Sequence record: PZ386957.1
DNA length: 64,000 bases
Reading direction: 5' to 3' (one strand)
Source of the DNA: a phage
The notes below the pieces were generated by a model, which was given only the letters and a program-made list of their open reading frames with translations, did not search any database and was not told the DNA's origin. This document shows, in pieces, positions 1 to 64,000 of this stretch (the stretch's first letter is position 1; the number at the start of each line of letters is the position of its first letter). The position numbers and the translations under genes are program-made.

Positions 1-605
1 TTTGCGGCGTCAATAACAAGTAGTTTCTTGTACGCCTTCATTTTAACACTGTAAGTTTGCCAAATCAAGTCTTTGGCTACCTTGTCGTGTTCGTCGATTA
101 TATTTAGAAAGCTATCTAACAACATAAACGACTCAAACGATATAATCCGATTTTGCAGTAGTTTAAAAATACCGCTTGTTTCGGTTGCGGGATTATATGT
201 AATTAGCTCTTTAAGAGTAACCCCGCGTTTCTCTGAGAAGTATACCAGACTTTTAATGTCATCGTCAAATCGTGTTGCAGCATCAGTGATCTTACCGATA
301 TACTCCATGTAAAATCCGTATGCGTCAACATCAGTGATTTCACCTACCCATGCATCGGTATTAGCTACCAGATTGCTTAGGAATAGGAAGTATAATTCTC
401 TTAGATTGTACTTATCCGCTAATTTCGCGAAATAATACTTATCTCTGCGTTTATTGAATGCGGCATCAGACAACCGCATCCTCCAATTATATTTTACGCA
501 ATCATAACGCCCGTTCATATGAGCTTTCATCATGCAATATAACATATACACAGATTTAGCATTAACTCGCATATCTGGATCTGGAGGAAGACGGTTTCTG
601 ATCAT
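1..605 (-). CDS. 59: gp59 helicase loader (partial; 3' end lies beyond window start)
   Basis: Minus-strand translation from ATG at 605..603 gives MIRNRLPPDPDMRVNAKSVYMLYCMMKAHMNGRYD..., matching remembered T4 gp59 (KSVYKLY...HMNGKYD). Not in ORF track because it runs off the window edge. Confidence 0.8.
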   Translation of the reverse strand, partial: MIRNRLPPDPDMRVNAKSVYMLYCMMKAHMNGRYDCVKYNWRMRLSDAAFNKRRDKYYFAKLADKYNLRELYFLFLSNLVANTDAWVGEITDVDAYGFYMEYIGKITDAATRFDDDIKSLVYFSEKRGVTLKELITYNPATETSGIFKLLQNRIISFESFMLLDSFLNIIDEHDKVAKDLIWQTYSVKMKAYKKLLVIDAA

Positions 606-614
606 ACATACCCC

Positions 615-884
615 TTAAATATCGAGAGTGTTGGTCGGTTCGTCGATCACTCCCTTCCTGAGCGTTCTATTTACTATACATTCTTGTGTGATCTTGTCAA
701 TAATGGACACCGGAATATATTTCTGATAGTGACCATATTCTATAGAGTTTTCCTCTACAAACTGCGTTGTTGCTTCAAGATAAGTCAATCCCTCTTCAAC
801 AACCAGTTTTTCGATTGCAAGACCGTTTGCTGTTTTGTTCGCGGCTTTTACCGCATGTTCATTAAGCATTGAACACCCGATCAT
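615..884 (-). CDS. 33: gp33 late-transcription co-activator
   Basis: ORF track; segment EEGLTYLEATTQFVEENSI...IPVSIIDKI matches remembered T4 gp33; position between 59 and dsbA. True start may differ (overlaps upstream ORF). Confidence 0.75.
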   Translation of the reverse strand: MIGCSMLNEHAVKAANKTANGLAIEKLVVEEGLTYLEATTQFVEENSIEYGHYQKYIPVSIIDKITQECIVNRTLRKGVIDEPTNTLDI

Positions 885-1137
885 AGAGTTCTACCGCCTC
901 GTCGCGTTCTTCTTCGAATTGTTCGCGCTGCTGCTGGTGATACAGCTTAAACAGGATACCCCACATTTTACCGTCTACGCCCAATTCTTCTTTGGCGCGT
1001 TTCTTGATTTCCTTGATCTTATCGCCGTAGGCTTCTTGAATGGTTTTCTGATCGCTGGCTTCTTTAATCAGTTGTGCCAGGGTATTGCCGTGAATAGACT
1101 CGTCGAATACTACTTTATCTGCTTTTTGTTCAGTCAT
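862..1137 (-). CDS. dsbA: DsbA-like small dsDNA-binding protein (by size and synteny)
   Basis: 91 aa ORF directly upstream of gene 33 on minus strand, the T4 dsbA position; no motif independently recognised. Confidence 0.4.
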   Translation of the reverse strand: MTEQKADKVVFDESIHGNTLAQLIKEASDQKTIQEAYGDKIKEIKKRAKEELGVDGKMWGILFKLYHQQQREQFEEERDEAVELYDRVFNA

Positions 1138-1141
1138 AATA

Positions 1142-1744
1142 TTAACCCTCTTTACTAATTAATTGAAAACCACGTTCAGCTTTAGAAATCGTGCTAGGTT
1201 GTAAATCAGCGTTCACATATTCTAGCATCATTTCTCTGATAATGTCAAGTGCTTTTTCGTCACCTGATTTTAATTCGAACTCAAGTTCATAATGAGTATT
1301 AACAGCATCGAATTCACCATATACATCTCCATAGTAGAAATTGTCTTTGCACATTTCTACTATACCATATCCAACATCAAGTGTAAACACCCTGCGATTT
1401 GTCATTACTTGCAATCGCGGTAAAACATTATTGGAGTTTATGTCTAGACCATCAACAAACTTATCAAAATCAGAAAATGTTGAAAATGTAATTTCTTCTC
1501 GGTTGAATAACCCAGATTCACTACCACCAAACTTGACCATGATCAATTCTTTTTCAACGTCAAGTCGTGCGTAAATTCCTTTACGTCGTAGTGCTAGGTC
1601 ATCGGTGTCATAATAAAATTCGTTTTTGGTGTAGGCATTTCTGCTTACAATATGATAACCATCACACATTGCTACCCACGCATCTAATATAGAATCTTCA
1701 CCATCACATGAGCTTGCGTAGTATTTTAATTCAAGTTCTTTCAT
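1142..1744 (-). CDS. CYTH-domain (triphosphate tunnel metalloenzyme / CyaB-like) protein
   Basis: N-terminal ELELK (ExExK) motif, YYDTDDLALRRKGIYARL, and C-terminal LDVGYG...ELEFELK acidic strand pattern typical of CYTH fold; inserted between rnh and dsbA. Confidence 0.55.
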   Translation of the reverse strand: MKELELKYYASSCDGEDSILDAWVAMCDGYHIVSRNAYTKNEFYYDTDDLALRRKGIYARLDVEKELIMVKFGGSESGLFNREEITFSTFSDFDKFVDGLDINSNNVLPRLQVMTNRRVFTLDVGYGIVEMCKDNFYYGDVYGEFDAVNTHYELEFELKSGDEKALDIIREMMLEYVNADLQPSTISKAERGFQLISKEG

Positions 1745-1754
1745 ATGTCAACCC

Positions 1755-2702
1755 TTAGAATTCCCCTATTTTCTGCAACATTTTAACTAACGCATTTGTT
1801 ACAAAATAGTTATAAATTTTACCGCGTGGTGCTGGTTTAGATTTTTCCCATGACTCCAGAATCTGATTCTGGATATTGTCTGGGATCTCGTCAAAGTCAA
1901 TCAACTGACGGTTTTCATCAAATCGGCGTGCTTCTTCCTCTGTCATCAAAGACTTAGGATCTTCGGCATCGAAAATTTGCTCTAACCATTTGGTCGCAAC
2001 TGGTTTAGCTCGTTCACCTTCCAATCGAGAGATAATAAAATCACTACGGCACTTGACAGAAGCTACACCGTCTTTTGCGTCACCCTTAACACATTTTACC
2101 ATAAGGTCTTTGTACGGGCTACCATATTTGCATTTCTTCCATGCTTTTTGTACTGGTGCCCACTGCTTCACATTTTTGTATTTGTGTAACTGAGTGTAGT
2201 CACCGTCGCCGGAGTTAATAAGAACTTGACGTCCTTCAATAGAAAACTTTTTAGTTAATACAGCGATTATATCATCAGCTTCAACTTTGTCAACCTTAAT
2301 AACGTGATAAGGCATGTTTTCTTTAAACTCTTCGGTGATCTTATTGATCGCAGCAAAGATCATATCCCAATCACGCGGATCTGCGTCTCGCTTTTCCTTA
2401 CGGTTGCGCTTGTAATAAGGTGCAATATCGCGTCGCCAGTAACCTTTGCTCGAATCAAATGCAAGTACCGTAATCGGGTATTGCTCTTTGAATTTTGTCA
2501 TATTATAACGCATGGTGTCAAGGATAAGATGACGGATCATGCCTTCACTAATAGGATCTTCCGGTTTAAAGGTATGCGAGATAGTAGCAATCATAAGCTG
2601 TGACATATCAATCAAATGCACACCTTCCGGCAGTTTATCTTCTGGATCATCAAAAAAATCATTAAGTGTAGCGGTAGTTTTTGTAAACGGGTTATACGTC
2701 AT
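1755..2702 (-). CDS. rnh: RNase H (5'-3' exonuclease, FEN-1 family)
   Basis: 315 aa; GYWRRD, YYKRNR, KVEADDIIAVLTKKFS, SGDGDYTQLHKY, VKQWAP, ASVKCRSDF, PRGKIYNYF match remembered T4 RNase H. Confidence 0.92.
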   Translation of the reverse strand: MTYNPFTKTTATLNDFFDDPEDKLPEGVHLIDMSQLMIATISHTFKPEDPISEGMIRHLILDTMRYNMTKFKEQYPITVLAFDSSKGYWRRDIAPYYKRNRKEKRDADPRDWDMIFAAINKITEEFKENMPYHVIKVDKVEADDIIAVLTKKFSIEGRQVLINSGDGDYTQLHKYKNVKQWAPVQKAWKKCKYGSPYKDLMVKCVKGDAKDGVASVKCRSDFIISRLEGERAKPVATKWLEQIFDAEDPKSLMTEEEARRFDENRQLIDFDEIPDNIQNQILESWEKSKPAPRGKIYNYFVTNALVKMLQKIGEF

Positions 2703-2704
2703 AA

Positions 2705-2890
2705 TTAAGTTCTCTCCACTCTCACAACAACATATTCGCCAAACGAGCTAGATACTTCACGGTCATATCCGTACTTCTCCATAACTCGCAGAATTGCATT
2801 GTTTAATTCAGCACGAAAATAATTGTAATCCTTATCGGGGATTCTGTCAACTATCCATTTTGCACCATCTGACAAATCAACTTTAACCAT
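2705..2890 (-). CDS. hypothetical protein (61 aa)
   Basis: ORF track; stop abuts rnh start (2702/2705); no motif recognised. Confidence 0.4.
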   Translation of the reverse strand: MVKVDLSDGAKWIVDRIPDKDYNYFRAELNNAILRVMEKYGYDREVSSSFGEYVVVRVERT

Positions 2891-2925
2891 ATTATCACCC
2901 TCTTATTATTTGTCAAGTCTCATTT

Positions 2926-2933
2926 TATAAATA
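2926..2933 (+). promoter_or_regulatory. late promoter box TATAAATA upstream of gene 34
   Basis: Exact TATAAATA 29 nt upstream of gene 34 ATG, followed by AGGAG RBS. Confidence 0.7.
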
Positions 2934-2961
2934 ATCTCATACTATAACAGGAGATCATATA

Positions 2962-5900
2962 ATGGCAGATTTACTAAGTCAACATTTTAAGGCCACATTT
3001 GGCTTTGATGCTGGTAATGAAAAGGTCGTCAATGTAGCATTGGCTGATAAGAACACTCTCACCGATGCCGTTAACGTTGAATTTTTCAATTACCATAACG
3101 GTATTACGCAGTATGACACAACTCGCGGTTATGATCAATACGGTACTGCAATTTATCAAAACCGTCCTTACTATGCAAAGGAAAACATCGCGAAGCCAGC
3201 GGGAGAATTTGATCCGACTAAATGGCAAGCACTGCGTACTGATCCGCGTTGGGATTACATTGCAGCGACTTCCGGCGATACTCCCCTAAAGTCTGGTGAT
3301 TATATCGCTGCGGATTGCCAATTTGCAAACTTAACATTCTCCATGCCTACTAAGCCAGCCGAAGGCGATACTATAACAGTAAAAGATATCGGTGGCAAGT
3401 GCGGTGTAAACGAATTGTCGTTCCTCGCATCTGGTCATGAGTTCTATCATAATGGCACAGTATACAATAGAAAATGGTATTGCACAACTCCTTATTCGAT
3501 GATGTATTTCATCTTTGCTCGTGGACGTTGGCATGTATACCAGACTGGAACAGAGCCGCGCGGGGTATATGCACAGCCAGCTATTGATCCAATCCAGATG
3601 CAAAACGGAGATCAGGTATTCCGTCGCAGTTCATTAGGTAATATTGTATTGAAATTACCTAAGTTTGCAAATAACGGTGATATCATCAATACCACGGACC
3701 TGGATGGATTGACCGCAACAAATCACGTTACCATCAAGACACACGAAGGAGCGCCGGACCATTCTATTGGTGCAGTCGGTGTAAAAGAGATTGTAGGCAA
3801 ACGTAGTGGTCACGGTGTATTCATCTTTGATATTACTGAAAACTTATGGCGTGTTTGGGATGGTGATCAGTCTGTACGCTTAACGCCTATCGCATCGGAT
3901 ACCCGCTTGCTGCCTAACACGTATGTCGCTGTATTCGGTGATCGCAATGTCACTTTAACATTGCCTACTAACGTAGAGATCGGGGATCGTATTCAGGTCG
4001 CATTACAATACATGCACGGTACACAAACTTGCAAGATTGTAACGTCTGGGGCAGATACCAAAATTTTAATGCAGAAAAACATGCTGCAATTCCCTAAACG
4101 CAGCGAATATCCGTTTAATGGATCTGATACGTGGAAGGAAGTAACAGAGTTATCTTTCAGTGCTGCAACTGATTATGTTCCGTATCTGGAGTTCTCTTAT
4201 TCAGAAGGTGATGACGGTAAAAAACACTGGTTAGTAGCACATGCTCATCCTATCGTAGAACGGGTAGATCCGACTCGTAAAGATCGTGTGGGTGTAATTG
4301 CGCTGGCTACTCAAGACGAAACCAATAAAAACCATGAGCAGAATCCGAGCGACGAAGTAGCTGTTACCCCTCGTGTGTTGGCTAATAAAACCGCAACCGA
4401 AACACGACGCGGTATTGCAAGAATTGCTACGCAAGCAGAAACGCATCAAAATACTGGTTCTAACTTCCTTGATGATGTTATCGTTACACCTAAAAAATTA
4501 AATGATTGTGTTGCTACTGAATCACGTCGTGGTGTGCTGGAAATTGCAACGCAAGCAGAGACTAACGAAGGTTTAGACGATACCCGCGCTATTACTCCTA
4601 AGAAATTAGAAGAACGTCGCGCGAGTGAAACGTTGGCAGGGATTGCGGAAATTATTACGGCTGGCGGTAACGCTGCGGCAGTTCGTGGTCAAGCTGGTTC
4701 CGGTATCTACGATATCAATGACCATGCTAAAATCGTTACTCCCCATAACCTGAATGAAGTTAAAGCGACAGAAACATCTCGCGGTGTAGGTTATCTGGCA
4801 ACTGACGCAGAAGTACAGGGAGCGACCGAAGCAACACCGCAAGATGCATTGTTAATCACTACCCGTACTTTGACTAAGCGTATTGCAACAGAAACGCGCA
4901 CGGGGATCGCGGAAATCGCTACTCAAGCAGAAACCAATCAGGGGCAGCTTGATACCCATATTGTTACGCCGTTAAAACTCAATAACCGTCGTGCAACCGA
5001 AACGCTACATGGTCTAGCAGAAATCGCAACTCAGGTTGAATTTGACACAGGTCGAGATGATGCTCGCATTTCTACCCCATTGAAGATTAAAACCTTCTTT
5101 GAGAATGCACAGCGTTTGAAAGTAGATCCTACTCAGGGGCTTAACCTTACTGGCGATTTGTGGCAAGGTATTACTATTCGCGGTCTGGATGCTGACGAAG
5201 CAACTAAAGGCGTTGCTAAAGTCGCTACTGTCCAGTTAACCGACGCTGGTACTGATGATACCACAATCATTACGCCGAAGAAATTACAAGGTAAAAAAGC
5301 CACTGAAGTTAAAGAAGGTATTATTCGTGTTGGTACTCAAGCCGAAACCGTAGCAGGTATACTGGATGATGTGGCAGTATCGCCGAAGAACTTCAAATAT
5401 GTTGTTCAGGTTGATGACACATGGAAAGCAACGGAAGCGCGTCGCGGTTTTCTGAAAGTATCTACAAAAGAAAACTGTTTTGTTGGTAATGACCTTGCTG
5501 GTTCCACTCAAGCAATTGATCAATATCTGCATGATGGAATCGCAGTTACCCCGCGTGGTTTAAACTATGCACTGGCTAACTTCTTACCTAAAATGGCAAC
5601 CGCTCAGAATAGTTTGAAATTAGGCAACGTAGAAGCCGCTAAATGGGCGCGTAGAGACGTTGATCAGACTATCGAGGCCAATTACACGTTTAAGAAAAAT
5701 ATCAACGTGGAGGGTGATTTAGAGTGCTTAAAATCAGGTACGTTTGAAACACTGTATGTAACCAAAAATTCAACTGACGAGGCGAGCACCGGAAATCTGG
5801 TATTAGGTATCCGTGGTCAAAATGGTCATACCGGAATTGCATTGCATGGCACAACCGGAGATATTGAGAACTCATGGGCTATGCTCGTAGGCGGTACTGG

Positions 5901-6693
5901 TACTGGACAAATTACCAGCCCAACTGCAATTGCTTTCGGTGCGATTAGTGATATAGGGGCAATTGACCATTATGCATTCGCGGTAGAACGTAATGGTGAT
6001 GCGGCAGCATATCAGGACTTTATCGCAGGTCGTAACCTGTATGCTAAACAAGGTGGATTGTACATCGTCGATCACGAAAACGCAGCCATGACTTACTCAG
6101 GCGGTATTCTACATATTGGTCACGGTAAAGTCAATATTAAAGCTGGTTATCAGGAATTGACTACCGAAATCGCCGGACAAAAATATCAAATTGTCCATAA
6201 AGGAAACGCCGACGATGTTCTTGATCGTCAATTCGTCAAGAATGCTGGTGATACTATGGTCGGTAAACTGATTATGGACAATGCCGCAATTGTTTCTGTT
6301 AAGCATGAAGCTAGCGCAGCGACCGCCCCAGCCGTAGGTAATATCGGTTTCTGGAATATGCGCGTTACTACTCCATCAATCCGTGATTCTTATCCTGAAA
6401 AGAAAAACGGTACTTTGATGCAATGGGGTACTGATGCCGATGGTCTTACTCAGATGTGGTCGCCTGATGGTACACACAAACATTATATCCGTTCCGGTAC
6501 TGGTGGTCAATGGTCTGCGTGGGGTGAAATCTACACCAAACAGAACAAGCCTACCGCGCAGGAAATCGGTGCAATGGTTGCTGATGGCGGTTTAACCAAC
6601 TCTATGACCGTTCGAGATTGGGTTAAAATTGGTAACGTGAAAATCGTTGCAAATAACCTTACCCGGACAGTTGATTTTATTTGGGAAGATTAA
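2962..6693 (+). CDS. 34: gp34 long tail fibre proximal subunit
   Basis: 1243 aa; N-terminal NVALADK, repeated TETRRGIARIATQAET / TPKKLN motifs, C-terminal RDWVKIGNVKIV...FIWED as in T4 gp34. Confidence 0.92.
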   Translation: MADLLSQHFKATFGFDAGNEKVVNVALADKNTLTDAVNVEFFNYHNGITQYDTTRGYDQYGTAIYQNRPYYAKENIAKPAGEFDPTKWQALRTDPRWDYIAATSGDTPLKSGDYIAADCQFANLTFSMPTKPAEGDTITVKDIGGKCGVNELSFLASGHEFYHNGTVYNRKWYCTTPYSMMYFIFARGRWHVYQTGTEPRGVYAQPAIDPIQMQNGDQVFRRSSLGNIVLKLPKFANNGDIINTTDLDGLTATNHVTIKTHEGAPDHSIGAVGVKEIVGKRSGHGVFIFDITENLWRVWDGDQSVRLTPIASDTRLLPNTYVAVFGDRNVTLTLPTNVEIGDRIQVALQYMHGTQTCKIVTSGADTKILMQKNMLQFPKRSEYPFNGSDTWKEVTELSFSAATDYVPYLEFSYSEGDDGKKHWLVAHAHPIVERVDPTRKDRVGVIALATQDETNKNHEQNPSDEVAVTPRVLANKTATETRRGIARIATQAETHQNTGSNFLDDVIVTPKKLNDCVATESRRGVLEIATQAETNEGLDDTRAITPKKLEERRASETLAGIAEIITAGGNAAAVRGQAGSGIYDINDHAKIVTPHNLNEVKATETSRGVGYLATDAEVQGATEATPQDALLITTRTLTKRIATETRTGIAEIATQAETNQGQLDTHIVTPLKLNNRRATETLHGLAEIATQVEFDTGRDDARISTPLKIKTFFENAQRLKVDPTQGLNLTGDLWQGITIRGLDADEATKGVAKVATVQLTDAGTDDTTIITPKKLQGKKATEVKEGIIRVGTQAETVAGILDDVAVSPKNFKYVVQVDDTWKATEARRGFLKVSTKENCFVGNDLAGSTQAIDQYLHDGIAVTPRGLNYALANFLPKMATAQNSLKLGNVEAAKWARRDVDQTIEANYTFKKNINVEGDLECLKSGTFETLYVTKNSTDEASTGNLVLGIRGQNGHTGIALHGTTGDIENSWAMLVGGTGTGQITSPTAIAFGAISDIGAIDHYAFAVERNGDAAAYQDFIAGRNLYAKQGGLYIVDHENAAMTYSGGILHIGHGKVNIKAGYQELTTEIAGQKYQIVHKGNADDVLDRQFVKNAGDTMVGKLIMDNAAIVSVKHEASAATAPAVGNIGFWNMRVTTPSIRDSYPEKKNGTLMQWGTDADGLTQMWSPDGTHKHYIRSGTGGQWSAWGEIYTKQNKPTAQEIGAMVADGGLTNSMTVRDWVKIGNVKIVANNLTRTVDFIWED

Positions 6694-6696
6694 TTT

Positions 6697-6716
6697 AAGG
6701 GGGCTTTGCCCCCTTT
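6697..6716 (+). terminator. GC hairpin after gene 34 (weak terminator / attenuator)
   Basis: GGGGGCTTTGCCCCC followed by TTT then GGAG RBS of gene 35. Confidence 0.4.
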
Positions 6717-6725
6717 GGAGTTATT

Positions 6726-7865
6726 ATGTCAGAAGAAATCGAATTGCGCAATACAGGAATTAAATTTGCACATTTTGATCAAGATTCCGTAACATTTAAC
6801 AGCATATCAGAAAACAACTCTGTGATGTATAAGCTGGAAGTGCGCGGATCTAATAGTGATTCGACTAAACCAGCAAGGATCAGATTCAATGGCGTAGAGA
6901 TTACTGGCACTGGCTATCAAGTCGGTTTGAATTTTAAAGTGTTGACTCCAACCGGACAACTCCACGAAGAAAAGATATTCTATGGACGTGGTGCAGCCTT
7001 AGCAATGCGCGATTATCTCAATACCCTGAAAGGGGATTATATCATCGCAATGGCCTCGCATGGTAAATTGACACCTGATCCAGTAAATGATGAAATATTC
7101 AATCGATTAGGATCAGTATCATATCCAAATCATATTCTATTACAACAAATGCCGCAAGTTAGTTATGCAGCAATCTATTCTACTAAAATGGGTAAAGTCG
7201 TTTGTGAAGGTATGCAAGCATCACACGGAGAAGGGCAAGATTCATCTATACAAATAGAGAAAGTCTATGATACAATAGATGATTTGGCAATTACCGGAAT
7301 CCCTCAACGATTCTTAGATTATCCAGTGGAATATGTTAGCGAAGACGCAGAACACTTTGAATTAGTACAATGGCCTAAAAACGAAATATCCGCGCCTATG
7401 ACAGACTTTAATATCAAGGCAGGAGATAAGCTATCTATTTCATTTGAGCTATTCAGAGATGATGCAGCGGCTTCTGCTGGCGTGACCGCAAGGTTCTTCC
7501 ACAATTATTTTCTGGAAGGAACTTATAAAACTGGTGTACGTTACAATGCAACAAAACGCGATCAGTGGGAAAGGTTTGATGCGGTGTATACTGTACCGGA
7601 AGGAGTTGATAGTGTAGTAACTGGCTGTATCCGGTATCCAACTAACTCCAGTGAAGGGATTGTTAAGGTGCGCAATATTCTGATTACCCAGATTAGCGGA
7701 GTAGTCAAAACCGATGGTCCTACTTCCTTTGGTGTTAACGGTGTTAGAACTACAAGCATTCAAGATAACGGTGACTTCACTAATCCGGTTATGAGTCTGC
7801 TTAAATTACCGCGAGACAACAAACATCTTACTTCCAATAACTTTAAAGAATTTGATGTTGATTAA
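6726..7865 (+). CDS. 35: gp35 tail fibre hinge protein
   Basis: 379 aa ORF between 34 and 36, T4 gp35 size and position. Confidence 0.7.
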   Translation: MSEEIELRNTGIKFAHFDQDSVTFNSISENNSVMYKLEVRGSNSDSTKPARIRFNGVEITGTGYQVGLNFKVLTPTGQLHEEKIFYGRGAALAMRDYLNTLKGDYIIAMASHGKLTPDPVNDEIFNRLGSVSYPNHILLQQMPQVSYAAIYSTKMGKVVCEGMQASHGEGQDSSIQIEKVYDTIDDLAITGIPQRFLDYPVEYVSEDAEHFELVQWPKNEISAPMTDFNIKAGDKLSISFELFRDDAAASAGVTARFFHNYFLEGTYKTGVRYNATKRDQWERFDAVYTVPEGVDSVVTGCIRYPTNSSEGIVKVRNILITQISGVVKTDGPTSFGVNGVRTTSIQDNGDFTNPVMSLLKLPRDNKHLTSNNFKEFDVD

Positions 7866-7869
7866 CCAA

Positions 7870-7900
7870 AAAGCCGATCCTTGTGGTCGGCTTAATTTTT
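7870..7900 (+). terminator. rho-independent terminator after gene 35
   Basis: AAGCCGATCC-TTG-TGGTCGGCTT hairpin followed by AATTTTTAT. Confidence 0.65.
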
Positions 7901-8030
7901 ATGGGAATGGTTAAAACTTAACCAAAACGGTGATCTTTATTATCCTGAAAGATACACGTTTGATTAATAATTAATCATCAAACAAATAGTGCCTCCGGCA
8001 CTCGCGAAGCGATAATTTTTTACTTAATTT

Positions 8031-8038
8031 TATAAATA
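8031..8038 (+). promoter_or_regulatory. late promoter box TATAAATA upstream of gene 36
   Basis: Exact TATAAATA about 33 nt upstream of gene 36 ATG, with GAGGAAAT RBS. Confidence 0.7.
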
Positions 8039-8070
8039 CTCAGTATTATAACTAGATTTGAGGAAATCTT

Positions 8071-9561
8071 ATGGCAGATTTGAAACATGGATCTACAGTT
8101 GGTGGATCACCGATTTGGACTCAAGGTAACTTGACAATCCAACCAGCGGGAGATCAACTATTCTATAAAGGTCATAAAATATACACTGCTTCCGACCGAC
8201 CTTCTGCTGGTGATGTTGATTCGGTTAGTGCTACCGAAGGTGGTACATTTCAAAGACCAGTTCATTTCAATGAAGGATTGAGTGTAGGTAGCGCATCGGC
8301 AGGTGAGACAAAAAAGAACGGATTATTCCCCGGTCAAAGCGATGCTGCTAATTTTGACGGTGTAAGTTGGGGTTTGCATTCATGGAAGTCAATTGGCTTT
8401 GTAAATGCCCGTGATGGCGTTATAATGGCATATATTGACACAACCACAGGTGATTTTAATACTAAAGGTTCCATTAATGGTGTAAACGTCAAAGACTCAG
8501 GTCAACGCGTCTATAGTCCGGTTAATAAGCCGACAAATAATGATTTGGATTTAGTTTCTCGTCGCGGTGATACTCTCACCGGAACTTATAATCTAAACAC
8601 TGTTACCGTTAAATTGTCTGTTGATTCTAAATTGGTGGCGAGAGATCGTGATTTAATTAACTTTGATGCAAGCAAGATTTATTATGGGAATACCGTAGAT
8701 TCTTTGGTATTCCGTAGTAAAGCAGAGCCATTAATTTATGTTAATGGTAAAGAAGGTAAATTCTATCACACCAATAATAAACCGACTAAGGCCGACGTTG
8801 GTCTAGGTAATGTCACCAATGATGCACAGGTTAAGCGTGCCGGTGATATCATGGAAGGTAATTTGCAAGCGCCTAGAATGTTGGCTACAAATGATCCGGC
8901 TGGTCCTAATGAACTAGTTAGATTAAGCTATTTTGAGAAAAAATCAATGGTAGCCAATCCAACGATCATCGGTACTGCTGATTGGAATACACTTATTGAC
9001 CGTGGTATCTATCGTGTAGAGAATGCTGGTTCTGGTACTAATATACCCTCAGATAGTTATTACTATGGGGTGTTAATGATCTATCGACCAGAAGATGCAA
9101 CGGGAACTCGTCGAATTGTTCAAGTTTATTACCCAGAGTCGATTAATCATCCGGTTTGTTGGCGTTCTTGTTCTGGTACTTCGTGGACTGCATGGAACTA
9201 TGTAGATCACCGTAAATTGGCTGATGCTCGCTATGTTAATGTTACTGGCGATAAGATGTCTGGTGCTTTATCTGTTCCTGCTGGGAATGGTGTTCGTACT
9301 ATAAGCACTAACTATAACGGTGATAACTATTACGTTGGTCTTAATAGCTTAGACGGCGTTGCTATGATCGAGCGGGTGAGCGACCTTAAGGCAAAAGAGC
9401 GTTTAGGTATTACTCATGATTCTAAGATTGTATTTGTTCGTTCTAAGAACAACACACAAACACAAGAAACATTAGAATTATATCATGAAGGCCATAAACC
9501 TACTCCTGCCGAAGTTGGCGCTGTTCCGCTTAACGCAGTAATTGATTTCGGTACTTTCTAA
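8071..9561 (+). CDS. 36: gp36 tail fibre protein (enlarged, 496 aa)
   Basis: N-terminus MADLKHGSTVGGSPIWTQGN...PAGD resembles T4 gp36 N-terminus; position between 35 and 37. Confidence 0.75.
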   Translation: MADLKHGSTVGGSPIWTQGNLTIQPAGDQLFYKGHKIYTASDRPSAGDVDSVSATEGGTFQRPVHFNEGLSVGSASAGETKKNGLFPGQSDAANFDGVSWGLHSWKSIGFVNARDGVIMAYIDTTTGDFNTKGSINGVNVKDSGQRVYSPVNKPTNNDLDLVSRRGDTLTGTYNLNTVTVKLSVDSKLVARDRDLINFDASKIYYGNTVDSLVFRSKAEPLIYVNGKEGKFYHTNNKPTKADVGLGNVTNDAQVKRAGDIMEGNLQAPRMLATNDPAGPNELVRLSYFEKKSMVANPTIIGTADWNTLIDRGIYRVENAGSGTNIPSDSYYYGVLMIYRPEDATGTRRIVQVYYPESINHPVCWRSCSGTSWTAWNYVDHRKLADARYVNVTGDKMSGALSVPAGNGVRTISTNYNGDNYYVGLNSLDGVAMIERVSDLKAKERLGITHDSKIVFVRSKNNTQTQETLELYHEGHKPTPAEVGAVPLNAVIDFGTF

Positions 9562-9565
9562 TTTT

Positions 9566-9591
9566 AGCGGGGATTCTTTCCCCGCTTTTTC
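9566..9591 (+). terminator. rho-independent terminator after gene 36
   Basis: AGCGGGGA-TTCTTT-CCCCGCT followed by TTTTT. Confidence 0.65.
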
Positions 9592-9632
9592 TAAATAATA
9601 CTATTCTAATAACTGTTTAAGGATTTTATAAA

Positions 9633-12389
9633 ATGGCAGATTTAAGCAGAATCCAATTTAAACGCACTAGCACAGCCGGACGTAAACCTGATGCGAATAT
9701 TCTAACTCCGGGTGAACTTGCTATTAACCTAGCGGATCGAGAACTATATACAAAAGATGATGACAATAATGTAATTACTTTGGGACACTTTCGCGGTGAA
9801 TTGCCAACTGATGCAAATTTAGATAATTATGGACCTACTGGTAAGTTTACTGGTATTTGGTCTAAAGCAACTTCAACCAACGCTCAGCCAACACATAAAT
9901 TCCCAGAAGATAATGCTGTGGGTGTATTGGAAGTATTTGCCGCTGGACAATTTGCCGGAACTCAGCGTTATACTGTTCGGTCTGGTAACGTCTATATTCG
10001 TTCCTTATCTGCTAAATGGAATGGTGTAGATGGTCCGTGGGGTGCGTGGAGGAATATTCAAACTGGTACACGACCACTATCAACCACATTGGACTTGAAT
10101 ACTTTAGGTGATGCATCTCATTTTGGTTTATGGAGGAATAGTTCAAGTTCTATTGCATCATTTTCTCGAAATTACCCAGAAGAAGGCGGTCTCGCGCAAG
10201 GTCTTTTAGAAATTTATGAAGGCGGTAACTATTCGCGCACACAGCGTTATACTACACGTATGGGTGTTGTGTATGTTCGTTGTCTTGCTGGTGCATGGGA
10301 TTCAGAAGCACCGAATTGGGGAGCGTGGCAACAAGTTGGTAACGTGACACCAGCGACTTTCTATGACGGAGACCTTAATAATTTTCGTTCTCCTGGTTTA
10401 TATAATATTTTAGGCACTGATGCCGTTATTAACTGTCCTACAGGGGAAGGGCTACCAGCCGTTATTGTTGGTTTATTGGAAGTTAAACAACGTGCTTCTG
10501 GTGGTGCAATTTTCCAAAAATTCACTACTGCCGGAACGGGAACTACTACCCGTGGACGTATTTTCGAACGTGCGATGACCAATAATATTTGGGGTGCATG
10601 GAACGAAGTATATACGTCTTATTCTCTGCCAATTACTTTGGGTATGGGTGGTGTTAAAACTCAGTTAACCGCGCTTGACTGGCAAACTTTCGATTTTGTT
10701 CCTGGTGCTATGTATAGCGTACCGTTGAACAAGATGACCAATATACCAGCAAATATGGATTGGGGAACTATTGATGGAAACCTAGTAATGCTGGCAGTAG
10801 GTCCGAGCGAGCATACCGGAACAGGTCGCACCGTTCAGGTTTGGCGTGGTACTGTAAGTCAAGCGAACTACCGTTATTTTGTCGTTCGTGTCGCCGGTAA
10901 TCCAGGAAACAGGACTAACACTTGTCGCCGTGTTGTTGTGGAAGATGGTCGCCATACATGGACAGCACAACAAGATTTTAATGGTGCTGTTAACTTCGGT
11001 AGCTCAACAACGTTTAAATCAACTACGACATTTAATACAGAAGTTAAATTCCGCTCATCTAACGCATTTCGTATGTATGGTGGTAACTTCGGTGCATTCA
11101 TGCGCAATGACGGTGAAAGTCTTTATATTCTTTCCACCAACGAAAATGATCAAGATGGAAACTTTAACACCAATAGACCTTTCCGATATCAATTGAAAAC
11201 TGGCGATGTTACTCTTGGTGGAACTAGCGGTGCTAACGCTTTAGTATTAAAAGGTGGTTCTCTTGCTGCTACCTTTGGTGGTGACATTAACTTGAGTAAA
11301 GGATATTTGACGTTTGAGGCTGGGCGATTATATTCTCGCGATTACTTCCGGTTTAACCATTGGGGTGATAGTAATAATGCGCGTGATAACATTATTCAGT
11401 TAGAAGATAGTCAAGGAGCACATTTTTCTACTGAACGTCAAATGTCAAACGGTGCAATTAAAACTAAATTCTTTGGACAAGTTGAGTCGAATGGACGGTT
11501 AACAATCAATGCACCAGGTGATGCTATTGTATTATCAACAACTGCTGGTAATTCTTTGCATATTCGCGGTGACGTAGGCGGGAATAATAACTGGTATATT
11601 GGTAAGGGTGGTGCTGATAATTCGCTAGCATTTTATAGCTATGCTACTCAGGCGGCAGTACATATCACAAACAACGGTGAGATTGCGTTAAACCCGCAAA
11701 ATACCGCAGTGGTTAACGTTAACCGCGACCGTGTGCATATCAATGGAACAGGTTGGGTTGCCCGACATTCCGGCGCATGGGTTGGCCAATGGAGAGAAGA
11801 AGCACCATTATTCGTTGATCACGGTAACGTTGGAGAGGATAGCTATTATCCGATTTTGAAAGGAAAAAGCAACATCACGAATCAAGGATATACTACTGCC
11901 GTAGATTTTGGTATACGTCGTGTTCCTAGCAAATGGGGTCAAGCAATTATTCGAGTTGCTTCTGCGGAGGCTTCACCTGATGCTGGTCATCCTCAAGCTG
12001 TATTTGAATTTCATCATGACGGATTATTTTATTCGCCAGGTAACGGTAATTTTAACGATGTGTATATTCGTTCTGATTCTCGTCTTAAGATCAATAAAGA
12101 AGAATTGGAAGATGGTGCAGTTGAAAAGGTATGTAGACTGAAAGTTTATACCTACGATAAAGTTAAGTCTATTAAAGATCGTAGTGTTATTAAACGTGAA
12201 GTTGGTGTTCTTGCTCAAGATCTTGAAAAAGAATTGCCCGAAGCTGTATCTAAAGTTGAAGTTGATGGATCTGATGTTCTGACAATTTCTAACTCTGCTG
12301 TGAATGCTCTTTTAATTAAGGCTATTCAGGAAATGAGCGAAGAATTGAAAGCCGTTAAAGCTGAACTAGCGGAACTTAAAAAGAATTAA
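9633..12389 (+). CDS. 37: gp37 distal long tail fibre with C-terminal intramolecular chaperone (S74-like) domain
   Basis: N-terminus MADLSRIQFKRTSTAGRKPDANILTPGELAINL resembles T4 gp37; C-terminal ~110 aa (SDSRLKINKEE...VGVLAQDLEKELPEAV...coiled coil) resembles self-cleaving chaperone domains of tail fibres/endosialidases. Confidence 0.85.
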   Translation: MADLSRIQFKRTSTAGRKPDANILTPGELAINLADRELYTKDDDNNVITLGHFRGELPTDANLDNYGPTGKFTGIWSKATSTNAQPTHKFPEDNAVGVLEVFAAGQFAGTQRYTVRSGNVYIRSLSAKWNGVDGPWGAWRNIQTGTRPLSTTLDLNTLGDASHFGLWRNSSSSIASFSRNYPEEGGLAQGLLEIYEGGNYSRTQRYTTRMGVVYVRCLAGAWDSEAPNWGAWQQVGNVTPATFYDGDLNNFRSPGLYNILGTDAVINCPTGEGLPAVIVGLLEVKQRASGGAIFQKFTTAGTGTTTRGRIFERAMTNNIWGAWNEVYTSYSLPITLGMGGVKTQLTALDWQTFDFVPGAMYSVPLNKMTNIPANMDWGTIDGNLVMLAVGPSEHTGTGRTVQVWRGTVSQANYRYFVVRVAGNPGNRTNTCRRVVVEDGRHTWTAQQDFNGAVNFGSSTTFKSTTTFNTEVKFRSSNAFRMYGGNFGAFMRNDGESLYILSTNENDQDGNFNTNRPFRYQLKTGDVTLGGTSGANALVLKGGSLAATFGGDINLSKGYLTFEAGRLYSRDYFRFNHWGDSNNARDNIIQLEDSQGAHFSTERQMSNGAIKTKFFGQVESNGRLTINAPGDAIVLSTTAGNSLHIRGDVGGNNNWYIGKGGADNSLAFYSYATQAAVHITNNGEIALNPQNTAVVNVNRDRVHINGTGWVARHSGAWVGQWREEAPLFVDHGNVGEDSYYPILKGKSNITNQGYTTAVDFGIRRVPSKWGQAIIRVASAEASPDAGHPQAVFEFHHDGLFYSPGNGNFNDVYIRSDSRLKINKEELEDGAVEKVCRLKVYTYDKVKSIKDRSVIKREVGVLAQDLEKELPEAVSKVEVDGSDVLTISNSAVNALLIKAIQEMSEELKAVKAELAELKKN

Positions 12390-12431
12390 GGAAAACTCCC
12401 AGGGAAGGGAAACTACTAAGGAGAAACGGCT

Positions 12432-12671
12432 ATGGTCTATAATATCGTCATTGGTGCCTTGTCTAGTTTCGGAATGAAACTATTATCAAAGTTAATTAGT
12501 GAAAAGATGCTCACTAAAATTTTCTTCTATTGCGCTCGTCGTCTTGCGGCATATACCAATACGCCAATTGATGATCGTTTCGTGGAAGAACTTTATAAGG
12601 AGTTTAATAAAGATCAGTCAGAAGATAGCAACGAGCAGAATAAAACGGGTGACAGTCAAGTACCTAAATAA
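12432..12671 (+). CDS. hypothetical small protein with hydrophobic N-terminus (79 aa)
   Basis: Strong RBS AAGGAGAAACGGCT before ATG; occupies the T4 gene 38 position between 37 and t; no similarity to gp38 recognised. Confidence 0.5.
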   Translation: MVYNIVIGALSSFGMKLLSKLISEKMLTKIFFYCARRLAAYTNTPIDDRFVEELYKEFNKDQSEDSNEQNKTGDSQVPK

Positions 12672-12705
12672 TGGTACACTGTCATAGTTATTTTTAGGGC
12701 ATTAT

Positions 12706-13362
12706 ATGCAAGTTTCTGAAAAAGAGAAAGACTTTGCTATCTCAAATGTCCTGCGCGCTATTTTCACAACTAAAAGCACGGAGTTGCTCGTACTTCGTGT
12801 TTTTGCTGCCGTTGTGTTGTCTATATTAGCATTTGTCGTTTATAGCAAAAACGAGTTGTTTGCGCTTTATAAAGAAACTCGTTATGAGACTTATGCTCAC
12901 GTTCTCCAGGTAGAAAAAGACCGCAATTTTGATAATGCAGCACAGGAGCAGTTACAGATAGTTCATGTGTCGGCAGATGCCGATTTTTCTGCTGTTTTTA
13001 GCTTTCGTCCAAAAAACCTAAACTATTTCGTTGATTTGGTGGCATATGAAGGAAAGCTACCGCATACAATCGATGAAAAGAATTTAGGCGGATTCCCTAT
13101 CAATAAAACGAGTGAAGAATATCGTAGGCATCTTTTAGGTAAATCCTATTTTACCGATAAAGATTTCCAGTATATTCCGTCGAGGGAGAAAAAATTAGAG
13201 AATATCGATATAGGATTCATGTATTCTTGTCCTATATTCAATCTCGATAATGTCTATTCTGGTAGTATCGCCATTGCATGGAAGAATAAACCAGATATTG
13301 ACATTGAGAATTTAGATACTCTTTGTAGTCAATCTGCCAGAATCCTCGGAAGGATTAGATAA
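12706..13362 (+). CDS. t: holin T
   Basis: 218 aa; YKETRYETY, EQLQIVHVSADADFSAVFSFRPKNLNYFVD, YEGKLPHTIDEKNLGG, MYSCPIFNLDNVYSGSI, SARILGR match remembered T4 holin T. Confidence 0.95.
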   Translation: MQVSEKEKDFAISNVLRAIFTTKSTELLVLRVFAAVVLSILAFVVYSKNELFALYKETRYETYAHVLQVEKDRNFDNAAQEQLQIVHVSADADFSAVFSFRPKNLNYFVDLVAYEGKLPHTIDEKNLGGFPINKTSEEYRRHLLGKSYFTDKDFQYIPSREKKLENIDIGFMYSCPIFNLDNVYSGSIAIAWKNKPDIDIENLDTLCSQSARILGRIR

Positions 13363-13367
13363 ATTAA

Positions 13368-13400
13368 AGGGGGAGCCTTTCGGCCTCCCCTTCTTTTTTA
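13368..13400. terminator. bidirectional rho-independent terminator between t and the convergent minus-strand cluster
   Basis: AAGGGGGAGCC-TTTC-GGCCTCCCCTT with T-runs on both strands. Confidence 0.7.
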
Positions 13401-13646
13401 GTGACGCATAGAAGCGCCTGAATCGCATTTTGACGCAGTATGATGAAAACATGTGGCGTACCAGTCATCGGCTTGTTTGTCCTCGTCAGAGAACGCATAA
13501 TTTCGTTGTATGCCGTTTTCTACTTTGACCAGTGCAATAGCTGTTTCTGGAAGATCAATCAATCGGACAAAATCACCATCTTCCCACTCTACACGAGCAA
13601 TATCATAACCCATCTCAAAATATGCAATCGCTTGTTCTAATTTCAT
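13398..13646 (-). CDS. hypothetical protein (82 aa)
   Basis: ORF track; first gene of a tightly packed minus-strand array; no motif recognised. Confidence 0.45.
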   Translation of the reverse strand: MKLEQAIAYFEMGYDIARVEWEDGDFVRLIDLPETAIALVKVENGIQRNYAFSDEDKQADDWYATCFHHTASKCDSGASMRH

Positions 13647-13975
13647 TCTGGAAACTTCCCGTAAATGTTCTCTGCCAACATACGCGCATCGCTAATGATA
13701 TCTTTCATGCTATGACCGTAGTGTTCAGCCATTGAGTTGATACAATCAACAAATAAATTATAACGGCGACGGTTTAAGATTTCTTCTCTGTTATAGTTTT
13801 CATACTTGACGGTCGAGTGTGCTTTCTCGATTGCCTTAATCGCTATATTGACTTCATTAATAATGGTTTTAGCATTATATGCGCCACGACGGATCAGGAT
13901 ATTTGTCAATTCTCTTGCAATATCTTGCAATTCTTCATATTCATGTTCAAACATAATCAACCTCTCAAAATACAA
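13643..13975 (-). CDS. hypothetical protein (110 aa)
   Basis: ORF track; 4-nt overlap with neighbour; no motif recognised. Confidence 0.45.
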   Translation of the reverse strand: MYFERLIMFEHEYEELQDIARELTNILIRRGAYNAKTIINEVNIAIKAIEKAHSTVKYENYNREEILNRRRYNLFVDCINSMAEHYGHSMKDIISDARMLAENIYGKFPE

Positions 13976-13978
13976 TCC

Positions 13979-14311
13979 TTACAGATGAAAACCTGTTACG
14001 ATCACCGCATCGATCATACCGCTAGGGATAAACGGTTCGCCCTCTTTTATTTCAACTTTGAATTGATGCCATTTTGCTAATGCTTCTTCCGGTACACCCA
14101 GCGATTCGGCGTCTGCTTTAGTTTCATCCATAATCCAACTAGGCTGCATGAGGGCATAGTTTACATAGTCCATTTCTGGGGTCATGTCATCAATGTTAAT
14201 ATATTTGCAGTTGACGCGTTTCAGAATTTCAAATTCTTTATCGTCAACCTGTACCATATACAATTCAGTAGTTTCTGGAATCAGTTCCCATACAATCAGT
14301 ACATTTTTCAT
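13979..14311 (-). CDS. hypothetical protein (110 aa)
   Basis: ORF track; compact operon context. Confidence 0.45.
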   Translation of the reverse strand: MKNVLIVWELIPETTELYMVQVDDKEFEILKRVNCKYINIDDMTPEMDYVNYALMQPSWIMDETKADAESLGVPEEALAKWHQFKVEIKEGEPFIPSGMIDAVIVTGFHL

Positions 14312-14319
14312 AGTTCACC

Positions 14320-14688
14320 TCACTTAACAAAGATTTTCTTTAATGCTTTCAGGATCGTTGCTTCCGGCGCTTCTTCCGGTGGAGGAAGCAATTCTACCAC
14401 TTCCTCTTCCAACTCGATATAGTCTACCAGATATTCTACATAAAATGCAAGTGCTTCCATGAAATTAAATGCTACATCCGATTCACCGCACGCACCAACA
14501 TGCATTGTATAAACATCGCTGCGATCAAGTTTGTGGATACTGCCTAGATAGTTTCGGTTATACCAAACTTCCCACACTTTCAGTTTTCCGGTTTTGGTTG
14601 CTGTTTTATAGTCGGTTTCGTAGTGGTGCAATTGACGTTGCAGGTCATTGATAATAACACATTTTTCGTAATTGTTTTGAATTTCCAT
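14320..14688 (-). CDS. hypothetical acidic protein (122 aa)
   Basis: ORF track; compact operon context. Confidence 0.45.
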   Translation of the reverse strand: MEIQNNYEKCVIINDLQRQLHHYETDYKTATKTGKLKVWEVWYNRNYLGSIHKLDRSDVYTMHVGACGESDVAFNFMEALAFYVEYLVDYIELEEEVVELLPPPEEAPEATILKALKKIFVK

Positions 14689-14698
14689 GATGTAATCC

Positions 14699-14890
14699 TC
14701 ACTTATCGTTAAGAAGTTCTAAAACTTTCTGTCGTACTTTGTCAATATTAGTTGATTCAAAAACTGTACGGTATCCCCAGCTTTGACCGTATGATCGCGA
14801 GCAATCCCCATATCCCCATTGTTCAACCTGATAGTATTCAAGGAATGGGTGTTGCCGAACTATGATACCATCACGATTAAAAATTACCAT
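14699..14890 (-). CDS. hypothetical protein (63 aa)
   Basis: ORF track; preceded by the conserved AGAGGATTATATT-ATG style leader. Confidence 0.4.
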   Translation of the reverse strand: MVIFNRDGIIVRQHPFLEYYQVEQWGYGDCSRSYGQSWGYRTVFESTNIDKVRQKVLELLNDK

Positions 14891-14912
14891 AATATAATCC
14901 TCATGTCAAAAC

Positions 14913-15206
14913 TTATCTTCGGTTGTAATTCTGCCACTTTCGGTAATACTGCTTGTAAACCTGTTTTTCGTTTTCGCCATCTTTACTATACATGTTATCT
15001 ACCATCAAGTCAATAAGACCTTCCGGTGTCTGGTAGTTACCCGCTCGGATAAGTTCTTTAATTAAAGTGTCCTGATGATCTTTGTATACTACGTTAATGA
15101 TGGTCTTTTCTGCTTTCTTCGTCCCGATCATCCGGTGATTAGCTTTCATTGCATCCCACCAATCTTTTGTGATCTTCATGCTATTGAATTTCATAGTTAC
15201 TTGCAC
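14913..15206 (-). CDS. hypothetical protein (97 aa)
   Basis: ORF track; overlaps downstream gene start by 10 nt. Confidence 0.4.
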   Translation of the reverse strand: MQVTMKFNSMKITKDWWDAMKANHRMIGTKKAEKTIINVVYKDHQDTLIKELIRAGNYQTPEGLIDLMVDNMYSKDGENEKQVYKQYYRKWQNYNRR

Positions 15207-15961
15207 CCGTACTGGTCAATGTATGTTCTTGAATAATTTTTATGTACTTCTAAGCGAATCATATCTTGATTATCACGCCACACATAATATTTTTTGTTAT
15301 CCACTTGACCTTCATATTGCATAGCACCATTCTGATGCGTCACGGTTTTTGTTTTTGCTTTATGTGCGTTATAATTATCACGATACACAAATTCAATAAT
15401 TTCCCCGTCTTTTACTTTAAGTTTAAGTTCACCAGAGTTATAACGAGGATAACCAGGGTCTTTAACTACTTTTGTTTCTACCCCGTCGTGGATTTCCCAT
15501 TCATAGTGAACATCGCATTGTAATGTCATATCGCCTGTAAATCCTTTTGGTTTCTCTTCAACCTTCGGTTCTTCCACTACCTTTTCTTCCTGCTTTGGTT
15601 GTTCTTCAACCTTCACAGAAGTCTCTGAATCGCTCTCTGGCGATGTTTCTTCTTTAGGTAATACATTCATCAAGTTTTGGATTTGAGCGTTATACACAGC
15701 TTCCAGTGGCTGAATCTGCCCGATATTGATCATTGTATCACGAACAGTTTTATTCCAGTTGCGTTGCTCTTGTTTCAGAGACGGATCAATCTTAACAGCC
15801 TTAACATATACTTCATGGAGTTTAGAATCCAGTGCGGAGATTGACTCATTAGCACAAATAAACTTCTCTGATTTGGTAGTAGCCTTAGTGCAATCGAAGG
15901 ACGCAGCATTAGCACCGAAAGCAGTAGCAGAAAGAACTATAGCAGCGATAATGTTTTTCAT
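15197..15961 (-). CDS. secreted protein with N-terminal DUF1311 / LprI-like (lysozyme-inhibitor family) domain
   Basis: Signal peptide MKNIIAAIVLSATAFGANA; then SFDCTKATTKSEKFICANESISALDSKLHEVY...QRNWNKTVRD, the C..C...LD..L...Y...QR.W...RD pattern of DUF1311; Lys/Glu-rich linker; C-terminal beta-rich domain. Confidence 0.6.
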   Translation of the reverse strand: MKNIIAAIVLSATAFGANAASFDCTKATTKSEKFICANESISALDSKLHEVYVKAVKIDPSLKQEQRNWNKTVRDTMINIGQIQPLEAVYNAQIQNLMNVLPKEETSPESDSETSVKVEEQPKQEEKVVEEPKVEEKPKGFTGDMTLQCDVHYEWEIHDGVETKVVKDPGYPRYNSGELKLKVKDGEIIEFVYRDNYNAHKAKTKTVTHQNGAMQYEGQVDNKKYYVWRDNQDMIRLEVHKNYSRTYIDQYGCK

Positions 15962-15989
15962 AATATATTCCTCAGTGTTTTGTCTTGAT

Positions 15990-16024
15990 GGGAGTATCTT
16001 ACTACTCCCTTAATCCGGTGTCAA
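15990..16024 (-). promoter_or_regulatory. early sigma70-type promoter with inverted repeat around -10 (PeSL-like)
   Basis: Minus strand TTGACA-17 nt-TAAGAT; GGGAGTA/TACTCCC inverted repeat flanks the -10; AGGAATATATT ATG follows. Confidence 0.65.
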
Positions 16025-16031
16025 CTACTTT

Positions 16032-16187
16032 TTAAATTTCTTCTACAGTAAAGTCTTCAATGTTGTTGTGCTCGGAGAACGTTGCCAGACCAGCATCCCA
16101 CGCATCATCCTCAGAGAAGAATACACCATAACGTTCATATCCTTTAGCGCCTTCAAATTTAACCATTAATTTGTGAGTATGTTTCAT
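16032..16187 (-). CDS. hypothetical protein (51 aa; start moved to internal Met with RBS AAGGAGAATC)
   Basis: Track ORF 16032..16250 would overlap the promoter; internal ATG at 16187 has strong SD. Confidence 0.4.
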   Translation of the reverse strand: MKHTHKLMVKFEGAKGYERYGVFFSEDDAWDAGLATFSEHNNIEDFTVEEI

Positions 16188-16218
16188 TTTGATTCTCCTT
16201 CGTTGTCTTGATGAGTTC

Positions 16219-16247
16219 ATTGTAGGGGATCGGCGATCCCCTGTCAA
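16219..16247 (-). promoter_or_regulatory. early sigma70-type promoter with palindromic spacer
   Basis: TTGACA-GGGGATCGCCGATCCCC-TACAAT on minus strand. Confidence 0.6.
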
Positions 16248-16257
16248 CAACTATTTT

Positions 16258-16470
16258 TTAATTTTTACCCGCTAGTGCATTAATACGCATTTTCTGAATA
16301 GCCATGATCTGGCTTACTGCTTCTTCTTTACGTTCTTGTGTGATAACGTGACCAGATTCCGCAAACTCCCCCGCAACATCTTCTACAATCTCGCGAACTT
16401 GAGAACGTCCAAAGATGCGGTTTCCTTCGTAGCTCATAAACTCGGTCACTACTTGCTCAATAGATTTCAT
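16258..16470 (-). CDS. hypothetical protein (70 aa)
   Basis: ORF track; RBS AAAGGAGAATCATC before ATG. Confidence 0.45.
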   Translation of the reverse strand: MKSIEQVVTEFMSYEGNRIFGRSQVREIVEDVAGEFAESGHVITQERKEEAVSQIMAIQKMRINALAGKN

Positions 16471-16495
16471 GATGATTCTCCTTTCGTTTGGTATG

Positions 16496-16529
16496 GGAGT
16501 ATCTTACTACCGACGACCTTTGGCGTCAA
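16496..16529 (-). promoter_or_regulatory. early sigma70-type promoter (TTGACG-17-TAAGAT)
   Basis: Minus strand TTGACG, 17-nt spacer, TAAGAT, then ACTCCC. Confidence 0.6.
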
Positions 16530-16718
16530 CTAATTTTTATGGAATTTTAAATTATTTTCGACCTTCATCCATTCCGCGTATTCTTGCGCGGCTACTTTCG
16601 GATTTAGTCCGTCTTCGTACATTGCATCAAGTAATTCTTCGTCGGTGGGCTTATACCCTAGATAAGCCGCAACCTGATTTTTCCAAATCTTATACCAGTT
16701 CATATTATCACCAATCAA
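16530..16718 (-). CDS. hypothetical protein (62 aa)
   Basis: ORF track. Confidence 0.4.
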   Translation of the reverse strand: MIGDNMNWYKIWKNQVAAYLGYKPTDEELLDAMYEDGLNPKVAAQEYAEWMKVENNLKFHKN

Positions 16719-16980
16719 GAGCGCGTGTCTCTGCGTCTTCCCATGCTTGATTCATTACCGCCGTGAAAACATATTCTAAAGTATCATCTTTCGCAAATCC
16801 AAAGATCTTAGACGGGATATCTTCAATTGCTACTCCAGCAACTTCTGCATTACGCGCTTGGCAATAATGCAACTCTAAGTTATCGAGATAACGACCGCCT
16901 AATTTCTCCATATCATCCCAGCATTTCCAATAGCCTACTTTATCTGCGATTGCTAACACTATGCTGTTTTCGTTGTTCAT
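16708..16980 (-). CDS. hypothetical protein (90 aa; start moved to internal Met)
   Basis: Internal ATG at 16980 preceded by AGGAGAATCAAAG; track start 17046 would overlap the promoter. Confidence 0.45.
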   Translation of the reverse strand: MNNENSIVLAIADKVGYWKCWDDMEKLGGRYLDNLELHYCQARNAEVAGVAIEDIPSKIFGFAKDDTLEYVFTAVMNQAWEDAETRALDW

Positions 16981-17014
16981 CTTTGATTCTCCTAGTTCGT
17001 TTCGGTATGTGTGT

Positions 17015-17043
17015 ATTATGCAATGTTGGATTCTGGAAGTCAA
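17015..17043 (-). promoter_or_regulatory. early sigma70-type promoter (TTGACT-17-CATAAT)
   Basis: Minus strand TTGACT, 17-nt spacer, CATAAT. Confidence 0.6.
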
Positions 17044-17057
17044 CAACTTTTTTCAAA

Positions 17058-17084
17058 TAAAAAAGCCGACCACAAGGGTCGGCT
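17058..17084 (-). terminator. rho-independent terminator
   Basis: Minus strand GAGCCGACC-CTTGT-GGTCGGCT followed by TTTTTTAT. Confidence 0.7.
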
Positions 17085-17094
17085 CAATAATCAG

Positions 17095-17475
17095 TTACTT
17101 GCTAAATTTCTTTTTAGCTTCATCGACTGCATGAGATGCCAGCACCGCCGCCGCATGTGCACTTTTATCTGTGTTACAGAGAACACCCAGATAAACATCA
17201 CGCCAAAGTTTAATCATCTCATAGATCATATCAATATCATTTTCTTGCTTGTTGGCGATGGTATTCGTCGTTATCTGGTACGGTGACGGCTTAACCTGTG
17301 CTGGATCTGCCATCGGGCTAATCGGTGTCGAATCAGTCATAGGCTTTACTTTAAATACGTCATCATACCACGGTTTAACGGTTGTACCGTACAGTTTATA
17401 AGGATTTTTGTCTGGATCAACCATCCATGTATGATGAATATCTAAACCATTTGAAGTAATGCGTCGCTCAGTCAT
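17095..17475 (-). CDS. hypothetical protein (126 aa)
   Basis: ORF track; 4-nt overlap with upstream ORF. Confidence 0.45.
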   Translation of the reverse strand: MTERRITSNGLDIHHTWMVDPDKNPYKLYGTTVKPWYDDVFKVKPMTDSTPISPMADPAQVKPSPYQITTNTIANKQENDIDMIYEMIKLWRDVYLGVLCNTDKSAHAAAVLASHAVDEAKKKFSK

Positions 17476-17681
17476 GTTTTGCCCCCCTCTGATAATTCTT
17501 TCATCAAATTGTCAATCTTTGCTCGGTGTTCTGGTGTGTTTGTTATCTCTGCTAATTTGTTCAGAGATTCAATGGTGATGCGGTTTGCCTCTTCCATCGT
17601 TTCAACAACCATTGGCACGATCTTTTTATTGTTTAATAAGAAAGCGACATACCCACCAACCGGATAATCTTTCATAATCAC
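17472..17681 (-). CDS. hypothetical protein (69 aa)
   Basis: ORF track; 4-nt overlap with gene 52. Confidence 0.45.
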   Translation of the reverse strand: MIMKDYPVGGYVAFLLNNKKIVPMVVETMEEANRITIESLNKLAEITNTPEHRAKIDNLMKELSEGGKT

Positions 17682-19036
17682 CCCTTCAATTCTTTAAGGT
17701 CTTTCTTATACTCTTTCAAAGATGTGGTTTTCATCCAATAATCATATTCCTTATGGTGTTTTTCTGCATCTTTGACCAGTCGATCATATTCTTCTTGCGT
17801 TACGCTGTACAGTGGCATAGAAACGAGTTTATCAGCGTACTGGCGCAGTTTTTCGTGTTCCTTGATGGATTGCATTACCTCGGTCTTTTTCTTTCCCTGT
17901 AACGCGATCTCGCCCTTAATTACGCGATCAATAAATTCGGCTTTAGCCATTGCATAATTGTAGGCTTCGAGTGTCTCCGCTTGCATATGCTCAATTCGTT
18001 TATCGACATACCCTAAACGAATCTCGACAAATCGACGAATTAGGTCGCTTGCTTTCTCGAATACCTCTACTCGTCCACGTTCATTAACAACGACTATATT
18101 TTGTGCGACAAGCTGTGTCAGCTTAAAATCTTTCATGATCTGCTCATGTCGATGATCTTCGTTGTCGCTTTTGAAGTAGTCACGTTTCAGAGTAACTTCA
18201 AACCGAAAACCTTCTTTAGAGCACCGATCATTATATGAGACAATAGCGCCTTTTTCTTCCAGTACATCAAGTACAGCGACATAGCTTTCACGGTCAAACT
18301 TATAGGGAACTTCTGTTATTGTCAGCTTAGTTTTGCCGTTTAGTTCATATGTACCCTCTAGAATAACACCATCTCGGTCATCACGCGGGATAACTTTACC
18401 AGTAAATTTCGGGAATTGAACACTAGGTTCTTTATCCAGTTTTCCGGCTAGTGCTAGCTCTGTGCATTCAATAAGGCTTTCCAGTGAATGCGGTAAAATG
18501 TCAGTTTTATACCCTGTAGCAATACCACTAACACCATTAGCTAATACCATTGGCACAACTGGCAAGTAGAACGCTGGCGGAATATGTTCTAAATCTTCGT
18601 GCTTTGGTGCGCATTCCATATCTTTATAGATTTTAAAGAAGTTTTCATGCACACGAGCGAAGATATAACGTGCTGCACCTGCTTTCTGGACTAAACGCGA
18701 TCCAAAGTTCCCTTGACCGTCAAGCAGTGGAGTATTATTGCTCCACGTATTCGCCATGAGTGATCCTGCTTCTACGGCATTAGTTTCCCCGTGGTGATAA
18801 CCTAACTCAGCGACACCCGATCCAATATCTGCCATCTTACGGAATTTCTTACGGTCGCCTTTACTCTTTTGTAAAGCACATTCCATAACAAAGCGTTGCA
18901 CTGGTTTAAGTCCATCTACTAATTGAGGAATACCGCGTTCCTCTGCGGAATAGATCGCATATTCCTTAGCTTCATTATGTACAATGCTTTCAAGGCTGCG
19001 GTAAGTAACTGATTTATTCATCTTCACCTCATACAC
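17678..19036 (-). CDS. 52: DNA topoisomerase II medium subunit gp52 (GyrA-like)
   Basis: 452 aa; PQLVDGLKPVQRFV, GNFGS, ARYIFARV, GVSGIATGYKTDILPH are GyrA/ParC-type motifs as in T4 gp52. Confidence 0.92.
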   Translation of the reverse strand: MYEVKMNKSVTYRSLESIVHNEAKEYAIYSAEERGIPQLVDGLKPVQRFVMECALQKSKGDRKKFRKMADIGSGVAELGYHHGETNAVEAGSLMANTWSNNTPLLDGQGNFGSRLVQKAGAARYIFARVHENFFKIYKDMECAPKHEDLEHIPPAFYLPVVPMVLANGVSGIATGYKTDILPHSLESLIECTELALAGKLDKEPSVQFPKFTGKVIPRDDRDGVILEGTYELNGKTKLTITEVPYKFDRESYVAVLDVLEEKGAIVSYNDRCSKEGFRFEVTLKRDYFKSDNEDHRHEQIMKDFKLTQLVAQNIVVVNERGRVEVFEKASDLIRRFVEIRLGYVDKRIEHMQAETLEAYNYAMAKAEFIDRVIKGEIALQGKKKTEVMQSIKEHEKLRQYADKLVSMPLYSVTQEEYDRLVKDAEKHHKEYDYWMKTTSLKEYKKDLKELKG

Positions 19037-19391
19037 GCTTACAAATCACATTCTTTACTTTATCAGATTTATCAGCCCAATCCAATAGCCATTTTAACGG
19101 AAGGATTGACACAATAAACGGGGCAGCAATCAAAGCAAACATGATACACCGGATAATCAAGAAAACGCAAGTAACAAAGCTAGCGATAGTGATCCCGACA
19201 AAACAAAATACCATAGAAAACAGAGTAATGATATAGAAAGGCCAGAATACCCACTCCCGCATCTTAACGCCTTTGTATTCCCTGAATTGCTTAAAATCTA
19301 CAAACAATTCTCGGATAGACGCATACAGGACCGAAAAATCATCTTTCATTGCTCGAAATGAGCAATCTTCTATTTTGGAATGACCTAGCAT
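19029..19391 (-). CDS. small membrane protein (2-3 predicted TM helices)
   Basis: Hydrophobic stretches WVFWPFYIITLFSMVFCFVGITIASFVTCVFLII and FALIAAPFIVSILPL; real start may be internal Met. Confidence 0.45.
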   Translation of the reverse strand: MLGHSKIEDCSFRAMKDDFSVLYASIRELFVDFKQFREYKGVKMREWVFWPFYIITLFSMVFCFVGITIASFVTCVFLIIRCIMFALIAAPFIVSILPLKWLLDWADKSDKVKNVICKRV

Positions 19392-19393
19392 TA

Positions 19394-19687
19394 TTAACCG
19401 CCTTTCATCATTGATACTGGAATTGTTTTCTGATTTGTGTATAAGTGGCCTACTTCAAATTTTTCCTGAATCACCACAACGTTACAATATCCACTGTCTT
19501 TAAGTTTTCTGATAATGTCTCGCTTTTGTTCGTCGGTGATAGGATTGACGGTTCTCACCAATTCACCGCAAATAATAGCACCATCTTTACAATTACCAGT
19601 AACTTTCATGCTACGACCGTGAACAACAACCACATCACCGTAAATCACATTTTCGTCGTCGTATTTGGTAATAATCGTGACCGTCAT
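19394..19687 (-). CDS. hypothetical protein (97 aa)
   Basis: ORF track. Confidence 0.4.
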   Translation of the reverse strand: MTVTIITKYDDENVIYGDVVVVHGRSMKVTGNCKDGAIICGELVRTVNPITDEQKRDIIRKLKDSGYCNVVVIQEKFEVGHLYTNQKTIPVSMMKGG

Positions 19688-19732
19688 AATGTATTCCCTC
19701 TAAGAAAGGCCGCGCAAAGCGGCCTATGTTGA

Positions 19733-20050
19733 TTATTGTTCTACAGTATAGCCGTTGTTTTCAAGCCATGCAATAACAATCTTTTCACCAATTTCATCGA
19801 GCATTTCATCAGCGCCATATTCTTTAATGAAAGTCGATGGATCGTTATTGCTTACTACGTGCTGAATAACAACATGTTCAGGGATTGCATCTAGCAGTTC
19901 GCTATGATCATACTCATTAACGATATCTTCAACGGTAACATTATTAGCCAGATCCACATCGTCTAAAGTCACCGTAACGCGTCGAGATGTATATACTACC
20001 TGTTCTACTTCAACATGTGCACTTTCGCAAGTGACCTTCATATCAATCAT
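19733..20050 (-). CDS. hypothetical acidic protein (105 aa)
   Basis: ORF track. Confidence 0.4.
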   Translation of the reverse strand: MIDMKVTCESAHVEVEQVVYTSRRVTVTLDDVDLANNVTVEDIVNEYDHSELLDAIPEHVVIQHVVSNNDPSTFIKEYGADEMLDEIGEKIVIAWLENNGYTVEQ

Positions 20051-20064
20051 AATTAATTCCTCTA

Positions 20065-21066
20065 TTAGTAATGGCTAAAACCTTCGGTTACATCTTCAAC
20101 CACATAGTAACGATGACAGCGCATTTTGGCATTCGCATAATCTTTCGGGATACTTACAACGTGACGCGGATCAACTTTGCATTTAATGATTCGGCCTCGC
20201 CCACCGCCATAGTGCGGAATATAGTGTTTCGCTGCAACGTGGAGGCCATTAGAGCAAGTACGGTCATCATCTGGGTCCACATCTTTACGTTTCATTTTAA
20301 CCGTTCGTCCTGGGCTATTATCAAACGTATGCGTAAAGAAATCTTTATAATCAACATCAACACGTTTCCATGCATAGAAACAACCGTCTTCCACGATCTC
20401 AATGTCGTTGTGCTCTAAGAAGTCAAACAAACGATCTACAGCCTTACGGCTAGGGTTTTTCTTGCACTTCTCAAAGAAGTTCAGATAGTGCGTATATGGC
20501 TTATTCTCTTTAATCGACTCCACAACTCGACGAGTCAGATTATTATCAAGAACAATATTATGATAATACACAATACCATTTTCGATACGGAAAGCACCGT
20601 GATAATATACTTCAACCGCTTTCTTAATGTCAATCAGCGTAATTGCTTTAATGAAATCATTCTGCTTAACTGCCTCCAGTGCTTCATTAAAGTTAACATG
20701 TGATGGATCAGCAGTATAAACAATGTCACCACATGTAATAGTAATAAATTTAGATGAGGCTATTGCTACGATTTTTGAGGAAGTAGTCACGGGCTTTTTT
20801 GCGCGTTCACCACCTTTTCCTTTACTGGTTTTACGGCGTGTTTTACGGTTTTCTAGTGCCTTGCGACCTTCCGCTACTGCGTCTTTCTGAATCAGTAATA
20901 CACGGGAGGCAGTGCGACGAGATACGCCAAATGCTGCCGCAAGTGCTTCGCGGGTAGTAAACTTACCTTCGCCCCACTGTTTAGCCAGTTTGATTTGTTT
21001 TGCAGAGTCCAGACATTGAACGTTACGGTCAGAGACGGTGATTTTTGCTTTAGTCATATTATTCAT
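20065..21066 (-). CDS. rIIB: RIIB lysis-inhibition / rapid-lysis protein
   Basis: 333 aa; N-terminal HTH (TTREALAAAFGVSRRTASRVL) and C-terminal CSNGLHV...KVDPRHVVSIPKDYANAKMRC...VVEDVTE resemble remembered T4 rIIB; immediately downstream of rIIA. Confidence 0.75.
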   Translation of the reverse strand: MNNMTKAKITVSDRNVQCLDSAKQIKLAKQWGEGKFTTREALAAAFGVSRRTASRVLLIQKDAVAEGRKALENRKTRRKTSKGKGGERAKKPVTTSSKIVAIASSKFITITCGDIVYTADPSHVNFNEALEAVKQNDFIKAITLIDIKKAVEVYYHGAFRIENGIVYYHNIVLDNNLTRRVVESIKENKPYTHYLNFFEKCKKNPSRKAVDRLFDFLEHNDIEIVEDGCFYAWKRVDVDYKDFFTHTFDNSPGRTVKMKRKDVDPDDDRTCSNGLHVAAKHYIPHYGGGRGRIIKCKVDPRHVVSIPKDYANAKMRCHRYYVVEDVTEGFSHY

Positions 21067-21119
21067 TCCTCTATTAGTTGGGCGACTCTCGCCGCCCGAT
21101 TCACATCATTATACCAGAA

Positions 21120-21251
21120 TTATTTTGCTTCTACAACCTTGCGGATTGTGCGGTCTGATACATTATAGATTCGTGCCAGTTCGCCTTTAGTCAAGCCGCG
21201 AGCGTATTGTTTACGGATGGTTTCTTTCTGGATAGCGGTCAGTTTAGTCAT
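21120..21251 (-). CDS. small HTH protein (43 aa) between rIIA and rIIB
   Basis: Not in ORF track (<60 aa). ATG 11 nt after rIIA stop, SD AAGAGGTGA; MTKLTAIQKETIRKQYARGLTKGELARIYNVSDRTIRKVVEAK, an HTH resembling the rIIB N-terminus. Confidence 0.5.
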   Translation of the reverse strand: MTKLTAIQKETIRKQYARGLTKGELARIYNVSDRTIRKVVEAK

Positions 21252-21262
21252 AATATCACCTC

Positions 21263-23371
21263 TTAAAATTTAACATTCTTAACCAGTTTCATAAAGTCTT
21301 GTGCGCGTTTGTCGTTATGTAGAATACGATACCAGTTATCTACAATATCATACAGTAACGGGCTATTCTCTTTAAACTTCGCACAGACTGCTTTAATTCG
21401 TTCGTTTGCTGCCGTGAATTTTTCATCACAGATCTTTTTAGTTTCTTCGTCCATAATCCAACGAGTACGAAGGAGTAACTTGGAAACCTCTTTATTATAA
21501 TGACGACCGTACAGTCTGTCAATAAATTCTGGAATACAGCGTTCTAATTCATCGTCATGATACAGCATAGTGATCACGCCCAGATATTCGCCATACCCCA
21601 GATGGTTGGTCTTAACCTTCTTAGCCAGACCAGCCAGCTTACCGCGAACAAATTCTAGCGCACATTCCAGTTGTTCGTCAACGAGATATTTTTGTGTCTC
21701 GTTACGGGTAATAATATACTTTGTTACCCCGAAGTAGTCAAGCGCCTTGTGTAAGGTATCTTCATTGTAAATCGATTGACGGCTGCGGCTTTCAAATGCA
21801 TCACCTACACGGAACATATGCAAACCGGACAGTTCGCGGATCTCAGCCGCTTTCATGTGATGGCTGGTTTGGTGCCAATCATCACCAATCTTTTCCATGA
21901 TATACACGTTAGGCAGCTTAGGAGTCGTTTCACGCTGTGTACGCTCGGTCTTCTCCGGCTTAACTGCTTTAGCACGCAGATCATCGGCCTCAGACACTTT
22001 AATCACGGTCATTTCCGATTCATCATAATACTGTTTGATATACTCGAAAGTCTCCATGTGTTTTTCGTTGCTCTGACGGAACACCAGTACTTTTTTATTG
22101 ATGCCGTATTCCTGGACCATGCCGTTAAGAGTCAGTGCACGCAATTTCGGTTTATCGGTATCATCAATTACACACAGAATATCTTCTTTATGAATCCATA
22201 CAAAGTGCGTAATGTTGTATTGACTGCTAACGAAAGCAGGGCGCAATTTGCTGATCGTGTGTCGAGTACGATACAGAGTATACACTTGACCTTCTACGTC
22301 ATTAGGTGAATCTTTACCAGCATTCACAAACTTATTATAGATTTCTACCGGGTCATCCCACTGTCCGATCTTACCCATCTTGCTAATAATATTACGTTGA
22401 GTCGATGAATACTCGCTCATAAATTGCGCAAGTTTACGCTCTGTTTTAATGTTGGCGATCTTCTCTTTAACCTTTTCCAACATCATTTCATTGATTTCTG
22501 CAATGCGTTTTTCGATGTTCGCTTTAGTCTCAATTGACAAGTGAACTTCTTCACGCGATGGCATCAGGTCCAGATCACCTAACTCGAAATTGATGTAAAT
22601 GGTCTGGTGCTGGCGGTTTACAGCTTCTAACCATGTCCCGCGAACATATTCATACGGGATCGGATACTGGATCTTACCCATGATTGCATATACCACGTAG
22701 GAATCGTTATCACGTCCATCACAAACATAATAATTATCAAAGCTAGGGAAATAATTAATTTCGATTGCATTGATATTAGGTTTGTGTTCCCCAAAATGAC
22801 GCAGTACAAATTGCGCTTCTCGATGCCATGTCTGAATGTCTTTTTCTTTCACTGGAATAGTGATTTTCAGACCATTGTCTTCATCGGTCGGTTCGTCGAA
22901 AATCTGCACCATTTTCGGCATAGAGTTTTGCACAAATGCCGTAAAGCCATAAGCGCGACCATTGTAATAGTTTACGATTGTAAAGGTGTCGGTGTAGCTA
23001 TACGCAGATTTCGCACCTAAACCAAAAGATCCAATATAATCATTAGTCTGGTCTTTTGTTGATTCAAAGTAAACCGTAAACAGTTTTTCTAATTCCTTCT
23101 TAGATACAATGCCAGTACCATAGTCACGCACAGAGAAATAAGGTTCAATTGCGGTAGGCAAATGAATATCAAACGGACGATCTAAGGTTCCGGCTTCTTT
23201 GTGAGTGTCGGTAGCATTGCATGAATACTCACGGACGCAAGCACGCTCACAATATTGATAAGTGTTCTTAGAAAGCACCATAAAAGCCTTGCTGCTTGCT
23301 TTCAGAGAAAAATCAACCGCACCGCTCAGATCACTGCCAAATACTTCTTCATTATCAATATGCATTTTCAT
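21263..23371 (-). CDS. rIIA: RIIA protein (GHKL-type ATPase domain)
   Basis: 702 aa; SVRDYGTGI, DYIGSFGLGAKSAYSYTDTFTI, YGFTAF and overall architecture match remembered T4 rIIA. Confidence 0.88.
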   Translation of the reverse strand: MKMHIDNEEVFGSDLSGAVDFSLKASSKAFMVLSKNTYQYCERACVREYSCNATDTHKEAGTLDRPFDIHLPTAIEPYFSVRDYGTGIVSKKELEKLFTVYFESTKDQTNDYIGSFGLGAKSAYSYTDTFTIVNYYNGRAYGFTAFVQNSMPKMVQIFDEPTDEDNGLKITIPVKEKDIQTWHREAQFVLRHFGEHKPNINAIEINYFPSFDNYYVCDGRDNDSYVVYAIMGKIQYPIPYEYVRGTWLEAVNRQHQTIYINFELGDLDLMPSREEVHLSIETKANIEKRIAEINEMMLEKVKEKIANIKTERKLAQFMSEYSSTQRNIISKMGKIGQWDDPVEIYNKFVNAGKDSPNDVEGQVYTLYRTRHTISKLRPAFVSSQYNITHFVWIHKEDILCVIDDTDKPKLRALTLNGMVQEYGINKKVLVFRQSNEKHMETFEYIKQYYDESEMTVIKVSEADDLRAKAVKPEKTERTQRETTPKLPNVYIMEKIGDDWHQTSHHMKAAEIRELSGLHMFRVGDAFESRSRQSIYNEDTLHKALDYFGVTKYIITRNETQKYLVDEQLECALEFVRGKLAGLAKKVKTNHLGYGEYLGVITMLYHDDELERCIPEFIDRLYGRHYNKEVSKLLLRTRWIMDEETKKICDEKFTAANERIKAVCAKFKENSPLLYDIVDNWYRILHNDKRAQDFMKLVKNVKF

Positions 23372-23385
23372 AATATAATCCTCAA

Positions 23386-23643
23386 TTAATTAAACTCTTC
23401 TTTGTCCATTTCTGCGTAGATTACATCCCACGCCCACAAATCAACAAATGCATTATATGTCACTGTGCAATCGTTGTCAATCACTTCTTTCGCATATTTC
23501 TTGATGTTTTGGTAGGAAATTTGCGAATCAATTTTGTGCTTACGAAGGTGCGCATATTCAAACCTCAAGCATTTCATAAACAAATCCATTGATTTCTTGT
23601 CTCTGTTGTGATGCGAGACCATAAAATCAAAACTTCGATTCAT
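23386..23643 (-). CDS. hypothetical protein (85 aa)
   Basis: ORF track; upstream of rIIA. Confidence 0.4.
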   Translation of the reverse strand: MNRSFDFMVSHHNRDKKSMDLFMKCLRFEYAHLRKHKIDSQISYQNIKKYAKEVIDNDCTVTYNAFVDLWAWDVIYAEMDKEEFN

Positions 23644-23654
23644 TTTTCTACTCC

Positions 23655-23849
23655 TTATACATTTTCAATCACCCATTGCAGATGGGCTTCTGCGTCAACC
23701 AGTTCAGCGCGGCTTTTCTCTAAGCACTTGCTGTATTCTTTACGTTCCCAATCAGCAATTTCGTTATTCAGGACTTCTTCATAGTAAGCAATTACGCCTT
23801 TCAGGTCTGAAACTTTACGGCTTGCCAGTTCGATGTAATGGTTACGCAT
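23655..23849 (-). CDS. hypothetical protein (64 aa)
   Basis: ORF track. Confidence 0.4.
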   Translation of the reverse strand: MRNHYIELASRKVSDLKGVIAYYEEVLNNEIADWERKEYSKCLEKSRAELVDAEAHLQWVIENV

Positions 23850-23887
23850 TTTGATTCTCCTACTTGGTATCTCGTTTCGATGGGGAC

Positions 23888-23916
23888 ATTATGATATATC
23901 CCCGATCCAGTGTCAA
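23888..23916 (-). promoter_or_regulatory. early sigma70-type promoter (TTGACA-17-CATAAT)
   Basis: Minus strand TTGACA, 17-nt spacer, CATAAT, flanked by GGGGA/TCCCC. Confidence 0.55.
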
Positions 23917-23924
23917 CAACTTTT

Positions 23925-24224
23925 TTAATCTTTTTTCAGTGCATCCATTACTCGCTCTGCGATCAGTTCTCTTAAGCACTGATAACCATGATATTTGATT
24001 GCAATGTCACGCAGATCATTAACCAGTTCCCGTACTTCATGGTCTTTCAAATCGTCTCTGTATTTCGATTTAACCGTGTCTTTAGGTGGATTGCGGATAA
24101 CCTGAAAACCTTGTTCTGCAATCACTGCGGCTTCTCGTTGGCGTTCATGCTGTACGGTGTTTTTGATCAAATCAGCTTCCATGAACTTTAATACATTAGC
24201 CATCATATTACCTTTCTTACTCAT
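23925..24224 (-). CDS. hypothetical protein (99 aa; start moved to internal Met MSKKGN)
   Basis: Track start 24305 overlaps the promoter and gene 60 end; internal ATG at 24224 has SD GAGGA. Confidence 0.45.
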   Translation of the reverse strand: MSKKGNMMANVLKFMEADLIKNTVQHERQREAAVIAEQGFQVIRNPPKDTVKSKYRDDLKDHEVRELVNDLRDIAIKYHGYQCLRELIAERVMDALKKD

Positions 24225-24258
24225 TGTTAAATCCTCATAAAATAAAAGGGAGACTCTC

Positions 24259-24286
24259 ATTATAGAGAATCTCCCTTGTATGTCAA
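24259..24286 (-). promoter_or_regulatory. early sigma70-type promoter with inverted repeat around -10
   Basis: TTGACA-16-TATAAT with GGGAGATTCTC / GAGAGTCTCCC flanking the -10. Confidence 0.6.
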
Positions 24287-24289
24287 GTG

Positions 24290-24815
24290 TTATGATTGCA
24301 TCCAATCACGGCGTAAACTTGGATCATCGCCGTAGAGCATATCGAATAGCTCTTTGTAATTTTCTGGTAAAGTGATAATTTCCGTAACTGGTTCGTTAAT
24401 CACCTTGTGATAGTCTGATTCAGTCAAAGATGCCAACCCTTTGATGTATCGAATGTTATAACCTTTGATGTTATCACGGTCGGCTTCAAAGTCGTCAAGG
24501 CTATAGTACCAGCGTACATCATCACCTTTCTTTGGTTCCGCAATGATAATAGGTGTTTTCACAAACTTAATTCTACCTTCCTCGAACATTTCAGGCCAGC
24601 GAGCAAAGAAAGAAATAAGAGACGGTTTAATAGACCCTAAGCCAATAATCTCGATGTAAAGTTAGTTAGCCCGAAGGCTAACCATCGGTATCTGCGTCAG
24701 TCATTATCGCGATGTTTTTATACATTGTCGTTGGAGTCCGACGACGGCGTACATTCGTTTGCGCTTTGTATGCTACCATGTTCACATTCTGTGTGTCGAT
24801 TTTCTTTAATTTCAT
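24290..24815 (-). CDS. 60: gene 60 topoisomerase II subunit (GyrB C-terminal-like) with programmed translational bypass (coding gap)
   Basis: Segment 1 (24815..24681) encodes MKLKKIDTQNVNMVAYKAQTNVRRRRTPTTMYKNIAIMTDADTDG then TAG; after a 37-nt gap the frame resumes at GGC 24643 as LGSIKPSL...RYIKGLASL...DWMQS (track ORF 24290..24589). Both halves align with remembered T4 gp60 either side of its hop. Confidence 0.8.
24644..24680 (-). other. translational bypass (hop) coding gap with take-off hairpin
   Basis: Take-off GGT (24683..24681) followed by UAG and hairpin AGCC-UUCG-GGCU, as at the T4 gene 60 take-off site; landing GGC at 24643..24641. Confidence 0.75.
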
Positions 24816-25650
24816 CGATATACCTCACTAATTCTTCGTCATTATATGGATTATAACCATCTTTAAATCTGTCAAACATCTTAACGACCGATTTTCTAGG
24901 ACAGCTAAGGTTTAACGCTTTATGACATTTAGCCGCGCCAGTAGCTTTAAATCGATTAGGATCGTAGTTTGACACAAACCAATCATAAATGTCAATCGTG
25001 TGGATAATCGCTTCTTTTGGTGTTAATGGTTGTTTATACCATTTCATGCTACGCATTACAGCAGCACCAGCAAGAGACGCTTTTCTAATTAATTCTTTGT
25101 TGTGTTTGTTTATTCCGTAGAACTCACCTGATAGAACAAGCGGATCATCGACCGCTAATTGTCTACGTTCGCCTTTATCGTTGATATAGATTGTTCTGCC
25201 TTTTGCTTTCTTATTATCAAAGTGTCGGCCTTTATTCAGTCCTACATAAAGATCCTTGTTTTGTTTGTATTCCTCTTTAGAAATTATAACACATTTACCA
25301 TCACTGACGCGTTTAACAGACAAACGACCTACCATCATTTCTTTAGAGAAGTTGGAAACTACTGTTCTATGTTGTTCTCTCGCGAATTGGTACATTGCAC
25401 CTGTCTTATATTTTCCGCTATTTGTCATGCGGTTTAAGGCGTAGTGCATTTTTCTGTTGTTATAAATCTTGGTTAACAGTATATGAGCAAGAAAGTGCTC
25501 TCTATATGTAAACGAAACAAGATTGGAATCGTCATCACTCCCACCCATAGATTTGGGTAGGATGTGATGAACTTCGATACCTTTATCACGAACGAGACCT
25601 CGTAACCGGCCTTTTTCTACTAGTTGGTTATAGATCTTTTGATAATTCAT
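24718..25650 (-). CDS. HNH homing endonuclease (MobA-like) inserted between gene 39 and gene 60
   Basis: 310 aa; EVHHILPKSMGGSDDDSNLVSFTYREHFLAHIL is an HNH motif; 4-nt overlap with gene 39 stop; 3' end overlaps gene 60 segment 1 in another frame. Confidence 0.8.
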   Translation of the reverse strand: MNYQKIYNQLVEKGRLRGLVRDKGIEVHHILPKSMGGSDDDSNLVSFTYREHFLAHILLTKIYNNRKMHYALNRMTNSGKYKTGAMYQFAREQHRTVVSNFSKEMMVGRLSVKRVSDGKCVIISKEEYKQNKDLYVGLNKGRHFDNKKAKGRTIYINDKGERRQLAVDDPLVLSGEFYGINKHNKELIRKASLAGAAVMRSMKWYKQPLTPKEAIIHTIDIYDWFVSNYDPNRFKATGAAKCHKALNLSCPRKSVVKMFDRFKDGYNPYNDEELVRYIDEIKENRHTECEHGSIQSANECTPSSDSNDNV

Positions 25651-27185
25651 AACATTCTCTTAACCTCCACCCATTCACCGTTAATCAATACTTCATCGTT
25701 AATATTAACAATAATTTTCTCACCTTGCAAGTCTAGCTCGAAAAACTCACCATCTACCATTTCTTCGGAGGTGGGAACACCAAACTGTAAACCAGTGATC
25801 GCCATAATGTTAAAAATTTCGGCATTTTTAACAATTGCAGTTTCTGGTTGTCCCCACGTTGTAAGAGTTTTACCTCGCAACGGGAAACCGCCATGTAAAT
25901 CTTGATCACGTACAGAGATCAGATAGTTGATCGCGGAATCACCTTCCGTCAAAAACAGGGTAGTTTCTGCGTCAGTTCCAATAAGGTTAGCTTTAACGTG
26001 TTTTGCTACCTTAGCCCGTTTTGCTGCCTTTGCTGCCTTAGTCGCTGCCGCTTTATCTGCTGCCTCTTTGCGTGCCAATACGACCGCGATAATAGGCATG
26101 ATAATATTTTCTTTCTTCGCAATGACTTTAGCCAGCTTTTTAAAATCCAGATCAATGTGACGCTTGATATCACCAGTAGGGTTAGTCAAACGTTCTTTCG
26201 TCTGGGAATCAAAACGCAAGTTAGGCAATTCACGAACAATCAAAATACAGGTCAAACCAGACTTAACCGCAGCTTTAGTAACATCAACTTTATATTCTTT
26301 CTTGATTCGTTTTACAATTTCCTCACATAGATCATCTGTTACATAGTCTACGTGTGTTCCCCCGTTTTTGGTAAACAGACCATTAGCAAAGGATACTGAT
26401 TTAAAACCTTCACCTTCAACCGCAGGAACTAGAGCAAGTGAAAAGTTTTTATCCTCGATGACAAACGGATCATCATTGTAGAGTTTAGCATACTCTTTGA
26501 ACTTGCTGGTGATTCTCTTTCCGTTAAACTTAAACGTGATTTTAGGAAAGATAACACTCAAAGAATACAGACGGTCACAAATCACATCTGCAATCTCTTG
26601 TGACATAATCATCCCTTCAAAATGATCAAAATCAGGACAAAATGTAACCTTTGTTCCCTTTAATTTTGATGGCTTAGATGACCATGTAATATTTTCCGCA
26701 CCGTTGGTACATTGTACGGTTAATTCATTCTCGCCATCGCACGTTACACCCGTAAACCATGCGGAGAAGTATGCAGTTAACGCGCTGCCGATCCCATTCA
26801 TTCCCATAGTAACGCGGTTGGTATCATCAAAGTTAGATCCGGCTTTAGCTCGTGTCCATGCAGCGACTGGTTGCGGGATCTGTTTTCCTTCCGGTGTCGT
26901 TACGATATGTTGAGGAATACCGCGACCATTATCCGTTACCGATACAATGTTATCTTGAATATCTACGCTGATTACATTAGCAAAATCAAAATTTGTTCGG
27001 ATTGCTTCGTCTACAGAGTTGTCGATGATCTCATCGATGATTTTAACTAGCCCAGGAACATATGATACAGTTGTCCATTTACCATACAGGAATCTATTAT
27101 GTGATTCGTATGTAGTAGACCCGATATACATCGATGGTCTCTTAAGGCAGTGAGCACGATCATCTAAGAGTAAAAATTCACTCAT
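25647..27185 (-). CDS. 39: DNA topoisomerase II large subunit gp39 (GyrB-like ATPase/Toprim)
   Basis: 512 aa; IIDNSVDEA, DNGRGIP, GKQIPQ, GLTCILIV and Toprim region typical of GyrB-type ATPase, as in T4 gp39. Confidence 0.92.
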   Translation of the reverse strand: MSEFLLLDDRAHCLKRPSMYIGSTTYESHNRFLYGKWTTVSYVPGLVKIIDEIIDNSVDEAIRTNFDFANVISVDIQDNIVSVTDNGRGIPQHIVTTPEGKQIPQPVAAWTRAKAGSNFDDTNRVTMGMNGIGSALTAYFSAWFTGVTCDGENELTVQCTNGAENITWSSKPSKLKGTKVTFCPDFDHFEGMIMSQEIADVICDRLYSLSVIFPKITFKFNGKRITSKFKEYAKLYNDDPFVIEDKNFSLALVPAVEGEGFKSVSFANGLFTKNGGTHVDYVTDDLCEEIVKRIKKEYKVDVTKAAVKSGLTCILIVRELPNLRFDSQTKERLTNPTGDIKRHIDLDFKKLAKVIAKKENIIMPIIAVVLARKEAADKAAATKAAKAAKRAKVAKHVKANLIGTDAETTLFLTEGDSAINYLISVRDQDLHGGFPLRGKTLTTWGQPETAIVKNAEIFNIMAITGLQFGVPTSEEMVDGEFFELDLQGEKIIVNINDEVLINGEWVEVKRML

Positions 27186-27284
27186 TATTAAACCTCTTCA
27201 TAACATATCCATAACTTACTGCAACCGACACAAAGACGGCTGCAACAATCATATTAAAAATTGAGTGATTGTCAAGTATATGAC

Positions 27285-27458
27285 TCATGATACGCGAACA
27301 TTTTTATCATAATACCCGCCATTGATACCGCGCGGGGCAGTTAATCCCTGTTTGCATTCTTTACCACATTCAGGGCATTCTGCCTTTTCACGCTCTGAAA
27401 TTTTGCGGATTTTCTGAAACTGACCGTGTTCTTCACAAGAATAATCATATAACGGCAT
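27285..27458 (-). CDS. FmdB-type zinc-ribbon protein (57 aa; start at internal Met)
   Basis: MPLYDYSCEEHGQF...CPECG; CxxC...CxxC zinc ribbon; ATG right after dexA stop with SD AAGGGGA. Confidence 0.5.
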   Translation of the reverse strand: MPLYDYSCEEHGQFQKIRKISEREKAECPECGKECKQGLTAPRGINGGYYDKNVRVS

Positions 27459-27459
27459 A

Positions 27460-28128
27460 TTATCCCCTTTGTTTCTTAACTGAATTTGGATCTGGATTTT
27501 CTGGTAGGTCTTCCAGACCCATAGCATAACGTTGTGCATAGATTAGCATAAGAATATCGCGAGCGCAATCATGAATTGCATCATGCGCGATAAATCCGTC
27601 TAGCGTACCCATTGGTAAAGGACATTCACACATACCACGATGCATTAATGTACGCTCAATGGCGGTACGAACATCTCGGATATTCCAGAATCGCACAGGT
27701 TCAAGATTGAACGTCTCACGGGTATTATGAGCACGTCGAATCATATCAACTAGCAACGGAATATCAAAAGCATTACCGCGTGACCACATTACGGATTTAA
27801 CCGGATCTACCCCTATAGACTCACAGAAAGCGTTAAAACGAGCTAATCCGGTGTTGGTTGATACTTCCGTACCATTTGTGATTAATTGCTTTCTCATGCC
27901 TTCTGAGGCGGTATTCTTCCACCATTCAACCACACCATGATCAAACACCCTTACACCTTTCTGGGAAGGAATATCAAATTTTACCAGAAAGGAATTATCA
28001 ACCAGTTCTTTAAAAGTCGGTGGATTGTGCGGATCTTCTTTAAAACCAATTGCAGCCATATTGATTACCGCTCCATCAGGCGGATAACCTAGACTTTCAA
28101 AGTCAATCATTAAATCCACTGGAAGCAT
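27460..28128 (-). CDS. dexA: exonuclease A (DnaQ-like 3'-5' exonuclease)
   Basis: 222 aa; IDFESLG, VEWWKN, NAFDIPLL, LEPVRFWNIRDVRT, CPLPMGTLDGFIAHDAIHDCARDI, YAQRYAMGLED match remembered T4 DexA. Confidence 0.9.
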   Translation of the reverse strand: MLPVDLMIDFESLGYPPDGAVINMAAIGFKEDPHNPPTFKELVDNSFLVKFDIPSQKGVRVFDHGVVEWWKNTASEGMRKQLITNGTEVSTNTGLARFNAFCESIGVDPVKSVMWSRGNAFDIPLLVDMIRRAHNTRETFNLEPVRFWNIRDVRTAIERTLMHRGMCECPLPMGTLDGFIAHDAIHDCARDILMLIYAQRYAMGLEDLPENPDPNSVKKQRG

Positions 28129-28371
28129 TTAAATATCCTCCGCGATGTGTCGGCATAACTCCAGATCGTTTTTATCCAGAATGAAACCGCTACAATCAAT
28201 AATTCCTTTACCGTAATTATCGGCTAACAGTCGGTCCGTTGCCATGTATGCGCGTACCTTGTTGTTAAAATTCATTACATGTTGTGCATAATCACAATGA
28301 ATCTTTTGACGGTTCCACGCAACAATTGATTGTAGATGTATTACATTAGCCATATCATTAATAACAACCAT
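28129..28371 (-). CDS. hypothetical protein (80 aa)
   Basis: ORF track; abuts dexA. Confidence 0.4.
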   Translation of the reverse strand: MVVINDMANVIHLQSIVAWNRQKIHCDYAQHVMNFNNKVRAYMATDRLLADNYGKGIIDCSGFILDKNDLELCRHIAEDI

Positions 28372-28372
28372 A

Positions 28373-28555
28373 TCAAAAACCTCGCTTAGTGAAATGTTCG
28401 ATCATTTTATTGATACATGCAGCTTCACTATCGCCGGACACGTTCCAGCCGTATAGACCCCATCTAAAACACATGGTAACAGTTCCATTGTGACGGCTGA
28501 CCGTCACATTATCAAATTCTGGGATACTTCGCATAATCATAATAATATTCCTCAA
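28373..28555 (-). CDS. hypothetical protein (60 aa)
   Basis: ORF track; 4-nt overlap with dda. Confidence 0.35.
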   Translation of the reverse strand: MRNIIMIMRSIPEFDNVTVSRHNGTVTMCFRWGLYGWNVSGDSEAACINKMIEHFTKRGF

Positions 28556-29943
28556 ATATAGTCTACACGATACCGCGCACGGGTAACACCGACATATAAT
28601 AACTGCATTGCCAATTCAAAGTCAACATTATCTGTACACATGCAAGGAGTATACAGGAACACGCGGTCTACGCTGATCCCTTGTGACTTATGAATGGTGC
28701 AAGCTGGCAATGCTTTTACATTCAAGAACATACGTTTCATCGTCCAGAAGGAATCCCAATCTGGTTTAAATTTTGGATTCTCTTTCTTCATTTCGCGATA
28801 TTGTCCGGCGACCGTATTCAGATAGATATAGAAAATGTTCTTCTGACGTTGTTCTGTCAGAATGTTGATTTCTACCAAATCTGGTTTATCTGTAGTGATT
28901 CCGACTGCATCTAAACCGACTTTCTGATTTAGGATTTCTTTGTCTTCGTCATCATCGACGCTTTCCACTTTCAGAGTATAGCCTAAAACTGGTTGCGGAT
29001 CTACCCCCGTGCAACGTAATGTAAATTCGCGCGGGATAACCTCTTTAACTCGGATCATCTCACCATTGTTAAAAATAACATTGGGAATCTTCTTCCCGCG
29101 TTCATCTCGCAGATATTCGATCAACGGTTCCTGAGTAACCAGAATTTCATCTACAATCACGGGTTCATCGGTGTTATAAACGCGCTTACGCACAATTTCA
29201 TTGAGTTTTTCGACGCTCTTGTTAGTGTAGGCCAGAATACGGTTTTCCAGCAAGTCTTCCGGCGTTTTAACGGCTTCAAAATAATGCTTCATGAACTCTG
29301 GCAGCGTTGAGCTATGGAATACACCCTCGTTGTCGCACTGCTTTTCGAATACCCATTTACCATTACGGACAGCGGTCGCCACATCAATTATTGGTGCATT
29401 GGATCGTTTAATCTCTGTAAGTTCTACATTCTGGAACTTTTCATCCGTGAAGAAAGGAGAAATTGACGTTGCACCACTCGGATCGACTGGTCGCAACTGG
29501 TGCGGATCTCCTACTGCAATAACCACAATTCGCCCGTTGATACTCTTCATGAGGATATCAAATAGTTTCTTATCGACCATACTCGCTTCATCAACAATGA
29601 TGATCTGCACATCATCAAGTTTAGGAGTATCTTTTTGCTCAAATACTTGAGTGTCTTCATAGTTGGTCGGATTGAGTCGCAGAAGTGCATGTAAGGTAAA
29701 CGCTTGACGGCCTACCGCTTTACTCAAAACCTTTTTAGCCTGGTGGGTAGGTGTTGCCAAAACCACACCAGTTACACCACGGCGGACCATTTCTTGAACA
29801 ATGAATTTCATCATTGCAGTTTTACCAGTACCAGCCGCACCACGGACCGTTGTGTGCTTCTTTTGTTCAATGCGTTTCATTAGAACATCAAAAGCATGTT
29901 TTTGTCCGTCTGTCAACATATCGAAAGTTAATACTCTGCTCAT
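28552..29943 (-). CDS. dda: Dda DNA helicase (SF1B)
   Basis: 463 aa; GAAGTGKT, ATPTHQAKKVLSK, VDEASMVD, GDPHQLRPV, ISPFFT, EIKRSNAPIIDVATAVRNGKW, LYVGVTRAR match remembered T4 Dda. Confidence 0.92.
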   Translation of the reverse strand: MSRVLTFDMLTDGQKHAFDVLMKRIEQKKHTTVRGAAGTGKTAMMKFIVQEMVRRGVTGVVLATPTHQAKKVLSKAVGRQAFTLHALLRLNPTNYEDTQVFEQKDTPKLDDVQIIIVDEASMVDKKLFDILMKSINGRIVVIAVGDPHQLRPVDPSGATSISPFFTDEKFQNVELTEIKRSNAPIIDVATAVRNGKWVFEKQCDNEGVFHSSTLPEFMKHYFEAVKTPEDLLENRILAYTNKSVEKLNEIVRKRVYNTDEPVIVDEILVTQEPLIEYLRDERGKKIPNVIFNNGEMIRVKEVIPREFTLRCTGVDPQPVLGYTLKVESVDDDEDKEILNQKVGLDAVGITTDKPDLVEINILTEQRQKNIFYIYLNTVAGQYREMKKENPKFKPDWDSFWTMKRMFLNVKALPACTIHKSQGISVDRVFLYTPCMCTDNVDFELAMQLLYVGVTRARYRVDYI

Positions 29944-30257
29944 TATCCTAAAATCCTCACCTTGCGAACACAGATAGTATTGAGTTCTCGTCGTACCCGT
30001 TCTTTTTCATATTCAGGAATTTTGTATTCTATACCATCCCGAACAATTTCAGAAGACCGGATTATACCAAATTTTCGTTTAGGTACAACCTTGTATTTCG
30101 GTTCACCCGCCAATAGACTCTCACAATAATCTATCTGATCACACATTGACGCTAACGCAGCATCATGTGTTTCGCAAGTTAGGACGCGACCTTTAGCGTC
30201 CACCGAGTATTGAAAGAATCCGTCTTTATCACGATAACATACAGCAAATACATGCAT
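29943..30257 (-). CDS. hypothetical protein (104 aa)
   Basis: ORF track; start overlaps dda stop. Confidence 0.4.
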   Translation of the reverse strand: MHVFAVCYRDKDGFFQYSVDAKGRVLTCETHDAALASMCDQIDYCESLLAGEPKYKVVPKRKFGIIRSSEIVRDGIEYKIPEYEKERVRRELNTICVRKVRILG

Positions 30258-31012
30258 TATAAACCTACCTTCGCTTTCATCAATTCAATCCACGACGCAT
30301 CAATCGGAAGCCCGTATTTCACGCGTTCTTTTTGTGCTGGCGTTAAGTTCTCATACTTAGAAAGAGATTCAATCAAAACGCTGGTATATTTTAGCACGAT
30401 TTCGGTATTGTTTGCAATAGCCTTAAGTTTTTCCTCTTTCTTGTTTATTTCGCTAAGGGCTTGCTTGAGATCTGCGATTTTCTGATAACGTTCCTCCATA
30501 CGGAAGAGAGTATTTTTAATCGCTCTTTCTGCTGCCTCTGCTTTCTCCGGTTCGTTGTGCTTTTTGTGGCGCTCGATTGCTAATTTCTTTTCTTCGATCG
30601 CCATTTCCTGATTCTTAATGCGACTCTCGTTAAGTTCGATCCATTCGATGTACTTCGCACGTAGGGCAATTTCATCATCAGAAAGTTTACCGTTAGTTCC
30701 TAGTTCCTGGATCTCTTTAAGAGATTCGATAGTGTGATTACCACGGAAAGAATTGTATTTCAGTTTAACCGGAATTACGTTGCCATCAACATAGCCCAGA
30801 TTGCAATCAATGCGCTCTAAGGAGAGTCCATCATCACCTTCACCGAAAGCCTCACCGGAATAGGCGCAATGAGTCTGACGGTAAATGTTGCGAACAGTGA
30901 CTAAGCTCATAGAGAAGTCTTTGTTACGACGTGAAGCGCCAGCCATGATAGAGTTCAGACGGAAAACAACCAGCGCCAATTCTTCGTTAGATTTAAAAGC
31001 AAACAGTTTCAT
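30257..31012 (-). CDS. srd: Srd-like protein (tentative, by size and position after dda)
   Basis: 251 aa with long C-terminal coiled coil; located where srd lies in T4. Assignment is from synteny and size only. Confidence 0.35.
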   Translation of the reverse strand: MKLFAFKSNEELALVVFRLNSIMAGASRRNKDFSMSLVTVRNIYRQTHCAYSGEAFGEGDDGLSLERIDCNLGYVDGNVIPVKLKYNSFRGNHTIESLKEIQELGTNGKLSDDEIALRAKYIEWIELNESRIKNQEMAIEEKKLAIERHKKHNEPEKAEAAERAIKNTLFRMEERYQKIADLKQALSEINKKEEKLKAIANNTEIVLKYTSVLIESLSKYENLTPAQKERVKYGLPIDASWIELMKAKVGL

Positions 31013-31073
31013 AATTGATTCTCCTTAGTTGGTATGTGTGTATTATTGTCTATCTGGTTTGTGTTGTCAACAC

Positions 31074-31577
31074 TTAAATTAAAGAAAATTTGTAAATTTC
31101 TATCAGGTCGCCGTTGCACGCGTAAACTTCCTCGATCTCATCTAAGATCATGGTCGTTCCGATCTTGTAAATGCACTCTCGCTCATCCGCTAACATCGCA
31201 TACAGAGACAAACGGGTAGTCGGGTTATCATATTCTTTCGACACCACGCGATCAATAGCATGTTCGTAATAATTCATGCAAGGCTTAGTTGGTTTTATTG
31301 CAATAACCTTCCCGGTTGCATAAACATCTGTTGCAAAGTCTTCTGCTGTTGATTGTAGTGGCGTAAAGCTCATAGGACGCTCTACAACGAAAGAATCACC
31401 CACAATTAAGGTATCCAGCTTACGACCTTCTCTTTTGCTCACACCGCGATACAGGGCTTCGTGGTGCACTAATCTTTCTGTCTTCTCAATAAGTGAATTA
31501 AGGATGTTCATGTCGATGTTATCCTTAGAGTTCATCACTTCATCAATAACATTAAGTTCTTCCGGTGTAAATTGCAT
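31074..31577 (-). CDS. putative ADP-ribosyltransferase (ModA/ModB-like), tentative
   Basis: R (LYRGVS), S-T (PLQSTAEDF) and E-x-E (ADERECIY) elements in ART-like order; start moved to Met with SD GGAGG. Low confidence. Confidence 0.35.
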   Translation of the reverse strand: MQFTPEELNVIDEVMNSKDNIDMNILNSLIEKTERLVHHEALYRGVSKREGRKLDTLIVGDSFVVERPMSFTPLQSTAEDFATDVYATGKVIAIKPTKPCMNYYEHAIDRVVSKEYDNPTTRLSLYAMLADERECIYKIGTTMILDEIEEVYACNGDLIEIYKFSLI

Positions 31578-31644
31578 AATAAAAAGCCTCCAATCTTTCG
31601 ACTGGAGGCATGATAAAACCATTATAGAGTAGTGTCAACTAATT

Positions 31645-32169
31645 TTAGTAGCCGCGTTCTTGACGGGCGAAATTTTCGGCATTTTTCAGGTAATACAGAA
31701 TAAACAATTCTTTAGCATCAATGCCCAACGGAATCAACTTAGACAAAATGAAATGGAGTGCGTCCACGGCCTCAAATTTCGCCTCAAGTTGGTCTTCTGG
31801 TGACAGTTCGGAGAATTTACGCGCTCGCGCTTCCCCGTGGTTCTTTTTCCATACTTTCCAAACCGCGCTTGCATCTTTACCGTTAGACATTCCACCTAGT
31901 GATGTGTAAAGCTCTCGTGTTTCGTCTGCGATTGCGTCATCCATCAGGCGCATCCAATCAAGGATTTCACCACAAGTCTCTAGCTTAGTTGGGTTCGCCA
32001 CCCAATCAAATTTTTCTGATAAAGAAACCTGTAGACCTGTTTGCATGTCCAGCATCACCTGAAACGGATCTTTACCGTCCATAATCGCACCATGATAAGC
32101 GGCGATTGCCGCATCGAGATCTTTTTCGTTAACCAGTTTAGCGCAAGAATTAAATTCTGACATATTCAC
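31645..32169 (-). CDS. 56: dCTP pyrophosphatase gp56
   Basis: 174 aa; DPFQVMLDMQ, ASAVWKVWKK, SPEDQLEAKFE, LYYLKNAENFARQERGY match remembered T4 gp56. Confidence 0.85.
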   Translation of the reverse strand: MNMSEFNSCAKLVNEKDLDAAIAAYHGAIMDGKDPFQVMLDMQTGLQVSLSEKFDWVANPTKLETCGEILDWMRLMDDAIADETRELYTSLGGMSNGKDASAVWKVWKKNHGEARARKFSELSPEDQLEAKFEAVDALHFILSKLIPLGIDAKELFILYYLKNAENFARQERGY

Positions 32170-32173
32170 CTCA

Positions 32174-33202
32174 TTAAAATTTACAATATTTCATAAACCG
32201 CATTTTAGCCATCAGACCTTGTACGGTGTTCTCTTTGATATATTCCATGATCTGGTCGCGTGTAGCGCCCTCGTCCTGAATCATGGCGTTAACGTCTTTA
32301 GAATGCCACGGGCAACGATCCCACAAAACAATCTTTTCCCCCGCATTGATAAACTTTTCCAGTCGGTGCATTGTATCGGCTGACCGTGGTTCCGCATCAA
32401 GTACAAACACTCGCTGGTCTGGGAAAGGGATTTCATCTAATCCCAGAGTACCGCCAGTAATTGCACACCCGTTATCAATAAACAATGAATCGATCGGACC
32501 TTCTAAGAAATACACTGGCTTACTCGGATCGGCGCGTTCAAGACCATAGACCTTACTCGCTAACTCGTGAGTTTTAATCGTCATATATTTGGTCTTTCCG
32601 TAATCCTTTCTCAATGCTCGCCCCTGAATGGATTCTATCTTGTTCTCGCGGTTAAAGATAGGAATCACTAAACGCGGTTCAGGTTGTGGATTCTTGAAAG
32701 TATCAGCCTTAATGTGATTTGCTACCTTTTGCCATTCTCTCGTGAAATACAGAAGATCCCATTTATCGTGGGGAATGCAACGATCACTGACATACTTTAT
32801 TATAGGATGATTAGCCGGAAGAGTATCTAATCTTTCACAGAAAGGCAATGTTTGCACTTTCTTAATTTCCGGCTTTTCAACTTTTTTCAGTGGTTTAAAC
32901 GTAGTGCTTTTATGATCGCCTTGTTCTTTTCGTCTTTCCATAAGCCATTCCCTGAATAGGTCCGGCTTATACTGCTTGAGGAACTCCCCTAGCGGCTGAT
33001 TATAGTTACAGTTGAAACAGCCGCATCGCAAACTATCTTTATATGTATAGATACGGAATCGCGCTTGAGTATGATTTTTCTTTGAGTCACCGCAGATCGG
33101 ACAACTTGCTACCAGTGTAAATGAGCTAGTATGCAACCGTTTAAAATTTCGTTCGCCGTATATGGCTTTTTCCGCTATTTCATAATCTGCGTAGTAAATC
33201 AT
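32174..33202 (-). CDS. 61: DNA primase gp61
   Basis: 342 aa; N-terminal zinc ribbon CPICGDS...CGCFNC, Toprim FLEGPIDSLF and VLDAEPR; T4 gp61 size. Confidence 0.9.
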   Translation of the reverse strand: MIYYADYEIAEKAIYGERNFKRLHTSSFTLVASCPICGDSKKNHTQARFRIYTYKDSLRCGCFNCNYNQPLGEFLKQYKPDLFREWLMERRKEQGDHKSTTFKPLKKVEKPEIKKVQTLPFCERLDTLPANHPIIKYVSDRCIPHDKWDLLYFTREWQKVANHIKADTFKNPQPEPRLVIPIFNRENKIESIQGRALRKDYGKTKYMTIKTHELASKVYGLERADPSKPVYFLEGPIDSLFIDNGCAITGGTLGLDEIPFPDQRVFVLDAEPRSADTMHRLEKFINAGEKIVLWDRCPWHSKDVNAMIQDEGATRDQIMEYIKENTVQGLMAKMRFMKYCKF

Positions 33203-33211
33203 AATAACCTC

Positions 33212-33415
33212 TTATAGCTCAAATTTCATGAAAGTTCCCACACTTTCATTTTCATTCTCTCCGTTTTCATCTAAGCCAAATTTGTAGACACTACCATCTG
33301 GCGATGTGTAAGAGAATACACGAAAACGGCCTACCGGATCAAGTTCTTCAAGAACATATTCTTTTCCGGCTTCAAAAAGTGCATATGTGCTTTTAAGACA
33401 TTTCATCGTAATCAT
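33212..33415 (-). CDS. hypothetical protein (67 aa)
   Basis: ORF track. Confidence 0.4.
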   Translation of the reverse strand: MITMKCLKSTYALFEAGKEYVLEELDPVGRFRVFSYTSPDGSVYKFGLDENGENENESVGTFMKFEL

Positions 33416-33603
33416 TTAAGCGCCACCGACAACAGAATGAGAACTACACCAACATACATTGTGATCTCGGATAACTTTTCTGTTTTTGTTTTGTGTCCAG
33501 ATAATCCGAAAACAACAACACCGATAATAGCGGACAGCAAGCCAACGATAAACATGATGATACTAAGCACCGTCTTTCTCCTTCTTGCGTTTTTCTTTAC
33601 CAA
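33412..33603 (-). CDS. small membrane protein (63 aa, two TM helices)
   Basis: Basic N-terminus then LSIIMFIVGLLSAIIGVVVFGL and ITMYVGVVLILLSVAL hydrophobic helices. Confidence 0.45.
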   Translation of the reverse strand: MVKKNARRRKTVLSIIMFIVGLLSAIIGVVVFGLSGHKTKTEKLSEITMYVGVVLILLSVALK

Positions 33604-33735
33604 CTACACTAGGTCCACGATTGGTAATAGATCCGCTCGTTTCCCCTGCTGCGATCTTCTCAGGATTGCCGCCAGCATCGCCAGCGGTCATATCTTCTTT
33701 GAGTTTATTTTCTTCAACAAACTGTTTAAAGCCAA

Positions 33736-34110
33736 TCATAGAATAATCTCTTTCAGTAAGTCAACAATCTGGTCTTTCGTCAGTTTATCCTGATTCTCTA
33801 CAATCTTGATAACACAAGCGTTAACGTCTTTTCGAGTCACGCGGGAGATCGTTTTAATACGATGAAACGGTTCGTAGAAATATACTGCTTCATTATAGAG
33901 CGCAGCAATTTTTCGACGCATTTGATCTTTATCCGCCAGAAAAACAATTGCAGTTTTCGGATCTACACCAGCCACATCATAAAGTTCGGCGACTCCCCAG
34001 CGTCCTTCCGGTTCAACCATACCAGCATGTTTACCGTTAATGAAGATGAGAACATCCCCGTTGTTCGCGGTTTTAAATGCTACATCTTCCGGCGTAATCA
34101 TATTTTTCAT
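33736..34110 (-). CDS. hypothetical protein (124 aa)
   Basis: ORF track. Confidence 0.4.
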   Translation of the reverse strand: MKNMITPEDVAFKTANNGDVLIFINGKHAGMVEPEGRWGVAELYDVAGVDPKTAIVFLADKDQMRRKIAALYNEAVYFYEPFHRIKTISRVTRKDVNACVIKIVENQDKLTKDQIVDLLKEIIL

Positions 34111-34140
34111 AATATAGTCTCCTTAGAGTTTCATTATAGA

Positions 34141-34776
34141 TCAATCGAATGTAGAAAGCAAATGTTTTGTTTCTTTCAGTTGTCGTTCAAGATCTTTGCG
34201 TTTCTCTTTAAGTTGCATTTTAGCATTATTTCGCTCTCTTGTAACCTCTTTATCAATGCTCTTATTCCACTTATCAATATCAGAATAAGTTGGCATACCC
34301 AATTCTAGACCTAATGCGGTTGGATACAGGGTAACAGTCCATAAACCGCTAATCTTCTTAAATAGGTCGGGGTGTAGTGTACTATCTACATCTTCCGGTG
34401 TCAACTCTTTTTCTTCTTTCAGTGGTGGGATCTCGTCATATGGTTCCAGTGCATTTACTTTAATATCAGATACCTCATCAAAGAATCCGCGTACATCCGC
34501 AGGAAATACACAAGCAATTTCCCAACCGTGATCACGCAGAGAAGTAATATTTTTCACTCCCCCACCATGTGTGATGATTGATGTGACATTGCCATCAAGG
34601 TCCACCGAATTTACGAGAAATGGCTTATCGTCTGTCAGATCATTATAAAACTGTGCTTCGGCTGTAGTCATCTCCAGAAACAGATCTCGGATCGGACGAC
34701 CATCAGGTGCGTTACCTTCCTTGAGAGTATAAAAGCGACTTACGATCCATTTTTGCGGTAAAGCATTAGCGATCAT
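34141..34776 (-). CDS. hypothetical protein (211 aa)
   Basis: ORF track; C-terminal coiled coil. Confidence 0.45.
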   Translation of the reverse strand: MIANALPQKWIVSRFYTLKEGNAPDGRPIRDLFLEMTTAEAQFYNDLTDDKPFLVNSVDLDGNVTSIITHGGGVKNITSLRDHGWEIACVFPADVRGFFDEVSDIKVNALEPYDEIPPLKEEKELTPEDVDSTLHPDLFKKISGLWTVTLYPTALGLELGMPTYSDIDKWNKSIDKEVTRERNNAKMQLKEKRKDLERQLKETKHLLSTFD

Positions 34777-34826
34777 GTTATATCTCCTATCAAATCATTC
34801 ACCAGCGCCCCGTAGGGCGCATTTTA

Positions 34827-36239
34827 TTAGAAAGTCATGTTATTTGCTAGCTCGTCGAGTTTTTCGCGTTTCTCGGCTTGCTGTGCGCTTTGTGGTTTAA
34901 TTTGTGCGTTCTCCTGGTCGGCGATCTGGTTTGGAACTTCATACCAACGCTGATTTCCTTTTTTCACACCAACGTTAAAGCGAGAATAATAGTTCTTATC
35001 GCCGTAACGAGATTTGATCTGCTTGAGCAGTTGAACGCCCATTTTTGCAAGGTCTTCGGTTTCAATCACACCCAACATAAAATCGGCTGTAGCCGGAAGA
35101 CCTGCGGATTCAGCGGTATCACTCATGTTAAGGTCCGATGCATCCCATCCCGCGCGAGTAGTCTGTGCCGCAGTCCAGCCAACAACATCCCACTTAACAA
35201 AAAATCCTCGCAGTTCTTCCGCAATAGCCTTAACTAGTGTGTAACTGTTTTCAGAGTATACACGCAAACGAGACGATGCGCAAATCCCCAGATAGTCAAC
35301 AATTACAACATCAGGTTTAAACTGTTTCTTGAGTCGCAATTCATTCATTAACGCCTCAAAGTGGTTGGAGTTCGCGCCACCAGTCGGATATTGCTTGATC
35401 ATCAGCTTGCCGATTGGACGTTCTCCGGCTTTCTTATTCTTAACACGTTTCATACGTGCCGAATATTCAGCAAAAGAAACATTACCATTATCCAATTCAT
35501 CTAAGGTAATGTCAAGCAAGTTTGCGTCAATACGTTTTGCTACTACGTGCTCTGCCATCTCCATTGAGATATACAGGACATTATAACCACATTCCATATA
35601 ATCGGCAGCGAGAGAACATAAGCCCAATGATTTACCAACGTTTACACCAGCAAGCAACACATTCAAGGTCTTTTTCTCTGCCCCACCTTTCGTTATTTTA
35701 TTCAGACTAGGCAGCTTAAACGGGATCTTATTCGCTTTAGTCTGATATAACAAGAATCGTTTTTCAAAGTCATTAAACCAGTCATGACCTACATCAGAAT
35801 CAAACGTAATGGATAGTGCCTCCTGCATGATCTCAGGAATAGCGCCCTCGCCTGGCAATTTCTTATTCTGTTTTTCTTTTGGTAGCTGTGCGTTCGCCTG
35901 AATCTCTAGCGCCCGTGACATTGCATTATACATAGCACGGTCACGAATAAATTTTTCTGTTTCCTTCATTAACCAATCAAGGTCTTCCGGTGTATTCTCC
36001 AAAGAATCAAGAAGAGTTTTAGCCCCTTCATATGTTGTCTGATTGCCTCTCTCCTTGTCTAAAGCAATCTGTAATGCTGTAGGGGTAGGAATATTGGAAT
36101 ATTCGTCTACATGCTTTTTAATCAGCTTATAAATCAGTTTTTCTTCGTCTTCGGTGAAGTAGTCCGCTTTAAGATGAGGCCATACATTCGTGAAGAATGT
36201 GCCATTATAAATCAACTGTGAAAAGATAGTTTTAATCAT
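34827..36239 (-). CDS. 41: replicative DNA helicase gp41 (DnaB-like)
   Basis: 470 aa; Walker A GVNVGKS, VLYISMEM, PDVVIVDYLG, RecA-like core as in T4 gp41. Confidence 0.9.
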   Translation of the reverse strand: MIKTIFSQLIYNGTFFTNVWPHLKADYFTEDEEKLIYKLIKKHVDEYSNIPTPTALQIALDKERGNQTTYEGAKTLLDSLENTPEDLDWLMKETEKFIRDRAMYNAMSRALEIQANAQLPKEKQNKKLPGEGAIPEIMQEALSITFDSDVGHDWFNDFEKRFLLYQTKANKIPFKLPSLNKITKGGAEKKTLNVLLAGVNVGKSLGLCSLAADYMECGYNVLYISMEMAEHVVAKRIDANLLDITLDELDNGNVSFAEYSARMKRVKNKKAGERPIGKLMIKQYPTGGANSNHFEALMNELRLKKQFKPDVVIVDYLGICASSRLRVYSENSYTLVKAIAEELRGFFVKWDVVGWTAAQTTRAGWDASDLNMSDTAESAGLPATADFMLGVIETEDLAKMGVQLLKQIKSRYGDKNYYSRFNVGVKKGNQRWYEVPNQIADQENAQIKPQSAQQAEKREKLDELANNMTF

Positions 36240-36241
36240 AC

Positions 36242-36553
36242 TTAGCCTCCAACTACACGCATAACAAAGGTCTTGAGTTTATACCAGAAAGTTTCTTTTT
36301 TCAACTTTTCTTCTGCTTCTTTGATCTGCGCGGTTAACGCCTTAATGACGTGAGGATATACCACATCACGATCTGACGGCGTGGAGTAGTCGACCACAAT
36401 ACCTTTAGTGTCTGGATCGTATTCAACATTATGAATATAGACAATATGATGCTCTCCCTCTTCATCAACAATTATCAGTTCCTGAATAACTGTCTTCATT
36501 GCTTCTTGAATCAAGCCGTGTGCTTCTTCTAAACTCGTTGGTTTCTTATCCAT
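36242..36553 (-). CDS. 40: gp40-like head vertex assembly protein (tentative, by synteny)
   Basis: 103 aa between 41 and uvsX as in T4; hydrophobic C-terminus. Confidence 0.45.
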   Translation of the reverse strand: MDKKPTSLEEAHGLIQEAMKTVIQELIIVDEEGEHHIVYIHNVEYDPDTKGIVVDYSTPSDRDVVYPHVIKALTAQIKEAEEKLKKETFWYKLKTFVMRVVGG

Positions 36554-36575
36554 AATATAATCCTCTCTAGATATG

Positions 36576-36598
36576 AAAAAGGGGCACGTAGCCCCTTT
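36576..36598 (-). terminator. rho-independent terminator downstream of uvsX
   Basis: Minus strand AAAGGGGC-TACGT-GCCCC followed by TTTTT. Confidence 0.65.
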
Positions 36599-36608
36599 AC
36601 TACCATTG

Positions 36609-37679
36609 TTATGCTAACATATCTTCGATTTCTTTGTCAACTGCTTCGTCGCTGATCACTTGCCCCAGCTTATAATGGTCATTGATTGCTTCGTTAAACT
36701 TATCGTTTGTCAGAAGTGGTTTCCAGAACTCAATGCTGTTGGTTTCTTTAGCACGGAACTTTCGTTCTTCGGTTTCCATCTCTCCGGTCTCAGTATTCAG
36801 GATGGAACGAGAATACCAGCCGTTTGACGGTTTCACTACCCAACCTAACTCTACAGCCAATTCTAGCAAACCGGAATAAGGATCGATACCACCGCTAAAG
36901 GTTACGCTAATCGGGAACTTAGATTTTTCTTTAACGGTTCGTGATTTTTCCGCATTCAGGATAAAATCATAACCAGTAATTTCGGTTCCTTCTTTCTGTT
37001 GACGACGACCGATAATAAAGCATTCGTTGGCGCTGTACATTGCGCCCGTACCACCGGACATAACGGTCTTGCTAAACATTTCTTGCGTTTCGTATGTGTG
37101 GTTAATCGCAATGCACGGAATGTCATTCATAGTCAGATATGGTGTAATCATACGGAACAAGCCTTTAAGTGCTTTAGCTCGCGTCATATCCTGCGCCGAT
37201 TTCTCATTAATCGCGTCTTCAACTTCTTTTTTGCTTGCTAAGTTACCGATTGAGTCAATAAAGATGATCACTTTATCTTCACGGGTAATTTGCTCAAGCT
37301 GGTTCATGATCTCAAATTTAAGTTCTTCGATGTTCTTGATTGGAACGTGTACCACGCGATCAGGATCTACACCCATAGATGACAGATATGCGGAAGTAAT
37401 ACCAAACTCAGAATCAAAGAACAAACAAGCCGCATCAGGATTCTGTTTCATGTATGCACTAACACAAGTTAATCCCATGTTTGATTTAAAGTGCTTAGAT
37501 GGACCAGCAAAGAAAATCAGACCAGATTGAAAGCCTTTTTTAAGATCACCAGAAAACGCAATATTCAGCATCGGGATCTTAGTGCGAGTATTTGTTTTTT
37601 CGTTAAAGAAGCTGGATTTAGACAGTACCGCAGTAGTTTTCAGGGTAGAGTTCTTTTTCAGTTTTTCCAGTACAGACAT
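36609..37679 (-). CDS. uvsX: UvsX recombinase (RecA-like)
   Basis: 356 aa; TKIPMLNIAFSG, GPSKHFKSN, FDSEFGIT, CIAINHTYETQEMFSKTVMSGGTG, EKSRTVKEKSKF match remembered T4 UvsX. Confidence 0.92.
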   Translation of the reverse strand: MSVLEKLKKNSTLKTTAVLSKSSFFNEKTNTRTKIPMLNIAFSGDLKKGFQSGLIFFAGPSKHFKSNMGLTCVSAYMKQNPDAACLFFDSEFGITSAYLSSMGVDPDRVVHVPIKNIEELKFEIMNQLEQITREDKVIIFIDSIGNLASKKEVEDAINEKSAQDMTRAKALKGLFRMITPYLTMNDIPCIAINHTYETQEMFSKTVMSGGTGAMYSANECFIIGRRQQKEGTEITGYDFILNAEKSRTVKEKSKFPISVTFSGGIDPYSGLLELAVELGWVVKPSNGWYSRSILNTETGEMETEERKFRAKETNSIEFWKPLLTNDKFNEAINDHYKLGQVISDEAVDKEIEDMLA

Positions 37680-37690
37680 TATTAATACCT

Positions 37691-37918
37691 CTATTCAGTT
37701 AATCCGTAATACTTTAATTGCTTCATTGTTATTCGATCTTTGTAGTGCTCTTGAATTAACTTTTTCATCGCATCAACATCGATCGTCACAAATACTTCGT
37801 TGCTGTGATTTCCGTGAACTTTCTTGAAGTGCTCTATCGCGTCCTCTCGTTCACGTCTAATCTTTTCGATATCTCTCATAGTATATTTCTCACGCTGGCG
37901 GGTATCGTCACCCAACAC
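37691..37918 (-). CDS. hypothetical protein (75 aa)
   Basis: ORF track; only ORF between uvsX and polymerase 43B. Confidence 0.4.
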   Translation of the reverse strand: MLGDDTRQREKYTMRDIEKIRREREDAIEHFKKVHGNHSNEVFVTIDVDAMKKLIQEHYKDRITMKQLKYYGLTE

Positions 37919-37940
37919 CCGCCATTATACACACTTTATC

Positions 37941-39380
37941 TTAAATGTCAAACAGGTCCGTAAGCGATGCCACTTTTTCATATTGCAGCTTTGCAGCCGT
38001 GGTAATGTTCTCCAGTGGTTTGACGAAAGTCTTATTGAACAACAAAGACCAGTCCAACCACTTTAACACCTCTGATTCAATTTCTGGAGGAATACGAGTA
38101 CCAGACAACCAACCAAAACAGATTTCTCCAAACGGATTTCGATCTTTGAGCGGTACGATCATAACTTTCTCGCCCTCACGAATCGGATCTAGTCCAAATT
38201 TTCGAGCATTACGATTATAACACAATACGCTCTTAACCGCATACGGACAGCCCTTAATCGGATACCCGTTTGAATCGCTGTATTTCTGTAGGTTGTTTGC
38301 AGATGATACCGCAGCAACCTCAAGATAGTCAAGTTTTCTAAATTCTTGCTCAAAAATACCGTAGTATTCCTGCAATGACTCTTCACCTTCCTGCAACATA
38401 CGACGAATACATTCTTTCAGTGATTTCTGACATGCTTTAGGTGTAGAACTACGTTGCGTTTCTAAGCCCATGATTTTTAGCTTAGGTTCAGCAAAGCGAG
38501 TTCCTTCCATATCCCAAACATTAAGAGCATAACGCTTTTTACCAGTCCAGAATCCACCGATACCCGCAGATTTCAACGGAGGACCAGCAATTGCCTCACG
38601 GTCCATAAACATCAAGTGCTCATAGTTGTTCATGTACTCGCATAACTCGCGATATCCCTTGTCGATAATAGGTTCCATTCGATGTTTACCGAAATTATCA
38701 AGGAAGTCAACAAGTTTTTCGGTATCGTCGAAACGGTCTTCCCCACCAACCTTATCAACAACATTGTTAACCAGCACATAAACGGAGTCAGTATCACAAT
38801 AACGAACATATGCAAAATCGGTTGTTCCGCAAAGTTCGTTTAAGTATTCGTTAATCTTACGCTCAATCCACTGAATTGCAAGCTGACCGAACAAAGTGAT
38901 CGCACTAGCATTACGCAGATCATACAAACGAAATTTCGGATTTCCTACATATTTTCAATGAGTCGCGCAACCAACTCACCCGCCGTTAGGCTGCTGCATA
39001 TCGCTATGCAGATAAGACTATATCACCTATCAACCGAAGTCAATAGCCCACCATTTCGAGCGCCATTAGCTTGCACCCTACACCGTTACACTCATCACGG
39101 TTAGTCGTTAGGCATTTACAGCATTATAGCTGATTTAGCACGGGATTGTCAACCAGTCCGTATACGTTGATATTCCCCGTTTAGATGGGTTTAAGGTGCG
39201 CTAGGATGTTTACGCACCATAAAGGCTGTTAATCAATACCTTTCGTGAAAGTTGGTTTGTGTTACATAGAATAGACTCGTCTTGACATATCGCTAGATGC
39301 CGTTCTAATTCCTCGATTGGTAACGAATCAAGATAGGCCAATTCTTCATCGGTGAAGTCTTTACGATGATCTATATTCAT
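37941..39380 (-). CDS. 43: DNA polymerase subunit 43B (motifs B and C), interrupted by a group I intron; exon 1 39380..39212, exon 2 38947..37941
   Basis: Exon 1 from ATG 39380 encodes MNIDHRKDF...CNTNQLSRKVLINSLYGA (motif B); spliced to exon 2 gives YGA-LGNPKFRLYDLRNAS...YCDTDSVYV (motif C). Track ORF 37941..38927 is the exon 2 part. Confidence 0.8.
38948..39211 (-). ncRNA. group I self-splicing intron (td-like, subgroup IA2-type core), ORF-less, 264 nt
   Basis: Minus strand has ACGGGGAA, GACAATCCCGTGCTAAAT, TAAATGCCTAACGACTA, TAGGGTGCAAG, CTCGAAA, GATATAGTCT, CTGCAT...ATGCAG as in the T4 td intron; P1 pairs exon GGUGCGU with GCGCACC (U.G at splice site); ends in G. Confidence 0.8.
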
Positions 39381-40198
39381 GATATATCTTTCTCCTTAAG
39401 CCGACAATTGTTAAAATGCCAGCGTTTTAAAGACTGTGCAACTCCAGATTTACCGCAATGTGGACATACAGCAATAATTTTCTTGCTTTCTTCCCAGCGT
39501 TTCTTTGCGGCTTCTTTCATCTTTTCTTTAGAGTCGTCAGACATTTTCTTACCTTTCATGCCCTTAACGCAATCTGGATTTTCTGCTATTCTAGCAAGCA
39601 TTCTTTGTCTTTGCAACTCTTTTTTCTCGTCGCTCCACCCTGCGGATATTTTATCACGTTCTTCCTGTGATAGCGTCTTACCAACTTGTTTGTGTGGATT
39701 TTTAGAATAATATTCTTTTAATCCTTTAGCGATCTTTGCCTTTGTATCATCAGAGTGAGATTTGTCAATATCTTTGTTGCTATTATACTTCTCGATGTTT
39801 CTTTTTGAAACGGCATCATAAAATTCTTTGTTTGACTTTCTCGTCTTTTTGATACCGTTAGAAACTTTGACAGCAATTACCGGATTTTTCATCGGGTTAT
39901 TGTCGCCGGAAGTGTCGATGTGATAGAAGCCACCGACACCGCCTAACGTGATGTTATATGTATCAGACCGCTTTAGAAAGTCTTCGTTTACGATCTCGGC
40001 CTCTTTGTCATAAGCGTCTTTCTCGTTATCATATTCAAACAGAATATCTTTATGGAAGTTTTCGACCCCATACTTCGCGATAGCTCGTTTGATATGAATA
40101 CCGCTACCCATATATGAATCATCTGGGTCGTCGGTCTTGTGTACACCAACATAGATCATATTGTTTATCTTATTTGTGATCCGATACACATAATACAT
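39377..40198 (-). CDS. GIY-YIG homing endonuclease (Seg-like), free-standing between 43A and 43B
   Basis: 273 aa; N-terminal YYVYRITNKINNMIYVGVHKT...YMGSG GIY-YIG motif, basic C-terminal region with CPHCG zinc finger; ATG overlaps 43A stop (TAATG), stop overlaps 43B ATG (ATGA). Confidence 0.85.
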   Translation of the reverse strand: MYYVYRITNKINNMIYVGVHKTDDPDDSYMGSGIHIKRAIAKYGVENFHKDILFEYDNEKDAYDKEAEIVNEDFLKRSDTYNITLGGVGGFYHIDTSGDNNPMKNPVIAVKVSNGIKKTRKSNKEFYDAVSKRNIEKYNSNKDIDKSHSDDTKAKIAKGLKEYYSKNPHKQVGKTLSQEERDKISAGWSDEKKELQRQRMLARIAENPDCVKGMKGKKMSDDSKEKMKEAAKKRWEESKKIIAVCPHCGKSGVAQSLKRWHFNNCRLKEKDIS

Positions 40199-41715
40199 TA
40201 TTCACCTCGTCGTTTCTTTAACATCTCCTTAATCTTTTCAGCATTACGGTCACACGCCAACATCATGTTTTTGTACTGTTTACGCTGGTCGAACACCTTT
40301 TTGATTTCAATCGGTACTACACCCTGAATATCTTTTCGATACATCCAACCGTTAGGAGAACATGAGTATTCATCGCTAGGCCGTTCCGCTGTTTTATTAA
40401 TATAGTCGATCATTGGCGCGGTGTCAAATGATCCAGCTATAGTTTCCGGCGAAATGTTAACCTGTCGGATGATAGACGGATACAGACTTGTTAAGTCAAA
40501 GCTCATCATCCAACGGTAAGCATTAGGTACTGGTTCTTTTACAAAAGCACCTGGATACGTCTGCTTAGGCTGTATCTTATTTTCCGGTACTACTTTACCC
40601 TCAGCTTTCAGAGATCCGAAGATAATAGCATCCCATACCTTCATCGGGTTATACACATGGTTAAATTTAATCTTTGCATAGTAGCATAGACTATACACAA
40701 GATCGATAAATCCGCGCTTTTTATCAATCGCCAATACACGATCAACGTCGCCGATGTTATAATCGATGTAAAGTTGATGGTTGTCATCACGCAATTTCTT
40801 TAACGGACCATCATAATCAACCTTACCGATTCCTGTCTCATATTCAGCAACATAATCTAATGCATATGTTGGTTGAGTCGTAAAGCTGAATTTCTTGTAC
40901 AGGTCAATGTAATCAAGGCTTTCGATCCCCATGATCGTAAATGCTTCACGCTCGTTGCCAAAATCATCCTGTGAGATTCGGGATTTAATCTTACCGCACG
41001 GGCTTAATCGGTTTGCCGTTCGACTTCCAAACTTATTACTGATACGCTTAATGATATACGGGATATCGAATGTTTCTGTGTTCCAGCCAGTGAAACCAAC
41101 TGGTCGATTTTCCTCAAAGAATCGGATGTATTCTAACAGCAATTCATCTTCCGTATCGTAGACGTTATAAACAACACGCTCTACTATATCAGGTCGAAGA
41201 ATAGACTTTCTTGCTTCCCATATTTCACCGTTTTTGCCTTTCAAATCAAAGACAAAGAAACGATCATGTACGGAATCATAATGCGTAATTGCATCAATAG
41301 GATATTTTGCTTCTTCTGGCTTCGGGAATTCCGGCGCAGTAACCTCAATATCAACCCATGCTACACGGATTTTATTTCGGTCATATCGAATCTCACCCTT
41401 GTATGTGTCGGATAGATAGGAGATGATAAAATCATCCATTCCTAACGCCTCTTGCCCCATCTCTCCCATCTTTTTACGCCATTTGTTGGCCTCGTTCATA
41501 GATGGGAATTTTTTAGCAATGCAAGGCTTGCCATAGATATCTTTATAATTAGTAACCATACCAGGCGCGGCATGATGAAATAAAGTTGGCGTATACTCAA
41601 CGTAACGCTCTTGTTCTTGTCCGGTATCATCAATATAACGCTCGTAGATCTTATCACCTACTCTCTCACATGACAGAAAATACATAATATAAACTCCTTC
41701 ACTTACGAAAGACAC
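40198..41715 (-). CDS. 43: DNA polymerase subunit 43A (3'-5' exonuclease domain and polymerase motif A)
   Basis: 505 aa; exo motifs (VAWVDIEV, YNIGDVD) and motif A SFDLTSLYPSII; ends ~60 residues before motif B relative to remembered T4 gp43. Confidence 0.88.
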   Translation of the reverse strand: MSFVSEGVYIMYFLSCERVGDKIYERYIDDTGQEQERYVEYTPTLFHHAAPGMVTNYKDIYGKPCIAKKFPSMNEANKWRKKMGEMGQEALGMDDFIISYLSDTYKGEIRYDRNKIRVAWVDIEVTAPEFPKPEEAKYPIDAITHYDSVHDRFFVFDLKGKNGEIWEARKSILRPDIVERVVYNVYDTEDELLLEYIRFFEENRPVGFTGWNTETFDIPYIIKRISNKFGSRTANRLSPCGKIKSRISQDDFGNEREAFTIMGIESLDYIDLYKKFSFTTQPTYALDYVAEYETGIGKVDYDGPLKKLRDDNHQLYIDYNIGDVDRVLAIDKKRGFIDLVYSLCYYAKIKFNHVYNPMKVWDAIIFGSLKAEGKVVPENKIQPKQTYPGAFVKEPVPNAYRWMMSFDLTSLYPSIIRQVNISPETIAGSFDTAPMIDYINKTAERPSDEYSCSPNGWMYRKDIQGVVPIEIKKVFDQRKQYKNMMLACDRNAEKIKEMLKKRRGE

Positions 41716-41767
41716 TCATTATAGGGGAATCGACTTAGTTTGTCAATACCCCTATCCCATCAGTATC

Positions 41768-42130
41768 TTAGCGTCCGATCTGATACTTTTCGATCAGTGT
41801 CCATTCTTCTTTCTGTTTGAAAGACAGAACACGGAAGTTATTCACTTCGGTAGTTTCAAAATCACTATCAATCAGGGTACACAGATTCCACTGCGCAAGA
41901 AGTTTTGCAATGTTATTACGGCGTAACTCATCTTCCCACGTCATTTTAACACTACGACCATCTAATTTCAATAACTCCTTGAAGTGAACGATATAATAGC
42001 GCCCTTTCTTCTGGAGAATATGACAAGATTGATACAGTGTCTTGTCTCGATTATTGGCAATGCCGCAGCGGGTTAAAGTCTCCTTAATTTTAAGGAAGTT
42101 TTCAGGATTAATCAAATTAATTTCAATCAT
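41768..42130 (-). CDS. regA: RegA translational repressor
   Basis: 120 aa; PENFLKIKETLTRCGIANNRDKTLYQSCHILQKKGRYYIVHFKELL...NNFRVLSFKQK matches remembered T4 RegA. Confidence 0.92.
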   Translation of the reverse strand: MIEINLINPENFLKIKETLTRCGIANNRDKTLYQSCHILQKKGRYYIVHFKELLKLDGRSVKMTWEDELRRNNIAKLLAQWNLCTLIDSDFETTEVNNFRVLSFKQKEEWTLIEKYQIGR

Positions 42131-42131
42131 T

Positions 42132-42710
42132 TTACCACCTTTCTATAATCTTTTTAAGTCGTTTCCTTTCTGTTTGGTTCTTAGTAACACCCGCCAAAAG
42201 TTCATCGGTCGCATACGGTTTAATGTGCTTCAATAACTTGTCCATATATCCCTTTTCATTAGCCAAATCGAGATAAAACCGGGCGTCATCCATATTTACA
42301 CAATATGCTTTCGCCACTGCCATTAAAACCAATTTTTGGTCCAATTCTTCTGTTAGTTTAGCCCATTTACCGTATCGTTTCCCCTTAGAAATACTCTGTA
42401 AGAGATAATCAAAATGCATTTGATCTGGGAGGCCATGACCGATTAAATTCATCACATACGCGCTATATAGGCAATCTGCGTGCTGGGAAAGAGCGGTGTT
42501 AATCCATCTCTGGTTATATGCAGAATTGTTTCCCACATTAACGTGCTGTTTATCTAAGGTGATATGATCCATCAGAGCAAATAATGCATTGTCGGTTTTC
42601 TCGGTGAATGTATCCGCTAATTCAGACACCTTTTCCCAATCACGAGAGCGCCATGCAATTTCATGCTCGTTTAATTGTGTATCATCTTCACCGAAAAATT
42701 GACCTAACAT
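42132..42710 (-). CDS. 62: clamp loader small subunit gp62
   Basis: 192 aa between regA and gene 44; size and synteny of T4 gp62. Confidence 0.75.
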   Translation of the reverse strand: MLGQFFGEDDTQLNEHEIAWRSRDWEKVSELADTFTEKTDNALFALMDHITLDKQHVNVGNNSAYNQRWINTALSQHADCLYSAYVMNLIGHGLPDQMHFDYLLQSISKGKRYGKWAKLTEELDQKLVLMAVAKAYCVNMDDARFYLDLANEKGYMDKLLKHIKPYATDELLAGVTKNQTERKRLKKIIERW

Positions 42711-43699
42711 TATACGAACTCCAATTCAACCATTAATTGCATTAACAAAAAGACAATGTGAATCTCTTTATCAGCCGCGTGCGCAAACATCTGATTATTT
42801 TCACCGATAATCTCAGTGAGACGAATAATAGACGCTGGCTTAACTTGAGTATACAACTCATTATAAAGTTTCTTGACAAATTGAGCGTATGTATTGGTAT
42901 AGCGTGGTGCGAGTTTACGCACATTAGCAAACTGTTTAGTTTTAAGTGCTTCCACCACATCGGTTACTTCGGTATTGCTACTTTCGATAACCATGCTCAA
43001 TACGCCAGCATCAATTTTACCATGTTTAGCGTAGCGGTCCAAAAGTTTCATTACGCGTCGGAAGTCTGGGAAGTTCTGCTTAACCAGTTCCGCCAATACG
43101 CGCATTTCTTCTACTGGCACACCTTCTTTATCAAGAATTGCTTTGCACCGGACGATCATTTCTTTCATCATGCGAAGCTGATCATCTTTAGTCGGAGATC
43201 CAAACGTGATGGGATCAAATCGAGATCGCAACGCTGGGATAATACCTTCTAGATCGTTTGCTGTGATAATGAATGTCACGTTGTTTGAGTATGCCTCAGA
43301 GAAACTACGCAAGTGTCTTTGAGCGTCAGCCAACCCCGCTCGGTCATACTCATCGATAATAACAACTTTGCCTTTTTCTCGTTTTTCTTCATCGAGTGAT
43401 ACACTCTGCGCAAAGCGTGTAATCTCATCGCGGATAAAATCAATCTTACAATCTGCGCCGTTAACAAACAGATAATCAACACCCACATCTTCGCAAAGCG
43501 CCTTAGCAACGGTTGTTTTACCAGTACCCGGCGATGGGCTATGCAGGATCATAGAAGGGATTCGGCCTTGCTTAACAATCTGCGCGAAGATCTTTTTATC
43601 TGCTTCCGGCAGAATACATTCAGAAATTGATTTCGGACGGTATTTCTGTTCCCACTGAAACTCATTTTCATTAACACTCAGCATATAATCACCTCTCAC
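42710..43699 (-). CDS. 44: clamp loader large subunit gp44 (AAA+)
   Basis: 329 aa; Walker A SPSPGTGKTT, Walker B VIIDEYD, arginine finger region; T4 gp44 size. Confidence 0.9.
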   Translation of the reverse strand: MRGDYMLSVNENEFQWEQKYRPKSISECILPEADKKIFAQIVKQGRIPSMILHSPSPGTGKTTVAKALCEDVGVDYLFVNGADCKIDFIRDEITRFAQSVSLDEEKREKGKVVIIDEYDRAGLADAQRHLRSFSEAYSNNVTFIITANDLEGIIPALRSRFDPITFGSPTKDDQLRMMKEMIVRCKAILDKEGVPVEEMRVLAELVKQNFPDFRRVMKLLDRYAKHGKIDAGVLSMVIESSNTEVTDVVEALKTKQFANVRKLAPRYTNTYAQFVKKLYNELYTQVKPASIIRLTEIIGENNQMFAHAADKEIHIVFLLMQLMVELEFV

Positions 43700-43749
43700 A
43701 AATTACATCATTAAAACGGGGAGTATTTACACTCCCCACAAACATTATA

Positions 43750-44439
43750 TTAGTCGGTGTAGCTGGAGTCAAGGTCACACGCGATCATATAAGATACGGT
43801 TTCACTTGCCAGCCATACAGCCTTACGGCGAGTGAAGCTCAATTTGTAATCGCCGAAGTCGGTAGCAACCAGTTTCATGTTATCTTTACGAATAAAGAAA
43901 TGGAAGTCTGCGGTTCCGGCATATTCGCCCATATCAAGACAAAACATCTCATTCGGATTATTTTTGTCAATTTCTTCCCAACCTTTGATCATAAGACGAC
44001 CATCAATCGGTAGAAACTCAAGGCGATCCACTTTAAGCTGATTGCTCATTTTCATAAGCTGTTTCAGATCGTCGTTGCTCAGTTCGTAATCTACATCGCT
44101 TGCAGGTGGAGTAACTCGGCCTTTCGGTGATACGATAGCAGCAGCACTAGCACCAGGATAATTAATTTTCAGACGATCGTTAGACACACGAATGTTACCA
44201 GTGCGGTTATCAACCGTAATATCTGCTTCATCGCCTACCAGATTCAGGATACCCAAGAAAGAGTTAAGATCATAGATCCCGATTTCGTGTTCCAGTTCTT
44301 GATTCAGAGTCGCTTCACCATATACAACGTTTGTCATGTTTTTGGTGATCAGGACGTTTCCTTTTTTCAGGATGATACCTGGGTTAATAGCGGAAAAGTT
44401 TTTCAGGGTAGCAATGGTTTCTTTAGTCAGTTTCATCAA
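43750..44439 (-). CDS. 45: sliding clamp gp45
   Basis: 229 aa directly downstream of 44 on minus strand; T4 gp45 size. Confidence 0.85.
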   Translation of the reverse strand: MMKLTKETIATLKNFSAINPGIILKKGNVLITKNMTNVVYGEATLNQELEHEIGIYDLNSFLGILNLVGDEADITVDNRTGNIRVSNDRLKINYPGASAAAIVSPKGRVTPPASDVDYELSNDDLKQLMKMSNQLKVDRLEFLPIDGRLMIKGWEEIDKNNPNEMFCLDMGEYAGTADFHFFIRKDNMKLVATDFGDYKLSFTRRKAVWLASETVSYMIACDLDSSYTD

Positions 44440-44466
44440 ATCACCTTTATCATGTTAATCAATTAA

Positions 44467-44871
44467 TTACGGGTTTACTTCGTGTTCGTTACGAATCTTG
44501 AGCATTTTGTTTTGGAAGTTTTCCGCAGCTTGCTCATCAATAGTATGAGTATACTTAAATCCAATGTATGCTGTCAAGTATTGTTGCAGAGCATAGACAG
44601 TAACAGGATTCTTTGCGGTCTTCTTGCCTTCTAGATATACCAGATCACCACGAACATCAAACGCAAGTTTACGACGAATCACATTATCAACAAACTCATC
44701 AACAACAAAATGCCAAATGTTGCTATCGGTTCCAATATCAAAATTAATCACACAGCCTTGTTTGACATAATCAAACGGTATCGGGAATAGTTTATAGTCA
44801 AGTTCGATAAACATTAATTGTTCTTTTAAGCTCATACGTTTCATTCTATCACTTCCCATCAGCAATTGCAA
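44467..44871 (-). CDS. hypothetical protein (134 aa; possible RpbA by position)
   Basis: ORF track; between 45 and 46 where rpbA lies in T4; no motif recognised. Confidence 0.4.
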   Translation of the reverse strand: MQLLMGSDRMKRMSLKEQLMFIELDYKLFPIPFDYVKQGCVINFDIGTDSNIWHFVVDEFVDNVIRRKLAFDVRGDLVYLEGKKTAKNPVTVYALQQYLTAYIGFKYTHTIDEQAAENFQNKMLKIRNEHEVNP

Positions 44872-45241
44872 TCAGACGAGTTACCACTACGCTAGCGGCT
44901 TCAATCAGCAGTTCATCGGTGTCAATCTGATAACCCTTTTCGAGAATATCTTTACCACGAATAGTTTTAGCGCCTTTAGCAATTGAATCATCGTAATACT
45001 TGCGCATTGCCGCGATCCATTCTTTTTGTACCATATCATCAATATGCGCGTACAGTTCAAAGCGTGCTTGCTGCGGGATAACCTTCATTTTAGCTTTCTC
45101 GCTTTCCGGCATTTGCAGTACCCACGCTTTACGGATCTTGTTCATTGCTCGGTCAAATTCGAGGCTGGTTTTCTTGTTCTGAATGTCTGCTACAGTAATT
45201 TTAGCCAGGTTTGCGGAAGTAGTCATAATATTAATCTCCAA
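44849..45241 (-). CDS. hypothetical protein (130 aa)
   Basis: ORF track. Confidence 0.4.
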   Translation of the reverse strand: MEINIMTTSANLAKITVADIQNKKTSLEFDRAMNKIRKAWVLQMPESEKAKMKVIPQQARFELYAHIDDMVQKEWIAAMRKYYDDSIAKGAKTIRGKDILEKGYQIDTDELLIEAASVVVTRLIAIADGK

Positions 45242-45256
45242 AATAAAATCAGTATA

Positions 45257-45487
45257 TCACGTTCTAAAGTTTGTTGCAACCCCAGCATCAGGGTAATCAA
45301 GTTTATCAAAGTTGGGGACCAGCATAAACTCATGATGACGACAAGACAACATTTTTGTTATGTCTTCATCGCTGTATATGCTGTTTTTCATATCCCCCAT
45401 ACTAACGACATATTCTTCACCGGAATATAGATTGATTAAGGTATACAATTCTAACTCCGGCTGCGTTACTCTGTCAAATGTTAACAT
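45257..45487 (-). CDS. hypothetical protein (76 aa)
   Basis: ORF track. Confidence 0.4.
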   Translation of the reverse strand: MLTFDRVTQPELELYTLINLYSGEEYVVSMGDMKNSIYSDEDITKMLSCRHHEFMLVPNFDKLDYPDAGVATNFRT

Positions 45488-47171
45488 TCATTTCAGTGAA
45501 TCGCCCACGTTTAACCATCTTGAGATGACGGCTAAAATCATCAGGGTTATGGTCACGATGGCTGATAATATACACGTTATCATCTAACTTGTCAATGATG
45601 GAATCAAGTGCTTTTACGCCTTGAACGTCCGTAGCCCCATCATAAATTTCGTCGAGTACCAACAAAGAAATATTAGTACCAGATACTTTACCAGCAACAT
45701 CACGCCACGTAAAGAGCATCGCAAGATCAATACGTGCTTTTTCGCCTTGACTGAATGATGTATACGAAAACGATTCACGCCCCCGTGATTTAATTGTTTC
45801 GTTAAACTCTTCATCTAACGTAAAGATATAATCCGCTTCCATGATATCAAGATAATACGCAATCCGATCATTGAAATATGGAATATATTTCTTGACGATA
45901 GACGCCTTAACACCGGAATCCTTCAACATTTCTGTCACAAATCCACGATGATATTTTTCAAGAACTAGCTTTGATTTTTCATTAGTGATCTCTACCAGTT
46001 CGTGTTCCAGTTTAGCAAGTTCTTCGGAATTGTCAACCCTTTCTTTTTGCAATTCCTGCATTGCTTTCTGAATCTGTTTAGCACGACCTACAGATGCCGT
46101 TAAATTCGCTCTCTGCGACTCTATAGCGCGTTTAATTTCCAAGACCTTAGTTTGTGCTGTCTGGAAAGAATTGGCTTTCTCTGCGTATTCTACGCGTTTC
46201 TCGTCAATCAGAGACAGTTTATGTTCCGCTTGTGCTTTTTGTTCGCGTACAGCTTGATCATTACCTTGAATGATCGGTTGTGTGCACGTAGGACAGACCC
46301 CGCCTTTCTCATGCATATGAATAACACGGTCAAAGTTCTGGATCTGCGCACCAATCTGTGCGATAGCCGTATTAATTTTAGCCAATGCCGCGCTAGGATC
46401 TTCCGGCATAACAACAGCCAATAGCTCATCGGTCAAGCGAGTTTCTTCGGCTTTAAATGCTTTAGCCGATTCTACCTCTTTATCATACATATTCTGTAAA
46501 CGCTGGAGATTCTCGGCACTCGCCTTGCCAGCGTCTTCTATGTACTTTTTATGAGTGTTGATTTGTTGCTGAACGTGATTAGCTTTCATTTCCTGCATTT
46601 GGATATTCTGGGTTATCTCGCGCACATACGCTTTATTCAGTTTATCCATTTCGCCTAGCGTAGCAATATCAAGCAAATCCTCGACCAGTTTACGGCGACC
46701 CGCTGCCGGAAGACTCATAAACGGAACATAACCAGCAGTGCCTAAAACAACGATCTGTTTAAAGCTGGCTAGGTTCATGCCTATGATACCTTCAAAATAT
46801 TCCTGAAAGTCTTTGGTGCTTGCGCTCTCGTCGATCTTTTGACCGTCGCGATGCACTTCGAATACTTCCGGTTTTTGACCACGTTTGATGTAAAACTCTT
46901 TCCCGTCCAGTTCAAACCAGACTTCGACTAACAGTTTCTTTTTGTTGACGCTGTTAATCAATTGGCCTTTCTTGATACTACGAAACGGTTTACCGAACAA
47001 CACAAAGCAAAGCGCCTCGATCATTGTTGATTTACCAGCACCGTTAACACCAGTGATTAGTGTCTTTTTGAATCCGTCTAGCTGAATCTCAACAGGTTCA
47101 GCACCCACGCTCATTATATTTTGATAGCGCAAGGTTTTAAAATTTAACTTTGCCATTAATCCACTCCGCAA
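45474..47171 (-). CDS. 46: recombination endonuclease subunit gp46 (SbcC/Rad50-like ATPase)
   Basis: 565 aa; Walker A GVNGAGKST, long central coiled coil with CPTC zinc hook, C-terminal signature/Walker B LLVLDE. Confidence 0.9.
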   Translation of the reverse strand: MRSGLMAKLNFKTLRYQNIMSVGAEPVEIQLDGFKKTLITGVNGAGKSTMIEALCFVLFGKPFRSIKKGQLINSVNKKKLLVEVWFELDGKEFYIKRGQKPEVFEVHRDGQKIDESASTKDFQEYFEGIIGMNLASFKQIVVLGTAGYVPFMSLPAAGRRKLVEDLLDIATLGEMDKLNKAYVREITQNIQMQEMKANHVQQQINTHKKYIEDAGKASAENLQRLQNMYDKEVESAKAFKAEETRLTDELLAVVMPEDPSAALAKINTAIAQIGAQIQNFDRVIHMHEKGGVCPTCTQPIIQGNDQAVREQKAQAEHKLSLIDEKRVEYAEKANSFQTAQTKVLEIKRAIESQRANLTASVGRAKQIQKAMQELQKERVDNSEELAKLEHELVEITNEKSKLVLEKYHRGFVTEMLKDSGVKASIVKKYIPYFNDRIAYYLDIMEADYIFTLDEEFNETIKSRGRESFSYTSFSQGEKARIDLAMLFTWRDVAGKVSGTNISLLVLDEIYDGATDVQGVKALDSIIDKLDDNVYIISHRDHNPDDFSRHLKMVKRGRFTEMNVNI

Positions 47172-47400
47172 TCACACATTCCATAATATTAAATGCTAAC
47201 ACATCTTCATCAATGTTGTAAACACTTGCCGCCTTCACTTTAACTAATGTGTCTCTGCGATCTGGCAGCATGATCACATAATCCAGTGTCGCAGGGTCAT
47301 ATGTCATAAAGGGATCAATGTAAATCCCTTTATTCAATGCCAGATATTCGCGAAGACCTTCTATAACCCTGTGTCTAAGGTAGGTCATCGATAGAATCAT
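47137..47400 (-). CDS. hypothetical protein (87 aa)
   Basis: ORF track; between 46 and 47. Confidence 0.4.
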   Translation of the reverse strand: MILSMTYLRHRVIEGLREYLALNKGIYIDPFMTYDPATLDYVIMLPDRRDTLVKVKAASVYNIDEDVLAFNIMECVIAEWINGKVKF

Positions 47401-47981
47401 TTTAGTTTATGTTCCTCTAAAAATTCTTCAATTTCACCTTGCAGGTCTTCCGCTTGCTGTTCCAGAATATCGCGAAACTCACCTACACTCAAGCGGTAAT
47501 CACATTTCACCAGTCGATGCGGGAGAATATACCCTTTATACATCGTCTCTGACGCTTCCAGGAATACCCCGCTATGCATAACAGAGATCCACCCTGTTAA
47601 CGTCAAAGGTGTATTCGGAAAATAATATTTGCTGGATTGTTTCCACTGGACGAAAGCACCATATACAATCGGATTATATTCACCGACAACACTCTTAATA
47701 ATGGATTCTACCCTGTCTTTTACAAAGTCGCCAATGTCCATAGTCACCATCAACTCTTGTGGGTGAATCACTTTAAGGTAACGACGATAATCATCATCAT
47801 AGTACAGCTTAACCACTGGTCCACCCCACATAGACGAAATATTCGCTTTCAGATATCCATAAATCGGATTCTTATCATAGGATTGTTTTAGCGTGTAGTT
47901 ATGCAACAGCGTAATAAAATGTTGCATCACCTCAACCGCGCCCGTAATCGTATTCATAATATGTCCCCCTTTCAATTTCAT
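47397..47981 (-). CDS. hypothetical protein (194 aa)
   Basis: ORF track. Confidence 0.45.
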   Translation of the reverse strand: MKLKGGHIMNTITGAVEVMQHFITLLHNYTLKQSYDKNPIYGYLKANISSMWGGPVVKLYYDDDYRRYLKVIHPQELMVTMDIGDFVKDRVESIIKSVVGEYNPIVYGAFVQWKQSSKYYFPNTPLTLTGWISVMHSGVFLEASETMYKGYILPHRLVKCDYRLSVGEFRDILEQQAEDLQGEIEEFLEEHKLK

Positions 47982-48276
47982 ATTGTTTCAGGTCTTCTAA
48001 AAGCTCATCCATTGCTTGTTTCAGCACATGACGCAGAGTAAAGTAATAGCTTTCATCAAATTCTATTTCCGCGCGAGGGATAGAGCGAATCTTACACTTA
48101 ACGGTAGTATCAGTGAGTCGCTTTTCGACCATCATCCGAACTTCTTCATGCTCTTTGGAATACCATACATCAACGGAGATCCCCTTACGTCGAGCAAACA
48201 TAGGCAAAGCTGCATTAAATTCTACTACTTTTTGTGCAAGTGTTTTCATTTTACATACTCCACGATTCACGGGCAA
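47932..48276 (-). CDS. hypothetical protein (114 aa)
   Basis: ORF track. Confidence 0.4.
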   Translation of the reverse strand: MPVNRGVCKMKTLAQKVVEFNAALPMFARRKGISVDVWYSKEHEEVRMMVEKRLTDTTVKCKIRSIPRAEIEFDESYYFTLRHVLKQAMDELLEDLKQYEIERGTYYEYDYGRG

Positions 48277-48496
48277 TCACATTCTGGGTAATATCAGCAA
48301 TCTTACGGGATACGATGTTTGTTAGCCCCTCTTTGGTGATATTTTCACGATCAAATGGGATTTCGTCATGAGTCCATAACCCAGAGTTAGACCGAAATGA
48401 TAGCATATACTGACCATCTCGTACAACCTCAAATACATGGATCTTAGTGAACTTCGCTAAACCTTCGTTGATTTTGTTCAGTGCATCAGTAATCAT
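48251..48496 (-). CDS. hypothetical protein (81 aa; start moved to ATG with SD GGAGG)
   Basis: Track start is a non-ATG codon; ATG at 48496 preceded by GGAGGTTATATT. Confidence 0.4.
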   Translation of the reverse strand: MITDALNKINEGLAKFTKIHVFEVVRDGQYMLSFRSNSGLWTHDEIPFDRENITKEGLTNIVSRKIADITQNVIARESWSM

Positions 48497-48523
48497 AATA
48501 TAACCTCCAATCAATTTTTAGAG

Positions 48524-48552
48524 AGTATAACGGGGATTTCTCCCCGCGTCAA
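48524..48552 (-). promoter_or_regulatory. early sigma70-type promoter with inverted-repeat spacer
   Basis: TTGACG-CGGGGAGAAATCCCCGT-TATACT on minus strand. Confidence 0.55.
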
Positions 48553-49578
48553 CTAATTTTTTGCGCTATTTACTTCGGCTAAAAGTTCATCAGAAATACG
48601 CTTGACCGCCGCAAGTTCTTCCGGTTCTAGGTTTTGTTCTTCCAGATATTCATAGACCATCTGAATAGTGCTTTTAACCTCAATAACACCAGTTTCCTGT
48701 GATGCGCTACTCTCCAGCTTATGGACCACTTTTAGCTTGTGTACAACGGCCTCTAACGCGCTTTCTAACTTAGTTAACCCATTATCAGCGACCGTTGCGA
48801 TAAGACGCACACTAAGCCCCTTATAGCGTTCTACATCGATTTTATCATCTGACGGGTAAGTGATACGCACATGATAAGTTTTGTCGTTCTGGATAAACTC
48901 TTTTTTGTGTGTATCGGTATCAAATACCCAAAAACCACGCGGATCATTTTCGTCACCAGCCGTTAGTGTGTATGGTGTACCGATATACGTTACGTTACCG
49001 CCATCACTGATAGTATGAAAGTGACCAGAAAACACTTCACGGTATTTCTTGAGGAAGTCCGCGCTATAACCTTCGGATTTTAACCCTTTATAGAAATAGT
49101 AACCGGACAATTCCCAATGACCTACACAATATTCGCTAAATGAATTTTGAATAAACTCTAAAACCTCGGATTTATTGTCATCACAAAACCACGGGAACAG
49201 GTCGAATGATACCCCGTCAAAGCTAACGGTTTCCGGCTTATCAATGACCTTAATGCAATCATACTGGCTTAACACTTCACGCGGTGCGTTAGGCTGGATC
49301 TTGTTTCGTTTAAACATATCATGATTGCCTACCGTGATATAACAGGTGATTCCTGCCTCTTCCAGTAATGGGATGACCTTAGTACGGTTAAATTTCATGG
49401 TTTCATGAGTTATCGCCTTGCGGCAATCAAACCAATCCCCTGTCTGAATCCATGTCTTAATATCATGTTCTTTTGAGTATTCAACCGCTTTCTTGATGGT
49501 ATCAAGAATATAATCATGTACCCACGGATCATCGCCACCGATACCAGTATGCAGATCACCCAAAAGCAAAATTTTCAT
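48553..49578 (-). CDS. 47: recombination endonuclease subunit gp47 (SbcD/Mre11-like phosphoesterase)
   Basis: 341 aa; MKILLLGDLH, GDWFD, VGNHD, GHFH metallophosphatase motifs. Confidence 0.9.
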   Translation of the reverse strand: MKILLLGDLHTGIGGDDPWVHDYILDTIKKAVEYSKEHDIKTWIQTGDWFDCRKAITHETMKFNRTKVIPLLEEAGITCYITVGNHDMFKRNKIQPNAPREVLSQYDCIKVIDKPETVSFDGVSFDLFPWFCDDNKSEVLEFIQNSFSEYCVGHWELSGYYFYKGLKSEGYSADFLKKYREVFSGHFHTISDGGNVTYIGTPYTLTAGDENDPRGFWVFDTDTHKKEFIQNDKTYHVRITYPSDDKIDVERYKGLSVRLIATVADNGLTKLESALEAVVHKLKVVHKLESSASQETGVIEVKSTIQMVYEYLEEQNLEPEELAAVKRISDELLAEVNSAKN

Positions 49579-49668
49579 AGTCTCTTCCTCTCTTCGTTTT
49601 CGATGCTCTCACTATATCATAGAAAAATAAAAAGGGAAACCCCTTTCAGAGTCTCCCTTATAAAGCCA

Positions 49669-49956
49669 TTACAGCATACTTAATACCGTTTGACGTGTAC
49701 TAACCCACATAGCGGAAAGCAGTTCTGGAGTGTGTGGCTGTTTGTAGATATCACGTAATTTTCCGATAGCGTAGATATACGCATCACGGTTATCATCGAT
49801 GATAGCTTGTTCAGCCCACCGCTTAAGGCGTGCAATCTCTCGCGAGTTCTTACGCAAGATCTTTTCCGCTTTCTTAGCGGCTTTCGCCTCTAGTTCTGCT
49901 TGTACTTTGTCTACTTCATTCACTACAATCTGGTCATGTTGTTCATCGTAAGTCAT
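49669..49956 (-). CDS. hypothetical protein (95 aa)
   Basis: ORF track; between 47 and 55. Confidence 0.4.
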   Translation of the reverse strand: MTYDEQHDQIVVNEVDKVQAELEAKAAKKAEKILRKNSREIARLKRWAEQAIIDDNRDAYIYAIGKLRDIYKQPHTPELLSAMWVSTRQTVLSML

Positions 49957-49957
49957 A

Positions 49958-50191
49958 TTATTTTCCTTCTGGGATATAGTCGATGATTAAAGAAAATTCA
50001 TCTTCTGATACATTATAGCTATGTGAGATTGTACCCGTCAAGACCTCAAGATCCGGTGACTTGATATTACACGGATCGATAATCACCGGAACGCCGCAAT
50101 CTCTCAAAAATAATTTGGCGAAATACGGCACAAGGTCAGTTTCAAACTCTGCTTCTTCCAGCAAACGGGAAATATTAATTTTCAATCTCAT
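49958..50191 (-). CDS. hypothetical protein (77 aa)
   Basis: ORF track. Confidence 0.4.
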
Positions 50192-50708
50192 AGAATTGGT
50201 CCAGGCTAGGCAATTCCTCGGTCAATACATCTTCAACCTTCGGCGCTTTCGGCTTATTGACCGATTCCTCGTAATTGTTGATCTTATCGTAAATGTCCTG
50301 AATGAATGCCTCATCAGCAATCTGGCACATATCAGCGTCGCGTTCGTCATATACATGATGCACAAAATACTTATATTTTGCGGCTGTCGCTGTTCTTTCT
50401 TTTTTAATGCGCTGTACAAAGGCATTAAAGCACGCTTGCGTAATGTAAGCATGAGGATTTTTATACTTTGTCTCGTCAAAATTAATCAAACCTTTGACCG
50501 CCGCTTCGATTCCATCGTCGATCATTTCTTCGCGCCATGTTTGACTATAACCAGAAAAGTTAAAACGCCGTGATAGATTTTTAGAGATTTGCATAATTGC
50601 TAGACCGATTTGATCGCTCATTGGAACTTGTCGACCTTCGGCTGCAATTCGCTGTTTCCAACGACAAATTTCTTCGTAAAGTTCTTTATTGTTTACATAA
50701 TCAGACAC
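50175..50708 (-). CDS. 55: late sigma factor gp55
   Basis: 177 aa; [76 protein letters not shown] match remembered T4 gp55. Confidence 0.92.
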
Positions 50709-50748
50709 TTCGCACCCTCGCTATTATTTAGGAAATAACCCTTTCGGG

Positions 50749-52221
50749 CTATCTCCATTCTCGTTTATATTTGCGGTCTTTATCAATCCACTGTTGCACC
50801 ATCTCTATTGATTCAGGATCATTTTCATCAAGGGTAAACCCTTTCTTCTTCATGCGGTATTTGAAACCATCAAATCTTTTAGCCTCATCACTGGTCATAT
50901 TATGTTTCTTTTTAAATGATTGCTTACTCTTACGTTGACCACAATCAAGCTGAATCATTTTATCAGTGATAATTTTTGCATTAGGGAAAAATTCTTTGAT
51001 GTATTCAGCCAAAGGCCAATCAGGAACATAGAGATTTACTTCCTGTGTTGATTCGTTATCACGCAAATTGCTACGGAGACACAACTGAAAAGCCGAATCA
51101 AGATAATCGGTTAAATGACGCGCATCAACAAAATCATTGACAGGAAGATCACAACTACGTGCTAATCCGCGAAGAATATCAATTTCCCACGGACGAGCGT
51201 TATAGCTATACAATACCGCAACATTAGTATGATGTATATAATAGTTAAGACCATGTGGACCATATGATAAGCGAACACCTTTACCGCGTGTTGCGTATTC
51301 ACGGTCTTTGTTTACTGTATAGATGAAATTATCACCACATTCATTTATAACCAGGTCAATCATCTTTTCAAATGTACCATTAACCTTAGATTGATTTCGT
51401 GACCATCTCTCGGAATCGGTCATCAAAATGATGTTAACCCGGTGAGTATTCTTATACTCAGTAAAATACAATCTAGATCTTAACTCACTTTCGACAAATT
51501 CGCAACCAACATAATGTTTAAGATACTTCCCGCTATATGTTCGTTCCAGTTCAGCACTTGCTATAGTGACTTTCTTGAAATTTTCCCATACATGATGCTT
51601 TGTGTCGTTCAGGAAAATAACCCGTGATCCATTTTCTCGATGGCCATCATTATGCTTCACCATAACGCGAATCTTACTATTCAATAACGCTCCATAAAGC
51701 GATGTAAGCGCACTATCGATATAATCTAACCCTTTCTTACCCTCATCTAGTTTTTGCTTGATATAGGGCGTTTCAGAAGGTTTTAGAATTAATTCCTGCA
51801 TATCTTCCGATTTATCGGCTATTGGTTCGCAATATTTCAGAATCATACCCAAATTAGATTTAAGTGCGCATTCTTCAAACTCAACCAATTTAGGAACTTC
51901 GTCAATATAAAGGCTATAATCATTGAATAGCTTAGAAGGTTCCAGCGAGGCAAGCGCGTTATGTGTAATAAACAACACATCAATATCATCTCTAAGAGAT
52001 TGAATAATAGACGCTTGCACTGTCATGTAACTTTTTAGTTTGCTGTCACTATCAATCAAGACAGCACGACCGCCTAACTTCATAAACTTATTGTAAGATT
52101 GTTCACTTAAAACACGCGTTGGTGAAGCAATAACCGCTTTTTCTTTTGTCTCTAGGACGTGGGAAAGAATTGCGTCAGTCTTCCCCGCTGCTGGTAATGC
52201 GATTAATGTTTCAATTTTCAT
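50749..52221 (-). CDS. helicase-like P-loop NTPase (Walker A, motif Ia-like, DE-box)
   Basis: 490 aa; ALPAAGKT (Walker A), SPTRVLSEQ (motif Ia-like), LYIDEVP (Walker B/DExx), basic C-terminal tail; no T4 counterpart recognised. Confidence 0.5.
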   Translation of the reverse strand: MKIETLIALPAAGKTDAILSHVLETKEKAVIASPTRVLSEQSYNKFMKLGGRAVLIDSDSKLKSYMTVQASIIQSLRDDIDVLFITHNALASLEPSKLFNDYSLYIDEVPKLVEFEECALKSNLGMILKYCEPIADKSEDMQELILKPSETPYIKQKLDEGKKGLDYIDSALTSLYGALLNSKIRVMVKHNDGHRENGSRVIFLNDTKHHVWENFKKVTIASAELERTYSGKYLKHYVGCEFVESELRSRLYFTEYKNTHRVNIILMTDSERWSRNQSKVNGTFEKMIDLVINECGDNFIYTVNKDREYATRGKGVRLSYGPHGLNYYIHHTNVAVLYSYNARPWEIDILRGLARSCDLPVNDFVDARHLTDYLDSAFQLCLRSNLRDNESTQEVNLYVPDWPLAEYIKEFFPNAKIITDKMIQLDCGQRKSKQSFKKKHNMTSDEAKRFDGFKYRMKKKGFTLDENDPESIEMVQQWIDKDRKYKREWR

Positions 52222-52526
52222 TAGAAACCCTTACGTCGTGCTTTCTGGCATTTCTTGATCGCCTTATCCGAAATTTCACGTTTCGGGGCGATCTCTTTAA
52301 CGCCAAATGCTTTCACTCCAAATTCAGAAAGAATATATTCTACCATCAATTCACGCACACGCGCTTTACCGATATTCACACCATTATTTTTCAGATATTG
52401 CTGGCCTTCTACTTGCATAAGGTCCAGATCTGCATCAGTGATATTAATCTCTTCCATGCGTCCAAATCGAGAGTAAACCATGTGTGCGATTGCATTGTGT
52501 ACTAACATAATATATTCCTCACTCAA
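52221..52526 (-). CDS. hypothetical protein (101 aa)
   Basis: ORF track; start overlaps upstream ORF stop. Confidence 0.4.
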   Translation of the reverse strand: MSEEYIMLVHNAIAHMVYSRFGRMEEINITDADLDLMQVEGQQYLKNNGVNIGKARVRELMVEYILSEFGVKAFGVKEIAPKREISDKAIKKCQKARRKGF

Positions 52527-52529
52527 GAA

Positions 52530-52688
52530 TTACTTAATGATACTTACTTTACCAGATCCGTGACAATGAGCGCAACACCCATCACCACGCAATCCTGTTC
52601 CGTTACAGTGTTTACACTTCTTCAAAGGTAAAGCCATTATGGCAAATAAAGCAATAATGAACACCGAAACTAAATTCTCAATAATCAT
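52530..52688 (-). CDS. small membrane-anchored zinc-ribbon protein (52 aa; not in ORF track)
   Basis: MIIENLVSVFIIALFAIMALPLKKCKHCNGTGLRGDGCCAHCHGSGKVSIIK: one hydrophobic helix then two CxxCxGxG DnaJ-like units; SD GAGGG; alternative start at internal ATG 52637. Confidence 0.4.
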   Translation of the reverse strand: MIIENLVSVFIIALFAIMALPLKKCKHCNGTGLRGDGCCAHCHGSGKVSIIK

Positions 52689-52947
52689 AAATCGCCCTCA
52701 GTTCTTTATAGCCTCCAATGTGCTCGTTGTCAATGAATATCTGGGGGTATACAAATCGGAGGCTGTCTTTACCCAACCTCCCCGCCAGTTCTTCAATCAT
52801 ATCACGGTCGGGAATAATGTCAACCCCGACCTGCTTGAATACTGGTTTAAGTGTATACGGAATACCCAGATCATCCAGTAGCTTCATTGCACTAATACAA
52901 CCATAACAATGATAAGCCTCTTTCGGTATACCGTATATCTCGATCAT
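52678..52947 (-). CDS. glutaredoxin-like protein (NrdH-like)
   Basis: 89 aa; CYGC active site near N-terminus and VYPQIFIDNEHIGGYKEL glutaredoxin C-terminal motif. Confidence 0.75.
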   Translation of the reverse strand: MIEIYGIPKEAYHCYGCISAMKLLDDLGIPYTLKPVFKQVGVDIIPDRDMIEELAGRLGKDSLRFVYPQIFIDNEHIGGYKELRAIYDY

Positions 52948-53420
52948 TTCTCAGCCTTTAATCTTTCCAGTTCTTCTTCCAGTTCCTTGATGCGTTGTTC
53001 TCGTTCAAAATCACGCTGTAACTTAGTGGCGAATACTCGTTTAAACTGATTGTAATCATCGATTTTAAACACTTCTTCTTCGCCATAGCGACGTACAGAA
53101 ACTTCGTAGTTATTGAAGAATTGTTGCATCATTGCTTCGGATGATAGTTCTGCTGATACTACTTTAAAATATTGATCTTCTGTAGGCGAAAACCAATTGC
53201 AAGCATAAAGATAAACCTTTTCATTGTCTGGACACTGGTAAGCCTTACCATCGATTTCAATCACAGAAACATATTCAGGTATAGTAGATGAATCAATAGC
53301 TAAGACTTTAAACTGACGGTCCCCGATAAACTCGGAGATCGCACGATTCGCATCACTGATCGCAAATGCTTTACGCGCTTGTTCGTTTTTCCACTGATAG
53401 GTCATGCCAACAACAAACAT
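52944..53420 (-). CDS. member of repeat-containing paralogous family (one N-terminal repeat unit plus coiled-coil tail)
   Basis: MTYQWKNEQARKAF...FKVLAIDSS...IEIDGKAY resembles the repeat unit in neighbouring genes; start moved to Met with SD GAGG. Confidence 0.5.
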   Translation of the reverse strand: MFVVGMTYQWKNEQARKAFAISDANRAISEFIGDRQFKVLAIDSSTIPEYVSVIEIDGKAYQCPDNEKVYLYACNWFSPTEDQYFKVVSAELSSEAMMQQFFNNYEVSVRRYGEEEVFKIDDYNQFKRVFATKLQRDFEREQRIKELEEELERLKAEK

Positions 53421-53421
53421 A

Positions 53422-54255
53422 TTACCAACCTCGCTCTTTACCAATCAAAAATTCAACTTCACGACGTTTAATGTCTTCTTGAAGGTCTTTAATCTTCTGG
53501 CGATCTTGCATGATTTCGTCCATTTTGTCAAGTGCTGCGATGAAATCATCGAAACGTTCAAAGGTTTTACCTTCATTTGCTTCGCCAAATTTAACCATTG
53601 TCAGGCCGTAACGACTACTAAACAGACGTTTCAACTGTCCAACGACCTTAGAATCATCGTTCACCTTTTCTTCTGGTTCTTTCACTGTTTCAACTTCACG
53701 AAAATATTTTCGTTCAAGCCCAACAAACCACACAGCATCAACATCATCATCAACACCCGCCGAATGAGGATTAAATGTTCCACAAGCATTATCATTATTG
53801 ACGTCGATCATAGTAACGAAACCAACAGAATCAACGGAAGATACCGTAAAAGTCTCATCTCCTATCCAATCAGCAATTTTACGGTTGATATTAGAACAGT
53901 GAGAAAACGTCACTTTTGCGTTTACATCTTTCCAAGTATAAGTTTTACCAACTTCCCATTTAGGAGGAACTTCTTCAACTTCACGAAAGAATTTTCTATC
54001 GAATGGACTAAAGAAATATGTTGATGTCCAAATGTCTTTTCCTGTAGCAGTTTTCGCCGTATGATAAACACCGTCTAGCTCTATTGCATCAATCCAACCG
54101 TTACCCTCGATCTCGATGATGGTAAATGGCTTGTCACCAATAGCTACACTAATATCGCTGTTAAGTGGAGAAAGACAACCGTCTACGTTAGTAATAAACT
54201 CAGTTTTAGCGTTTTCGTCTTTCCAAGTGTAAGTTTTACCAATTTCCCATTTCAT
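53422..54255 (-). CDS. member of repeat-containing paralogous family (two tandem repeat units)
   Basis: KWEIGKTYTWKDENAKTEF...RKFFREV and KWEVGKTYTWKDVNAKVTF...RKYFREV; preceded by AGAGGATTATATT-ATG. Confidence 0.55.
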   Translation of the reverse strand: MKWEIGKTYTWKDENAKTEFITNVDGCLSPLNSDISVAIGDKPFTIIEIEGNGWIDAIELDGVYHTAKTATGKDIWTSTYFFSPFDRKFFREVEEVPPKWEVGKTYTWKDVNAKVTFSHCSNINRKIADWIGDETFTVSSVDSVGFVTMIDVNNDNACGTFNPHSAGVDDDVDAVWFVGLERKYFREVETVKEPEEKVNDDSKVVGQLKRLFSSRYGLTMVKFGEANEGKTFERFDDFIAALDKMDEIMQDRQKIKDLQEDIKRREVEFLIGKERGW

Positions 54256-54267
54256 AATATAATCCTC

Positions 54268-54732
54268 TTAACCGATTTTATCAAGTTCGTTTAATGCTTT
54301 CTCTGCTTCCTGTATAGCTTGCACCCTTTCCGGCATTTTGTCAAGAAAATCTTTCAACTCTTCAAAACTGGAGATATGACGCAAGGCGTTAGCACCGATA
54401 GCCGCATGTGATTTGCATTCAAAGCGAATTTTATAATTATCCATCGCCAACTTGAGAAGATCAATTAGTTTAGATTCTTCTGGAATAATAATTTCTTCAA
54501 ATCTGCTACGGTCATGATCCAGAAACCAACAAGATAGACCTACATCGGTTGAACTCATATAAGTTCCATCATGAAGATATACAGACCGCACGTATCCTTT
54601 TTTCGCATCAACCGACGCAACTTTAAACGGTAATCTCAGATATTTCAAATAATCAACATCATACCATTTAAAAAATTGGTTTGCATCTTTTACATCTTTC
54701 CACGCATAGGTCTTACCAGCTTCCCATTTCAT
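54268..54732 (-). CDS. member of repeat-containing paralogous family
   Basis: MKWEAGKTYAWKDVKDANQFF... plus conserved C-terminal helical module (FLDKMPERVQAI). Confidence 0.5.
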   Translation of the reverse strand: MKWEAGKTYAWKDVKDANQFFKWYDVDYLKYLRLPFKVASVDAKKGYVRSVYLHDGTYMSSTDVGLSCWFLDHDRSRFEEIIIPEESKLIDLLKLAMDNYKIRFECKSHAAIGANALRHISSFEELKDFLDKMPERVQAIQEAEKALNELDKIG

Positions 54733-54736
54733 AATA

Positions 54737-55267
54737 TCATCTCTCATTTTTGATACGTGATTCTAATTGGATCATACGGTCGCGCGTTTGCTTGTATTCA
54801 CGGATAGCACCGATCCGGCTAGGCATACCATCTAGGACGCTCTTAATCCCTTCTAGGGTAGTGATTTTAGCAATGCTATTATGTAACCCCATCTTATCGA
54901 TCAACTGAATGTCGTAGGCTTCCATAAGCAGTCCCAGACGTTCTAAGGTTAAATCTTGTTCTTTATCTTCTTCCGATTCTGGAATCTTAGGTTCAATAGT
55001 AACTTCGGTAAAGAAACGACGCTCACCACCCCAAAACCACACACCGGAACAGTCAATAGGGGATTCTTTTAAAGTCATGGAGTCGAAATCACTACCAATA
55101 ATAGTAATTTCTCTAACATCACCATCGTCGTCAATGTCTTCTACCTTAAACGGGCGACCAGCCAACAGGTCCATAATACATCTGTTAATACCAGACGAAA
55201 ATTTAGTCAGTTCGGCTTTCGACGCTTCGCATTCAATCTTGTAAGTTTTACCAACTTCCCATTCCAT
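54737..55267 (-). CDS. member of repeat-containing paralogous family
   Basis: MEWEVGKTYKIECEASKAELTKF...GERRFFTEV plus C-terminal helical module (VLDGMPSRIGAI). Confidence 0.5.
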   Translation of the reverse strand: MEWEVGKTYKIECEASKAELTKFSSGINRCIMDLLAGRPFKVEDIDDDGDVREITIIGSDFDSMTLKESPIDCSGVWFWGGERRFFTEVTIEPKIPESEEDKEQDLTLERLGLLMEAYDIQLIDKMGLHNSIAKITTLEGIKSVLDGMPSRIGAIREYKQTRDRMIQLESRIKNER

Positions 55268-55277
55268 AATAATCACC

Positions 55278-55787
55278 TCAAATAATTTTCACTGGAATAC
55301 TATTAACAATCTTGTATTGTACTTGATTGTCAGACCCCCGCCACGGCTTCTTCGTTGGCATATCTTTAATATAACGCCCATCGATGAACATGTCAACTGA
55401 TTCTACAATTTTTCTTTGCTCATCATTCAATTGGTCAAGGGTATAACCGGACCATAGCCAAATATCTTTATTTGGCATCCATGATTTTACTTCATCGATG
55501 ATCCGCTGTACACCCTTTAAATTGCGTTTATACAGTGGATCACCACCTAAGAATGTTAGCCCCTGAATAAAATCAGGTCTAAGCAGATCCAGAATCAATC
55601 CCATTGTATCATCGGTGAATGGTTCCCCGTTCTTAGGATTGAGTAGGCTAGCATTAAAGCAACCATCACATGCGTGTGAACATCCGGTAACGTAAAGGGA
55701 GACTCTCACTCCCTCACCGTTAACCATATCACAATCTTTAATATCGGCATAGCGTAGTTTGCCGTATGTATCAGAACTCATATTCAA
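55278..55787 (-). CDS. nrdG: anaerobic ribonucleotide reductase activating protein NrdG (radical SAM)
   Basis: 169 aa; CSHACDGC cluster motif (CxxxCxxC), GLTFLGGDPL; adjacent to the nrdD region. Confidence 0.88.
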   Translation of the reverse strand: MNMSSDTYGKLRYADIKDCDMVNGEGVRVSLYVTGCSHACDGCFNASLLNPKNGEPFTDDTMGLILDLLRPDFIQGLTFLGGDPLYKRNLKGVQRIIDEVKSWMPNKDIWLWSGYTLDQLNDEQRKIVESVDMFIDGRYIKDMPTKKPWRGSDNQVQYKIVNSIPVKII

Positions 55788-55923
55788 TTACCCCGAACTC
55801 GTTTACAATCTGCGCTTTATAGTAACCACCGCGAGATGCTAATAGATAAGCTGGGCTTAGGTATTCGTATTCACGGATTTCTACTTGTGCGTTTTCAGTT
55901 TCCCAAATCAGTAAAGTCCACAT
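55771..55923 (-). CDS. hypothetical protein (50 aa; start moved to internal Met)
   Basis: ATG at 55923 preceded by AGGAGAATCAAAT and an upstream promoter. Confidence 0.35.
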   Translation of the reverse strand: MWTLLIWETENAQVEIREYEYLSPAYLLASRGGYYKAQIVNEFGVIEYEF

Positions 55924-55965
55924 ATTTGATTCTCCTGTAAAGTTGTATCTCGTCTTGATGAATAT

Positions 55966-55994
55966 AGTATAGGGGATCTCGCGATCCCCGTCAA
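55966..55994 (-). promoter_or_regulatory. early sigma70-type promoter with palindromic spacer
   Basis: TTGACG-GGGATCGCGAGATCCCC-TATACT on minus strand. Confidence 0.6.
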
Positions 55995-55998
55995 GCAT

Positions 55999-56547
55999 TT
56001 ATTTTAAATTTTTTCGAATGTATTCAGACCATTCCTTCCCTGTCAGTTCGGTCCCATTCTGGAAACTGAAATATTCATACGGCATCGAGTCAAGATAAAA
56101 CAGGATCATACATCGCGCCATATAATACCAATCACGATTAAAGTAAACTACGTTATCACCAGTACCATCAACCCCTTTATCATAACCATCGCTGGTACGG
56201 GCGACCCATTGAATAGTATCATTTTTCTCACGGATAGTCACAGGTTCCCAATATCCAGCACATCCAGCATGACCACACGAACAAGTAAGGAAATATTGCC
56301 CTTTTGCTTTGTTGTCATCCCATTCACGATGGATTGGTTCGATCTCGTGAAACAGTGCCAAACAATCATGATTATGCAACACTGGCTTACCATCAATCAA
56401 TGCATGGAATGTATACAAACGACCCGTAGACAAATAGCTATCCTCACGCTCAACCAGTTCAATAGCAATCTTTTTAGCTCGTTCTTTGTGTCGTTGTGCT
56501 TTACGCTTACGGTTTAATGATTTCATATTCACCTCACACATTATCAA
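55999..56547 (-). CDS. hypothetical Cys-rich protein (182 aa)
   Basis: ORF track; HNHDCLALFH and CSCGHAGCAGYW could bind metal; function unknown. Confidence 0.45.
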   Translation of the reverse strand: MIMCEVNMKSLNRKRKAQRHKERAKKIAIELVEREDSYLSTGRLYTFHALIDGKPVLHNHDCLALFHEIEPIHREWDDNKAKGQYFLTCSCGHAGCAGYWEPVTIREKNDTIQWVARTSDGYDKGVDGTGDNVVYFNRDWYYMARCMILFYLDSMPYEYFSFQNGTELTGKEWSEYIRKNLK

Positions 56548-57083
56548 AGGTCGCGATATAGTACATTATGAAAATGAGAACTTGCATTACCAATATTGTA
56601 GATAACAAATTCTTCATCCGGCGCTTGCGCTACAAATTGAGTATGAGCAACCGCTACGACTTTAAAAATACGATCCGTGATCTTGTGCTTAATTTCTGCC
56701 CCTACTTCCATAGGAACATATTCATTTGTTTCTGTTTCAGTCGCAAAACAGCCATCTTCTTCATAAGCACGAACAAATCGGTCGCAATCAGTACGCTTAA
56801 CAAATTCAAGAGTATATAATTCTCGTGAATTGTCGGTATAGACCAATACAGAATTATTATGATAGCGAATCACATACAGGTTATTATCATCGTCAATTAC
56901 GCAAAAGCTACGGATTCCTTCGCCTTGACTCCAGCAGATATTAACCACCGTTCCTCTAATAAAAAAACTTTCCTTTAAATTAAAACTAGTCAATGTGCTA
57001 GCGTGCATTTTAACAACAACACCATCACCAATTTCCAGTTTACGAAGTTTAACTTCTTTGCTCAGTACACAAAACATCATCAT
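56544..57083 (-). CDS. hypothetical protein (179 aa; start moved to MMMF Met)
   Basis: ATG at 57083 preceded by AGAGAGGACAAT and promoter TTGACA-16-TATAAT. Confidence 0.45.
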   Translation of the reverse strand: MMMFCVLSKEVKLRKLEIGDGVVVKMHASTLTSFNLKESFFIRGTVVNICWSQGEGIRSFCVIDDDNNLYVIRYHNNSVLVYTDNSRELYTLEFVKRTDCDRFVRAYEEDGCFATETETNEYVPMEVGAEIKHKITDRIFKVVAVAHTQFVAQAPDEEFVIYNIGNASSHFHNVLYRDL

Positions 57084-57111
57084 ATTGTCCTCTCTTTGTT
57101 TCGATGTGAGC

Positions 57112-57139
57112 ATTATACATGAGCTAATCATGTTGTCAA
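57112..57139 (-). promoter_or_regulatory. early sigma70-type promoter (TTGACA-16-TATAAT)
   Basis: Minus strand consensus -35 and -10. Confidence 0.6.
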
Positions 57140-57150
57140 CACCCCAAAAC

Positions 57151-57177
57151 GAAAAAGCCGACCCTTTCGGATCGGCT
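57151..57177 (-). terminator. rho-independent terminator downstream of nrdD
   Basis: Minus strand AGCCGATCC-GAAA-GGGTCGGCT followed by TTTTC. Confidence 0.7.
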
Positions 57178-57182
57178 AAAAA

Positions 57183-59045
57183 TTACATGTGCTTAACGCG
57201 GTTTACCATCTCGGAGTGTTTCCCGTGGTTAAATGGACGCAGATCAACAGATCCAAGATATCCACTAACGCGGCGGATAACATTCATCTTTTCCAGATTG
57301 TCATTGCCGCAATCAGGGCAAACAAAACCAGACTCGGTCGCTCTCATTTCCTTATTAGATCCGCATACATGACATACATCAGAAGGAGTATTAACACCGA
57401 AGTAGTGCAATTTATCCATTGCATAGTCTACTACAGTTTCAAGACCTTTCAGGTTGTTTTTCATGTCTGGGAACTCAACATAAGAGATCATGCCACCGGA
57501 CGCCAGACAGTGATAATCTTTCTCAAAGTCGATTTTCTCAAACGGTGTAACCTTCCGGTCTACGTCAAGGTGGAATGAGTTGGTGTACCAGTCTTTATCG
57601 GTAGCACCCTTAACAATACCAAATTGCTCTCGGTCCAGTCGATTAAATCGATAGCAAAGGCTCTCGGCTGGCGTACCGTAAAGACTAAAACCAAGTCCGG
57701 TTTCGTCCTTCCATTTTTCAGTATAATGACGCAAGATCTTAAGAATATGTTTACCGTATCGCTGCGCATCTTCCGAATCAAACGGATGAACACCAAACAG
57801 GACGCTCAATACCTCATGTAAACCAATATACCCAAGAGAGATACTAGCGCGACCATCTTTCAGCACTTCCAAAATTTCATCGTTTTGATGAATACGGAAA
57901 AATGCACCTTCGGTATACAGTACAGGGGCAACATTGGCTTTAGCACCTTTTAAAGCGTCTACGCGACTCATGAGAGCATCAAAACAAATAGGCATACGAT
58001 TAGCTAGCTCTTGTTCGAATAGCTCAATTCTGCGCATTACAGACGCTTTACCAGCACGACGCGCGGCAATAAGGGCAATACGCGGAAGATTCAGAGTCAC
58101 AACACCCAAGTTATTACGTCCGTCTAATACTTCTTCGCCTTTCTCATTATGCCACACACCCAGGAAGCTACGACAACCCATCGGGCTAACCGGAACACTA
58201 GATCCGGTGATACTACGGTTATTCTTCGCAGAGATATAATCAGGGTAAAGACGCTTACTAGAACATTCCAATGCAAGTTGCTTAATGTCGTAGTTCGGAT
58301 CTTCCGGTTTAAGGTTTAATCCTTCTTCTAAGAACATCACCAGCTTAGGAAACACCGGAGTTATACCATCTTTACCTAAACCTTTAGTTCGAACTTTCAG
58401 GATCGCTTTCTGAATCAGTTTTTCTTCCCAGCTAGTACCCATACCAAAGGTTAAAGTCACAAAAGGCGTTTGACCGTTGGTGGAGAACAAAGTGTTGATT
58501 TCATATTCCAACGCTTGATACCCGTCTAAAGTTTCTTTTTCTGTCTTCTCTTGTGCATAGAGAGTATCAGCTTTGATTCCGTAGGTTTCGGCATCAGCAA
58601 GGTGTTTATGATATGTTTTCTCAACATACGGTGCTAACACCTGATCGATGTTTGCAATTGTGGTCCCGCCATATTGATGACTTGCCACCTGTGCGATAAT
58701 TTGAGCGGTTACAGCACAAGCAACGCCGATTGATCTCGGACTTTCGATTTGTGCACTACCCAATTTAAAACCATTCTCTAACATGTCCTTGAGATTAACA
58801 AGACAGCAGTTAGTAAACGGCATAGCGGGTGCATAATCCATATCATGATAATGAATATCACCGTCTACATGCGCTTTATAGATGTGCTCAGGTAACACGG
58901 TTTTAGCAATCTGTTTAGACACAGCGCCAGCAATCAGATCTCGACGTGTCGGGAATGTTCGCGCGTCTTTGTTCGCGTTCTCTTTGCTTACTTCGTTTTC
59001 TTTACCCGTTGCAATCTCTGTAATGTCTTTGATTAGTTTTTCCAT
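57183..59045 (-). CDS. nrdD: anaerobic ribonucleoside-triphosphate reductase NrdD (glycyl radical enzyme), uninterrupted
   Basis: 620 aa; C-terminal zinc ribbon CHVCGSN...CPDCG and glycyl radical motif RRVSGYLG; T4 NrdD size without intron. Confidence 0.92.
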   Translation of the reverse strand: MEKLIKDITEIATGKENEVSKENANKDARTFPTRRDLIAGAVSKQIAKTVLPEHIYKAHVDGDIHYHDMDYAPAMPFTNCCLVNLKDMLENGFKLGSAQIESPRSIGVACAVTAQIIAQVASHQYGGTTIANIDQVLAPYVEKTYHKHLADAETYGIKADTLYAQEKTEKETLDGYQALEYEINTLFSTNGQTPFVTLTFGMGTSWEEKLIQKAILKVRTKGLGKDGITPVFPKLVMFLEEGLNLKPEDPNYDIKQLALECSSKRLYPDYISAKNNRSITGSSVPVSPMGCRSFLGVWHNEKGEEVLDGRNNLGVVTLNLPRIALIAARRAGKASVMRRIELFEQELANRMPICFDALMSRVDALKGAKANVAPVLYTEGAFFRIHQNDEILEVLKDGRASISLGYIGLHEVLSVLFGVHPFDSEDAQRYGKHILKILRHYTEKWKDETGLGFSLYGTPAESLCYRFNRLDREQFGIVKGATDKDWYTNSFHLDVDRKVTPFEKIDFEKDYHCLASGGMISYVEFPDMKNNLKGLETVVDYAMDKLHYFGVNTPSDVCHVCGSNKEMRATESGFVCPDCGNDNLEKMNVIRRVSGYLGSVDLRPFNHGKHSEMVNRVKHM

Positions 59046-59089
59046 TGTATCACCTATGAAAAAGCGGGATTTCTCCCGCTCGTTGATAG

Positions 59090-59584
59090 TTATTTTACCA
59101 GTTCTGCTAATTCTTTTTCCGCCGCTTCCAGTTCAGCTTTCAGTTGTTTGATCTCTTGTCGCTTCTTATTAGCGGCTTCCTGCTTACTATTTCGGATAAC
59201 CTGATCTAGATACAACTCCCAATCCTGAATATTTTTGATAATGTAGCCGTCAACATTAATTGGTCGGAGATTCAGTACAGCTTCCAGTTTAGTTGCAAAA
59301 ACTTTAATTGCTGGGGTGAAGTATTCATATTCGTTATCTTCAAACCAATAACCTAGACTTGCATTCTCAATACGAAGATGAAGTTTAAGATCAAGGTCTT
59401 TATCATCGGTATATAGGTCTTTTACACACCCCATAGAATTAACAACAACTTTAAAACGAATTTTATCTACACCACCAAAAACATCTTCAAGAATATCAGC
59501 AATTGAGCTATTAGCGCAAGATTGGTCGCTGAATGCGTCAAGGTTTTCTTTAGTTACAGTATACCAAACATCTTGTACCCACAT
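59090..59584 (-). CDS. hypothetical protein with C-terminal coiled coil (164 aa)
   Basis: ORF track; AGAGGATTATATT-ATG leader. Confidence 0.45.
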   Translation of the reverse strand: MWVQDVWYTVTKENLDAFSDQSCANSSIADILEDVFGGVDKIRFKVVVNSMGCVKDLYTDDKDLDLKLHLRIENASLGYWFEDNEYEYFTPAIKVFATKLEAVLNLRPINVDGYIIKNIQDWELYLDQVIRNSKQEAANKKRQEIKQLKAELEAAEKELAELVK

Positions 59585-59614
59585 AATATAATCCTCTCGT
59601 TGTTAAGTGGGAGT

Positions 59615-59642
59615 ATTATAGCATACTCCCTTCGCATGTCAA
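59615..59642 (-). promoter_or_regulatory. early sigma70-type promoter with inverted repeat around -10 (PeSL-like)
   Basis: TTGACA-16-TATAAT with GGGAGTA/TACTCCC flanking the -10. Confidence 0.65.
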
Positions 59643-60817
59643 GCACTAACTTTTTTCTTTACTGCTTTCACCTTCTGGCGAATTGCTCGAATCTCTTCGA
59701 TCTCTTTTTCAGTCTCTTTAACAATTTCTTTGCGATTCTGAATATCTGTATCGAGATTATCATCAAGTTTAGGCAGCATGTCAATCAAGAACTTTTTAAA
59801 GTCTTTCAGGTTTCGAATAACAGCACCTTCGCCCATTACCGCAACACCCACACCATCCGGCAGATCACCAAACAGCTTAACCAGTTCAGACAGATGATCA
59901 TGATCTTCTAGTGCTTCTTCCGGTTCAGATGGCAGTTCAACAAAGTTATAACGTTCATCATTGCTGATCAAGTGATACCAGCAAAGCCCGAAAGATTTCG
60001 GTGTATATTCTACACCATCAATTTCAACCGCGTCAACACTTCCATAATCATCTACTTTAGTTACCTTAAATCCTTGTCCCAGCTTTTGAACAATTTCAAC
60101 AACATGACTTGATACAGTTTCAGCGGTAAACCAATATGGCAAATTATGCTGATTTGGCTTGTAGCGTTCACCTACTTTAAATCTCTGACCATCCGCTTGC
60201 ATAGAATGAAATTGTTGTTTCGTGATTTCCGCGAAGTATTCAAATTCGCCACCATCAAACACACAAGCCCATTGATCACAAAAACGATCTGCCTTAACAG
60301 TTTCACCTTTCGCGGTGATCATGGTAGCTGATCCGTGCAATTCTTCTTCAACTAAAAAGCCATATTCGACAAAATCAACAAGTTTCATAGCTTCTTTGTG
60401 ATCTGGATCATGCTCTCCCCAGAATCGCTTAAATTCTTGCAAACCTTCTGGGGTAAACGAATAACATTTACCTTTTTCAAAGTAAGTCGGCATTGCATCC
60501 TCTTTCTTGTTCATCGCTTCGTATGCCTCTTTTGAGATGCGTTTAAAGTATTTACGCTCATTGTGCATAATCATAGTAGCCCAATAATCAACAATATCAT
60601 TAGCGGAATAAACTACATCTCCAGCTTCAATAGTAATAACATGACCGTGGTCATCTTTTTCTAATACTTTAAAGCCCTTTTCTACGATTTCAGCAACCCG
60701 AATATGACCACGGCGCGAAGCATCGGTCAGAATAATTGAATAGCGAGAAAAGTCTAGAAACTCATCTTTACCGCCTTCACGGAATGCATAGTAATGACCT
60801 TCAAAGAATTTAGCCAT
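59639..60817 (-). CDS. member of repeat-containing paralogous family (three or more repeat units plus C-terminal helical module)
   Basis: 392 aa; repeated units around NERKYFKRISKEAYEAM, GKCYSFTPEGLQEFKRFW, GFKVLEKDD, GFKVTKVDDYGSVDAVEIDGVEY; C-terminal LKDFKKFLIDMLPKL module. Confidence 0.55.
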   Translation of the reverse strand: MAKFFEGHYYAFREGGKDEFLDFSRYSIILTDASRRGHIRVAEIVEKGFKVLEKDDHGHVITIEAGDVVYSANDIVDYWATMIMHNERKYFKRISKEAYEAMNKKEDAMPTYFEKGKCYSFTPEGLQEFKRFWGEHDPDHKEAMKLVDFVEYGFLVEEELHGSATMITAKGETVKADRFCDQWACVFDGGEFEYFAEITKQQFHSMQADGQRFKVGERYKPNQHNLPYWFTAETVSSHVVEIVQKLGQGFKVTKVDDYGSVDAVEIDGVEYTPKSFGLCWYHLISNDERYNFVELPSEPEEALEDHDHLSELVKLFGDLPDGVGVAVMGEGAVIRNLKDFKKFLIDMLPKLDDNLDTDIQNRKEIVKETEKEIEEIRAIRQKVKAVKKKVSA

Positions 60818-60848
60818 AATATAATCCTCTCGTTGTTTAGATGGGAGT

Positions 60849-60877
60849 ATCTTACTACTCCCGTTTCATCATGTCAA
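60849..60877 (-). promoter_or_regulatory. early sigma70-type promoter with inverted repeat around -10 (PeSL-like)
   Basis: TTGACA-17-TAAGAT with GGGAGTA/TACTCCC flanking the -10. Confidence 0.65.
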
Positions 60878-61440
60878 GCGTTAAATGACTTTTGGATCTC
60901 TTTCAGTTCAGCTACTTTATCGGCGCTATATTTTGCTTGATGTTCCATGCGCTTAAGCTCACCTTTGATATAGGTTTCTAGCTTAGGTTTATTCTCAATC
61001 AGAAAATCTTTCAAGTCATCGGCATTTTTAAAGTATAGCTGATTATCAAAGCTAAAATCTTCCAGCGTCAAGGATACCAAAGAAGATTTCGCAAACAAGT
61101 TAATCAGATCTTCCAGAGATTCTTCTTTCTTAACTGGTTTCATTTCTTCAAACTGCTTTTTAGTGATGCGTTTAAAGTATTTGCGCTCGTTTGCAGCAAT
61201 CAGAACAGATGCACCTTCATACCCATGAGTTTCTACCAGATACACACGCCCCATCGCATCAACAGTGAGAACTTTAAAGCCGTTACAAAGCACGTCATAC
61301 AAGAACTTATTATGTTGCGGACATCGTTTGATAAATTCTGCGGCTGTTTCTGCACTACGGAAAGTGTAATAACGACCTCGTTCAAAAGCAGCATCATTTG
61401 AAGACTTAGCCGGATACAATTTATACGTTTTCTGTACCAT
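60874..61440 (-). CDS. member of repeat-containing paralogous family
   Basis: GRYYTFRSAETAAEF...GFKVLTVDAMGRVYLVE...NERKYFKRITKKQFEEM plus C-terminal LKDFLIENKPKL module; start moved to Met with AGAGGATTATATT leader. Confidence 0.5.
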   Translation of the reverse strand: MVQKTYKLYPAKSSNDAAFERGRYYTFRSAETAAEFIKRCPQHNKFLYDVLCNGFKVLTVDAMGRVYLVETHGYEGASVLIAANERKYFKRITKKQFEEMKPVKKEESLEDLINLFAKSSLVSLTLEDFSFDNQLYFKNADDLKDFLIENKPKLETYIKGELKRMEHQAKYSADKVAELKEIQKSFNA

Positions 61441-61454
61441 AATATAATCCTCTA

Positions 61455-61727
61455 TCATTTCACTAATTGAACAGCACGAAACAGAATGCGGTCACACGGA
61501 AGAAGCATAAATTCCCAACGCGGATCAAAGTCTTTAGCGGTATATGTTTTCCCATCAACCGAGATTTCACTTACATAACCAATAGGTGACACTTTAAGAA
61601 CAGTAAACCCATTCTTGATGACTTCGTAGGTATCTTTCAAACCTTCGTAGTCATCCTCTAGGAAGTCTTTACGTGCTTGCTCAGATTTAAAAACATAGGC
61701 CACACCGGATTTAAACATCTTACGCAT
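61455..61727 (-). CDS. member of repeat-containing paralogous family (single repeat unit, 90 aa)
   Basis: MRKMFKSGVAYVFKSEQARKDFL...GFTVLKVSPIGYVSEISVDGKTY; start moved to Met with AAGGAGAATCAACA leader. Confidence 0.5.
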   Translation of the reverse strand: MRKMFKSGVAYVFKSEQARKDFLEDDYEGLKDTYEVIKNGFTVLKVSPIGYVSEISVDGKTYTAKDFDPRWEFMLLPCDRILFRAVQLVK

Positions 61728-61757
61728 TGTTGATTCTCCTTCTTGATTAGATGGGAG

Positions 61758-61786
61758 TATTTTACTACTCCCATTTCTTATTGTCA
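61758..61786 (-). promoter_or_regulatory. early sigma70-type promoter with inverted repeat around -10 (PeSL-like)
   Basis: TTGACA-17-TAAAAT with GGGAGTA/TACTCCC flanking the -10. Confidence 0.65.
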
Positions 61787-61790
61787 ACTA

Positions 61791-62279
61791 CTATCTTAAT
61801 CTTTGTATAAATTGTTTCTTATACTTCTTCGTGATCTCTTCTCTTGTATCAGCGTCACAGTAATCGAAACCTTCTGCGTCCATAATAGCAACCATCTCCG
61901 CGCGTGTCAAGCGTGAAAATCGTTTTACTTTATCAACAGCATATTGAGGATGTAAATGATTGTTGGTGTAGTCTCCTTTGATGTAATTAACATAGTTTGT
62001 AGCCCAAACAACGAAATCAGCACCTAAAGCACCAACACCAAACCGTTTAAAGTCTCCGGTCAACGATCCTTCTAGGCGGTTGCAACACGAATGAAGCAAT
62101 CCCCTTACGCGGCCTTGCCCTTTACCATCTAGATCGTGGTCGTGGTCAAGATGGTTTTTGCTCATATCCTCAAAAAGTGGCAATTGACAAAGGGGGCAAA
62201 TGCCCCCCTGTTTTTCGAATAGTTCTTGTTTGTACTCTTTAGCACTCTTAGCAGTCAGTAACATAAATTCACCCTCCAA
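61791..62279 (-). CDS. 49: endonuclease VII (Holliday junction resolvase) gp49
   Basis: 162 aa; CPLCQ...NHLDHDHDLDG...GRVRGLLHSCCN zinc-binding/HNH-like core and C-terminal helix match remembered T4 endo VII. Confidence 0.9.
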   Translation of the reverse strand: MEGEFMLLTAKSAKEYKQELFEKQGGICPLCQLPLFEDMSKNHLDHDHDLDGKGQGRVRGLLHSCCNRLEGSLTGDFKRFGVGALGADFVVWATNYVNYIKGDYTNNHLHPQYAVDKVKRFSRLTRAEMVAIMDAEGFDYCDADTREEITKKYKKQFIQRLR

Positions 62280-62288
62280 AGAAGGTAT

Positions 62289-62582
62289 TTAACCATGAAT
62301 CTTGTTTTTGACTACAAAGGATCGGAACTCATCAAAGCCACCAATATAATCACCATCATAGAAAATCTGCGGCATGGTGGCAATAACTTCTACCCCTGCG
62401 CGATCCTGAATATCGGCAATGATAGAATCAATCTTTACAGGGCGACCGTTTTCGTCCACACCATCATTAACCGGAATGTAGATGTAAGGGATCTTACGCG
62501 CTTCACAAAGGCGCTTTGCATTCTGGCAATACTTACAGTTGTAACCTTCAAAACCAAAAATTTCTACCATGTTATACCTCAA
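62289..62582 (-). CDS. nrdC: thioredoxin/glutaredoxin NrdC
   Basis: 97 aa; CKYCQNAKRL active site and MPQIFYDGDYIGGFDEF match remembered T4 NrdC. Confidence 0.88.
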   Translation of the reverse strand: MRYNMVEIFGFEGYNCKYCQNAKRLCEARKIPYIYIPVNDGVDENGRPVKIDSIIADIQDRAGVEVIATMPQIFYDGDYIGGFDEFRSFVVKNKIHG

Positions 62583-63391
62583 TCTACGTTAGTTACATAA
62601 ACTTCTTGCGTATCAGAAGACTTGCCACCTGAACGATCTAGGCAATAGGTCTTATTCAACAGGACGCAGTTTAAATCATTCCGCTTGATAAAATCAAGCA
62701 AATGGTTGTTAACTTTCCCTTTGTGGTGAGTAACATTGCTTAATCCAAACTTAGTACCGCTAGACATTAATGATTCTATCCACATGTAGAATTTAATCTC
62801 TTCTTCTTCACTCCAGAACTTATTATATTCTGCCGACGTGATCCAATATGGCGGGTCCAAATAAACGAAATCACCGGGCAAGATCTCGATCTCGTCATAA
62901 CGACCAGACGTAAAATTGATTCGACCGTCTTTGTTTTCTTCTTTAAAATTCAGGACACGCTCTACCGCGTTTTCGTTAAAAGTCCGGCGACCAAAATTAG
63001 CATTAAATTCGCCCTTTCGGTTATGGCGGTTAATGTTGCTAAAACTATGCTGAATCAGAACAAACAGAGATAGCGGATCTGGATTCTCGTTATACTTCTT
63101 GCGGAATGCCATATAAGAATCTTTATCATCACGAGACAAACCATTCTCGGCAATAATCCGCTTGATCGTAGAAACCGGATCAGGGCACTCGTCAATCGCT
63201 TTGTAAGCATCAATTAAGCGGTGATCATAGTCATTAGCCAGAACATCCCCTTCGACGTACAGAGACACGCTCAAACCGCCACAAAAGGCATCGACAAAGC
63301 GGTTATAGTGCTTAGGGAAATACTTACTAACACCTGGCAATAACTTTTCCTTATTGCCAGTATAGGGAATTAAACCTAATGCTTTCTTCAT
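62579..63391 (-). CDS. dam: DNA adenine methyltransferase Dam
   Basis: 270 aa; AYTGNK-like N-terminus (PYTGNKEKLLP), RFVDAFCGGLSVSL (motif I), DFVYLDPPY (motif IV), YNKFWSEEEE match remembered T4 Dam. Confidence 0.9.
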   Translation of the reverse strand: MKKALGLIPYTGNKEKLLPGVSKYFPKHYNRFVDAFCGGLSVSLYVEGDVLANDYDHRLIDAYKAIDECPDPVSTIKRIIAENGLSRDDKDSYMAFRKKYNENPDPLSLFVLIQHSFSNINRHNRKGEFNANFGRRTFNENAVERVLNFKEENKDGRINFTSGRYDEIEILPGDFVYLDPPYWITSAEYNKFWSEEEEIKFYMWIESLMSSGTKFGLSNVTHHKGKVNNHLLDFIKRNDLNCVLLNKTYCLDRSGGKSSDTQEVYVTNVD

Positions 63392-63822
63392 TATCCCTTC
63401 CTCAAATAAGTTCTTTCAATTTCTACCAGTTCGAAAAATTCATCCCAATCACACGGAAAATTGCAGTTTCCGAAATGATCCTCTTTGTAAAGTTCTTTAC
63501 CGGATGGCAGCTTAATATCTGTTACGCTGTAGTATCCGCAACAATCGCAATCACCATCTGTATATTCTGTTTTGGTAGGAATATCCATCATTGCCAGATA
63601 CAAAGGTACATCGTCTTGCTCAAAGTTCATGTAACCTTCATGGTCGAATGAAACAAAGTTATCATCGCCACCGAAAGGGATATAGTGGTCATAATCGGTT
63701 ACAGGTTGACCGTGCAATTCCCATTCTACAATTTTAACATTACCGCTAAACTTGATACCCATAATTTCAACAAGAAAATGAGTATCGTCAATGTAAATCT
63801 TACTAGGAGTTGGATAAACCAT
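63391..63822 (-). CDS. hypothetical Cys-rich acidic protein (143 aa)
   Basis: ORF track; DGDCDCCGYY and GNCNFPCDW Cys clusters; leader GAGGATTATATA-ATG. Confidence 0.45.
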   Translation of the reverse strand: MVYPTPSKIYIDDTHFLVEIMGIKFSGNVKIVEWELHGQPVTDYDHYIPFGGDDNFVSFDHEGYMNFEQDDVPLYLAMMDIPTKTEYTDGDCDCCGYYSVTDIKLPSGKELYKEDHFGNCNFPCDWDEFFELVEIERTYLRKG

Positions 63823-63832
63823 TATATAATCC

Positions 63833-64000
63833 TCATATCTCAGAGAATAGAATCTCTGTTAGCTTCACTGACTGCTCTCTGAATGTTAGCGTATACTCGA
63901 AAGGAAAGTCAACACCCAATTTCAGAAGAGAATAGCCTACCGCCTCTTTATGCTTGTCGGTTAGGGCGATCCTAACCAATTCCCGTTGAATCTCTTTAGG
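63833..64000 (-). CDS. hypothetical protein, C-terminal fragment (5' end beyond window)
   Basis: Open minus-strand frame to window edge ending ...FREQSVKLTEILFSEI with stop at 63833; its stop abuts the RBS of the next gene. Confidence 0.3.
   Translation of the reverse strand, partial: PKEIQRELVRIALTDKHKEAVGYSLLKLGVDFPFEYTLTFREQSVKLTEILFSEI

Follow-up and report, generated by a model that had tools for sequence, protein, structure and literature searches.

A CYTH-type triphosphate tunnel gene between rnh and dsbA of an RB49-like phage: a predicted hydrolase with a hypervariable central cassette

Which type of enzyme is encoded by the CYTH-like gene that separates rnh from dsbA in an RB49-like phage? 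The CYTH superfamily, also referred to as the triphosphate tunnel metalloenzymes (TTM), includes CyaB-type adenylyl cyclases, thiamine triphosphatases (ThTPases) and tripolyphosphatases. All three had been named as options in an earlier note on this DNA, together with a possible interference with signalling-based host defence. The stretch analysed here, referred to as the window, comprises 64,000 nucleotides of phage sequence (record PZ386957.1). The 200-aa ORF and the motifs on which the earlier note was based were confirmed on the minus strand by checking the coordinates by translation, and the placement between rnh and dsbA is borne out by the Pfam matches of both neighbours (Table 1). The ORF is a real gene and not a chance frame, because a match to PHROG 14893 (E 3e-90) covers all of it, and because it is found in all 59 RB49-like records and evolves under constraint. 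The pairwise dN/dS of the gene against RB49 and Skers is 0.27-0.36, a range that cannot be interpreted as positive or relaxed selection in the variable cassette described below because synonymous sites are saturated there (pS 0.55-0.85).

The gene is separated from rnh by 10 nt, and its stop codon is followed after 4 nt by the start of dsbA. A plausible ribosome-binding site, TAAGGG, is found about 8 nt 5' of the start codon, and its TAA is the stop codon of rnh. Gene 34 runs on the strand opposite to rnh, the CYTH gene, dsbA and gene 33, from position 2962. The interval between gene 34 and rnh holds a 61-aa ORF (2705-2890, minus strand) that matches PHROG 3594 (unknown function, E 2e-30). It is kept as RB49ORF246c, with 93-95% identity to RB49 and Skers. 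No annotated gene is present in this interval in RB14, IME13 and Ac42, and KP15 has gp55 instead of gene 34.

Table 1. Features of the locus, with positions in the window.
Feature	Position	Strand	Remarks
Gene 33 (late-transcription co-activator)	615..884	(-)	Overlaps the end of dsbA; Pfam Trans_coact 1.8e-26
dsbA (dsDNA-binding late-transcription protein), downstream neighbour	862..1137	(-)	Pfam Phage_DsbA 1.6e-20
CYTH / triphosphate tunnel metalloenzyme gene	1142..1744	(-)	ATG start, 200 aa + stop codon; orthologue of RB49ORF244c
Conserved 3' quarter, codons ~149-200	1142..1300	(-)	Divergence low, as in flanking dsbA
Plug helix S187-K-A-E-R191	1172..1186	(-)	S187, K188, R191 invariant; YgiF SKAAR
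Sigma-70-like site inside the CYTH 3' end	1248..1219	(-)	TTGACA, 18-nt spacer, TAGAAT with upstream TG; 11/12
E153-L-E155-F-E157, last barrel strand (ELEFELK, residues 153-159)	1274..1288	(-)	Invariant 44/44; YgiF ELELE
Hypervariable allelic cassette, codons ~9-148, ~420 bp	1301..1720	(-)	Sliding identity ~0.5; cf. L001, L002 3025-3445
K71	1532..1534	(-)	Equivalent to YgiF Lys-69 / ThTPase Lys-65; invariant; from YgiF alignment; role PMC4641920
Substrate strand Y58-A-R60-L-D62	1559..1573	(-)	Register from Gly at -4 and YYDT spacing
YYDT motif, Y44-Y45-D46	1607..1615	(-)	Y44, D46 invariant 44/44
ExExK motif, E3-L-E5-L-K7 within MKELELK	1724..1738	(-)	Invariant 44/44; aligned to YgiF EIELK
rnh (T4-type RNase H / 5'-3' exonuclease), upstream neighbour	1755..2702	(-)	Pfam RNaseH_C 2.4e-38, 5_3_exonuc_N 7.7e-18
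Two sigma-70-like matches, candidate early promoters	2982..2954, 2916..2889 (span 2889..2982)	(-)	10/12 each

Promoters were assigned by a consensus scan alone. The two candidate early promoters are situated upstream of the whole ORF246-rnh-CYTH-dsbA-33 string. The tight packing of the CYTH gene with rnh, dsbA, 33, 59 and 32 and these upstream sigma-70-like sites suggest that it is co-transcribed pre-replicatively with rnh, dsbA and 33, a timing that is to be regarded as putative. The additional site within the 3' end of the gene is positioned some 80 nt 5' of the dsbA start codon and may serve dsbA and gene 33 as an internal promoter, which could place an extra constraint on this part of the CYTH gene. 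A full 12/12 match to the sigma-70 consensus was also observed within rnh (2266-2293, minus strand; TTGACA, 16-nt spacer, TATAAT with TG), directed towards the CYTH gene. On the other strand, a T4-type late promoter box, TATAAATA, is found at 2926-2933, 29 nt ahead of the start of gene 34. The 64-kb window contains only one other box of this type, at 8031-8038.

The CYTH gene occupies the same place in 59/59 deposited Krischvirus records. Of the 1,586 T4-like phage records with the RNase H protein, only 59 have it at 95-99% identity, and these are the CYTH-bearing 59. The earlier note suggested that T4 has no gene at this position, and this is correct: rnh directly abuts dsbA in RB14 (Tequatrovirus, T4-type), IME13 (Tulanevirus), KP15 (Slopekvirus) and Ac42 (Twarogvirinae). 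In sister lineages, homologues with 31-51% identity to the ORF are found in exactly the same slot on three metagenomic contigs. On these contigs dsbA and gp33 are 71-75% and 76-80% identical to the window, respectively, compared to about 50% in other cultured genera. For the distant homologues P0044 and P0045, whose genomic contexts were taken from metagenomic contigs, the relatives found in cultured phages are the same 59 Krischvirus records alone. The most economical reading of this distribution is that the gene was gained once in the Krischvirus lineage.

The family is a small, isolated and phage-specific branch. A word-indexed search of 5.8 billion proteins returned 43 clusters, each at least 45% identical. 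An exhaustive HMMER search of 1.84 billion representatives returned three below E 1e-30, followed by about 220 generic CYTH or CYTH-CHAD proteins. At the DNA level, all deposited Krischvirus genomes show an identity of about 88-89% to the region and of about 88% to the window as a whole. Since nothing closer was found, the window probably derives from an undescribed species related to RB49. No tRNA genes were found in the 64-kb window. In one record, vB_EcoM_G2494 (MK327935.1, L009 601-1196), the CYTH gene is split in the annotation into a 66-aa and a 130-aa ORF, owing to a frameshift or to an error in sequencing. Provided that the split is real, the gene is probably dispensable in culture on laboratory hosts. 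A further difference among these genomes concerns an HNH homing endonuclease gene between 59 and 32 in vB_EcoM_Skers (L002 4802-5398), which is absent there in RB49 and in contigs L011 and L012.

That the ORF belongs to the CYTH/TTM superfamily, as the earlier note had proposed from its motifs, is supported by profile, model and structure comparison. Pfam CYTH (PF01928) matches residues 37-193 with 33.3 bits (E 5.5e-8), above the gathering score of 23.2. The AlphaFold2 model, calculated from a family alignment of 16 sequences, is a confident one (pLDDT 91.8, pTM 0.86). It consists of a run of long beta-strands and a C-terminal helix at 188-196, and displays the eight-stranded beta-barrel tunnel with the C-terminal plug helix. 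In a Foldseek search against the PDB, full-length Escherichia coli YgiF comes out on top (E 7e-12, TMq 0.76), followed by thiamine triphosphatases, SaTTM, plant TTM3 and class IV cyclases with TMq 0.5-0.6. YgiF is also the only PDB sequence matched by the family profile (E 0.0022, residues 3-195 aligned). A single-sequence search of the PDB sequences gave nothing beyond a chance match at E 0.37, and the NCBIfam search with the ORF gave no match. Among predicted viral structures, its own orthologues are found at TM 0.93, and other viral CYTH proteins and capping-enzyme triphosphatases at about 0.5 only.

The residues of the tunnel can be assigned by comparison with YgiF and AtTTM3, for which a two-metal mechanism was described (Martinez et al. 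2015, PMC4641920). In YgiF, the triphosphate and Glu-160 bind metal 1, while Glu-4, Glu-6 and Glu-162 bind metal 2, which activates the water for its attack. The catalytic residue is Arg-56, and Lys-69 orients the substrate and Glu-4 (PMC4641920). Conservation was counted over 44 family sequences, whose variable parts are 25-62% identical. The alignment makes E3 and E5 equivalent to the metal site 2 ligands Glu-4 and Glu-6 (roles from PMC4641920). In the last barrel strand, E155 corresponds to Glu-160 (metal 1) and E157 to Glu-162 (metal 2; roles from PMC4641920 and PMC8233210). The acidic metal-binding residues E3, E5, E155 and E157, whose absence from an alignment would have spoken against a CYTH enzyme, are thus present and invariant in 44/44. 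Further invariant positions are the basic tunnel residues R60, K71, R82 and R117, as well as Y44, D46, E84, K188 and R191. Within each strand, the invariant residues fall on positions of a single parity, in the i, i+2 pattern expected of tunnel-facing side chains, while 0/33 helix residues in the variable part are invariant.

The substrate strand requires more care. Residues 44-62 of the protein read YYDTDDLALRRKGIYARLD, in which Y44 is equivalent to Tyr-39 of mammalian ThTPase (spacing and residue numbers from PMC8615392). The HMMER alignment places Y58 opposite the catalytic Arg-56 of YgiF, which would imply a dead or unusual enzyme. This register needs a 2-residue gap and was rejected. The canonical strand of distant homologues, G-x-[A/S]-L-R-x-R, carries a Gly at -4, and so does the phage strand G56-I-Y58-A-R60-L-D62. 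The spacing from YYDT to this strand, taken without gaps, is the same as in YgiF. The ThTPase residues Tyr-39, Trp-53, Arg-55, Arg-57 and Lys-65 fall on Y44, Y58, R60, D62 and K71 with a constant offset (PMC8233210, PMC8615392). Because the Gly at -4, the YYDT spacing and the ThTPase numbering agree, R60 is taken to be the catalytic Arg, equivalent to Arg-56 of YgiF and Arg-52 of AtTTM3. Y58 then stands at the position of ThTPase Trp-53, and D62 replaces the usual second Arg. All three are highly conserved in the family (R60 in 44/44, Y58 in 41/44, D62 in 43/44). That Y58 and D62 face the tunnel is predicted from the periodicity of the strand and the register of the motif.

With the register fixed, the marks of the known CYTH types can be compared. 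Class IV cyclases are recognised by HFxxxxExExK and by two replacements, in which the beta8 ExE motif has Ala for its second Glu and the central Arg gives way to a small residue (Vogt et al. 2021, PMC8233210). In the phage protein the ExExK motif begins at residue 3 and is preceded by M1 and K2 only, so that there is no HF. The beta8 position is a Glu (E157, 44/44), and the central Arg is retained (R60, 44/44). The class IV (CyaB-type) identity, one of the options of the earlier note, is therefore rejected, as 0/3 sequence determinants are present. For the same reason the label 'adenylate cyclase' given to the orthologue in MK573636 (PHB13), OR525698 (KMB43) and OR352938 (AV108) is unsupported. 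The mark of ThTPases is the W/YxRxR motif (PMC8233210). Here it reads Y58-x-R60-x-D62, with an Asp for the second Arg, and membership in the THTPA-type thiamine triphosphatases fails on this point. The aromatic residue and the first Arg are kept, which is suggestive of a partial ThTPase likeness.

The TTM domain is closest to that of YgiF, and yet the typical features of the latter, namely the CHAD domain, the small residue at -2 and the Arg at +2, are all absent. There is no Pfam match to CHAD, and the protein stops at residue 200, just past the plug helix. The substrate strand was scanned in the 148 best CYTH relatives of the exhaustive profile search, 141 of which were scorable. Of these relatives, 122 have A, S, G or T at the -2 position and 2 have an aromatic residue there, and 132 have Arg at +2. 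The Tyr/Asp signature is therefore a real peculiarity of the Krischvirus CYTH family. In the proteins of the sister lineages, the strand reads VxRxD and IxRxN.

While the tunnel is fixed, most of the remaining gene is not. In a 60-nt sliding comparison, the DNA identity drops from 0.95-1.00 to about 0.5 right after codon 8 (~1720) and rises to 0.9 or more again at ~1300 (codon ~148). The neighbouring proteins share 92-100% identity with those of RB49 and Skers (rnh 98%), whereas the CYTH protein is 56-71% identical. Synonymous sites in the cassette are saturated between RB49 and Skers (pS 0.69-0.85). For the same pair, dS is 0.11 in the last 50 codons, as low as in the flanks; this end of the gene and its flanking genes together span 0.02-0.18. 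At least five allele classes occupy the slot: the type of the window, the RB49 type (33 clusters), the P0035 type, the Skers type (6 clusters) and P0043. Over residues 1-150 these classes are 39-62% identical. Over residues 151-200 the four Krischvirus-type classes are 84-100% identical to each other and 52-61% identical to P0043. When the 3' quarter is set against the remainder of the protein, the identity between classes is 84-100% and 43-62%, respectively. The allele of the window forms a class of its own, with 65-70% identity overall, and at most 62% over residues 1-150, to any deposited sequence. It is also rare: the exact protein is found on no record, and a one-residue variant on a single 1.3-kb metagenomic contig.

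The simplest reading of this pattern is that the central 420 bp would have been replaced repeatedly by recombination through the conserved ends, leaving the tunnel intact. Shared ancestry with the flank, with a breakpoint near codon 148, suffices for the conserved 3' quarter because its synonymous divergence matches that of the flanks. Retention of the last 50 codons for the sake of a dsbA promoter is thus not needed as an explanation; a regulatory constraint is possible all the same. Selection by a host factor may lie behind the turnover of the cassette. A second, smaller patch was observed in rnh (1871-1960). Here RB49 is only 75-87% identical to the window and to Skers, which are themselves 97-98% alike. 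In a gene that is uniform elsewhere, this patch resembles a short tract of mosaic recombination.

The reading favoured here, to which a probability of roughly 0.7 is given, is that of a free-standing, catalytically competent TTM phosphohydrolase, encoded by an accessory gene gained once; it is predicted to act as a hydrolase and not as a cyclase. By analogy with YgiF and AtTTM3, the triphosphate group would be bound at the centre of the eight-stranded beta-barrel. One Mg2+ or Mn2+ held by E155 would position the triphosphate, and a second metal held by E3, E5 and E157 would activate a water for the attack on the terminal phosphate. R60 and K71 would contribute to substrate binding and stabilisation of the leaving group, and the C-terminal helix S187-R191 would plug one end of the tunnel. 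Overall, we infer an enzyme that depends on Mg2+/Mn2+ and removes, by hydrolysis, the terminal phosphate from a molecule bearing a triphosphate. Through the exchange of very divergent alleles, the outer surface would be swapped while the tunnel stays the same.

As to the substrate, the evidence leans slightly towards an organic triphosphate, such as ThTP or an NTP, rather than free tripolyphosphate alone, because the protein has no CHAD domain, a Tyr at the Trp-53 position and an Asp for the second Arg. In mammalian ThTPase it is Trp-53 that confers the specificity (PMC8615392). A plain inorganic tripolyphosphatase like YgiF or NeuTTM, acting on free PPPi or the ends of short polyphosphate, with the Tyr/Asp pair having no effect, is nevertheless a live alternative since YgiF itself is PPPi-specific, and it is considered possible though not favoured. 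Its chemistry would be that of the favoured reading, with only the substrate being different. YgiF is the closest structure by a wide margin and was shown to be a specific PPPase that is slow on ThTP and inactive on ATP, GTP, ITP, PPi and polyP65 (PMC3440374), and two GenBank records name the gene an inorganic triphosphatase. Against a plain PPPase, however, speak the lack of CHAD and the change of two tunnel-facing positions that are highly conserved among the scorable relatives (+2 Arg in 132/141, small -2 residue in 122/141). The gain to the phage would also be doubtful, as the pyrophosphatase of E. coli already provides abundant PPPase activity (PMC3440374). An RNA 5'-triphosphatase comparable to Cet1 or to viral capping enzymes, converting pppRNA to ppRNA, for instance for a faster decay of host mRNA, is highly improbable: such enzymes give the weakest of the TTM matches (TM ~0.5), Pfam mRNA_triPase is not matched, and the protein is a small bacterial CYTH barrel with a plug helix in which an RNA-binding extension is absent. 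A class IV adenylate cyclase that makes cAMP during infection shares the superfamily of CyaB with the phage protein and has the three labelled records in its favour, but is rendered highly improbable by the failure of its three determinants. An equally remote option is an inert tunnel that serves as a triphosphate sponge or binds a host protein. Sponge proteins are known in phages for other signalling molecules. It would be hard to explain without catalysis, however, why the metal-binding and catalytic residues are invariant across sequences whose variable part is only 25-36% identical.

The earlier note had also raised an interference with host defence. In its explicit form, the enzyme would hydrolyse an immune or stress triphosphate, such as the dITP of the Kongming system or the ThTP of amino-acid starvation, and a host sensor or inhibitor, engaged in an arms race with the enzyme, would account for the hypervariable surface. 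This view is weakened by the fact that T4-like accessory genes commonly exchange alleles in a mosaic fashion, for which an arms race is not required. The sharp cassette, with about 50% DNA identity within flanks of 95-100%, and the changing surface on a fixed tunnel do form the pattern expected of a recognised protein. In starved E. coli, ThTP makes up to 50% of the thiamine, and there is no known microbial ThTPase (PMC8615392). dITP is the Kongming immune signal, and a phage enzyme that degrades it is so far unreported; the sole reported phage counter-measure is the depletion of dAMP and not the degradation of the signal (10.1101/2024.12.20.629578). RB49 is absent from that study. The dITP signal leaves room for the defence idea of the earlier note but lends it no support. 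Moreover, the ORF matches none of the PADLOC-DB defence-protein models (0 families at E <= 1), no literature was found that ties CYTH proteins to phage defence or counter-defence, and the frameshift in G2494 argues against a strong requirement on laboratory hosts. Counter-defence is therefore judged unlikely. The same low weight is given to its most specific version, a YgiF-derived triphosphatase that would have been re-tooled by the Tyr-58 and Asp-62 substitutions to erase a specific organic triphosphate signal of stress or immunity (ThTP or of the dITP type), with an arms race driving the turnover of the surface.

The CYTH family of these phages had already been flagged. The GenBank note of the RB49 orthologue has read 'similar to P45267, P30871, HI1598, ygiF' since 2003, and 'RB49ORF244c CYTH domain 0.0026' was listed by Nolan et al. 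in 2006 (PMC1524935). The gene of the window is a new and rare allele of this family. In the literature, no biochemical or genetic study was found of any phage CYTH protein, RB49 triphosphatase or Krischvirus cyclase. The chief gain is a corrected annotation, from adenylate cyclase to triphosphate-tunnel hydrolase, and a lineage marker of the RB49-like phages. The finding would be weightier if the Tyr/Asp strand gave specificity for an organic triphosphate. No microbial thiamine triphosphatase is known (PMC8615392), and a phage enzyme for the degradation of a triphosphate immune signal is so far undescribed. If true, the signal-erasing version would make this the first enzyme of a microbe or virus to be dedicated to a signal of this kind. 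The presence of a sharp cassette within a highly conserved T4-like gene cluster marks the gene as a candidate for a function in host interaction.

Among the known systems, the CYTH proteins of uncultured Caudovirales, the mRNA 5'-phosphatases of giant viruses and LEF-4 of baculoviruses have the tunnel fold in common with the phage protein, at a TM of only ~0.5. None of the other viral CYTH/TTM proteins belongs to the Krischvirus family or is found at the rnh-dsbA locus. For the CYTH triphosphatases of jumbo phages, a role in nucleotide metabolism has been proposed, in which unmodified NTPs are degraded (PMC7824862). The CyaB-type cyclases (CyaB of Aeromonas hydrophila and AC-IV of Yersinia pestis; PDB 2fjt, 3n10) share the CYTH superfamily, the ExExK motif and the two metal sites. 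The mammalian 25-kDa THTPA (PDB 3bhd, 5a64) is 15-17% identical and structurally less similar than YgiF; the second Arg of its W/YxRxR motif is an Asp in the phage protein. The CYTH-CHAD inorganic triphosphatase YgiF of E. coli (PDB 5a60/5a61) is 20-22% identical. It is chromosomal, PPPi-specific and equipped with a CHAD domain and a GxRxR strand, whereas the phage protein lacks CHAD and has YxRxD. The nearest relatives are RB49ORF244c and its Krischvirus orthologues (PHROG 14893), which have the slot, the length and the invariant catalytic residues in common with the gene of the window and are 84-88% identical to its allele over the last 50 residues.

What the first reader, a model, noticed from the sequence alone, without database searches (positions are those of the whole stretch)
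8071..12671. Tail-fibre locus: enlarged gp36, gp37 with built-in chaperone domain, no gp38-like adhesin
gp36 is 496 aa, about twice the T4 size. gp37 ends in a ~110-residue module typical of self-cleaving intramolecular chaperone domains. The slot between 37 and t holds only a 79-aa ORF with a hydrophobic N-terminus rather than a gp38-type adhesin or chaperone. Receptor recognition is therefore probably by the gp37 tip itself after autoproteolysis, a different solution from both T4 and T2.
Basis: partly seen in the sequence, partly recalled or inferred. Interest (0 to 1): 0.5.

Follow-up and report, generated by a model that had tools for sequence, protein, structure and literature searches.

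The report
RB49-type tail-fibre locus, adhesin gene elsewhere
This is the ordinary long-tail-fibre gene cluster of an RB49-like (Krischvirus) coliphage; the adhesin gene that seems to be missing normally lies about 55 kb away in this genus, just past the end of the window, so it is probably not a new way of recognising hosts.

Summary
gp36 is 496 aa. gp37 is 918 aa and ends in a Peptidase_S74 intramolecular chaperone (predicted cleavage R813^S814, 105-aa module). Only a 79-aa ORF lies between gene 37 and holin t, and no gp38 homologue occurs anywhere in the 64-kb window.

The interpretation mostly fails, for four reasons.

1. The S74 module is the normal T2/T6/S16 arrangement. This gp37 is 78-88% identical to the gp37 of T6, fPS-65, KarlGJung and G5211, all of which carry a gp38 adhesin. 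It keeps the DVYIR strand described as the gp38 docking surface.
2. The window is a Krischvirus. In 44 of 44 database records of that genus with an empty slot, a bona fide gene 38 lies about 55 kb downstream of t. By synteny that site is 3.8 kb beyond the window's right end, so it cannot be seen.
3. The 79-aa ORF belongs to the PM2 P18/gp l lysis-protein family, not to an adhesin family.
4. The 496-aa gp36 is a trait of the whole genus.

What is new is minor. This gp37 is a recombinant: a T6-family body joined to an RB49-type C-terminal tail, with the crossover at nt 12326-12344. That combination is otherwise seen only in one metagenomic lineage.

The parts
2926..2933 (+). T4-type late promoter motif TATAAATA, 29 nt upstream of the gene 34 ATG
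   Evidence: One of only two TATAAATA in the 64-kb window. Its position relative to the start codon was read from the sequence.
2962..6693 (+). gp34, proximal half-fibre (1243 aa)
   Evidence: phrog_972 full length, E 0.
6726..7865 (+). gp35, proximal hinge connector (379 aa)
   Evidence: phrog_1154, E 1e-121.
8031..8038 (+). Second late promoter motif TATAAATA, 33 nt upstream of the gene 36 ATG. It probably drives 36-37-ORF79-t.
   Evidence: That it acts as a promoter is inferred by analogy with T4.
8071..9561 (+). gp36, enlarged distal hinge connector (496 aa, 54 kDa), the size found throughout the genus
   Evidence: phrog_16472 matched over 1-496 of 496. Pfam Phage_T4_gp36 at aa 58-164. The gene is 1491 nt in G5211, kvi, JSE, KFS-EC and MIZ4. 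It is 83-86% identical to these.
9566..9586 (+). GC-rich hairpin followed by a T-run, between genes 36 and 37
   Evidence: Terminator-like scan. Function not tested.
9633..12071 (+). Predicted mature gp37 (aa 1-813, 88.7 kDa): T6-family distal half-fibre
   Evidence: 88% identical to G5211 gp37, 83% to KarlGJung and 78% to T6. Per-50-aa identity to G5211 is 70-100% up to aa 900. Pfam Gp34_trimer at aa 457-518.
12057..12071 (+). DVYIR strand (aa 809-813), the last residues before the cleavage site and the predicted gp38 docking surface
   Evidence: The same motif occurs in T6, fPS-65, KarlGJung, G5211, kvi, MIZ4, JSE, KFS-EC and L012. Its docking role is proposed in PMC7917993.
12072..12386 (+). 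Intramolecular chaperone (Peptidase_S74) domain, aa 814-918. S814 is the predicted nucleophile and K819 its partner.
   Evidence: Pfam PF13884 at aa 814-872, 42.3 bits. phmmer alignment to the S16 gp37 chain 6f45_A, with SDRRIKK aligned to SDSRLKI. Residues confirmed.
12326..12344 (+). Recombination crossover inside the chaperone domain (codons QEMSEE). Upstream the sequence is G5211/T6-type; downstream it is RB49/JSE-type.
   Evidence: Informative sites in the three-way nucleotide alignment. The last 18 aa are 100% identical to JSE and 33% to G5211. blastn breakpoints at 12351 and 12378.
12432..12671 (+). 79-aa ORF (RB49p252 homologue), a member of the PM2 P18/gp l family and a probable accessory lysis protein
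   Evidence: phrog_402, E 5e-20. Its 68%-identical homologue in L012 carries a precomputed Pfam PF26925 Phage_PM2_Gpl hit. hhalign against PM2 gp l gives probability 79%, E 1.6e-5. Literature.
12706..13362 (+). Holin t (218 aa)
   Evidence: Pfam Phage_holin_T, E 1e-61. 97-99% identical to other Krischvirus holins.

Best explanation
The window comes from a Krischvirus (RB49/JSE-like T4-superfamily coliphage), and this is its standard long-tail-fibre operon.

The proposed mechanism is as follows.
- gp37 trimerises with the help of its own C-terminal S74 chaperone domain.
- That domain cuts itself off between R813 and S814.
- Cleavage exposes a flat tip formed by three DVYIR strands.
- A separate gp38 adhesin then docks on the tip through its conserved tryptophan-bearing N-terminal domain and recognises the outer-membrane receptor.

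In this genus gene 38 is usually not next to gene 37. It lies about 55 kb downstream of t, on the opposite strand, which by synteny is 3.8 kb beyond the right end of this window.

The 79-aa ORF in the slot is a PM2-P18-like accessory lysis protein, paired with holin t.

This particular gp37 is a natural recombinant. It has a T6-family body, which elsewhere always travels with an adjacent gp38, joined within the conserved end of the chaperone domain to an RB49-type tail. The adjacent gp38 was therefore left behind.

Shown here: the domain content, the motif, the recombination junction, the synteny and the census of the genus. Inferred: autocleavage, gp38 docking, and the presence of the displaced gene 38 in this genome.
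For: - Genus: 94% nucleotide identity to Krischvirus genomes over 19 kb.
- S74 domain and cleavage motif.
- gp37 homology: the window's gp37 is 78-88% identical to the gp38-associated gp37 of G5211, KarlGJung, fPS-65 and T6. All of these are S74-positive.
- Displaced gene 38: JSE, RB49, Phi1, GEC-3S, KFS-EC and others carry a gp38 with Pfam GP38 E 1e-72 and Gp38_N E 6e-18 at a distant locus. This is documented in PMC3157838 and PMC12032242.
- Census: the 44 Krischvirus records without a gp38 in the slot are exactly the 44 with the displaced gene. The 15 records with an empty distant locus all have an insert in the slot.
- Synteny: window nt 64000 corresponds to L007 position 13570, and gene 38 lies at L007 8986-9762, so it would start 3.8 kb past the end.
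- Precedent for the pairing: KFS-EC combines a T6-family tip (71% identical to the window's over the last 170 aa) with a displaced gp38 and no adjacent one.
- Docking is independent of tip type: PaulHMueller has an unrelated tip ending in NVYIR, next to a gp38 that is 91% identical to JSE's.
- Junction.
- Independent occurrence: the same layout is found in metagenomic contigs L012/L013, from two samples.
Against: - The displaced gene 38 cannot be seen. The window ends too early, and the source genome was not found in any searchable collection.
- The window's T6-type gp37 most resembles that of Krischviruses in which gp38 is adjacent and the distant locus is empty. If the backbone were of that kind, this phage would have no gp38 at all.
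- Three Krischviruses (UPWr_E1, G2248, G37-3) have both gp38 sites empty, so a gp38 at one of the two sites is not universal in the genus. UPWr_E1 is among the window's closest relatives overall.
- Autocleavage and docking are inferred from homology only.
Confidence: 0.8

Rival explanations
1. The phage has no gp38 anywhere. After the S74 domain cleaves itself off, the gp37 tip binds the receptor directly, as in the T5 L-shaped fibre or endosialidase tailspikes.
For: - No gp38 in the slot or in the 64-kb window.
- The gp37 body is of the type whose Krischvirus carriers have an empty distant locus.
- Three Krischviruses lack gp38 at both canonical sites.
- S74-bearing fibres that bind receptors by themselves do exist (T5 pb1; from general knowledge, and the T5-like receptor-binding domains discussed in PMC11990801).
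Against: - The tip keeps the DVYIR docking strand shared by all gp38-using relatives.
- The last 170 residues before the cleavage site are 69-83% identical to those of gp38-using fibres.
- All 44 genus members with an empty slot encode gp38 distally.
- The three gp38-less relatives have a replacement three-ORF cassette in the slot, which the window lacks.
- The expected site of gene 38 lies outside the window, so its absence has not been observed.
Confidence: 0.12
2. The gp38-less layout is an artefact. A mixed population of RB49-type and G5211-type Krischviruses was mis-assembled across the conserved ~70-nt stretch of the chaperone domain, or the sequence comes from a defective deletion variant that is not a viable phage.
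For: - The crossover falls in a stretch nearly identical between the two types, the sort of place where assemblers switch haplotypes.
- No phage among the 50,697 database records has this combination.
Against: - Independent contigs from two samples (L012, L013; 80% nucleotide identity to the window) show the same colinear layout.
- The reading frame is intact.
- Both flanks are about 95% identical to known phages rather than 100%, so neither side is a copy of a known co-assembled genome.
- Recombination at such conserved motifs is the documented mode of fibre evolution in T-even phages (Tetart 1998, cited in PMC3157838).
Confidence: 0.05

Closest known systems
Long-tail-fibre locus of Krischvirus phages RB49, Phi1, JSE and GEC-3S (pseudo-T-even phages; Desplats 2002, Trojet 2011)
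   Same: - Gene order 34-35-36-37-small ORF-t.
- 496-aa gp36.
- gp37 ending in an S74 domain with the tail ...LKAVKAELAELKKN (identical over the last 18 aa).
- The same small ORF (94% identical) and holin (97%).
- No gp38 in the slot.
   Different: The body of gp37 (aa ~50-900) is unrelated to the RB49/JSE type (10-26% identity over most 50-aa bins) and belongs to the T6 family. Whether the distant gene 38 is present cannot be seen.
T2/T6/S16-type distal fibre: gp37 with an autocleaved chaperone domain plus a gp38 adhesin cap (PDB 6F45; Dunne 2018; fPS phages, PMC7917993)
   Same: - gp37 is 78% identical to T6 gp37 and 80% to fPS-65 gp37.
- Same DVYIR^SD.RLKIN cleavage and docking motif.
- S74 domain alignable to S16 6f45_A.
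   Different: - The adjacent gp38 gene is missing.
- The C-terminal 18 residues of the chaperone are RB49-type instead of ...TPFFTKIARKISKYFKF, which ends 118 of the 120 closest homologues.
- The chaperone module is 105 aa rather than 113 aa.
Krischviruses with an adjacent T6-like gp37-gp38 cassette (G5211, G2494, kvi, MIZ4/5, FL04/15/20, KMB43, LF73P4)
   Same: The closest gp37 is G5211's, at 88% identity. The flanks are about 95% identical on both sides of the junction.
   Different: Those phages have about 900 nt more (the gp37 tail plus gp38) where the window has 26 nt of RB49-type tail. Their distant gene 38 locus is empty.
Self-sufficient S74-bearing fibres and spikes (T5 L-shaped fibre pb1, K1F endosialidase)
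   Same: A C-terminal S74 chaperone is removed after trimerisation.
   Different: In those proteins the domain just upstream of the cleavage site is itself the receptor-binding or catalytic tip. Here the upstream sequence is that of gp38-capped fibres. No sequence similarity outside the S74 domain was detected.
PM2 lysis protein P18 (gp l) family, for the 79-aa ORF
   Same: Small protein of comparable length and pattern (KLL.E..I.KV....A..LA..T.T..DD.F). hhalign probability 79%. Pfam PF26925 on a 68%-identical homologue. Homologues in RB49 and Felix O1 were reported by Krupovic and Bamford (PMC1950889). It lies next to a holin gene.
   Different: Pairwise BLAST to PM2 gp l is not significant (E 0.29). 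The window protein has a 20-aa acidic C-terminal extension. A role in lysis has not been tested in any tailed phage as far as I found.

Membership tests
Peptidase S74 / intramolecular chaperone domain (PF13884) | Profile match above the curated threshold, located at the C-terminal end of a trimeric fibre protein | tested here: met
   42.3 bits against a cut-off of 22, at aa 814-872 of 918. Aligned to the S16 gp37 chaperone domain in 6f45_A.
Peptidase S74 / intramolecular chaperone domain (PF13884) | Nucleophilic Ser at the cleavage site with a Lys five residues downstream (Ser911/Lys916 in endoNF; recalled from MEROPS and Schulz 2010, not checked here) | tested here: met
   S814 and K819 in SDSRLK. 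They align to S^SDRRIK of S16, whose cleavage site is reported in PMC7917993.
Peptidase S74 / intramolecular chaperone domain (PF13884) | Actual autoproteolytic release of the domain | not testable with these tools
   Needs SDS-PAGE or mass spectrometry. Expected products are 88.7 kDa and 11.7 kDa from a 100.4-kDa precursor.
T2/T6-type gp37 (gp38-capped distal fibre) | Full-length homology to T6 or T2-type gp37 | tested here: met
   78% identity over 95% of the length to T6 gp37 (P0114); 88% to G5211.
T2/T6-type gp37 (gp38-capped distal fibre) | Conserved terminal beta-strand before the cleavage site, which forms the gp38 docking surface | tested here: met
   DVYIR at aa 809-813, identical in T6, fPS-65, KarlGJung and G5211. 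The docking role is taken from PMC7917993.
T2/T6-type gp37 (gp38-capped distal fibre) | gp38 adhesin gene immediately downstream of gene 37 | tested here: not met
   Only 42 nt separate the gp37 stop from the 79-aa ORF. There is no gp38 homologue in the window.
RB49-type (Krischvirus) fibre locus with displaced gene 38 | Order 36(496 aa)-37(S74)-small ORF-t with nothing else in the slot | tested here: met
   Colinear in a single piece with JSE, RB49, Phi1 and GEC-3S across the 37-ORF-t junction.
RB49-type (Krischvirus) fibre locus with displaced gene 38 | GP38-family gene between the RB49p078 and RB49p080 homologues, about 55 kb downstream of t | not testable with these tools
   The site maps 3.8 kb beyond window nt 64000. 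The source genome was not retrievable.
gp38 adhesin (PF05268 GP38 + PF21721 Gp38_N), tested on the 79-aa ORF | Profile match, Trp-bearing N-terminal attachment domain, glycine-rich motifs | tested here: not met
   No Pfam hit at E<=1. No glycine-rich motifs in the sequence. True gp38 proteins score E 1e-69 to 1e-72 in the same search.
T4-type gp37 (needle tip; gp38 acts as chaperone only) | gp37_C needle domain and strong gp37_trimer repeats at the C-terminus | tested here: not met
   No PF12604 hit, and gp37_trimer only at 17.7 bits, below its cut-off. By contrast the Felix O1 fibre scores E 1e-33 and 5e-91 for these two families.
PM2 P18/gp l lysis-protein family (PF26925), tested on the 79-aa ORF | Profile-level similarity to PM2 gp l | tested here: inconclusive
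   hhalign probability 79%, E 1.6e-5 over 42 columns. Precomputed PF26925 hit on a 68%-identical homologue. The local Pfam copy gave no hit and pairwise BLAST gave E 0.29. Published statement of RB49 and Felix O1 homologues.

The most novel reading that the evidence does not exclude
This phage, and the L012 metagenomic lineage, truly encode no gp38. They would then use the naked tip of a T6-family gp37, exposed by S74 cleavage, as the receptor-binding surface. A fibre built to be capped by an adhesin would have been re-purposed to bind on its own, after a single recombination removed the cap gene.
Probability: 0.1. Interest if true: 0.55.

Novelty: new member of a known kind. Interest (0 to 1): 0.2.

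Why it matters
Mostly as a caution. In RB49-like phages an empty slot after gene 37 does not mean that there is no adhesin, so predicting host range from the fibre locus alone would be wrong.

The recombinant gp37 adds a small data point. T6-family fibre shafts and RB49-type (distantly encoded) gp38 adhesins appear to be freely combinable, because docking needs only the conserved DVYIR tip. This is useful for engineering fibre and adhesin swaps.

If the phage really lacked gp38, it would be a natural test of whether a capped fibre can bind on its own.

Tried and rejected
- Finding the source genome, to look past the window's end. Exact look-ups of gp37, gp36 and the last complete ORF found nothing. 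A 60-mer from the window's end found nothing in IMG/VR or the metagenome collection.
- Looking for a complete phage genome with the same layout, using the L012 contig as query. None was found.
- Using similarity at the right-hand end to guess the backbone type. JSE 95.5%, G5211 95.3% and MIZ4 94.3% do not discriminate.
- Assigning the 79-aa ORF through the local Pfam and NCBIfam libraries. No hits.
- Considering the 79-aa ORF as a lipoprotein or receptor-masking protein. Rejected, because it has no lipobox.
- Considering it as a T4-type gp38 chaperone. Rejected, because there is no similarity and the ORF is also present in phages that have gp38.
- Predicting the structure of the gp37 tip. Not attempted: only near-identical homologues may be submitted, and the protein is an obligate trimer.
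- Two paper searches failed on query syntax.
Full report
**What is in the window**

The region holds a T4-superfamily long-tail-fibre operon on the + strand:
- gp34, 2962-6693
- gp35, 6726-7865
- gp36, 8071-9561 (496 aa)
- gp37, 9633-12389 (918 aa)
- a 79-aa ORF, 12432-12671
- holin t, 12706-13362

PHROG and Pfam assignments agree with these names. The only two T4-type late-promoter motifs (TATAAATA) in the 64 kb lie 29 nt before gene 34 and 33 nt before gene 36.

Over 19 kb of replication genes the window is about 94% identical to Krischvirus genomes (UPWr_E1, MIZ4, kvi, JSE and relatives). It is therefore an RB49-like phage that is not itself in the 50,697-record phage collection.

- gp36 is 496 aa in every Krischvirus examined, against 216 aa in a T4-like phage. 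Only aa 1-70 and 251-294 align to the T4-like protein. The enlargement is a trait of the genus, not of this phage.
- gp37 has Pfam Peptidase_S74 at aa 814-872, at 42.3 bits against a cut-off of 22.
- It aligns to the chaperone part of S16 gp37 (PDB 6f45_A), with SDSRLKI opposite SDRRIKK.
- The predicted cleavage is R813^S814, with K819 five residues further on. This gives an 88.7-kDa mature fibre and an 11.7-kDa, 105-aa released module.
- The slot before t holds only the 79-aa ORF. No gp38 homologue exists anywhere in the window.

**The S74 domain is not an alternative to the T2 solution; it is the T2 solution**

The closest homologues of this gp37 are G5211 (88%), KarlGJung/Bas37 (83%), fPS-65 (80%) and T6 itself (78%). 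All are annotated with PF13884. All have a gp38 adhesin gene immediately downstream where I looked.

For S16 and the fPS phages, the published model has three steps. The last ~113 residues are autocleaved. This exposes a flat tip made of three copies of the last beta-strand. The tryptophans of the gp38 N-terminal domain then plug into that tip (PMC7917993). The strand named there, DVYIR, is present unchanged at aa 809-813 of the window's gp37. It is also present in every relative examined.

**In this genus the adhesin gene lives elsewhere**

[quoted passage not shown] Lutz et al. note the same for Krischviruses FL37 and FL38. They also show experimentally that Krischvirus gp38 variants determine use of Tsx, OmpF or OmpA (PMC12032242).

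I confirmed this directly. JSE carries a 258-aa protein with Pfam GP38 (E 1e-72) and Gp38_N (E 6e-18) at nt 47101-47877, about 56 kb downstream of t on the other strand.

A census with two DNA probes shows a strict reciprocal pattern.
- The 44 Krischvirus records with nothing gp38-like after gene 37 are exactly the 44 that have the distant gene 38.
- The 15 records with an empty distant locus all have an insert after gene 37.
- In MIZ4 and G5211 the distant gene is precisely absent between the RB49p078 and RB49p080 homologues.

The window's right end (dam 62579-63391, and a 143-aa ORF 63391-63822) aligns to JSE such that gene 38 would begin 3.8 kb after nt 64000. The window therefore cannot show whether the gene is there. 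Its absence from the window is expected either way.

**What is particular to this phage**

Per-50-residue comparison shows that gp37 is G5211/T6-type from aa ~1 to ~900 (70-100% identity). Over the same range it is unrelated to the RB49/JSE type for most of its length. The last 18 residues are 100% JSE-type and 33% G5211-type.

At nucleotide level, informative sites place the switch within 12326-12344. This lies in a stretch of the chaperone domain that both types share.

Relative to G5211, about 900 nt (the YFKF-type tail of gp37 plus gp38) are replaced by 26 nt of RB49-type tail.

G5211, MIZ4 and KFS-EC still carry the last codons of an RB49-type gp37 (aaaaagaattaagg) downstream of their inserts. 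The RB49 layout is therefore ancestral in the genus, and the adjacent cassettes are secondary.

The simplest history for the window is a patch replacement of the gp37 body in an RB49-type recipient. The right crossover fell in the chaperone domain, leaving the donor's gp38 behind and the recipient's distant gp38 untouched.

No phage record has this combination. However, metagenomic contigs from two samples (L012, L013; gp37 P0008, 82% identical) are colinear with window 8935-12773, with no gp38. The layout is therefore real and recurrent.

**Is a T6-family tip compatible with a distantly encoded gp38?**

Two natural cases say yes.
- KFS-EC has a tip 71% identical to the window's over the last 170 residues, similar to the 69-72% of T6, kvi and MIZ4. 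It has no adjacent gp38 and does have the distant gp38.
- PaulHMueller (Tequatrovirus) has an unrelated gp37 tip that still ends in NVYIR^SD. It sits next to a gp38 91% identical to JSE's distant one.

Docking thus appears to need only the terminal strand and the conserved Gp38_N domain (alignment).

**The 79-aa ORF**

It is conserved (92-97% identity) in Krischviruses with and without an adjacent gp38, so it does not substitute for gp38. It has no GP38 signature.

Its 68%-identical homologue in L012 carries a precomputed Pfam PF26925 (Phage_PM2_Gpl) hit. A five-sequence profile matches PM2 gp l with hhalign probability 79%, E 1.6e-5. Krupovic and Bamford reported homologues of the PM2 lysis protein P18 in RB49 and Felix O1 (PMC1950889). 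[quoted passage not shown]

Lying directly upstream of holin t, the ORF is best read as an accessory lysis protein. That function has not been tested in tailed phages.

**Residual uncertainty**

I could not retrieve the source genome.

The gp37 body resembles that of phages whose distant locus is empty.

Three Krischviruses (UPWr_E1, G2248, G37-3) have neither gp38 site filled. Instead they carry three paralogous ~100-aa ORFs after gene 37. A Krischvirus without gp38 at either canonical site is therefore possible, but the window has no such replacement cassette.

I put 0.8 on the gp38-elsewhere model, about 0.1 on a truly gp38-less fibre and about 0.05 on an assembly or defective-variant artefact.

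**Verdict**

The anatomy is correctly described. It is the known RB49-type fibre locus, and the proposed new mode of receptor recognition is probably an artefact of the window boundary. The only novelty is a new recombinant gp37 allele. Interest is low (0.2).

Noticed in passing
L016 5603-6503 (UPWr_E1); L017 4093-4999 (G37-3); also G2248: A third fibre-tip layout in Krischvirus. Three tandem paralogous ~100-aa ORFs (N-termini MGYWV, MAGWI, MGWWV; shared W.FDIPNGW motif; 25-40% identical to each other) lie between an S74-bearing gp37 and the 79-aa ORF. Both canonical gp38 sites are empty. They match no Pfam family, and at most a marginal PHROG hit (phrog_18834, E 0.0005, for the first ORF only). 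ORF 2 occurs in only 3 of 50,697 phage records. They might form a heterotrimeric cap that replaces gp38. Only nt 1-62145 of UPWr_E1 was scanned for gp38.
   Followed up: partly
L005 5547-5870 (KFS-EC): The 107-aa ORF in the KFS-EC slot is a fusion relic. Its first ~90 residues are 91% identical to ORF 1 of the three-ORF cassette, and its end is identical to a 15-residue piece of ORF 3. This shows past exchange between layouts.
   Followed up: partly
L001 10376-10489 and 10438-11175 (G5211): The G5211 gp38 is annotated as two overlapping ORFs. The 37-aa piece holds the N-terminal attachment domain (MAVVGVPGWIGSS...). This is either a frameshift in the record or a sequencing error.
   Followed up: no
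L010 3992-4186 (Felix O1 ORF78): The Felix O1 homologue of the 79-aa ORF (47% identical) also lies immediately downstream of the distal tail-fibre gene. That fibre is T4-type (gp37_C, no S74). The small ORF therefore keeps its position after the fibre gene in unrelated myoviruses.
   Followed up: partly
window 2962-9561: gp34, gp35 and gp36 are only about 83-88% identical in protein to every known Krischvirus. The holin is 97-99% identical and the replication genes about 94% identical in DNA. The whole fibre is evenly diverged, consistent with a new species or faster evolution of the fibre genes.
   Followed up: partly
window 9566-9586: An eight-pair GC-rich hairpin followed by TTTTTCT lies in the 71-nt gap between genes 36 and 37, inside what should be a single late transcript.
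   Followed up: no
P0090 (E. coli chromosomal contig, 228 kb): A 1154-aa E. coli protein with a T6-family tip (79% identical over 95% of the query) and an S74 domain. Its motif is DVQIR^SDERLK and it has a coiled-coil tail. It has 18 member sequences and is named 'pyocin knob domain-containing S74 family peptidase'. It is possibly a prophage or tailocin fibre sharing this tip module.
   Followed up: no
L001 ~11176-11195; L006 ~6390-6405; L005 ~6000-6015: Krischviruses with inserts after gene 37 retain the last codons and stop of an RB49-type gp37 (aaaaagaattaagg) just downstream of the insert. This marks a shared right-hand insertion junction and implies that the RB49 layout is ancestral in the genus.
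   Followed up: yes

What the first reader, a model, noticed from the sequence alone, without database searches (positions are those of the whole stretch)
13398..17681. Thirteen small ORFs of unknown function replace the T4 asiA/arn/motA region between t and gene 52
Between the t terminator and gene 52 lies a 4.3-kb array of short, tightly coupled minus-strand ORFs punctuated by PeSL-like promoters. None shows features of MotA, AsiA or Arn that I can recognise by eye. This is the classic hyperplastic region where T4-like phages keep host-takeover and anti-defence genes, so these ORFs are candidates for novel host-interaction functions.
Basis: inference. Interest (0 to 1): 0.5.

Follow-up and report, generated by a model that had tools for sequence, protein, structure and literature searches.

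The report
Early accessory-gene island of RB49-like phage
This stretch is the already-described variable region between the holin gene t and topoisomerase gene 52 of an RB49-type (Krischvirus) coliphage: thirteen real small early genes driven by mobile promoter cassettes, with no MotA, AsiA or Arn, so it is largely ordinary, though three of the genes give testable leads.

Summary
Thirteen minus-strand genes fill 13398-17681 between t and gene 52. All match phage protein families, all are conserved in relatives, and substitutions fall mainly on third codon positions. Four sigma-70-type promoter and stem-loop cassettes sit in the upstream half and match the published PeSL definition.

The window is a Krischvirus; the closest record is phage Brandy, 93.9% identical. 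This lineage was reported to lack motA in 2002 and 2006, and its PeSLs were described in 2010, so the main claim is not new.

Pfam, PHROG, BLAST and phmmer searches found no MotA, AsiA or Arn homologue. The replacement is not complete, though: O4 is the homologue of T4 Arn.4.

Three genes can be described further:
- O1 has the Tad2/AcrIIA7 (DUF2829) fold. It lacks the usual insertion, and acidic residues replace the diphosphate-binding Asn-Gly.
- O7 is a secreted DUF1311/LprI domain joined to a variable beta-barrel. Copies 92-96% identical lie in E. coli chromosomes, in the one copy examined at the edge of a prophage.
- O5 is 85-90% identical to genes of rV5-like phages.

The other nine genes remain uncharacterised. 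Interest is low to moderate.

The parts
12706..13362 (+). Gene t (holin), left border of the region
   Evidence: Pfam Phage_holin_T, 208 bits; phrog_860 holin.
13366..13393 (.). G+C-rich hairpin between the convergent genes t and O1; likely a bidirectional terminator
   Evidence: Folds at -19.0 kcal/mol, z -3.05. Sequence read.
13398..13646 (-). O1, 82 aa, acidic (pI 4.6). A minimal Tad2/AcrIIA7-fold (DUF2829) protein. Its start overlaps the O2 stop codon (ATGA).
13643..13954 (-). O2, 103 aa, function unknown. Variable among relatives (53-95% identity). A paralogue sits next to it in RB49, phi1 and SSG23.
   Evidence: phrog_9457, E 7.5e-46. Second hit at 32-33% identity in L005-L007.
13979..14311 (-). 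O3, 110 aa, acidic, function unknown (phrog_4658). The family is shared with T4-like phages of Klebsiella, Cronobacter, Citrobacter and Enterobacter and with RB16.
   Evidence: The Roth23 homologue is annotated 'acb2', but no test here supports that.
14320..14688 (-). O4, 122 aa, homologue of T4 Arn.4 (function unknown)
   Evidence: BLASTP E 1e-8 against the extended T4 arn.4 reading frame. Both fall in phrog_1594. Noted in the RB49p259 record.
14699..14890 (-). O5, 63 aa, function unknown. A widely exchanged small gene.
   Evidence: phrog_6957. 85-91% identical copies in rV5-like phages of 132-144 kb; 37-45% identical copies in jumbo and T7-like phages.
14913..15194 (-). O6, 93 aa, basic (pI 9.5), function unknown. 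Variable (48-95% identity).
   Evidence: phrog_15915.
15197..15961 (-). O7, 254 aa, secreted. Parts: signal peptide 1-19 (cleavage after ANA), four-helix DUF1311/LprI domain about 24-98, disordered acidic linker 104-139, variable beta-barrel 145-253 with conserved Cys149 and Cys253.
15962..16031 (-). PeSL cassette upstream of O7: TTGACA, 17-nt spacer, TAAGAT (16024-15996). The stem-loop at 15990-16009 overlaps the -10 box. GAGGAA precedes the ATG.
   Evidence: Promoter match 10 of 12. Hairpin -11.9 kcal/mol, z -2.5. Conserved in four relatives.
16032..16187 (-). O8, 51 aa, function unknown
   Evidence: phrog_19699, matching residues 22-72 of the longer ORF. AGGAGA precedes the ATG at 16187.
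16188..16257 (-). PeSL cassette upstream of O8: TTGACA, 17-nt spacer, TACAAT (16247-16219). The poly-G/poly-C stem GGGGATCG/CGATCCCC lies in the spacer.
   Evidence: Promoter match 11 of 12. Hairpin -16.3 kcal/mol, z -3.8..
16258..16470 (-). O9, 70 aa, function unknown
   Evidence: phrog_14966; 86-96% identical in relatives.
16471..16529 (-). PeSL cassette upstream of O9: TTGACG, 17-nt spacer, TAAGAT. It looks chimeric: the 5' half resembles one cassette and the 3' half the next cassette of Brandy and SSG23, which flank an extra ORF there.
   Evidence: (18-nt exact repeat D17). The hairpin is weak (z -1.4).
16530..16703 (-). O10, 57 aa, function unknown. Coupled to O11.
   Evidence: phrog_8655.
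16708..16980 (-). O11, 90 aa, acidic, function unknown. Homologues at 38-46% identity in Citrobacter and E. coli phages of about 45-50 kb.
   Evidence: phrog_7287, matching residues 27-112 of the longer ORF.
16981..17094 (-). PeSL cassette upstream of O11: terminator-like hairpin 17063-17085 followed by a T-run, then TTGACT, 17-nt spacer, CATAAT (17043-17015), then AGGAGA and ATG.
   Evidence: Terminator and promoter scan. Hairpin -15.5 kcal/mol, z -5.4..
17095..17475 (-). O12, 126 aa, function unknown
   Evidence: phrog_15644, E 2.4e-75; 80-97% identical in relatives.
17472..17675 (-). O13, 67 aa (or 69 aa from the GTG at 17681), function unknown. Coupled to the end of gene 52.
   Evidence: phrog_15105.
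17678..19036 (-). Gene 52 (topoisomerase II medium subunit), right border of the region
   Evidence: Pfam DNA_topoisoIV, 237 bits; phrog_551.

Best explanation
The region is the variable stretch between t and gene 52 of an RB49-like (Krischvirus) T4-type phage. This lineage has no MotA/AsiA middle-transcription system, and it carries an island of 13 small accessory genes where T4 has asiA, arn and motA.

Proposed expression (inferred from sequence). Host sigma-70 RNA polymerase transcribes the island early, on the minus strand. Transcripts either read through from gene 52 or start at four PeSL cassettes. Each cassette runs: stop codon, AT-rich stretch, TTGAC(N), 17-nt spacer, TAnnAT, with a stem-loop, then a strong Shine-Dalgarno sequence and ATG. 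The last cassette, upstream of O7, would give one message covering O7 to O1, ending at the hairpin shared with t.

Gene turnover. The repeated cassettes also act as recombination sites that add or remove single genes. Relatives with six cassettes carry two to three more ORFs. The cassette upstream of O9 looks like a recombinant of two cassettes.

Content:
- O4 is the orthologue of T4 Arn.4, so one T4 gene of this region is retained.
- O1 has the Tad2/AcrIIA7 (DUF2829) fold. Most likely it is a small oligomeric binder that soaks up a nucleotide-derived immune signal. Its pocket differs from characterised Tad2 proteins, so the ligand is probably not bound as gcADPR is bound in SPO1 Tad2. I put about 0.3 on it being a sponge for a Thoeris-type signal and about 0.5 on it being some ligand-sequestering anti-defence protein.
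- O7 is exported to the periplasm. Its constant DUF1311/LprI four-helix domain is joined by an acidic linker to a swappable, disulfide-clamped beta-barrel. Most likely it protects the infected or lysogenised cell from an attack arriving from outside, for example by inhibiting a peptidoglycan hydrolase of a superinfecting phage, as T4 Spackle does. I put about 0.35 on this.
- The other nine genes are real but uncharacterised.

Shown here: gene reality, family and fold assignments, absence of MotA/AsiA/Arn, cassette anatomy. Inferred: expression timing, ligand binding, periplasmic exclusion.
For: - Identity of the phage: 63 phage records match. The best is Brandy, with 93.9% identity over 91% of the region. 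The records examined are classified as Krischvirus.
- Coding: PHROG hits for all 13 ORFs, conservation in four relatives and a 142/143/542 split of substitutions by codon position.
- No MotA, AsiA or Arn. The literature agrees.
- O4 is Arn.4.
- PeSLs: searches match the published definition. The window, RB49 and phi1 have four cassettes. Brandy and SSG23 have six and carry extra ORFs.
- No late promoter in the region.
Against: - There are no expression data. Promoter activity is inferred from consensus matches and from published work on relatives.
- O1: Foldseek against the PDB found nothing. A profile search of PDB sequences found nothing. hhalign against three solved Tad2 proteins aligned only the first 23 columns, at 6% probability. 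The model is of moderate confidence (pLDDT 73, from 5 sequences).
- O1 pocket: the Asn-Gly that contacts the diphosphate in Tad2 is Glu-Asp in O1, and Thr78 is Glu. The beta2-beta3 insertion that forms the dimer interface and the cyclic-dinucleotide pocket is absent.
- The closest structural match to O1, AcrIIA7, has also been reported to act by binding tracrRNA.
- Nine of the 13 genes have no functional lead.
Confidence: 0.75

Rival explanations
1. Highly divergent MotA, AsiA or Arn homologues are hidden among the 13 ORFs. In that case the region would be a diverged version of the T4 asiA-arn-motA block rather than a replacement.
For: Synteny: the position between t and 52 is the same as in T4, and one T4 gene of that block, arn.4, is retained as O4. 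Small fast-evolving proteins can escape sequence searches. AsiA-like proteins occur in phages without MotA.
Against: No Pfam hit at E<=0.1. No hit to phrog_1166, 3151 or 1345. blastp, phmmer and tblastn were negative for the ORFs and for the whole window. Earlier published attempts on RB49 also failed. No ORF has the length of MotA (211 aa) apart from O7, which is secreted.
Confidence: 0.03
2. O1 is not a signal sponge. It uses the DUF2829 fold for something else, such as binding RNA like AcrIIA7, or binding a host protein.
Against: O1 is strongly acidic (pI 4.6), whereas RNA binding by AcrIIA7 depends on a lysine- and arginine-lined groove. E. coli has no type II CRISPR system (my own knowledge). 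The pocket tryptophan, the second aromatic residue and the Ser and Asp of the Tad2 pocket are kept and are invariant within the O1 family.
Confidence: 0.3
3. O7 does not exclude other phages. It acts on the phage's own lysis programme or on host cell-wall enzymes, for example by modulating a lytic transglycosylase as Salmonella ScwA does, or by delaying the phage's own endolysin.
For: The only soluble periplasmic LprI-domain protein found here's reading, ScwA, regulates MltD levels and does not inhibit lysozyme. O7 lies 1.8 kb from the holin gene t.
Against: O7 is predicted to be expressed early, from a sigma-70-type cassette, and not with the late lysis genes. The same gene travels as a terminal cargo gene of a temperate prophage, which is typical of lysogenic-conversion and exclusion genes. 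A rapidly swapped C-terminal domain fits a changing external target better than a conserved host enzyme.
Confidence: 0.25
4. Most of the ORFs are dispensable passengers of selfish PeSL cassettes, with no consistent role in host takeover or anti-defence.
For: Gene content varies by whole cassettes between close relatives. Nine ORFs have no detectable family function. Published work describes PeSL and ORFan mini-circles.
Against: There is a strong third-position bias in substitutions. All 13 genes are retained in the four relatives examined, and O1 is present in 59 Krischvirus-type records. O5 is kept at 85-91% identity across unrelated phage genera.
Confidence: 0.15

Closest known systems
The t-gene 52 region of phages RB49, phi1, JSE and Brandy (Krischvirus), with PeSL cassettes
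   Same: Same gene order and the same 13 genes at 48-100% amino-acid identity. The four PeSL cassettes match almost base for base. All are annotated as hypothetical proteins.
   Different: The window lacks RB49p256.1 and p257 (p257 is a paralogue of O2), phi1p263.1, and the two to three extra cassette ORFs of Brandy and SSG23. It has its own O7 barrel variant and a chimeric cassette upstream of O9. Most of its proteins are not exact matches to anything in the 15-billion-protein collection.
The T4 asiA-arn-motA region between t and 52
   Same: Same flanking genes, same strand and same early expression logic. Arn.4 is shared, as O4.
   Different: There is no AsiA, AsiA.1, Arn, Arn.1-3, MotA or MotA.1. 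The promoters are E. coli-consensus PeSLs, not T4 early or Mot-box middle promoters.
Tad2 / AcrIIA7 (DUF2829, Pfam PF11195): tetrameric sponges for gcADPR, His-ADPR and cyclic dinucleotides
   Different: O1 has essentially no beta2-beta3 insertion, so it has no cyclic-dinucleotide pocket and lacks the helix used for dimerisation. Asn-Gly after the Trp is Glu-Asp, and Thr78 is Glu. It has an extra disordered C-terminal tail. No PDB hit at the sequence level was found. The family is very small: 8 relatives among 1.8 billion representative proteins, three of which are spurious FN3-repeat matches.
Mycobacterium tuberculosis LprI (DUF1311 plus MliC lysozyme inhibitor) and the periplasmic LprI-domain proteins ScwA and T6SS immunity proteins
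   Same: O7 is exported, has a DUF1311/LprI helical domain with paired cysteines, and has a C-terminal small beta-barrel in the position where LprI carries the MliC barrel.
   Different: O7 has no lipobox and so is soluble, not a lipoprotein. Its barrel has no sequence match to MliC. The barrel is swapped between strains. O7 is encoded by lytic phages and prophages.
T4 Spackle (gp61.3), a periplasmic inhibitor of the gp5 tail lysozyme that gives superinfection exclusion
   Same: A proposed functional analogy only: a small secreted early phage protein acting in the periplasm (my own knowledge of Spackle).
   Different: No sequence or fold relationship was found or specifically tested. O7 has two domains and is much larger.

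Membership tests
MotA (T4 middle-transcription activator) | Match to the MotA N-terminal or C-terminal double-wing domains (Pfam) or to phrog_1345 | tested here: not met
   No Pfam hit at E<=0.1 for any of the 13 ORFs. No hit to phrog_1345, which T4 MotA matches at E 2e-98. The best blastp E-value is 0.15 against a database of 13 sequences.
AsiA (anti-sigma-70) | Match to the AsiA family (Pfam or phrog_1166); a helical protein of about 90 aa | tested here: not met
   No Pfam or PHROG hit. blastp and phmmer were non-significant, and tblastn of the whole window gave E >= 1.9. The fold of most ORFs was not tested.
Arn (inhibitor of McrBC) | Match to phrog_3151 or to the T4 Arn sequence | tested here: not met
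   The best blastp E-value is 0.21.
Arn.4 family (phrog_1594) | Sequence homology to T4 Arn.4 | tested here: met
   O4 against the extended T4 arn.4 frame: BLASTP E 1e-8, 29% identity over 63 aa. O4 matches phrog_1594 at E 3e-25 and T4 Arn.4 matches it at E 1e-53.
Tad2 / DUF2829 (PF11195) | Pfam model score above the gathering threshold | tested here: met
   O1 scores 29.3 bits, P0026 26.1 and P0027 25.5, against a threshold of 25.
Tad2 / DUF2829 (PF11195) | [quoted passage not shown] | tested here: met
Tad2 / DUF2829 (PF11195) | Pocket residues making van der Waals and hydroxyl contacts: SPO1 W25, W73, S76, D79 | tested here: met
   These map to O1 W21, Y50, S53 and D56. W21, Y50 and D56 are invariant in the O1 family, and position 53 is Ser or Thr.
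Tad2 / DUF2829 (PF11195) | Asn-Gly after the Trp, contacting the diphosphate (SPO1 N26; HgmTad2 N22/G23), and Thr78 | tested here: not met
   O1 has E22-D23 and E55. Relatives also have acidic residues at these positions.
Tad2 / DUF2829 (PF11195) | The beta2-beta3 insertion with a helix, which forms the dimer interface and, in long forms, the cyclic-dinucleotide pocket | tested here: not met
   The alignment shows about 5 residues in O1 where SPO1 has about 24 and HgmTad2 about 41.
Tad2 / DUF2829 (PF11195) | Homotetramer that sequesters an immune signal and restores phage growth | not testable with these tools
   This needs SEC-MALS, ligand-binding assays and infection assays.
PeSL (promoter-early stem-loop cassettes of RB49 and phi1) | Sigma-70 consensus -35 and -10 boxes, an AT-rich upstream stretch holding the stop codon of the previous gene, and a Shine-Dalgarno sequence plus ATG downstream | tested here: met
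   Four sites with 9-11 of 12 matches and 17-nt spacers, at 17043, 16529, 16247 and 16024. The definition is quoted.
PeSL (promoter-early stem-loop cassettes of RB49 and phi1) | An associated stable stem-loop, often poly-G/poly-C, lying upstream of, between or overlapping the promoter boxes | tested here: met
   z-scores are -5.4 (upstream of the promoter), -3.8 (in the spacer, GGGGATCG/CGATCCCC) and -2.5 (overlapping the -10 box). The fourth is weak at z -1.4.
PeSL (promoter-early stem-loop cassettes of RB49 and phi1) | Cassettes flank ORFs that are gained or lost between relatives | tested here: met
   Four cassettes in the window, RB49 and phi1; six in Brandy and SSG23, each extra cassette accompanying an extra ORF. 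The cassette at 16529 combines the 5' half of one Brandy cassette with the 3' half of the next.
PeSL (promoter-early stem-loop cassettes of RB49 and phi1) | Promoter and attenuator activity in vivo | not testable with these tools
   Shown for other PeSLs of phi1 in the literature, not for these four.
LprI / DUF1311 (PF07007) | Pfam score above the gathering threshold, and the helical fold | tested here: met
LprI / DUF1311 (PF07007) | Exported protein with conserved cysteine pairs | tested here: met
   N-terminal hydrophobic signal ending in ANA followed by AS. C24 and C36 in the N-terminal domain and C253 in the barrel are invariant, and C149 is nearly so. These are read from the sequence and from alignments A1 and A5. 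No signal-peptide predictor was available.
M. tuberculosis LprI-type lysozyme inhibitor | An MliC/PliC domain and a lipoprotein anchor | tested here: not met
M. tuberculosis LprI-type lysozyme inhibitor | Inhibition of lysozyme or muramidase activity | not testable with these tools
   This needs enzyme assays. ScwA, which has an LprI domain alone, does not inhibit lysozyme.
Acb2 (anti-CBASS sponge) | Sequence similarity of O3 to Acb2 / T4 Vs.4 | tested here: not met
   The lead was a depositor's annotation of the phrog_4658 homologue in Klebsiella phage Roth23. Neither O3 nor the Roth23 protein has a supporting Pfam or PDB-sequence hit. O3 against T4 Vs.4 gives E 2.9.

The most novel reading that the evidence does not exclude
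Two of the genes may be undescribed kinds of counter-defence or exclusion tools.

1. O1 may be a stripped-down Tad2-fold protein with no insertion domain and an acidic pocket. It would sequester an immune signal other than those known for Tad2, or bind a known one in a different, possibly metal-bridged, way. It is 95-98% identical in the 59 Krischvirus-type records found.

2. O7 may found a family of periplasmic exclusion or immunity proteins. A constant DUF1311 domain would carry interchangeable disulfide-clamped barrels, and the gene is traded at 92-96% DNA identity between lytic T4-type phages and temperate E. coli prophages.
Probability: 0.2. Interest if true: 0.6.

Novelty: new member of a known kind. 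Interest (0 to 1): 0.3.

Why it matters
The headline claim, that small unknown ORFs stand where T4 has asiA, arn and motA, restates what has been published for RB49-type phages since 2002-2010. It does not open a new question.

The value lies in the leads. O1 is a near-invariant, minimal Tad2-fold gene in every Krischvirus-type record found. It could show how far the sponge fold can be reduced and what E. coli immune signal these phages need to neutralise. O7 is a secreted two-domain protein with a fast-swapping barrel, shared almost unchanged between lytic and temperate phages. It is a concrete candidate for a periplasmic superinfection-exclusion or cell-wall-protection factor. The chimeric cassette gives a clean natural example of PeSL-mediated gene loss or gain.

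Tried and rejected
- Direct comparison of T4 AsiA, AsiA.1, Arn, Arn.1-4, MotA and MotA.1 with the 13 ORFs and the whole window by blastp, tblastn and phmmer found nothing significant. The exception is Arn.4, once its reading frame is extended upstream.
- NCBIfam and PADLOC scans gave no hits except one far below its threshold.
- Rfam and tRNA scans found nothing credible.
- Homologue searches for O1 returned only 2-4 proteins from the word-indexed search, with either the single sequence or the alignment. The exhaustive search returned 8, three of which are spurious FN3-repeat eukaryote-type proteins.
- PDB sequence searches with O1, its family profile, the Klebsiella phage homologue, O3 and the Roth23 'acb2' protein found no relevant hit.
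- hhalign of the O1 family against three solved Tad2 proteins aligned only the N-terminal 23 columns.
- The Acb2 lead for O3 was not supported.
- An MliC domain in the O7 barrel was not supported by sequence in any variant.
- Desplats 2002 could not be read. The statement that RB49 lacks asiA therefore rests on Nolan 2006, which does not list RB49 among the phages with AsiA. The part of this phage's genome outside the 64-kb window was not searched.
- Exact-sequence look-up returned only 'hypothetical protein' names.

Full report
WHAT THE WINDOW IS

The 4.45-kb query matches 63 phage records by megablast. The best is Enterobacteria phage Brandy, with 93.9% identity over 91% of the query. RB49, phi1, JSE and many other Escherichia and Shigella phages follow. 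The records examined are classified as Krischvirus. The window therefore comes from an RB49-like "pseudo-T-even" coliphage. Gene t lies at 12706-13362 on the plus strand (Pfam Phage_holin_T, 208 bits). Gene 52 lies at 17678-19036 on the minus strand (DNA_topoisoIV, 237 bits).

CHECK OF THE OBSERVATION

The ORF listing gives exactly 13 consecutive minus-strand ORFs between the two genes. Reading the strand shows that six of the mechanical starts are too far upstream. ATG codons preceded by AGGAG- or GAGG-type Shine-Dalgarno sequences give these genes:

| Gene | Coordinates | Length |
|---|---|---|
| O1 | 13398-13646 | 82 aa |
| O2 | 13643-13954 | 103 aa |
| O3 | 13979-14311 | 110 aa |
| O4 | 14320-14688 | 122 aa |
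| O5 | 14699-14890 | 63 aa |
| O6 | 14913-15194 | 93 aa |
| O7 | 15197-15961 | 254 aa |
| O8 | 16032-16187 | 51 aa |
| O9 | 16258-16470 | 70 aa |
| O10 | 16530-16703 | 57 aa |
| O11 | 16708-16980 | 90 aa |
| O12 | 17095-17475 | 126 aa |
| O13 | 17472-17675 | 67 aa |

They are real genes, for three reasons:
- Every one matches a PHROG family, with E from 5e-19 to 9e-119.
- Every one is present in Brandy, RB49, phi1 and SSG23.
- Substitutions against those four phages fall 142, 143 and 542 times on codon positions 1, 2 and 3.

GC and AT skew are negative across the stretch, in keeping with minus-strand coding. There is no tRNA and no Rfam match near a gathering score. There is no T4-type late promoter TATAAATA in the region; the whole window has two, at 2926 and 8031.

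THE PROMOTERS

The generic promoter scan is not enriched overall, with 13 sites found and 14.0 +/- 3.9 expected. But the four best sites on the coding strand fall in the four larger intergenic gaps:
- TTGACT-17-CATAAT at 17043-17015
- TTGACG-17-TAAGAT at 16529-16501
- TTGACA-17-TACAAT at 16247-16219
- TTGACA-17-TAAGAT at 16024-15996

Each is preceded by the stop codon of the previous gene within an AT-rich stretch. Each is followed by AGGAGA or GAGGAA and an ATG. Each also has a stem-loop:
- a terminator-like hairpin upstream of the -35 box (17063-17085; -15.5 kcal/mol, z -5.4);
- a poly-G/poly-C stem in the spacer (GGGGATCG/CGATCCCC; z -3.8);
- a stem overlapping the -10 box (GGGAGTA/TACTCCC; z -2.5);
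- a weak one (z -1.4).

This is the published definition of PeSLs, which were discovered in phi1 and RB49 (Arbiol et al. 2010, PMC2839356). The cassettes share exact repeats.

The cassettes also track gene content. The same pattern finds four cassettes in the window, RB49 and phi1. It finds six in Brandy and SSG23, and each extra cassette accompanies an extra ORF. The window's cassette at 16529 has the -35 box and spacer of one Brandy cassette (TTGACGCCAAAGGTC.TCGGTAGTA) and the leader of the next (ACCAAACGAAAGGAGAATCA). The two join at the shared GTAGTA..ATACTCCCA core. This is what recombination between two PeSLs with loss of the ORF between them would leave behind.

A hairpin at 13366-13393 (-19 kcal/mol) separates the convergent t and O1. 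I therefore infer early sigma-70 transcription. The last cassette would give one message running from O7 to O1. No expression data were available.

MotA, AsiA AND Arn

None of the 13 proteins hits a MotA or AsiA model, or any other relevant Pfam model, at E<=0.1. T4 AsiA, Arn and MotA fall in phrog_1166, 3151 and 1345, and none of the 13 ORFs hits those families. blastp and phmmer of all nine T4 proteins of the asiA-motA.1 block against the ORFs gave nothing significant. Neither did tblastn against the whole 64-kb window.

This agrees with the literature. Attempts to find a motA orthologue or middle promoters in RB49 failed, and RB49 is not among the phages listed as having AsiA (Nolan et al. 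2006, PMC1524935, citing Desplats et al. 2002). I could not read Desplats 2002, and I did not scan the part of the genome outside the window.

ONE T4 GENE IS RETAINED

The RB49 record notes that RB49p259 resembles a "12.8 kD" T4 protein of the asiA-motA region. O4 is 98% identical to RB49p259. O4 aligns with the T4 arn.4 reading frame at BLASTP E 1e-8, provided that frame is extended upstream of its annotated Met. Both fall in phrog_1594. So "replace" is not fully accurate.

O1, A MINIMAL Tad2-FOLD PROTEIN

Evidence for the fold:
- O1 scores 29.3 bits on Pfam Tad2-like (PF11195, threshold 25), covering the whole profile. Its two divergent relatives also pass.
- An AF2 model from a five-sequence alignment (pLDDT 73) has one N-terminal helix, five strands and a short helix. 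This matches the published Tad2 topology.

Evidence that the similarity is weak at the sequence level:
- The family is tiny. There are 2-4 proteins in the word-indexed searches. There are 8 in the exhaustive search of 1.8 billion representatives, three of which are spurious FN3-repeat matches.
- PDB sequence searches found nothing.
- Foldseek found nothing.

I recovered the sequences of solved Tad2 proteins through PDB searches and aligned them with the O1 family. A6, G13, R18, W21, D56, D61 and W62 are invariant across both groups. The ligand-contacting residues of SPO1 Tad2 are W25, N26, W73, S76, T78 and D79. They map to O1 W21, E22, Y50, S53, E55 and D56. The aromatic, Ser and Asp contacts are kept. 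The Asn-Gly that holds the diphosphate is Glu-Asp in O1 (HgmTad2 N22/G23).

O1 also lacks the beta2-beta3 insertion. In known Tad2 proteins that insertion forms part of the dimer interface and, in long forms, the cyclic-dinucleotide pocket. hhalign supports only the first 23 columns.

O1 is acidic, with pI 4.6. That argues against the tracrRNA-binding mode reported for AcrIIA7, which uses a basic groove. O1 is 95-98% identical in 59 of the 61 phage records that match it. It therefore behaves as a conserved gene of the genus, not a variable one.

My reading is a ligand-sequestering anti-defence protein with an altered pocket. I put about 0.5 on that, and about 0.3 on the ligand being a Thoeris-type signal. 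No paper in the searched library links Krischvirus with Thoeris or anti-defence.

O7, A SECRETED TWO-DOMAIN PROTEIN

O7 begins with a signal peptide (MKNIIAAIVLSATAFGANA, then AS) and has no lipobox. It scores 23.5 bits on Pfam LprI/DUF1311, against a threshold of 22. A weak DUF1311 hit for the RB49 gene was already listed in 2006.

The AF2 model (22 sequences) has three parts:
- a confident four-helix domain at 30-98;
- a disordered acidic linker at 104-139;
- a confident beta-barrel of eight to nine strands at 145-253.

The architecture still parallels M. tuberculosis LprI, which is DUF1311 plus MliC. The LprI domain alone has not been shown to inhibit lysozyme. Salmonella ScwA does not inhibit it and instead controls MltD levels. 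DUF1311 proteins are also proposed as T6SS immunity proteins.

Across homologues, residues 1-125 are almost invariant. The barrel is replaced by unrelated-looking variants that keep only Gly160 and the two cysteines at 149 and 253.

The gene also occurs on the chromosome of 26 of 5426 complete E. coli genomes. Eight copies are full length at 92-96% DNA identity to this window's variant. In strain MEI003 it is the terminal gene of an inserted element. That element carries a terminase gene 7.7 kb away and truncates hicB. A second barrel variant occupies the same hicAB-adjacent site in other strains.

A secreted gene with a fast-swapping domain, carried by both lytic phages and prophages, fits protection of the cell envelope against attack from outside. 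I propose periplasmic superinfection exclusion or inhibition of an incoming peptidoglycan hydrolase, by analogy with T4 Spackle. I put about 0.35 on this. The main alternative is a ScwA-like effect on host wall enzymes.

THE OTHER GENES

A tblastn search with ten of the proteins joined end to end gave the following:
- O5 is 85-91% identical to a gene of rV5-like phages (132-144 kb). It is 37-45% identical to genes of jumbo phages and of T7-like phages, where it lies next to the DNA ligase gene.
- O3 (phrog_4658) has 33-41% identical homologues in T4-like phages of Klebsiella, Cronobacter, Citrobacter and Enterobacter, in RB16, and in some 50-kb Klebsiella phages.
- O11 has 38-46% identical homologues in Citrobacter and E. 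coli phages of about 45-50 kb.

The Roth23 homologue of O3 is annotated "anti-CBASS protein acb2". I found no support for that in Pfam, in PDB sequences or in a comparison with T4 Vs.4.

O2 has a paralogue next to it in RB49, phi1 and SSG23. O2, O6 and the O7 barrel are the variable members, at 48-95% identity. NCBIfam and PADLOC gave no useful hit, and source names are all "hypothetical protein".

VERDICT

The absence of MotA, AsiA and Arn and the presence of PeSLs are correct, but both were already published for this genus. One T4 gene of the block survives, and two ORFs belong to named families.

The region is an ordinary, moderately variable early accessory-gene island of a new Krischvirus isolate. 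Its worthwhile leads are the minimal Tad2-fold gene O1, the secreted modular gene O7 shared with prophages, and a clean example of a recombinant PeSL. Interest 0.3; new member of a known kind.

Noticed in passing
L002 (T4 NC_000866) 3628-3960, minus strand: The annotated T4 arn.4 (68 aa, NP_049872.2) looks truncated at its N-terminus. Similarity to O4 (WDIWYHGAYLGTI against WEVWYNRNYLGSI) and the phrog_1594 profile both extend about 42 residues upstream of the annotated Met. That upstream frame has no ATG, GTG or TTG after the preceding stop; it begins ATT ATT AAC.
   Followed up: partly
window 15197-15961; L011 9001-9768; L003 6001-6795: O7 has chromosomal copies in 26 of 5426 complete E. coli genomes. 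Eight are full length at 92-96% DNA identity. The others share only the N-terminal half and carry a different barrel. In the loci examined the gene lies next to hicAB, and in MEI003 it sits at the end of an inserted element that carries a terminase gene and truncates hicB. This points to recent exchange between lytic Krischvirus phages and temperate prophages.
   Followed up: partly
window 14699-14890: The 63-aa O5 is 85-91% identical at the protein level to a gene of rV5-like phages (132-144 kb). One such record is labelled a Campylobacter phage. More distant copies occur in jumbo phages and in T7-like Yersinia and Salmonella phages next to the DNA ligase gene. It is a very mobile small gene of unknown function.
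   Followed up: no
window 16471-16529, compared with L001 5045-4982 and 4732-4674: The PeSL upstream of O9 is a chimera. Its -35 box and spacer match the cassette that precedes an extra ORF in Brandy and SSG23. Its leader matches the next cassette. The junction lies at the shared GTAGTA..ATACTCCCA core, as expected for PeSL-by-PeSL recombination with loss of one ORF.
   Followed up: partly
L009 (Klebsiella phage Roth23) 1185-1604 and 2706-2996: The O3 homologue in Roth23 (phrog_4658) is deposited as 'anti-CBASS protein acb2', with no support from Pfam, PDB sequences or T4 Vs.4. Two genes before the holin gene, the same phage has a 96-aa ORF with a sub-threshold Tad2-like Pfam hit (16.4 bits). 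A Tad2-like gene near t may therefore recur in other T4-like genera.
   Followed up: partly
L008 (Klebsiella phage VLCpiP4b) 1501-1707: The only O1 homologue outside Krischvirus in the phage collection (38% identity, found in 2 Klebsiella phage records) is a 68-aa ORF between two tail-protein genes of a Schitoviridae podophage. This is an unexpected setting for an anti-defence sponge.
   Followed up: no
proteins P0025, P0029, P0030: The exhaustive phmmer search with O1 returned long FN3-repeat proteins, one with a tyrosine-phosphatase domain, at E down to 2e-14 through 6-8 summed weak stretches. These are repeat-inflated false positives, not relatives.
   Followed up: yes
window 12432-12671, plus strand: A 79-aa ORF with a hydrophobic N-terminus (phrog_402, function unknown) sits between the long tail-fibre gene (9633-12389) and t. 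T4 has gene 38 in this position.
   Followed up: no
window 15013-14985, minus strand: A fifth good sigma-70-like site (TTGACT-17-TATAGT, 10 of 12 matches) lies inside O6, about 95 nt upstream of the O5 start. It lacks the stem-loop and the AT-rich context of a PeSL. It may be an internal promoter or a chance match.
   Followed up: no
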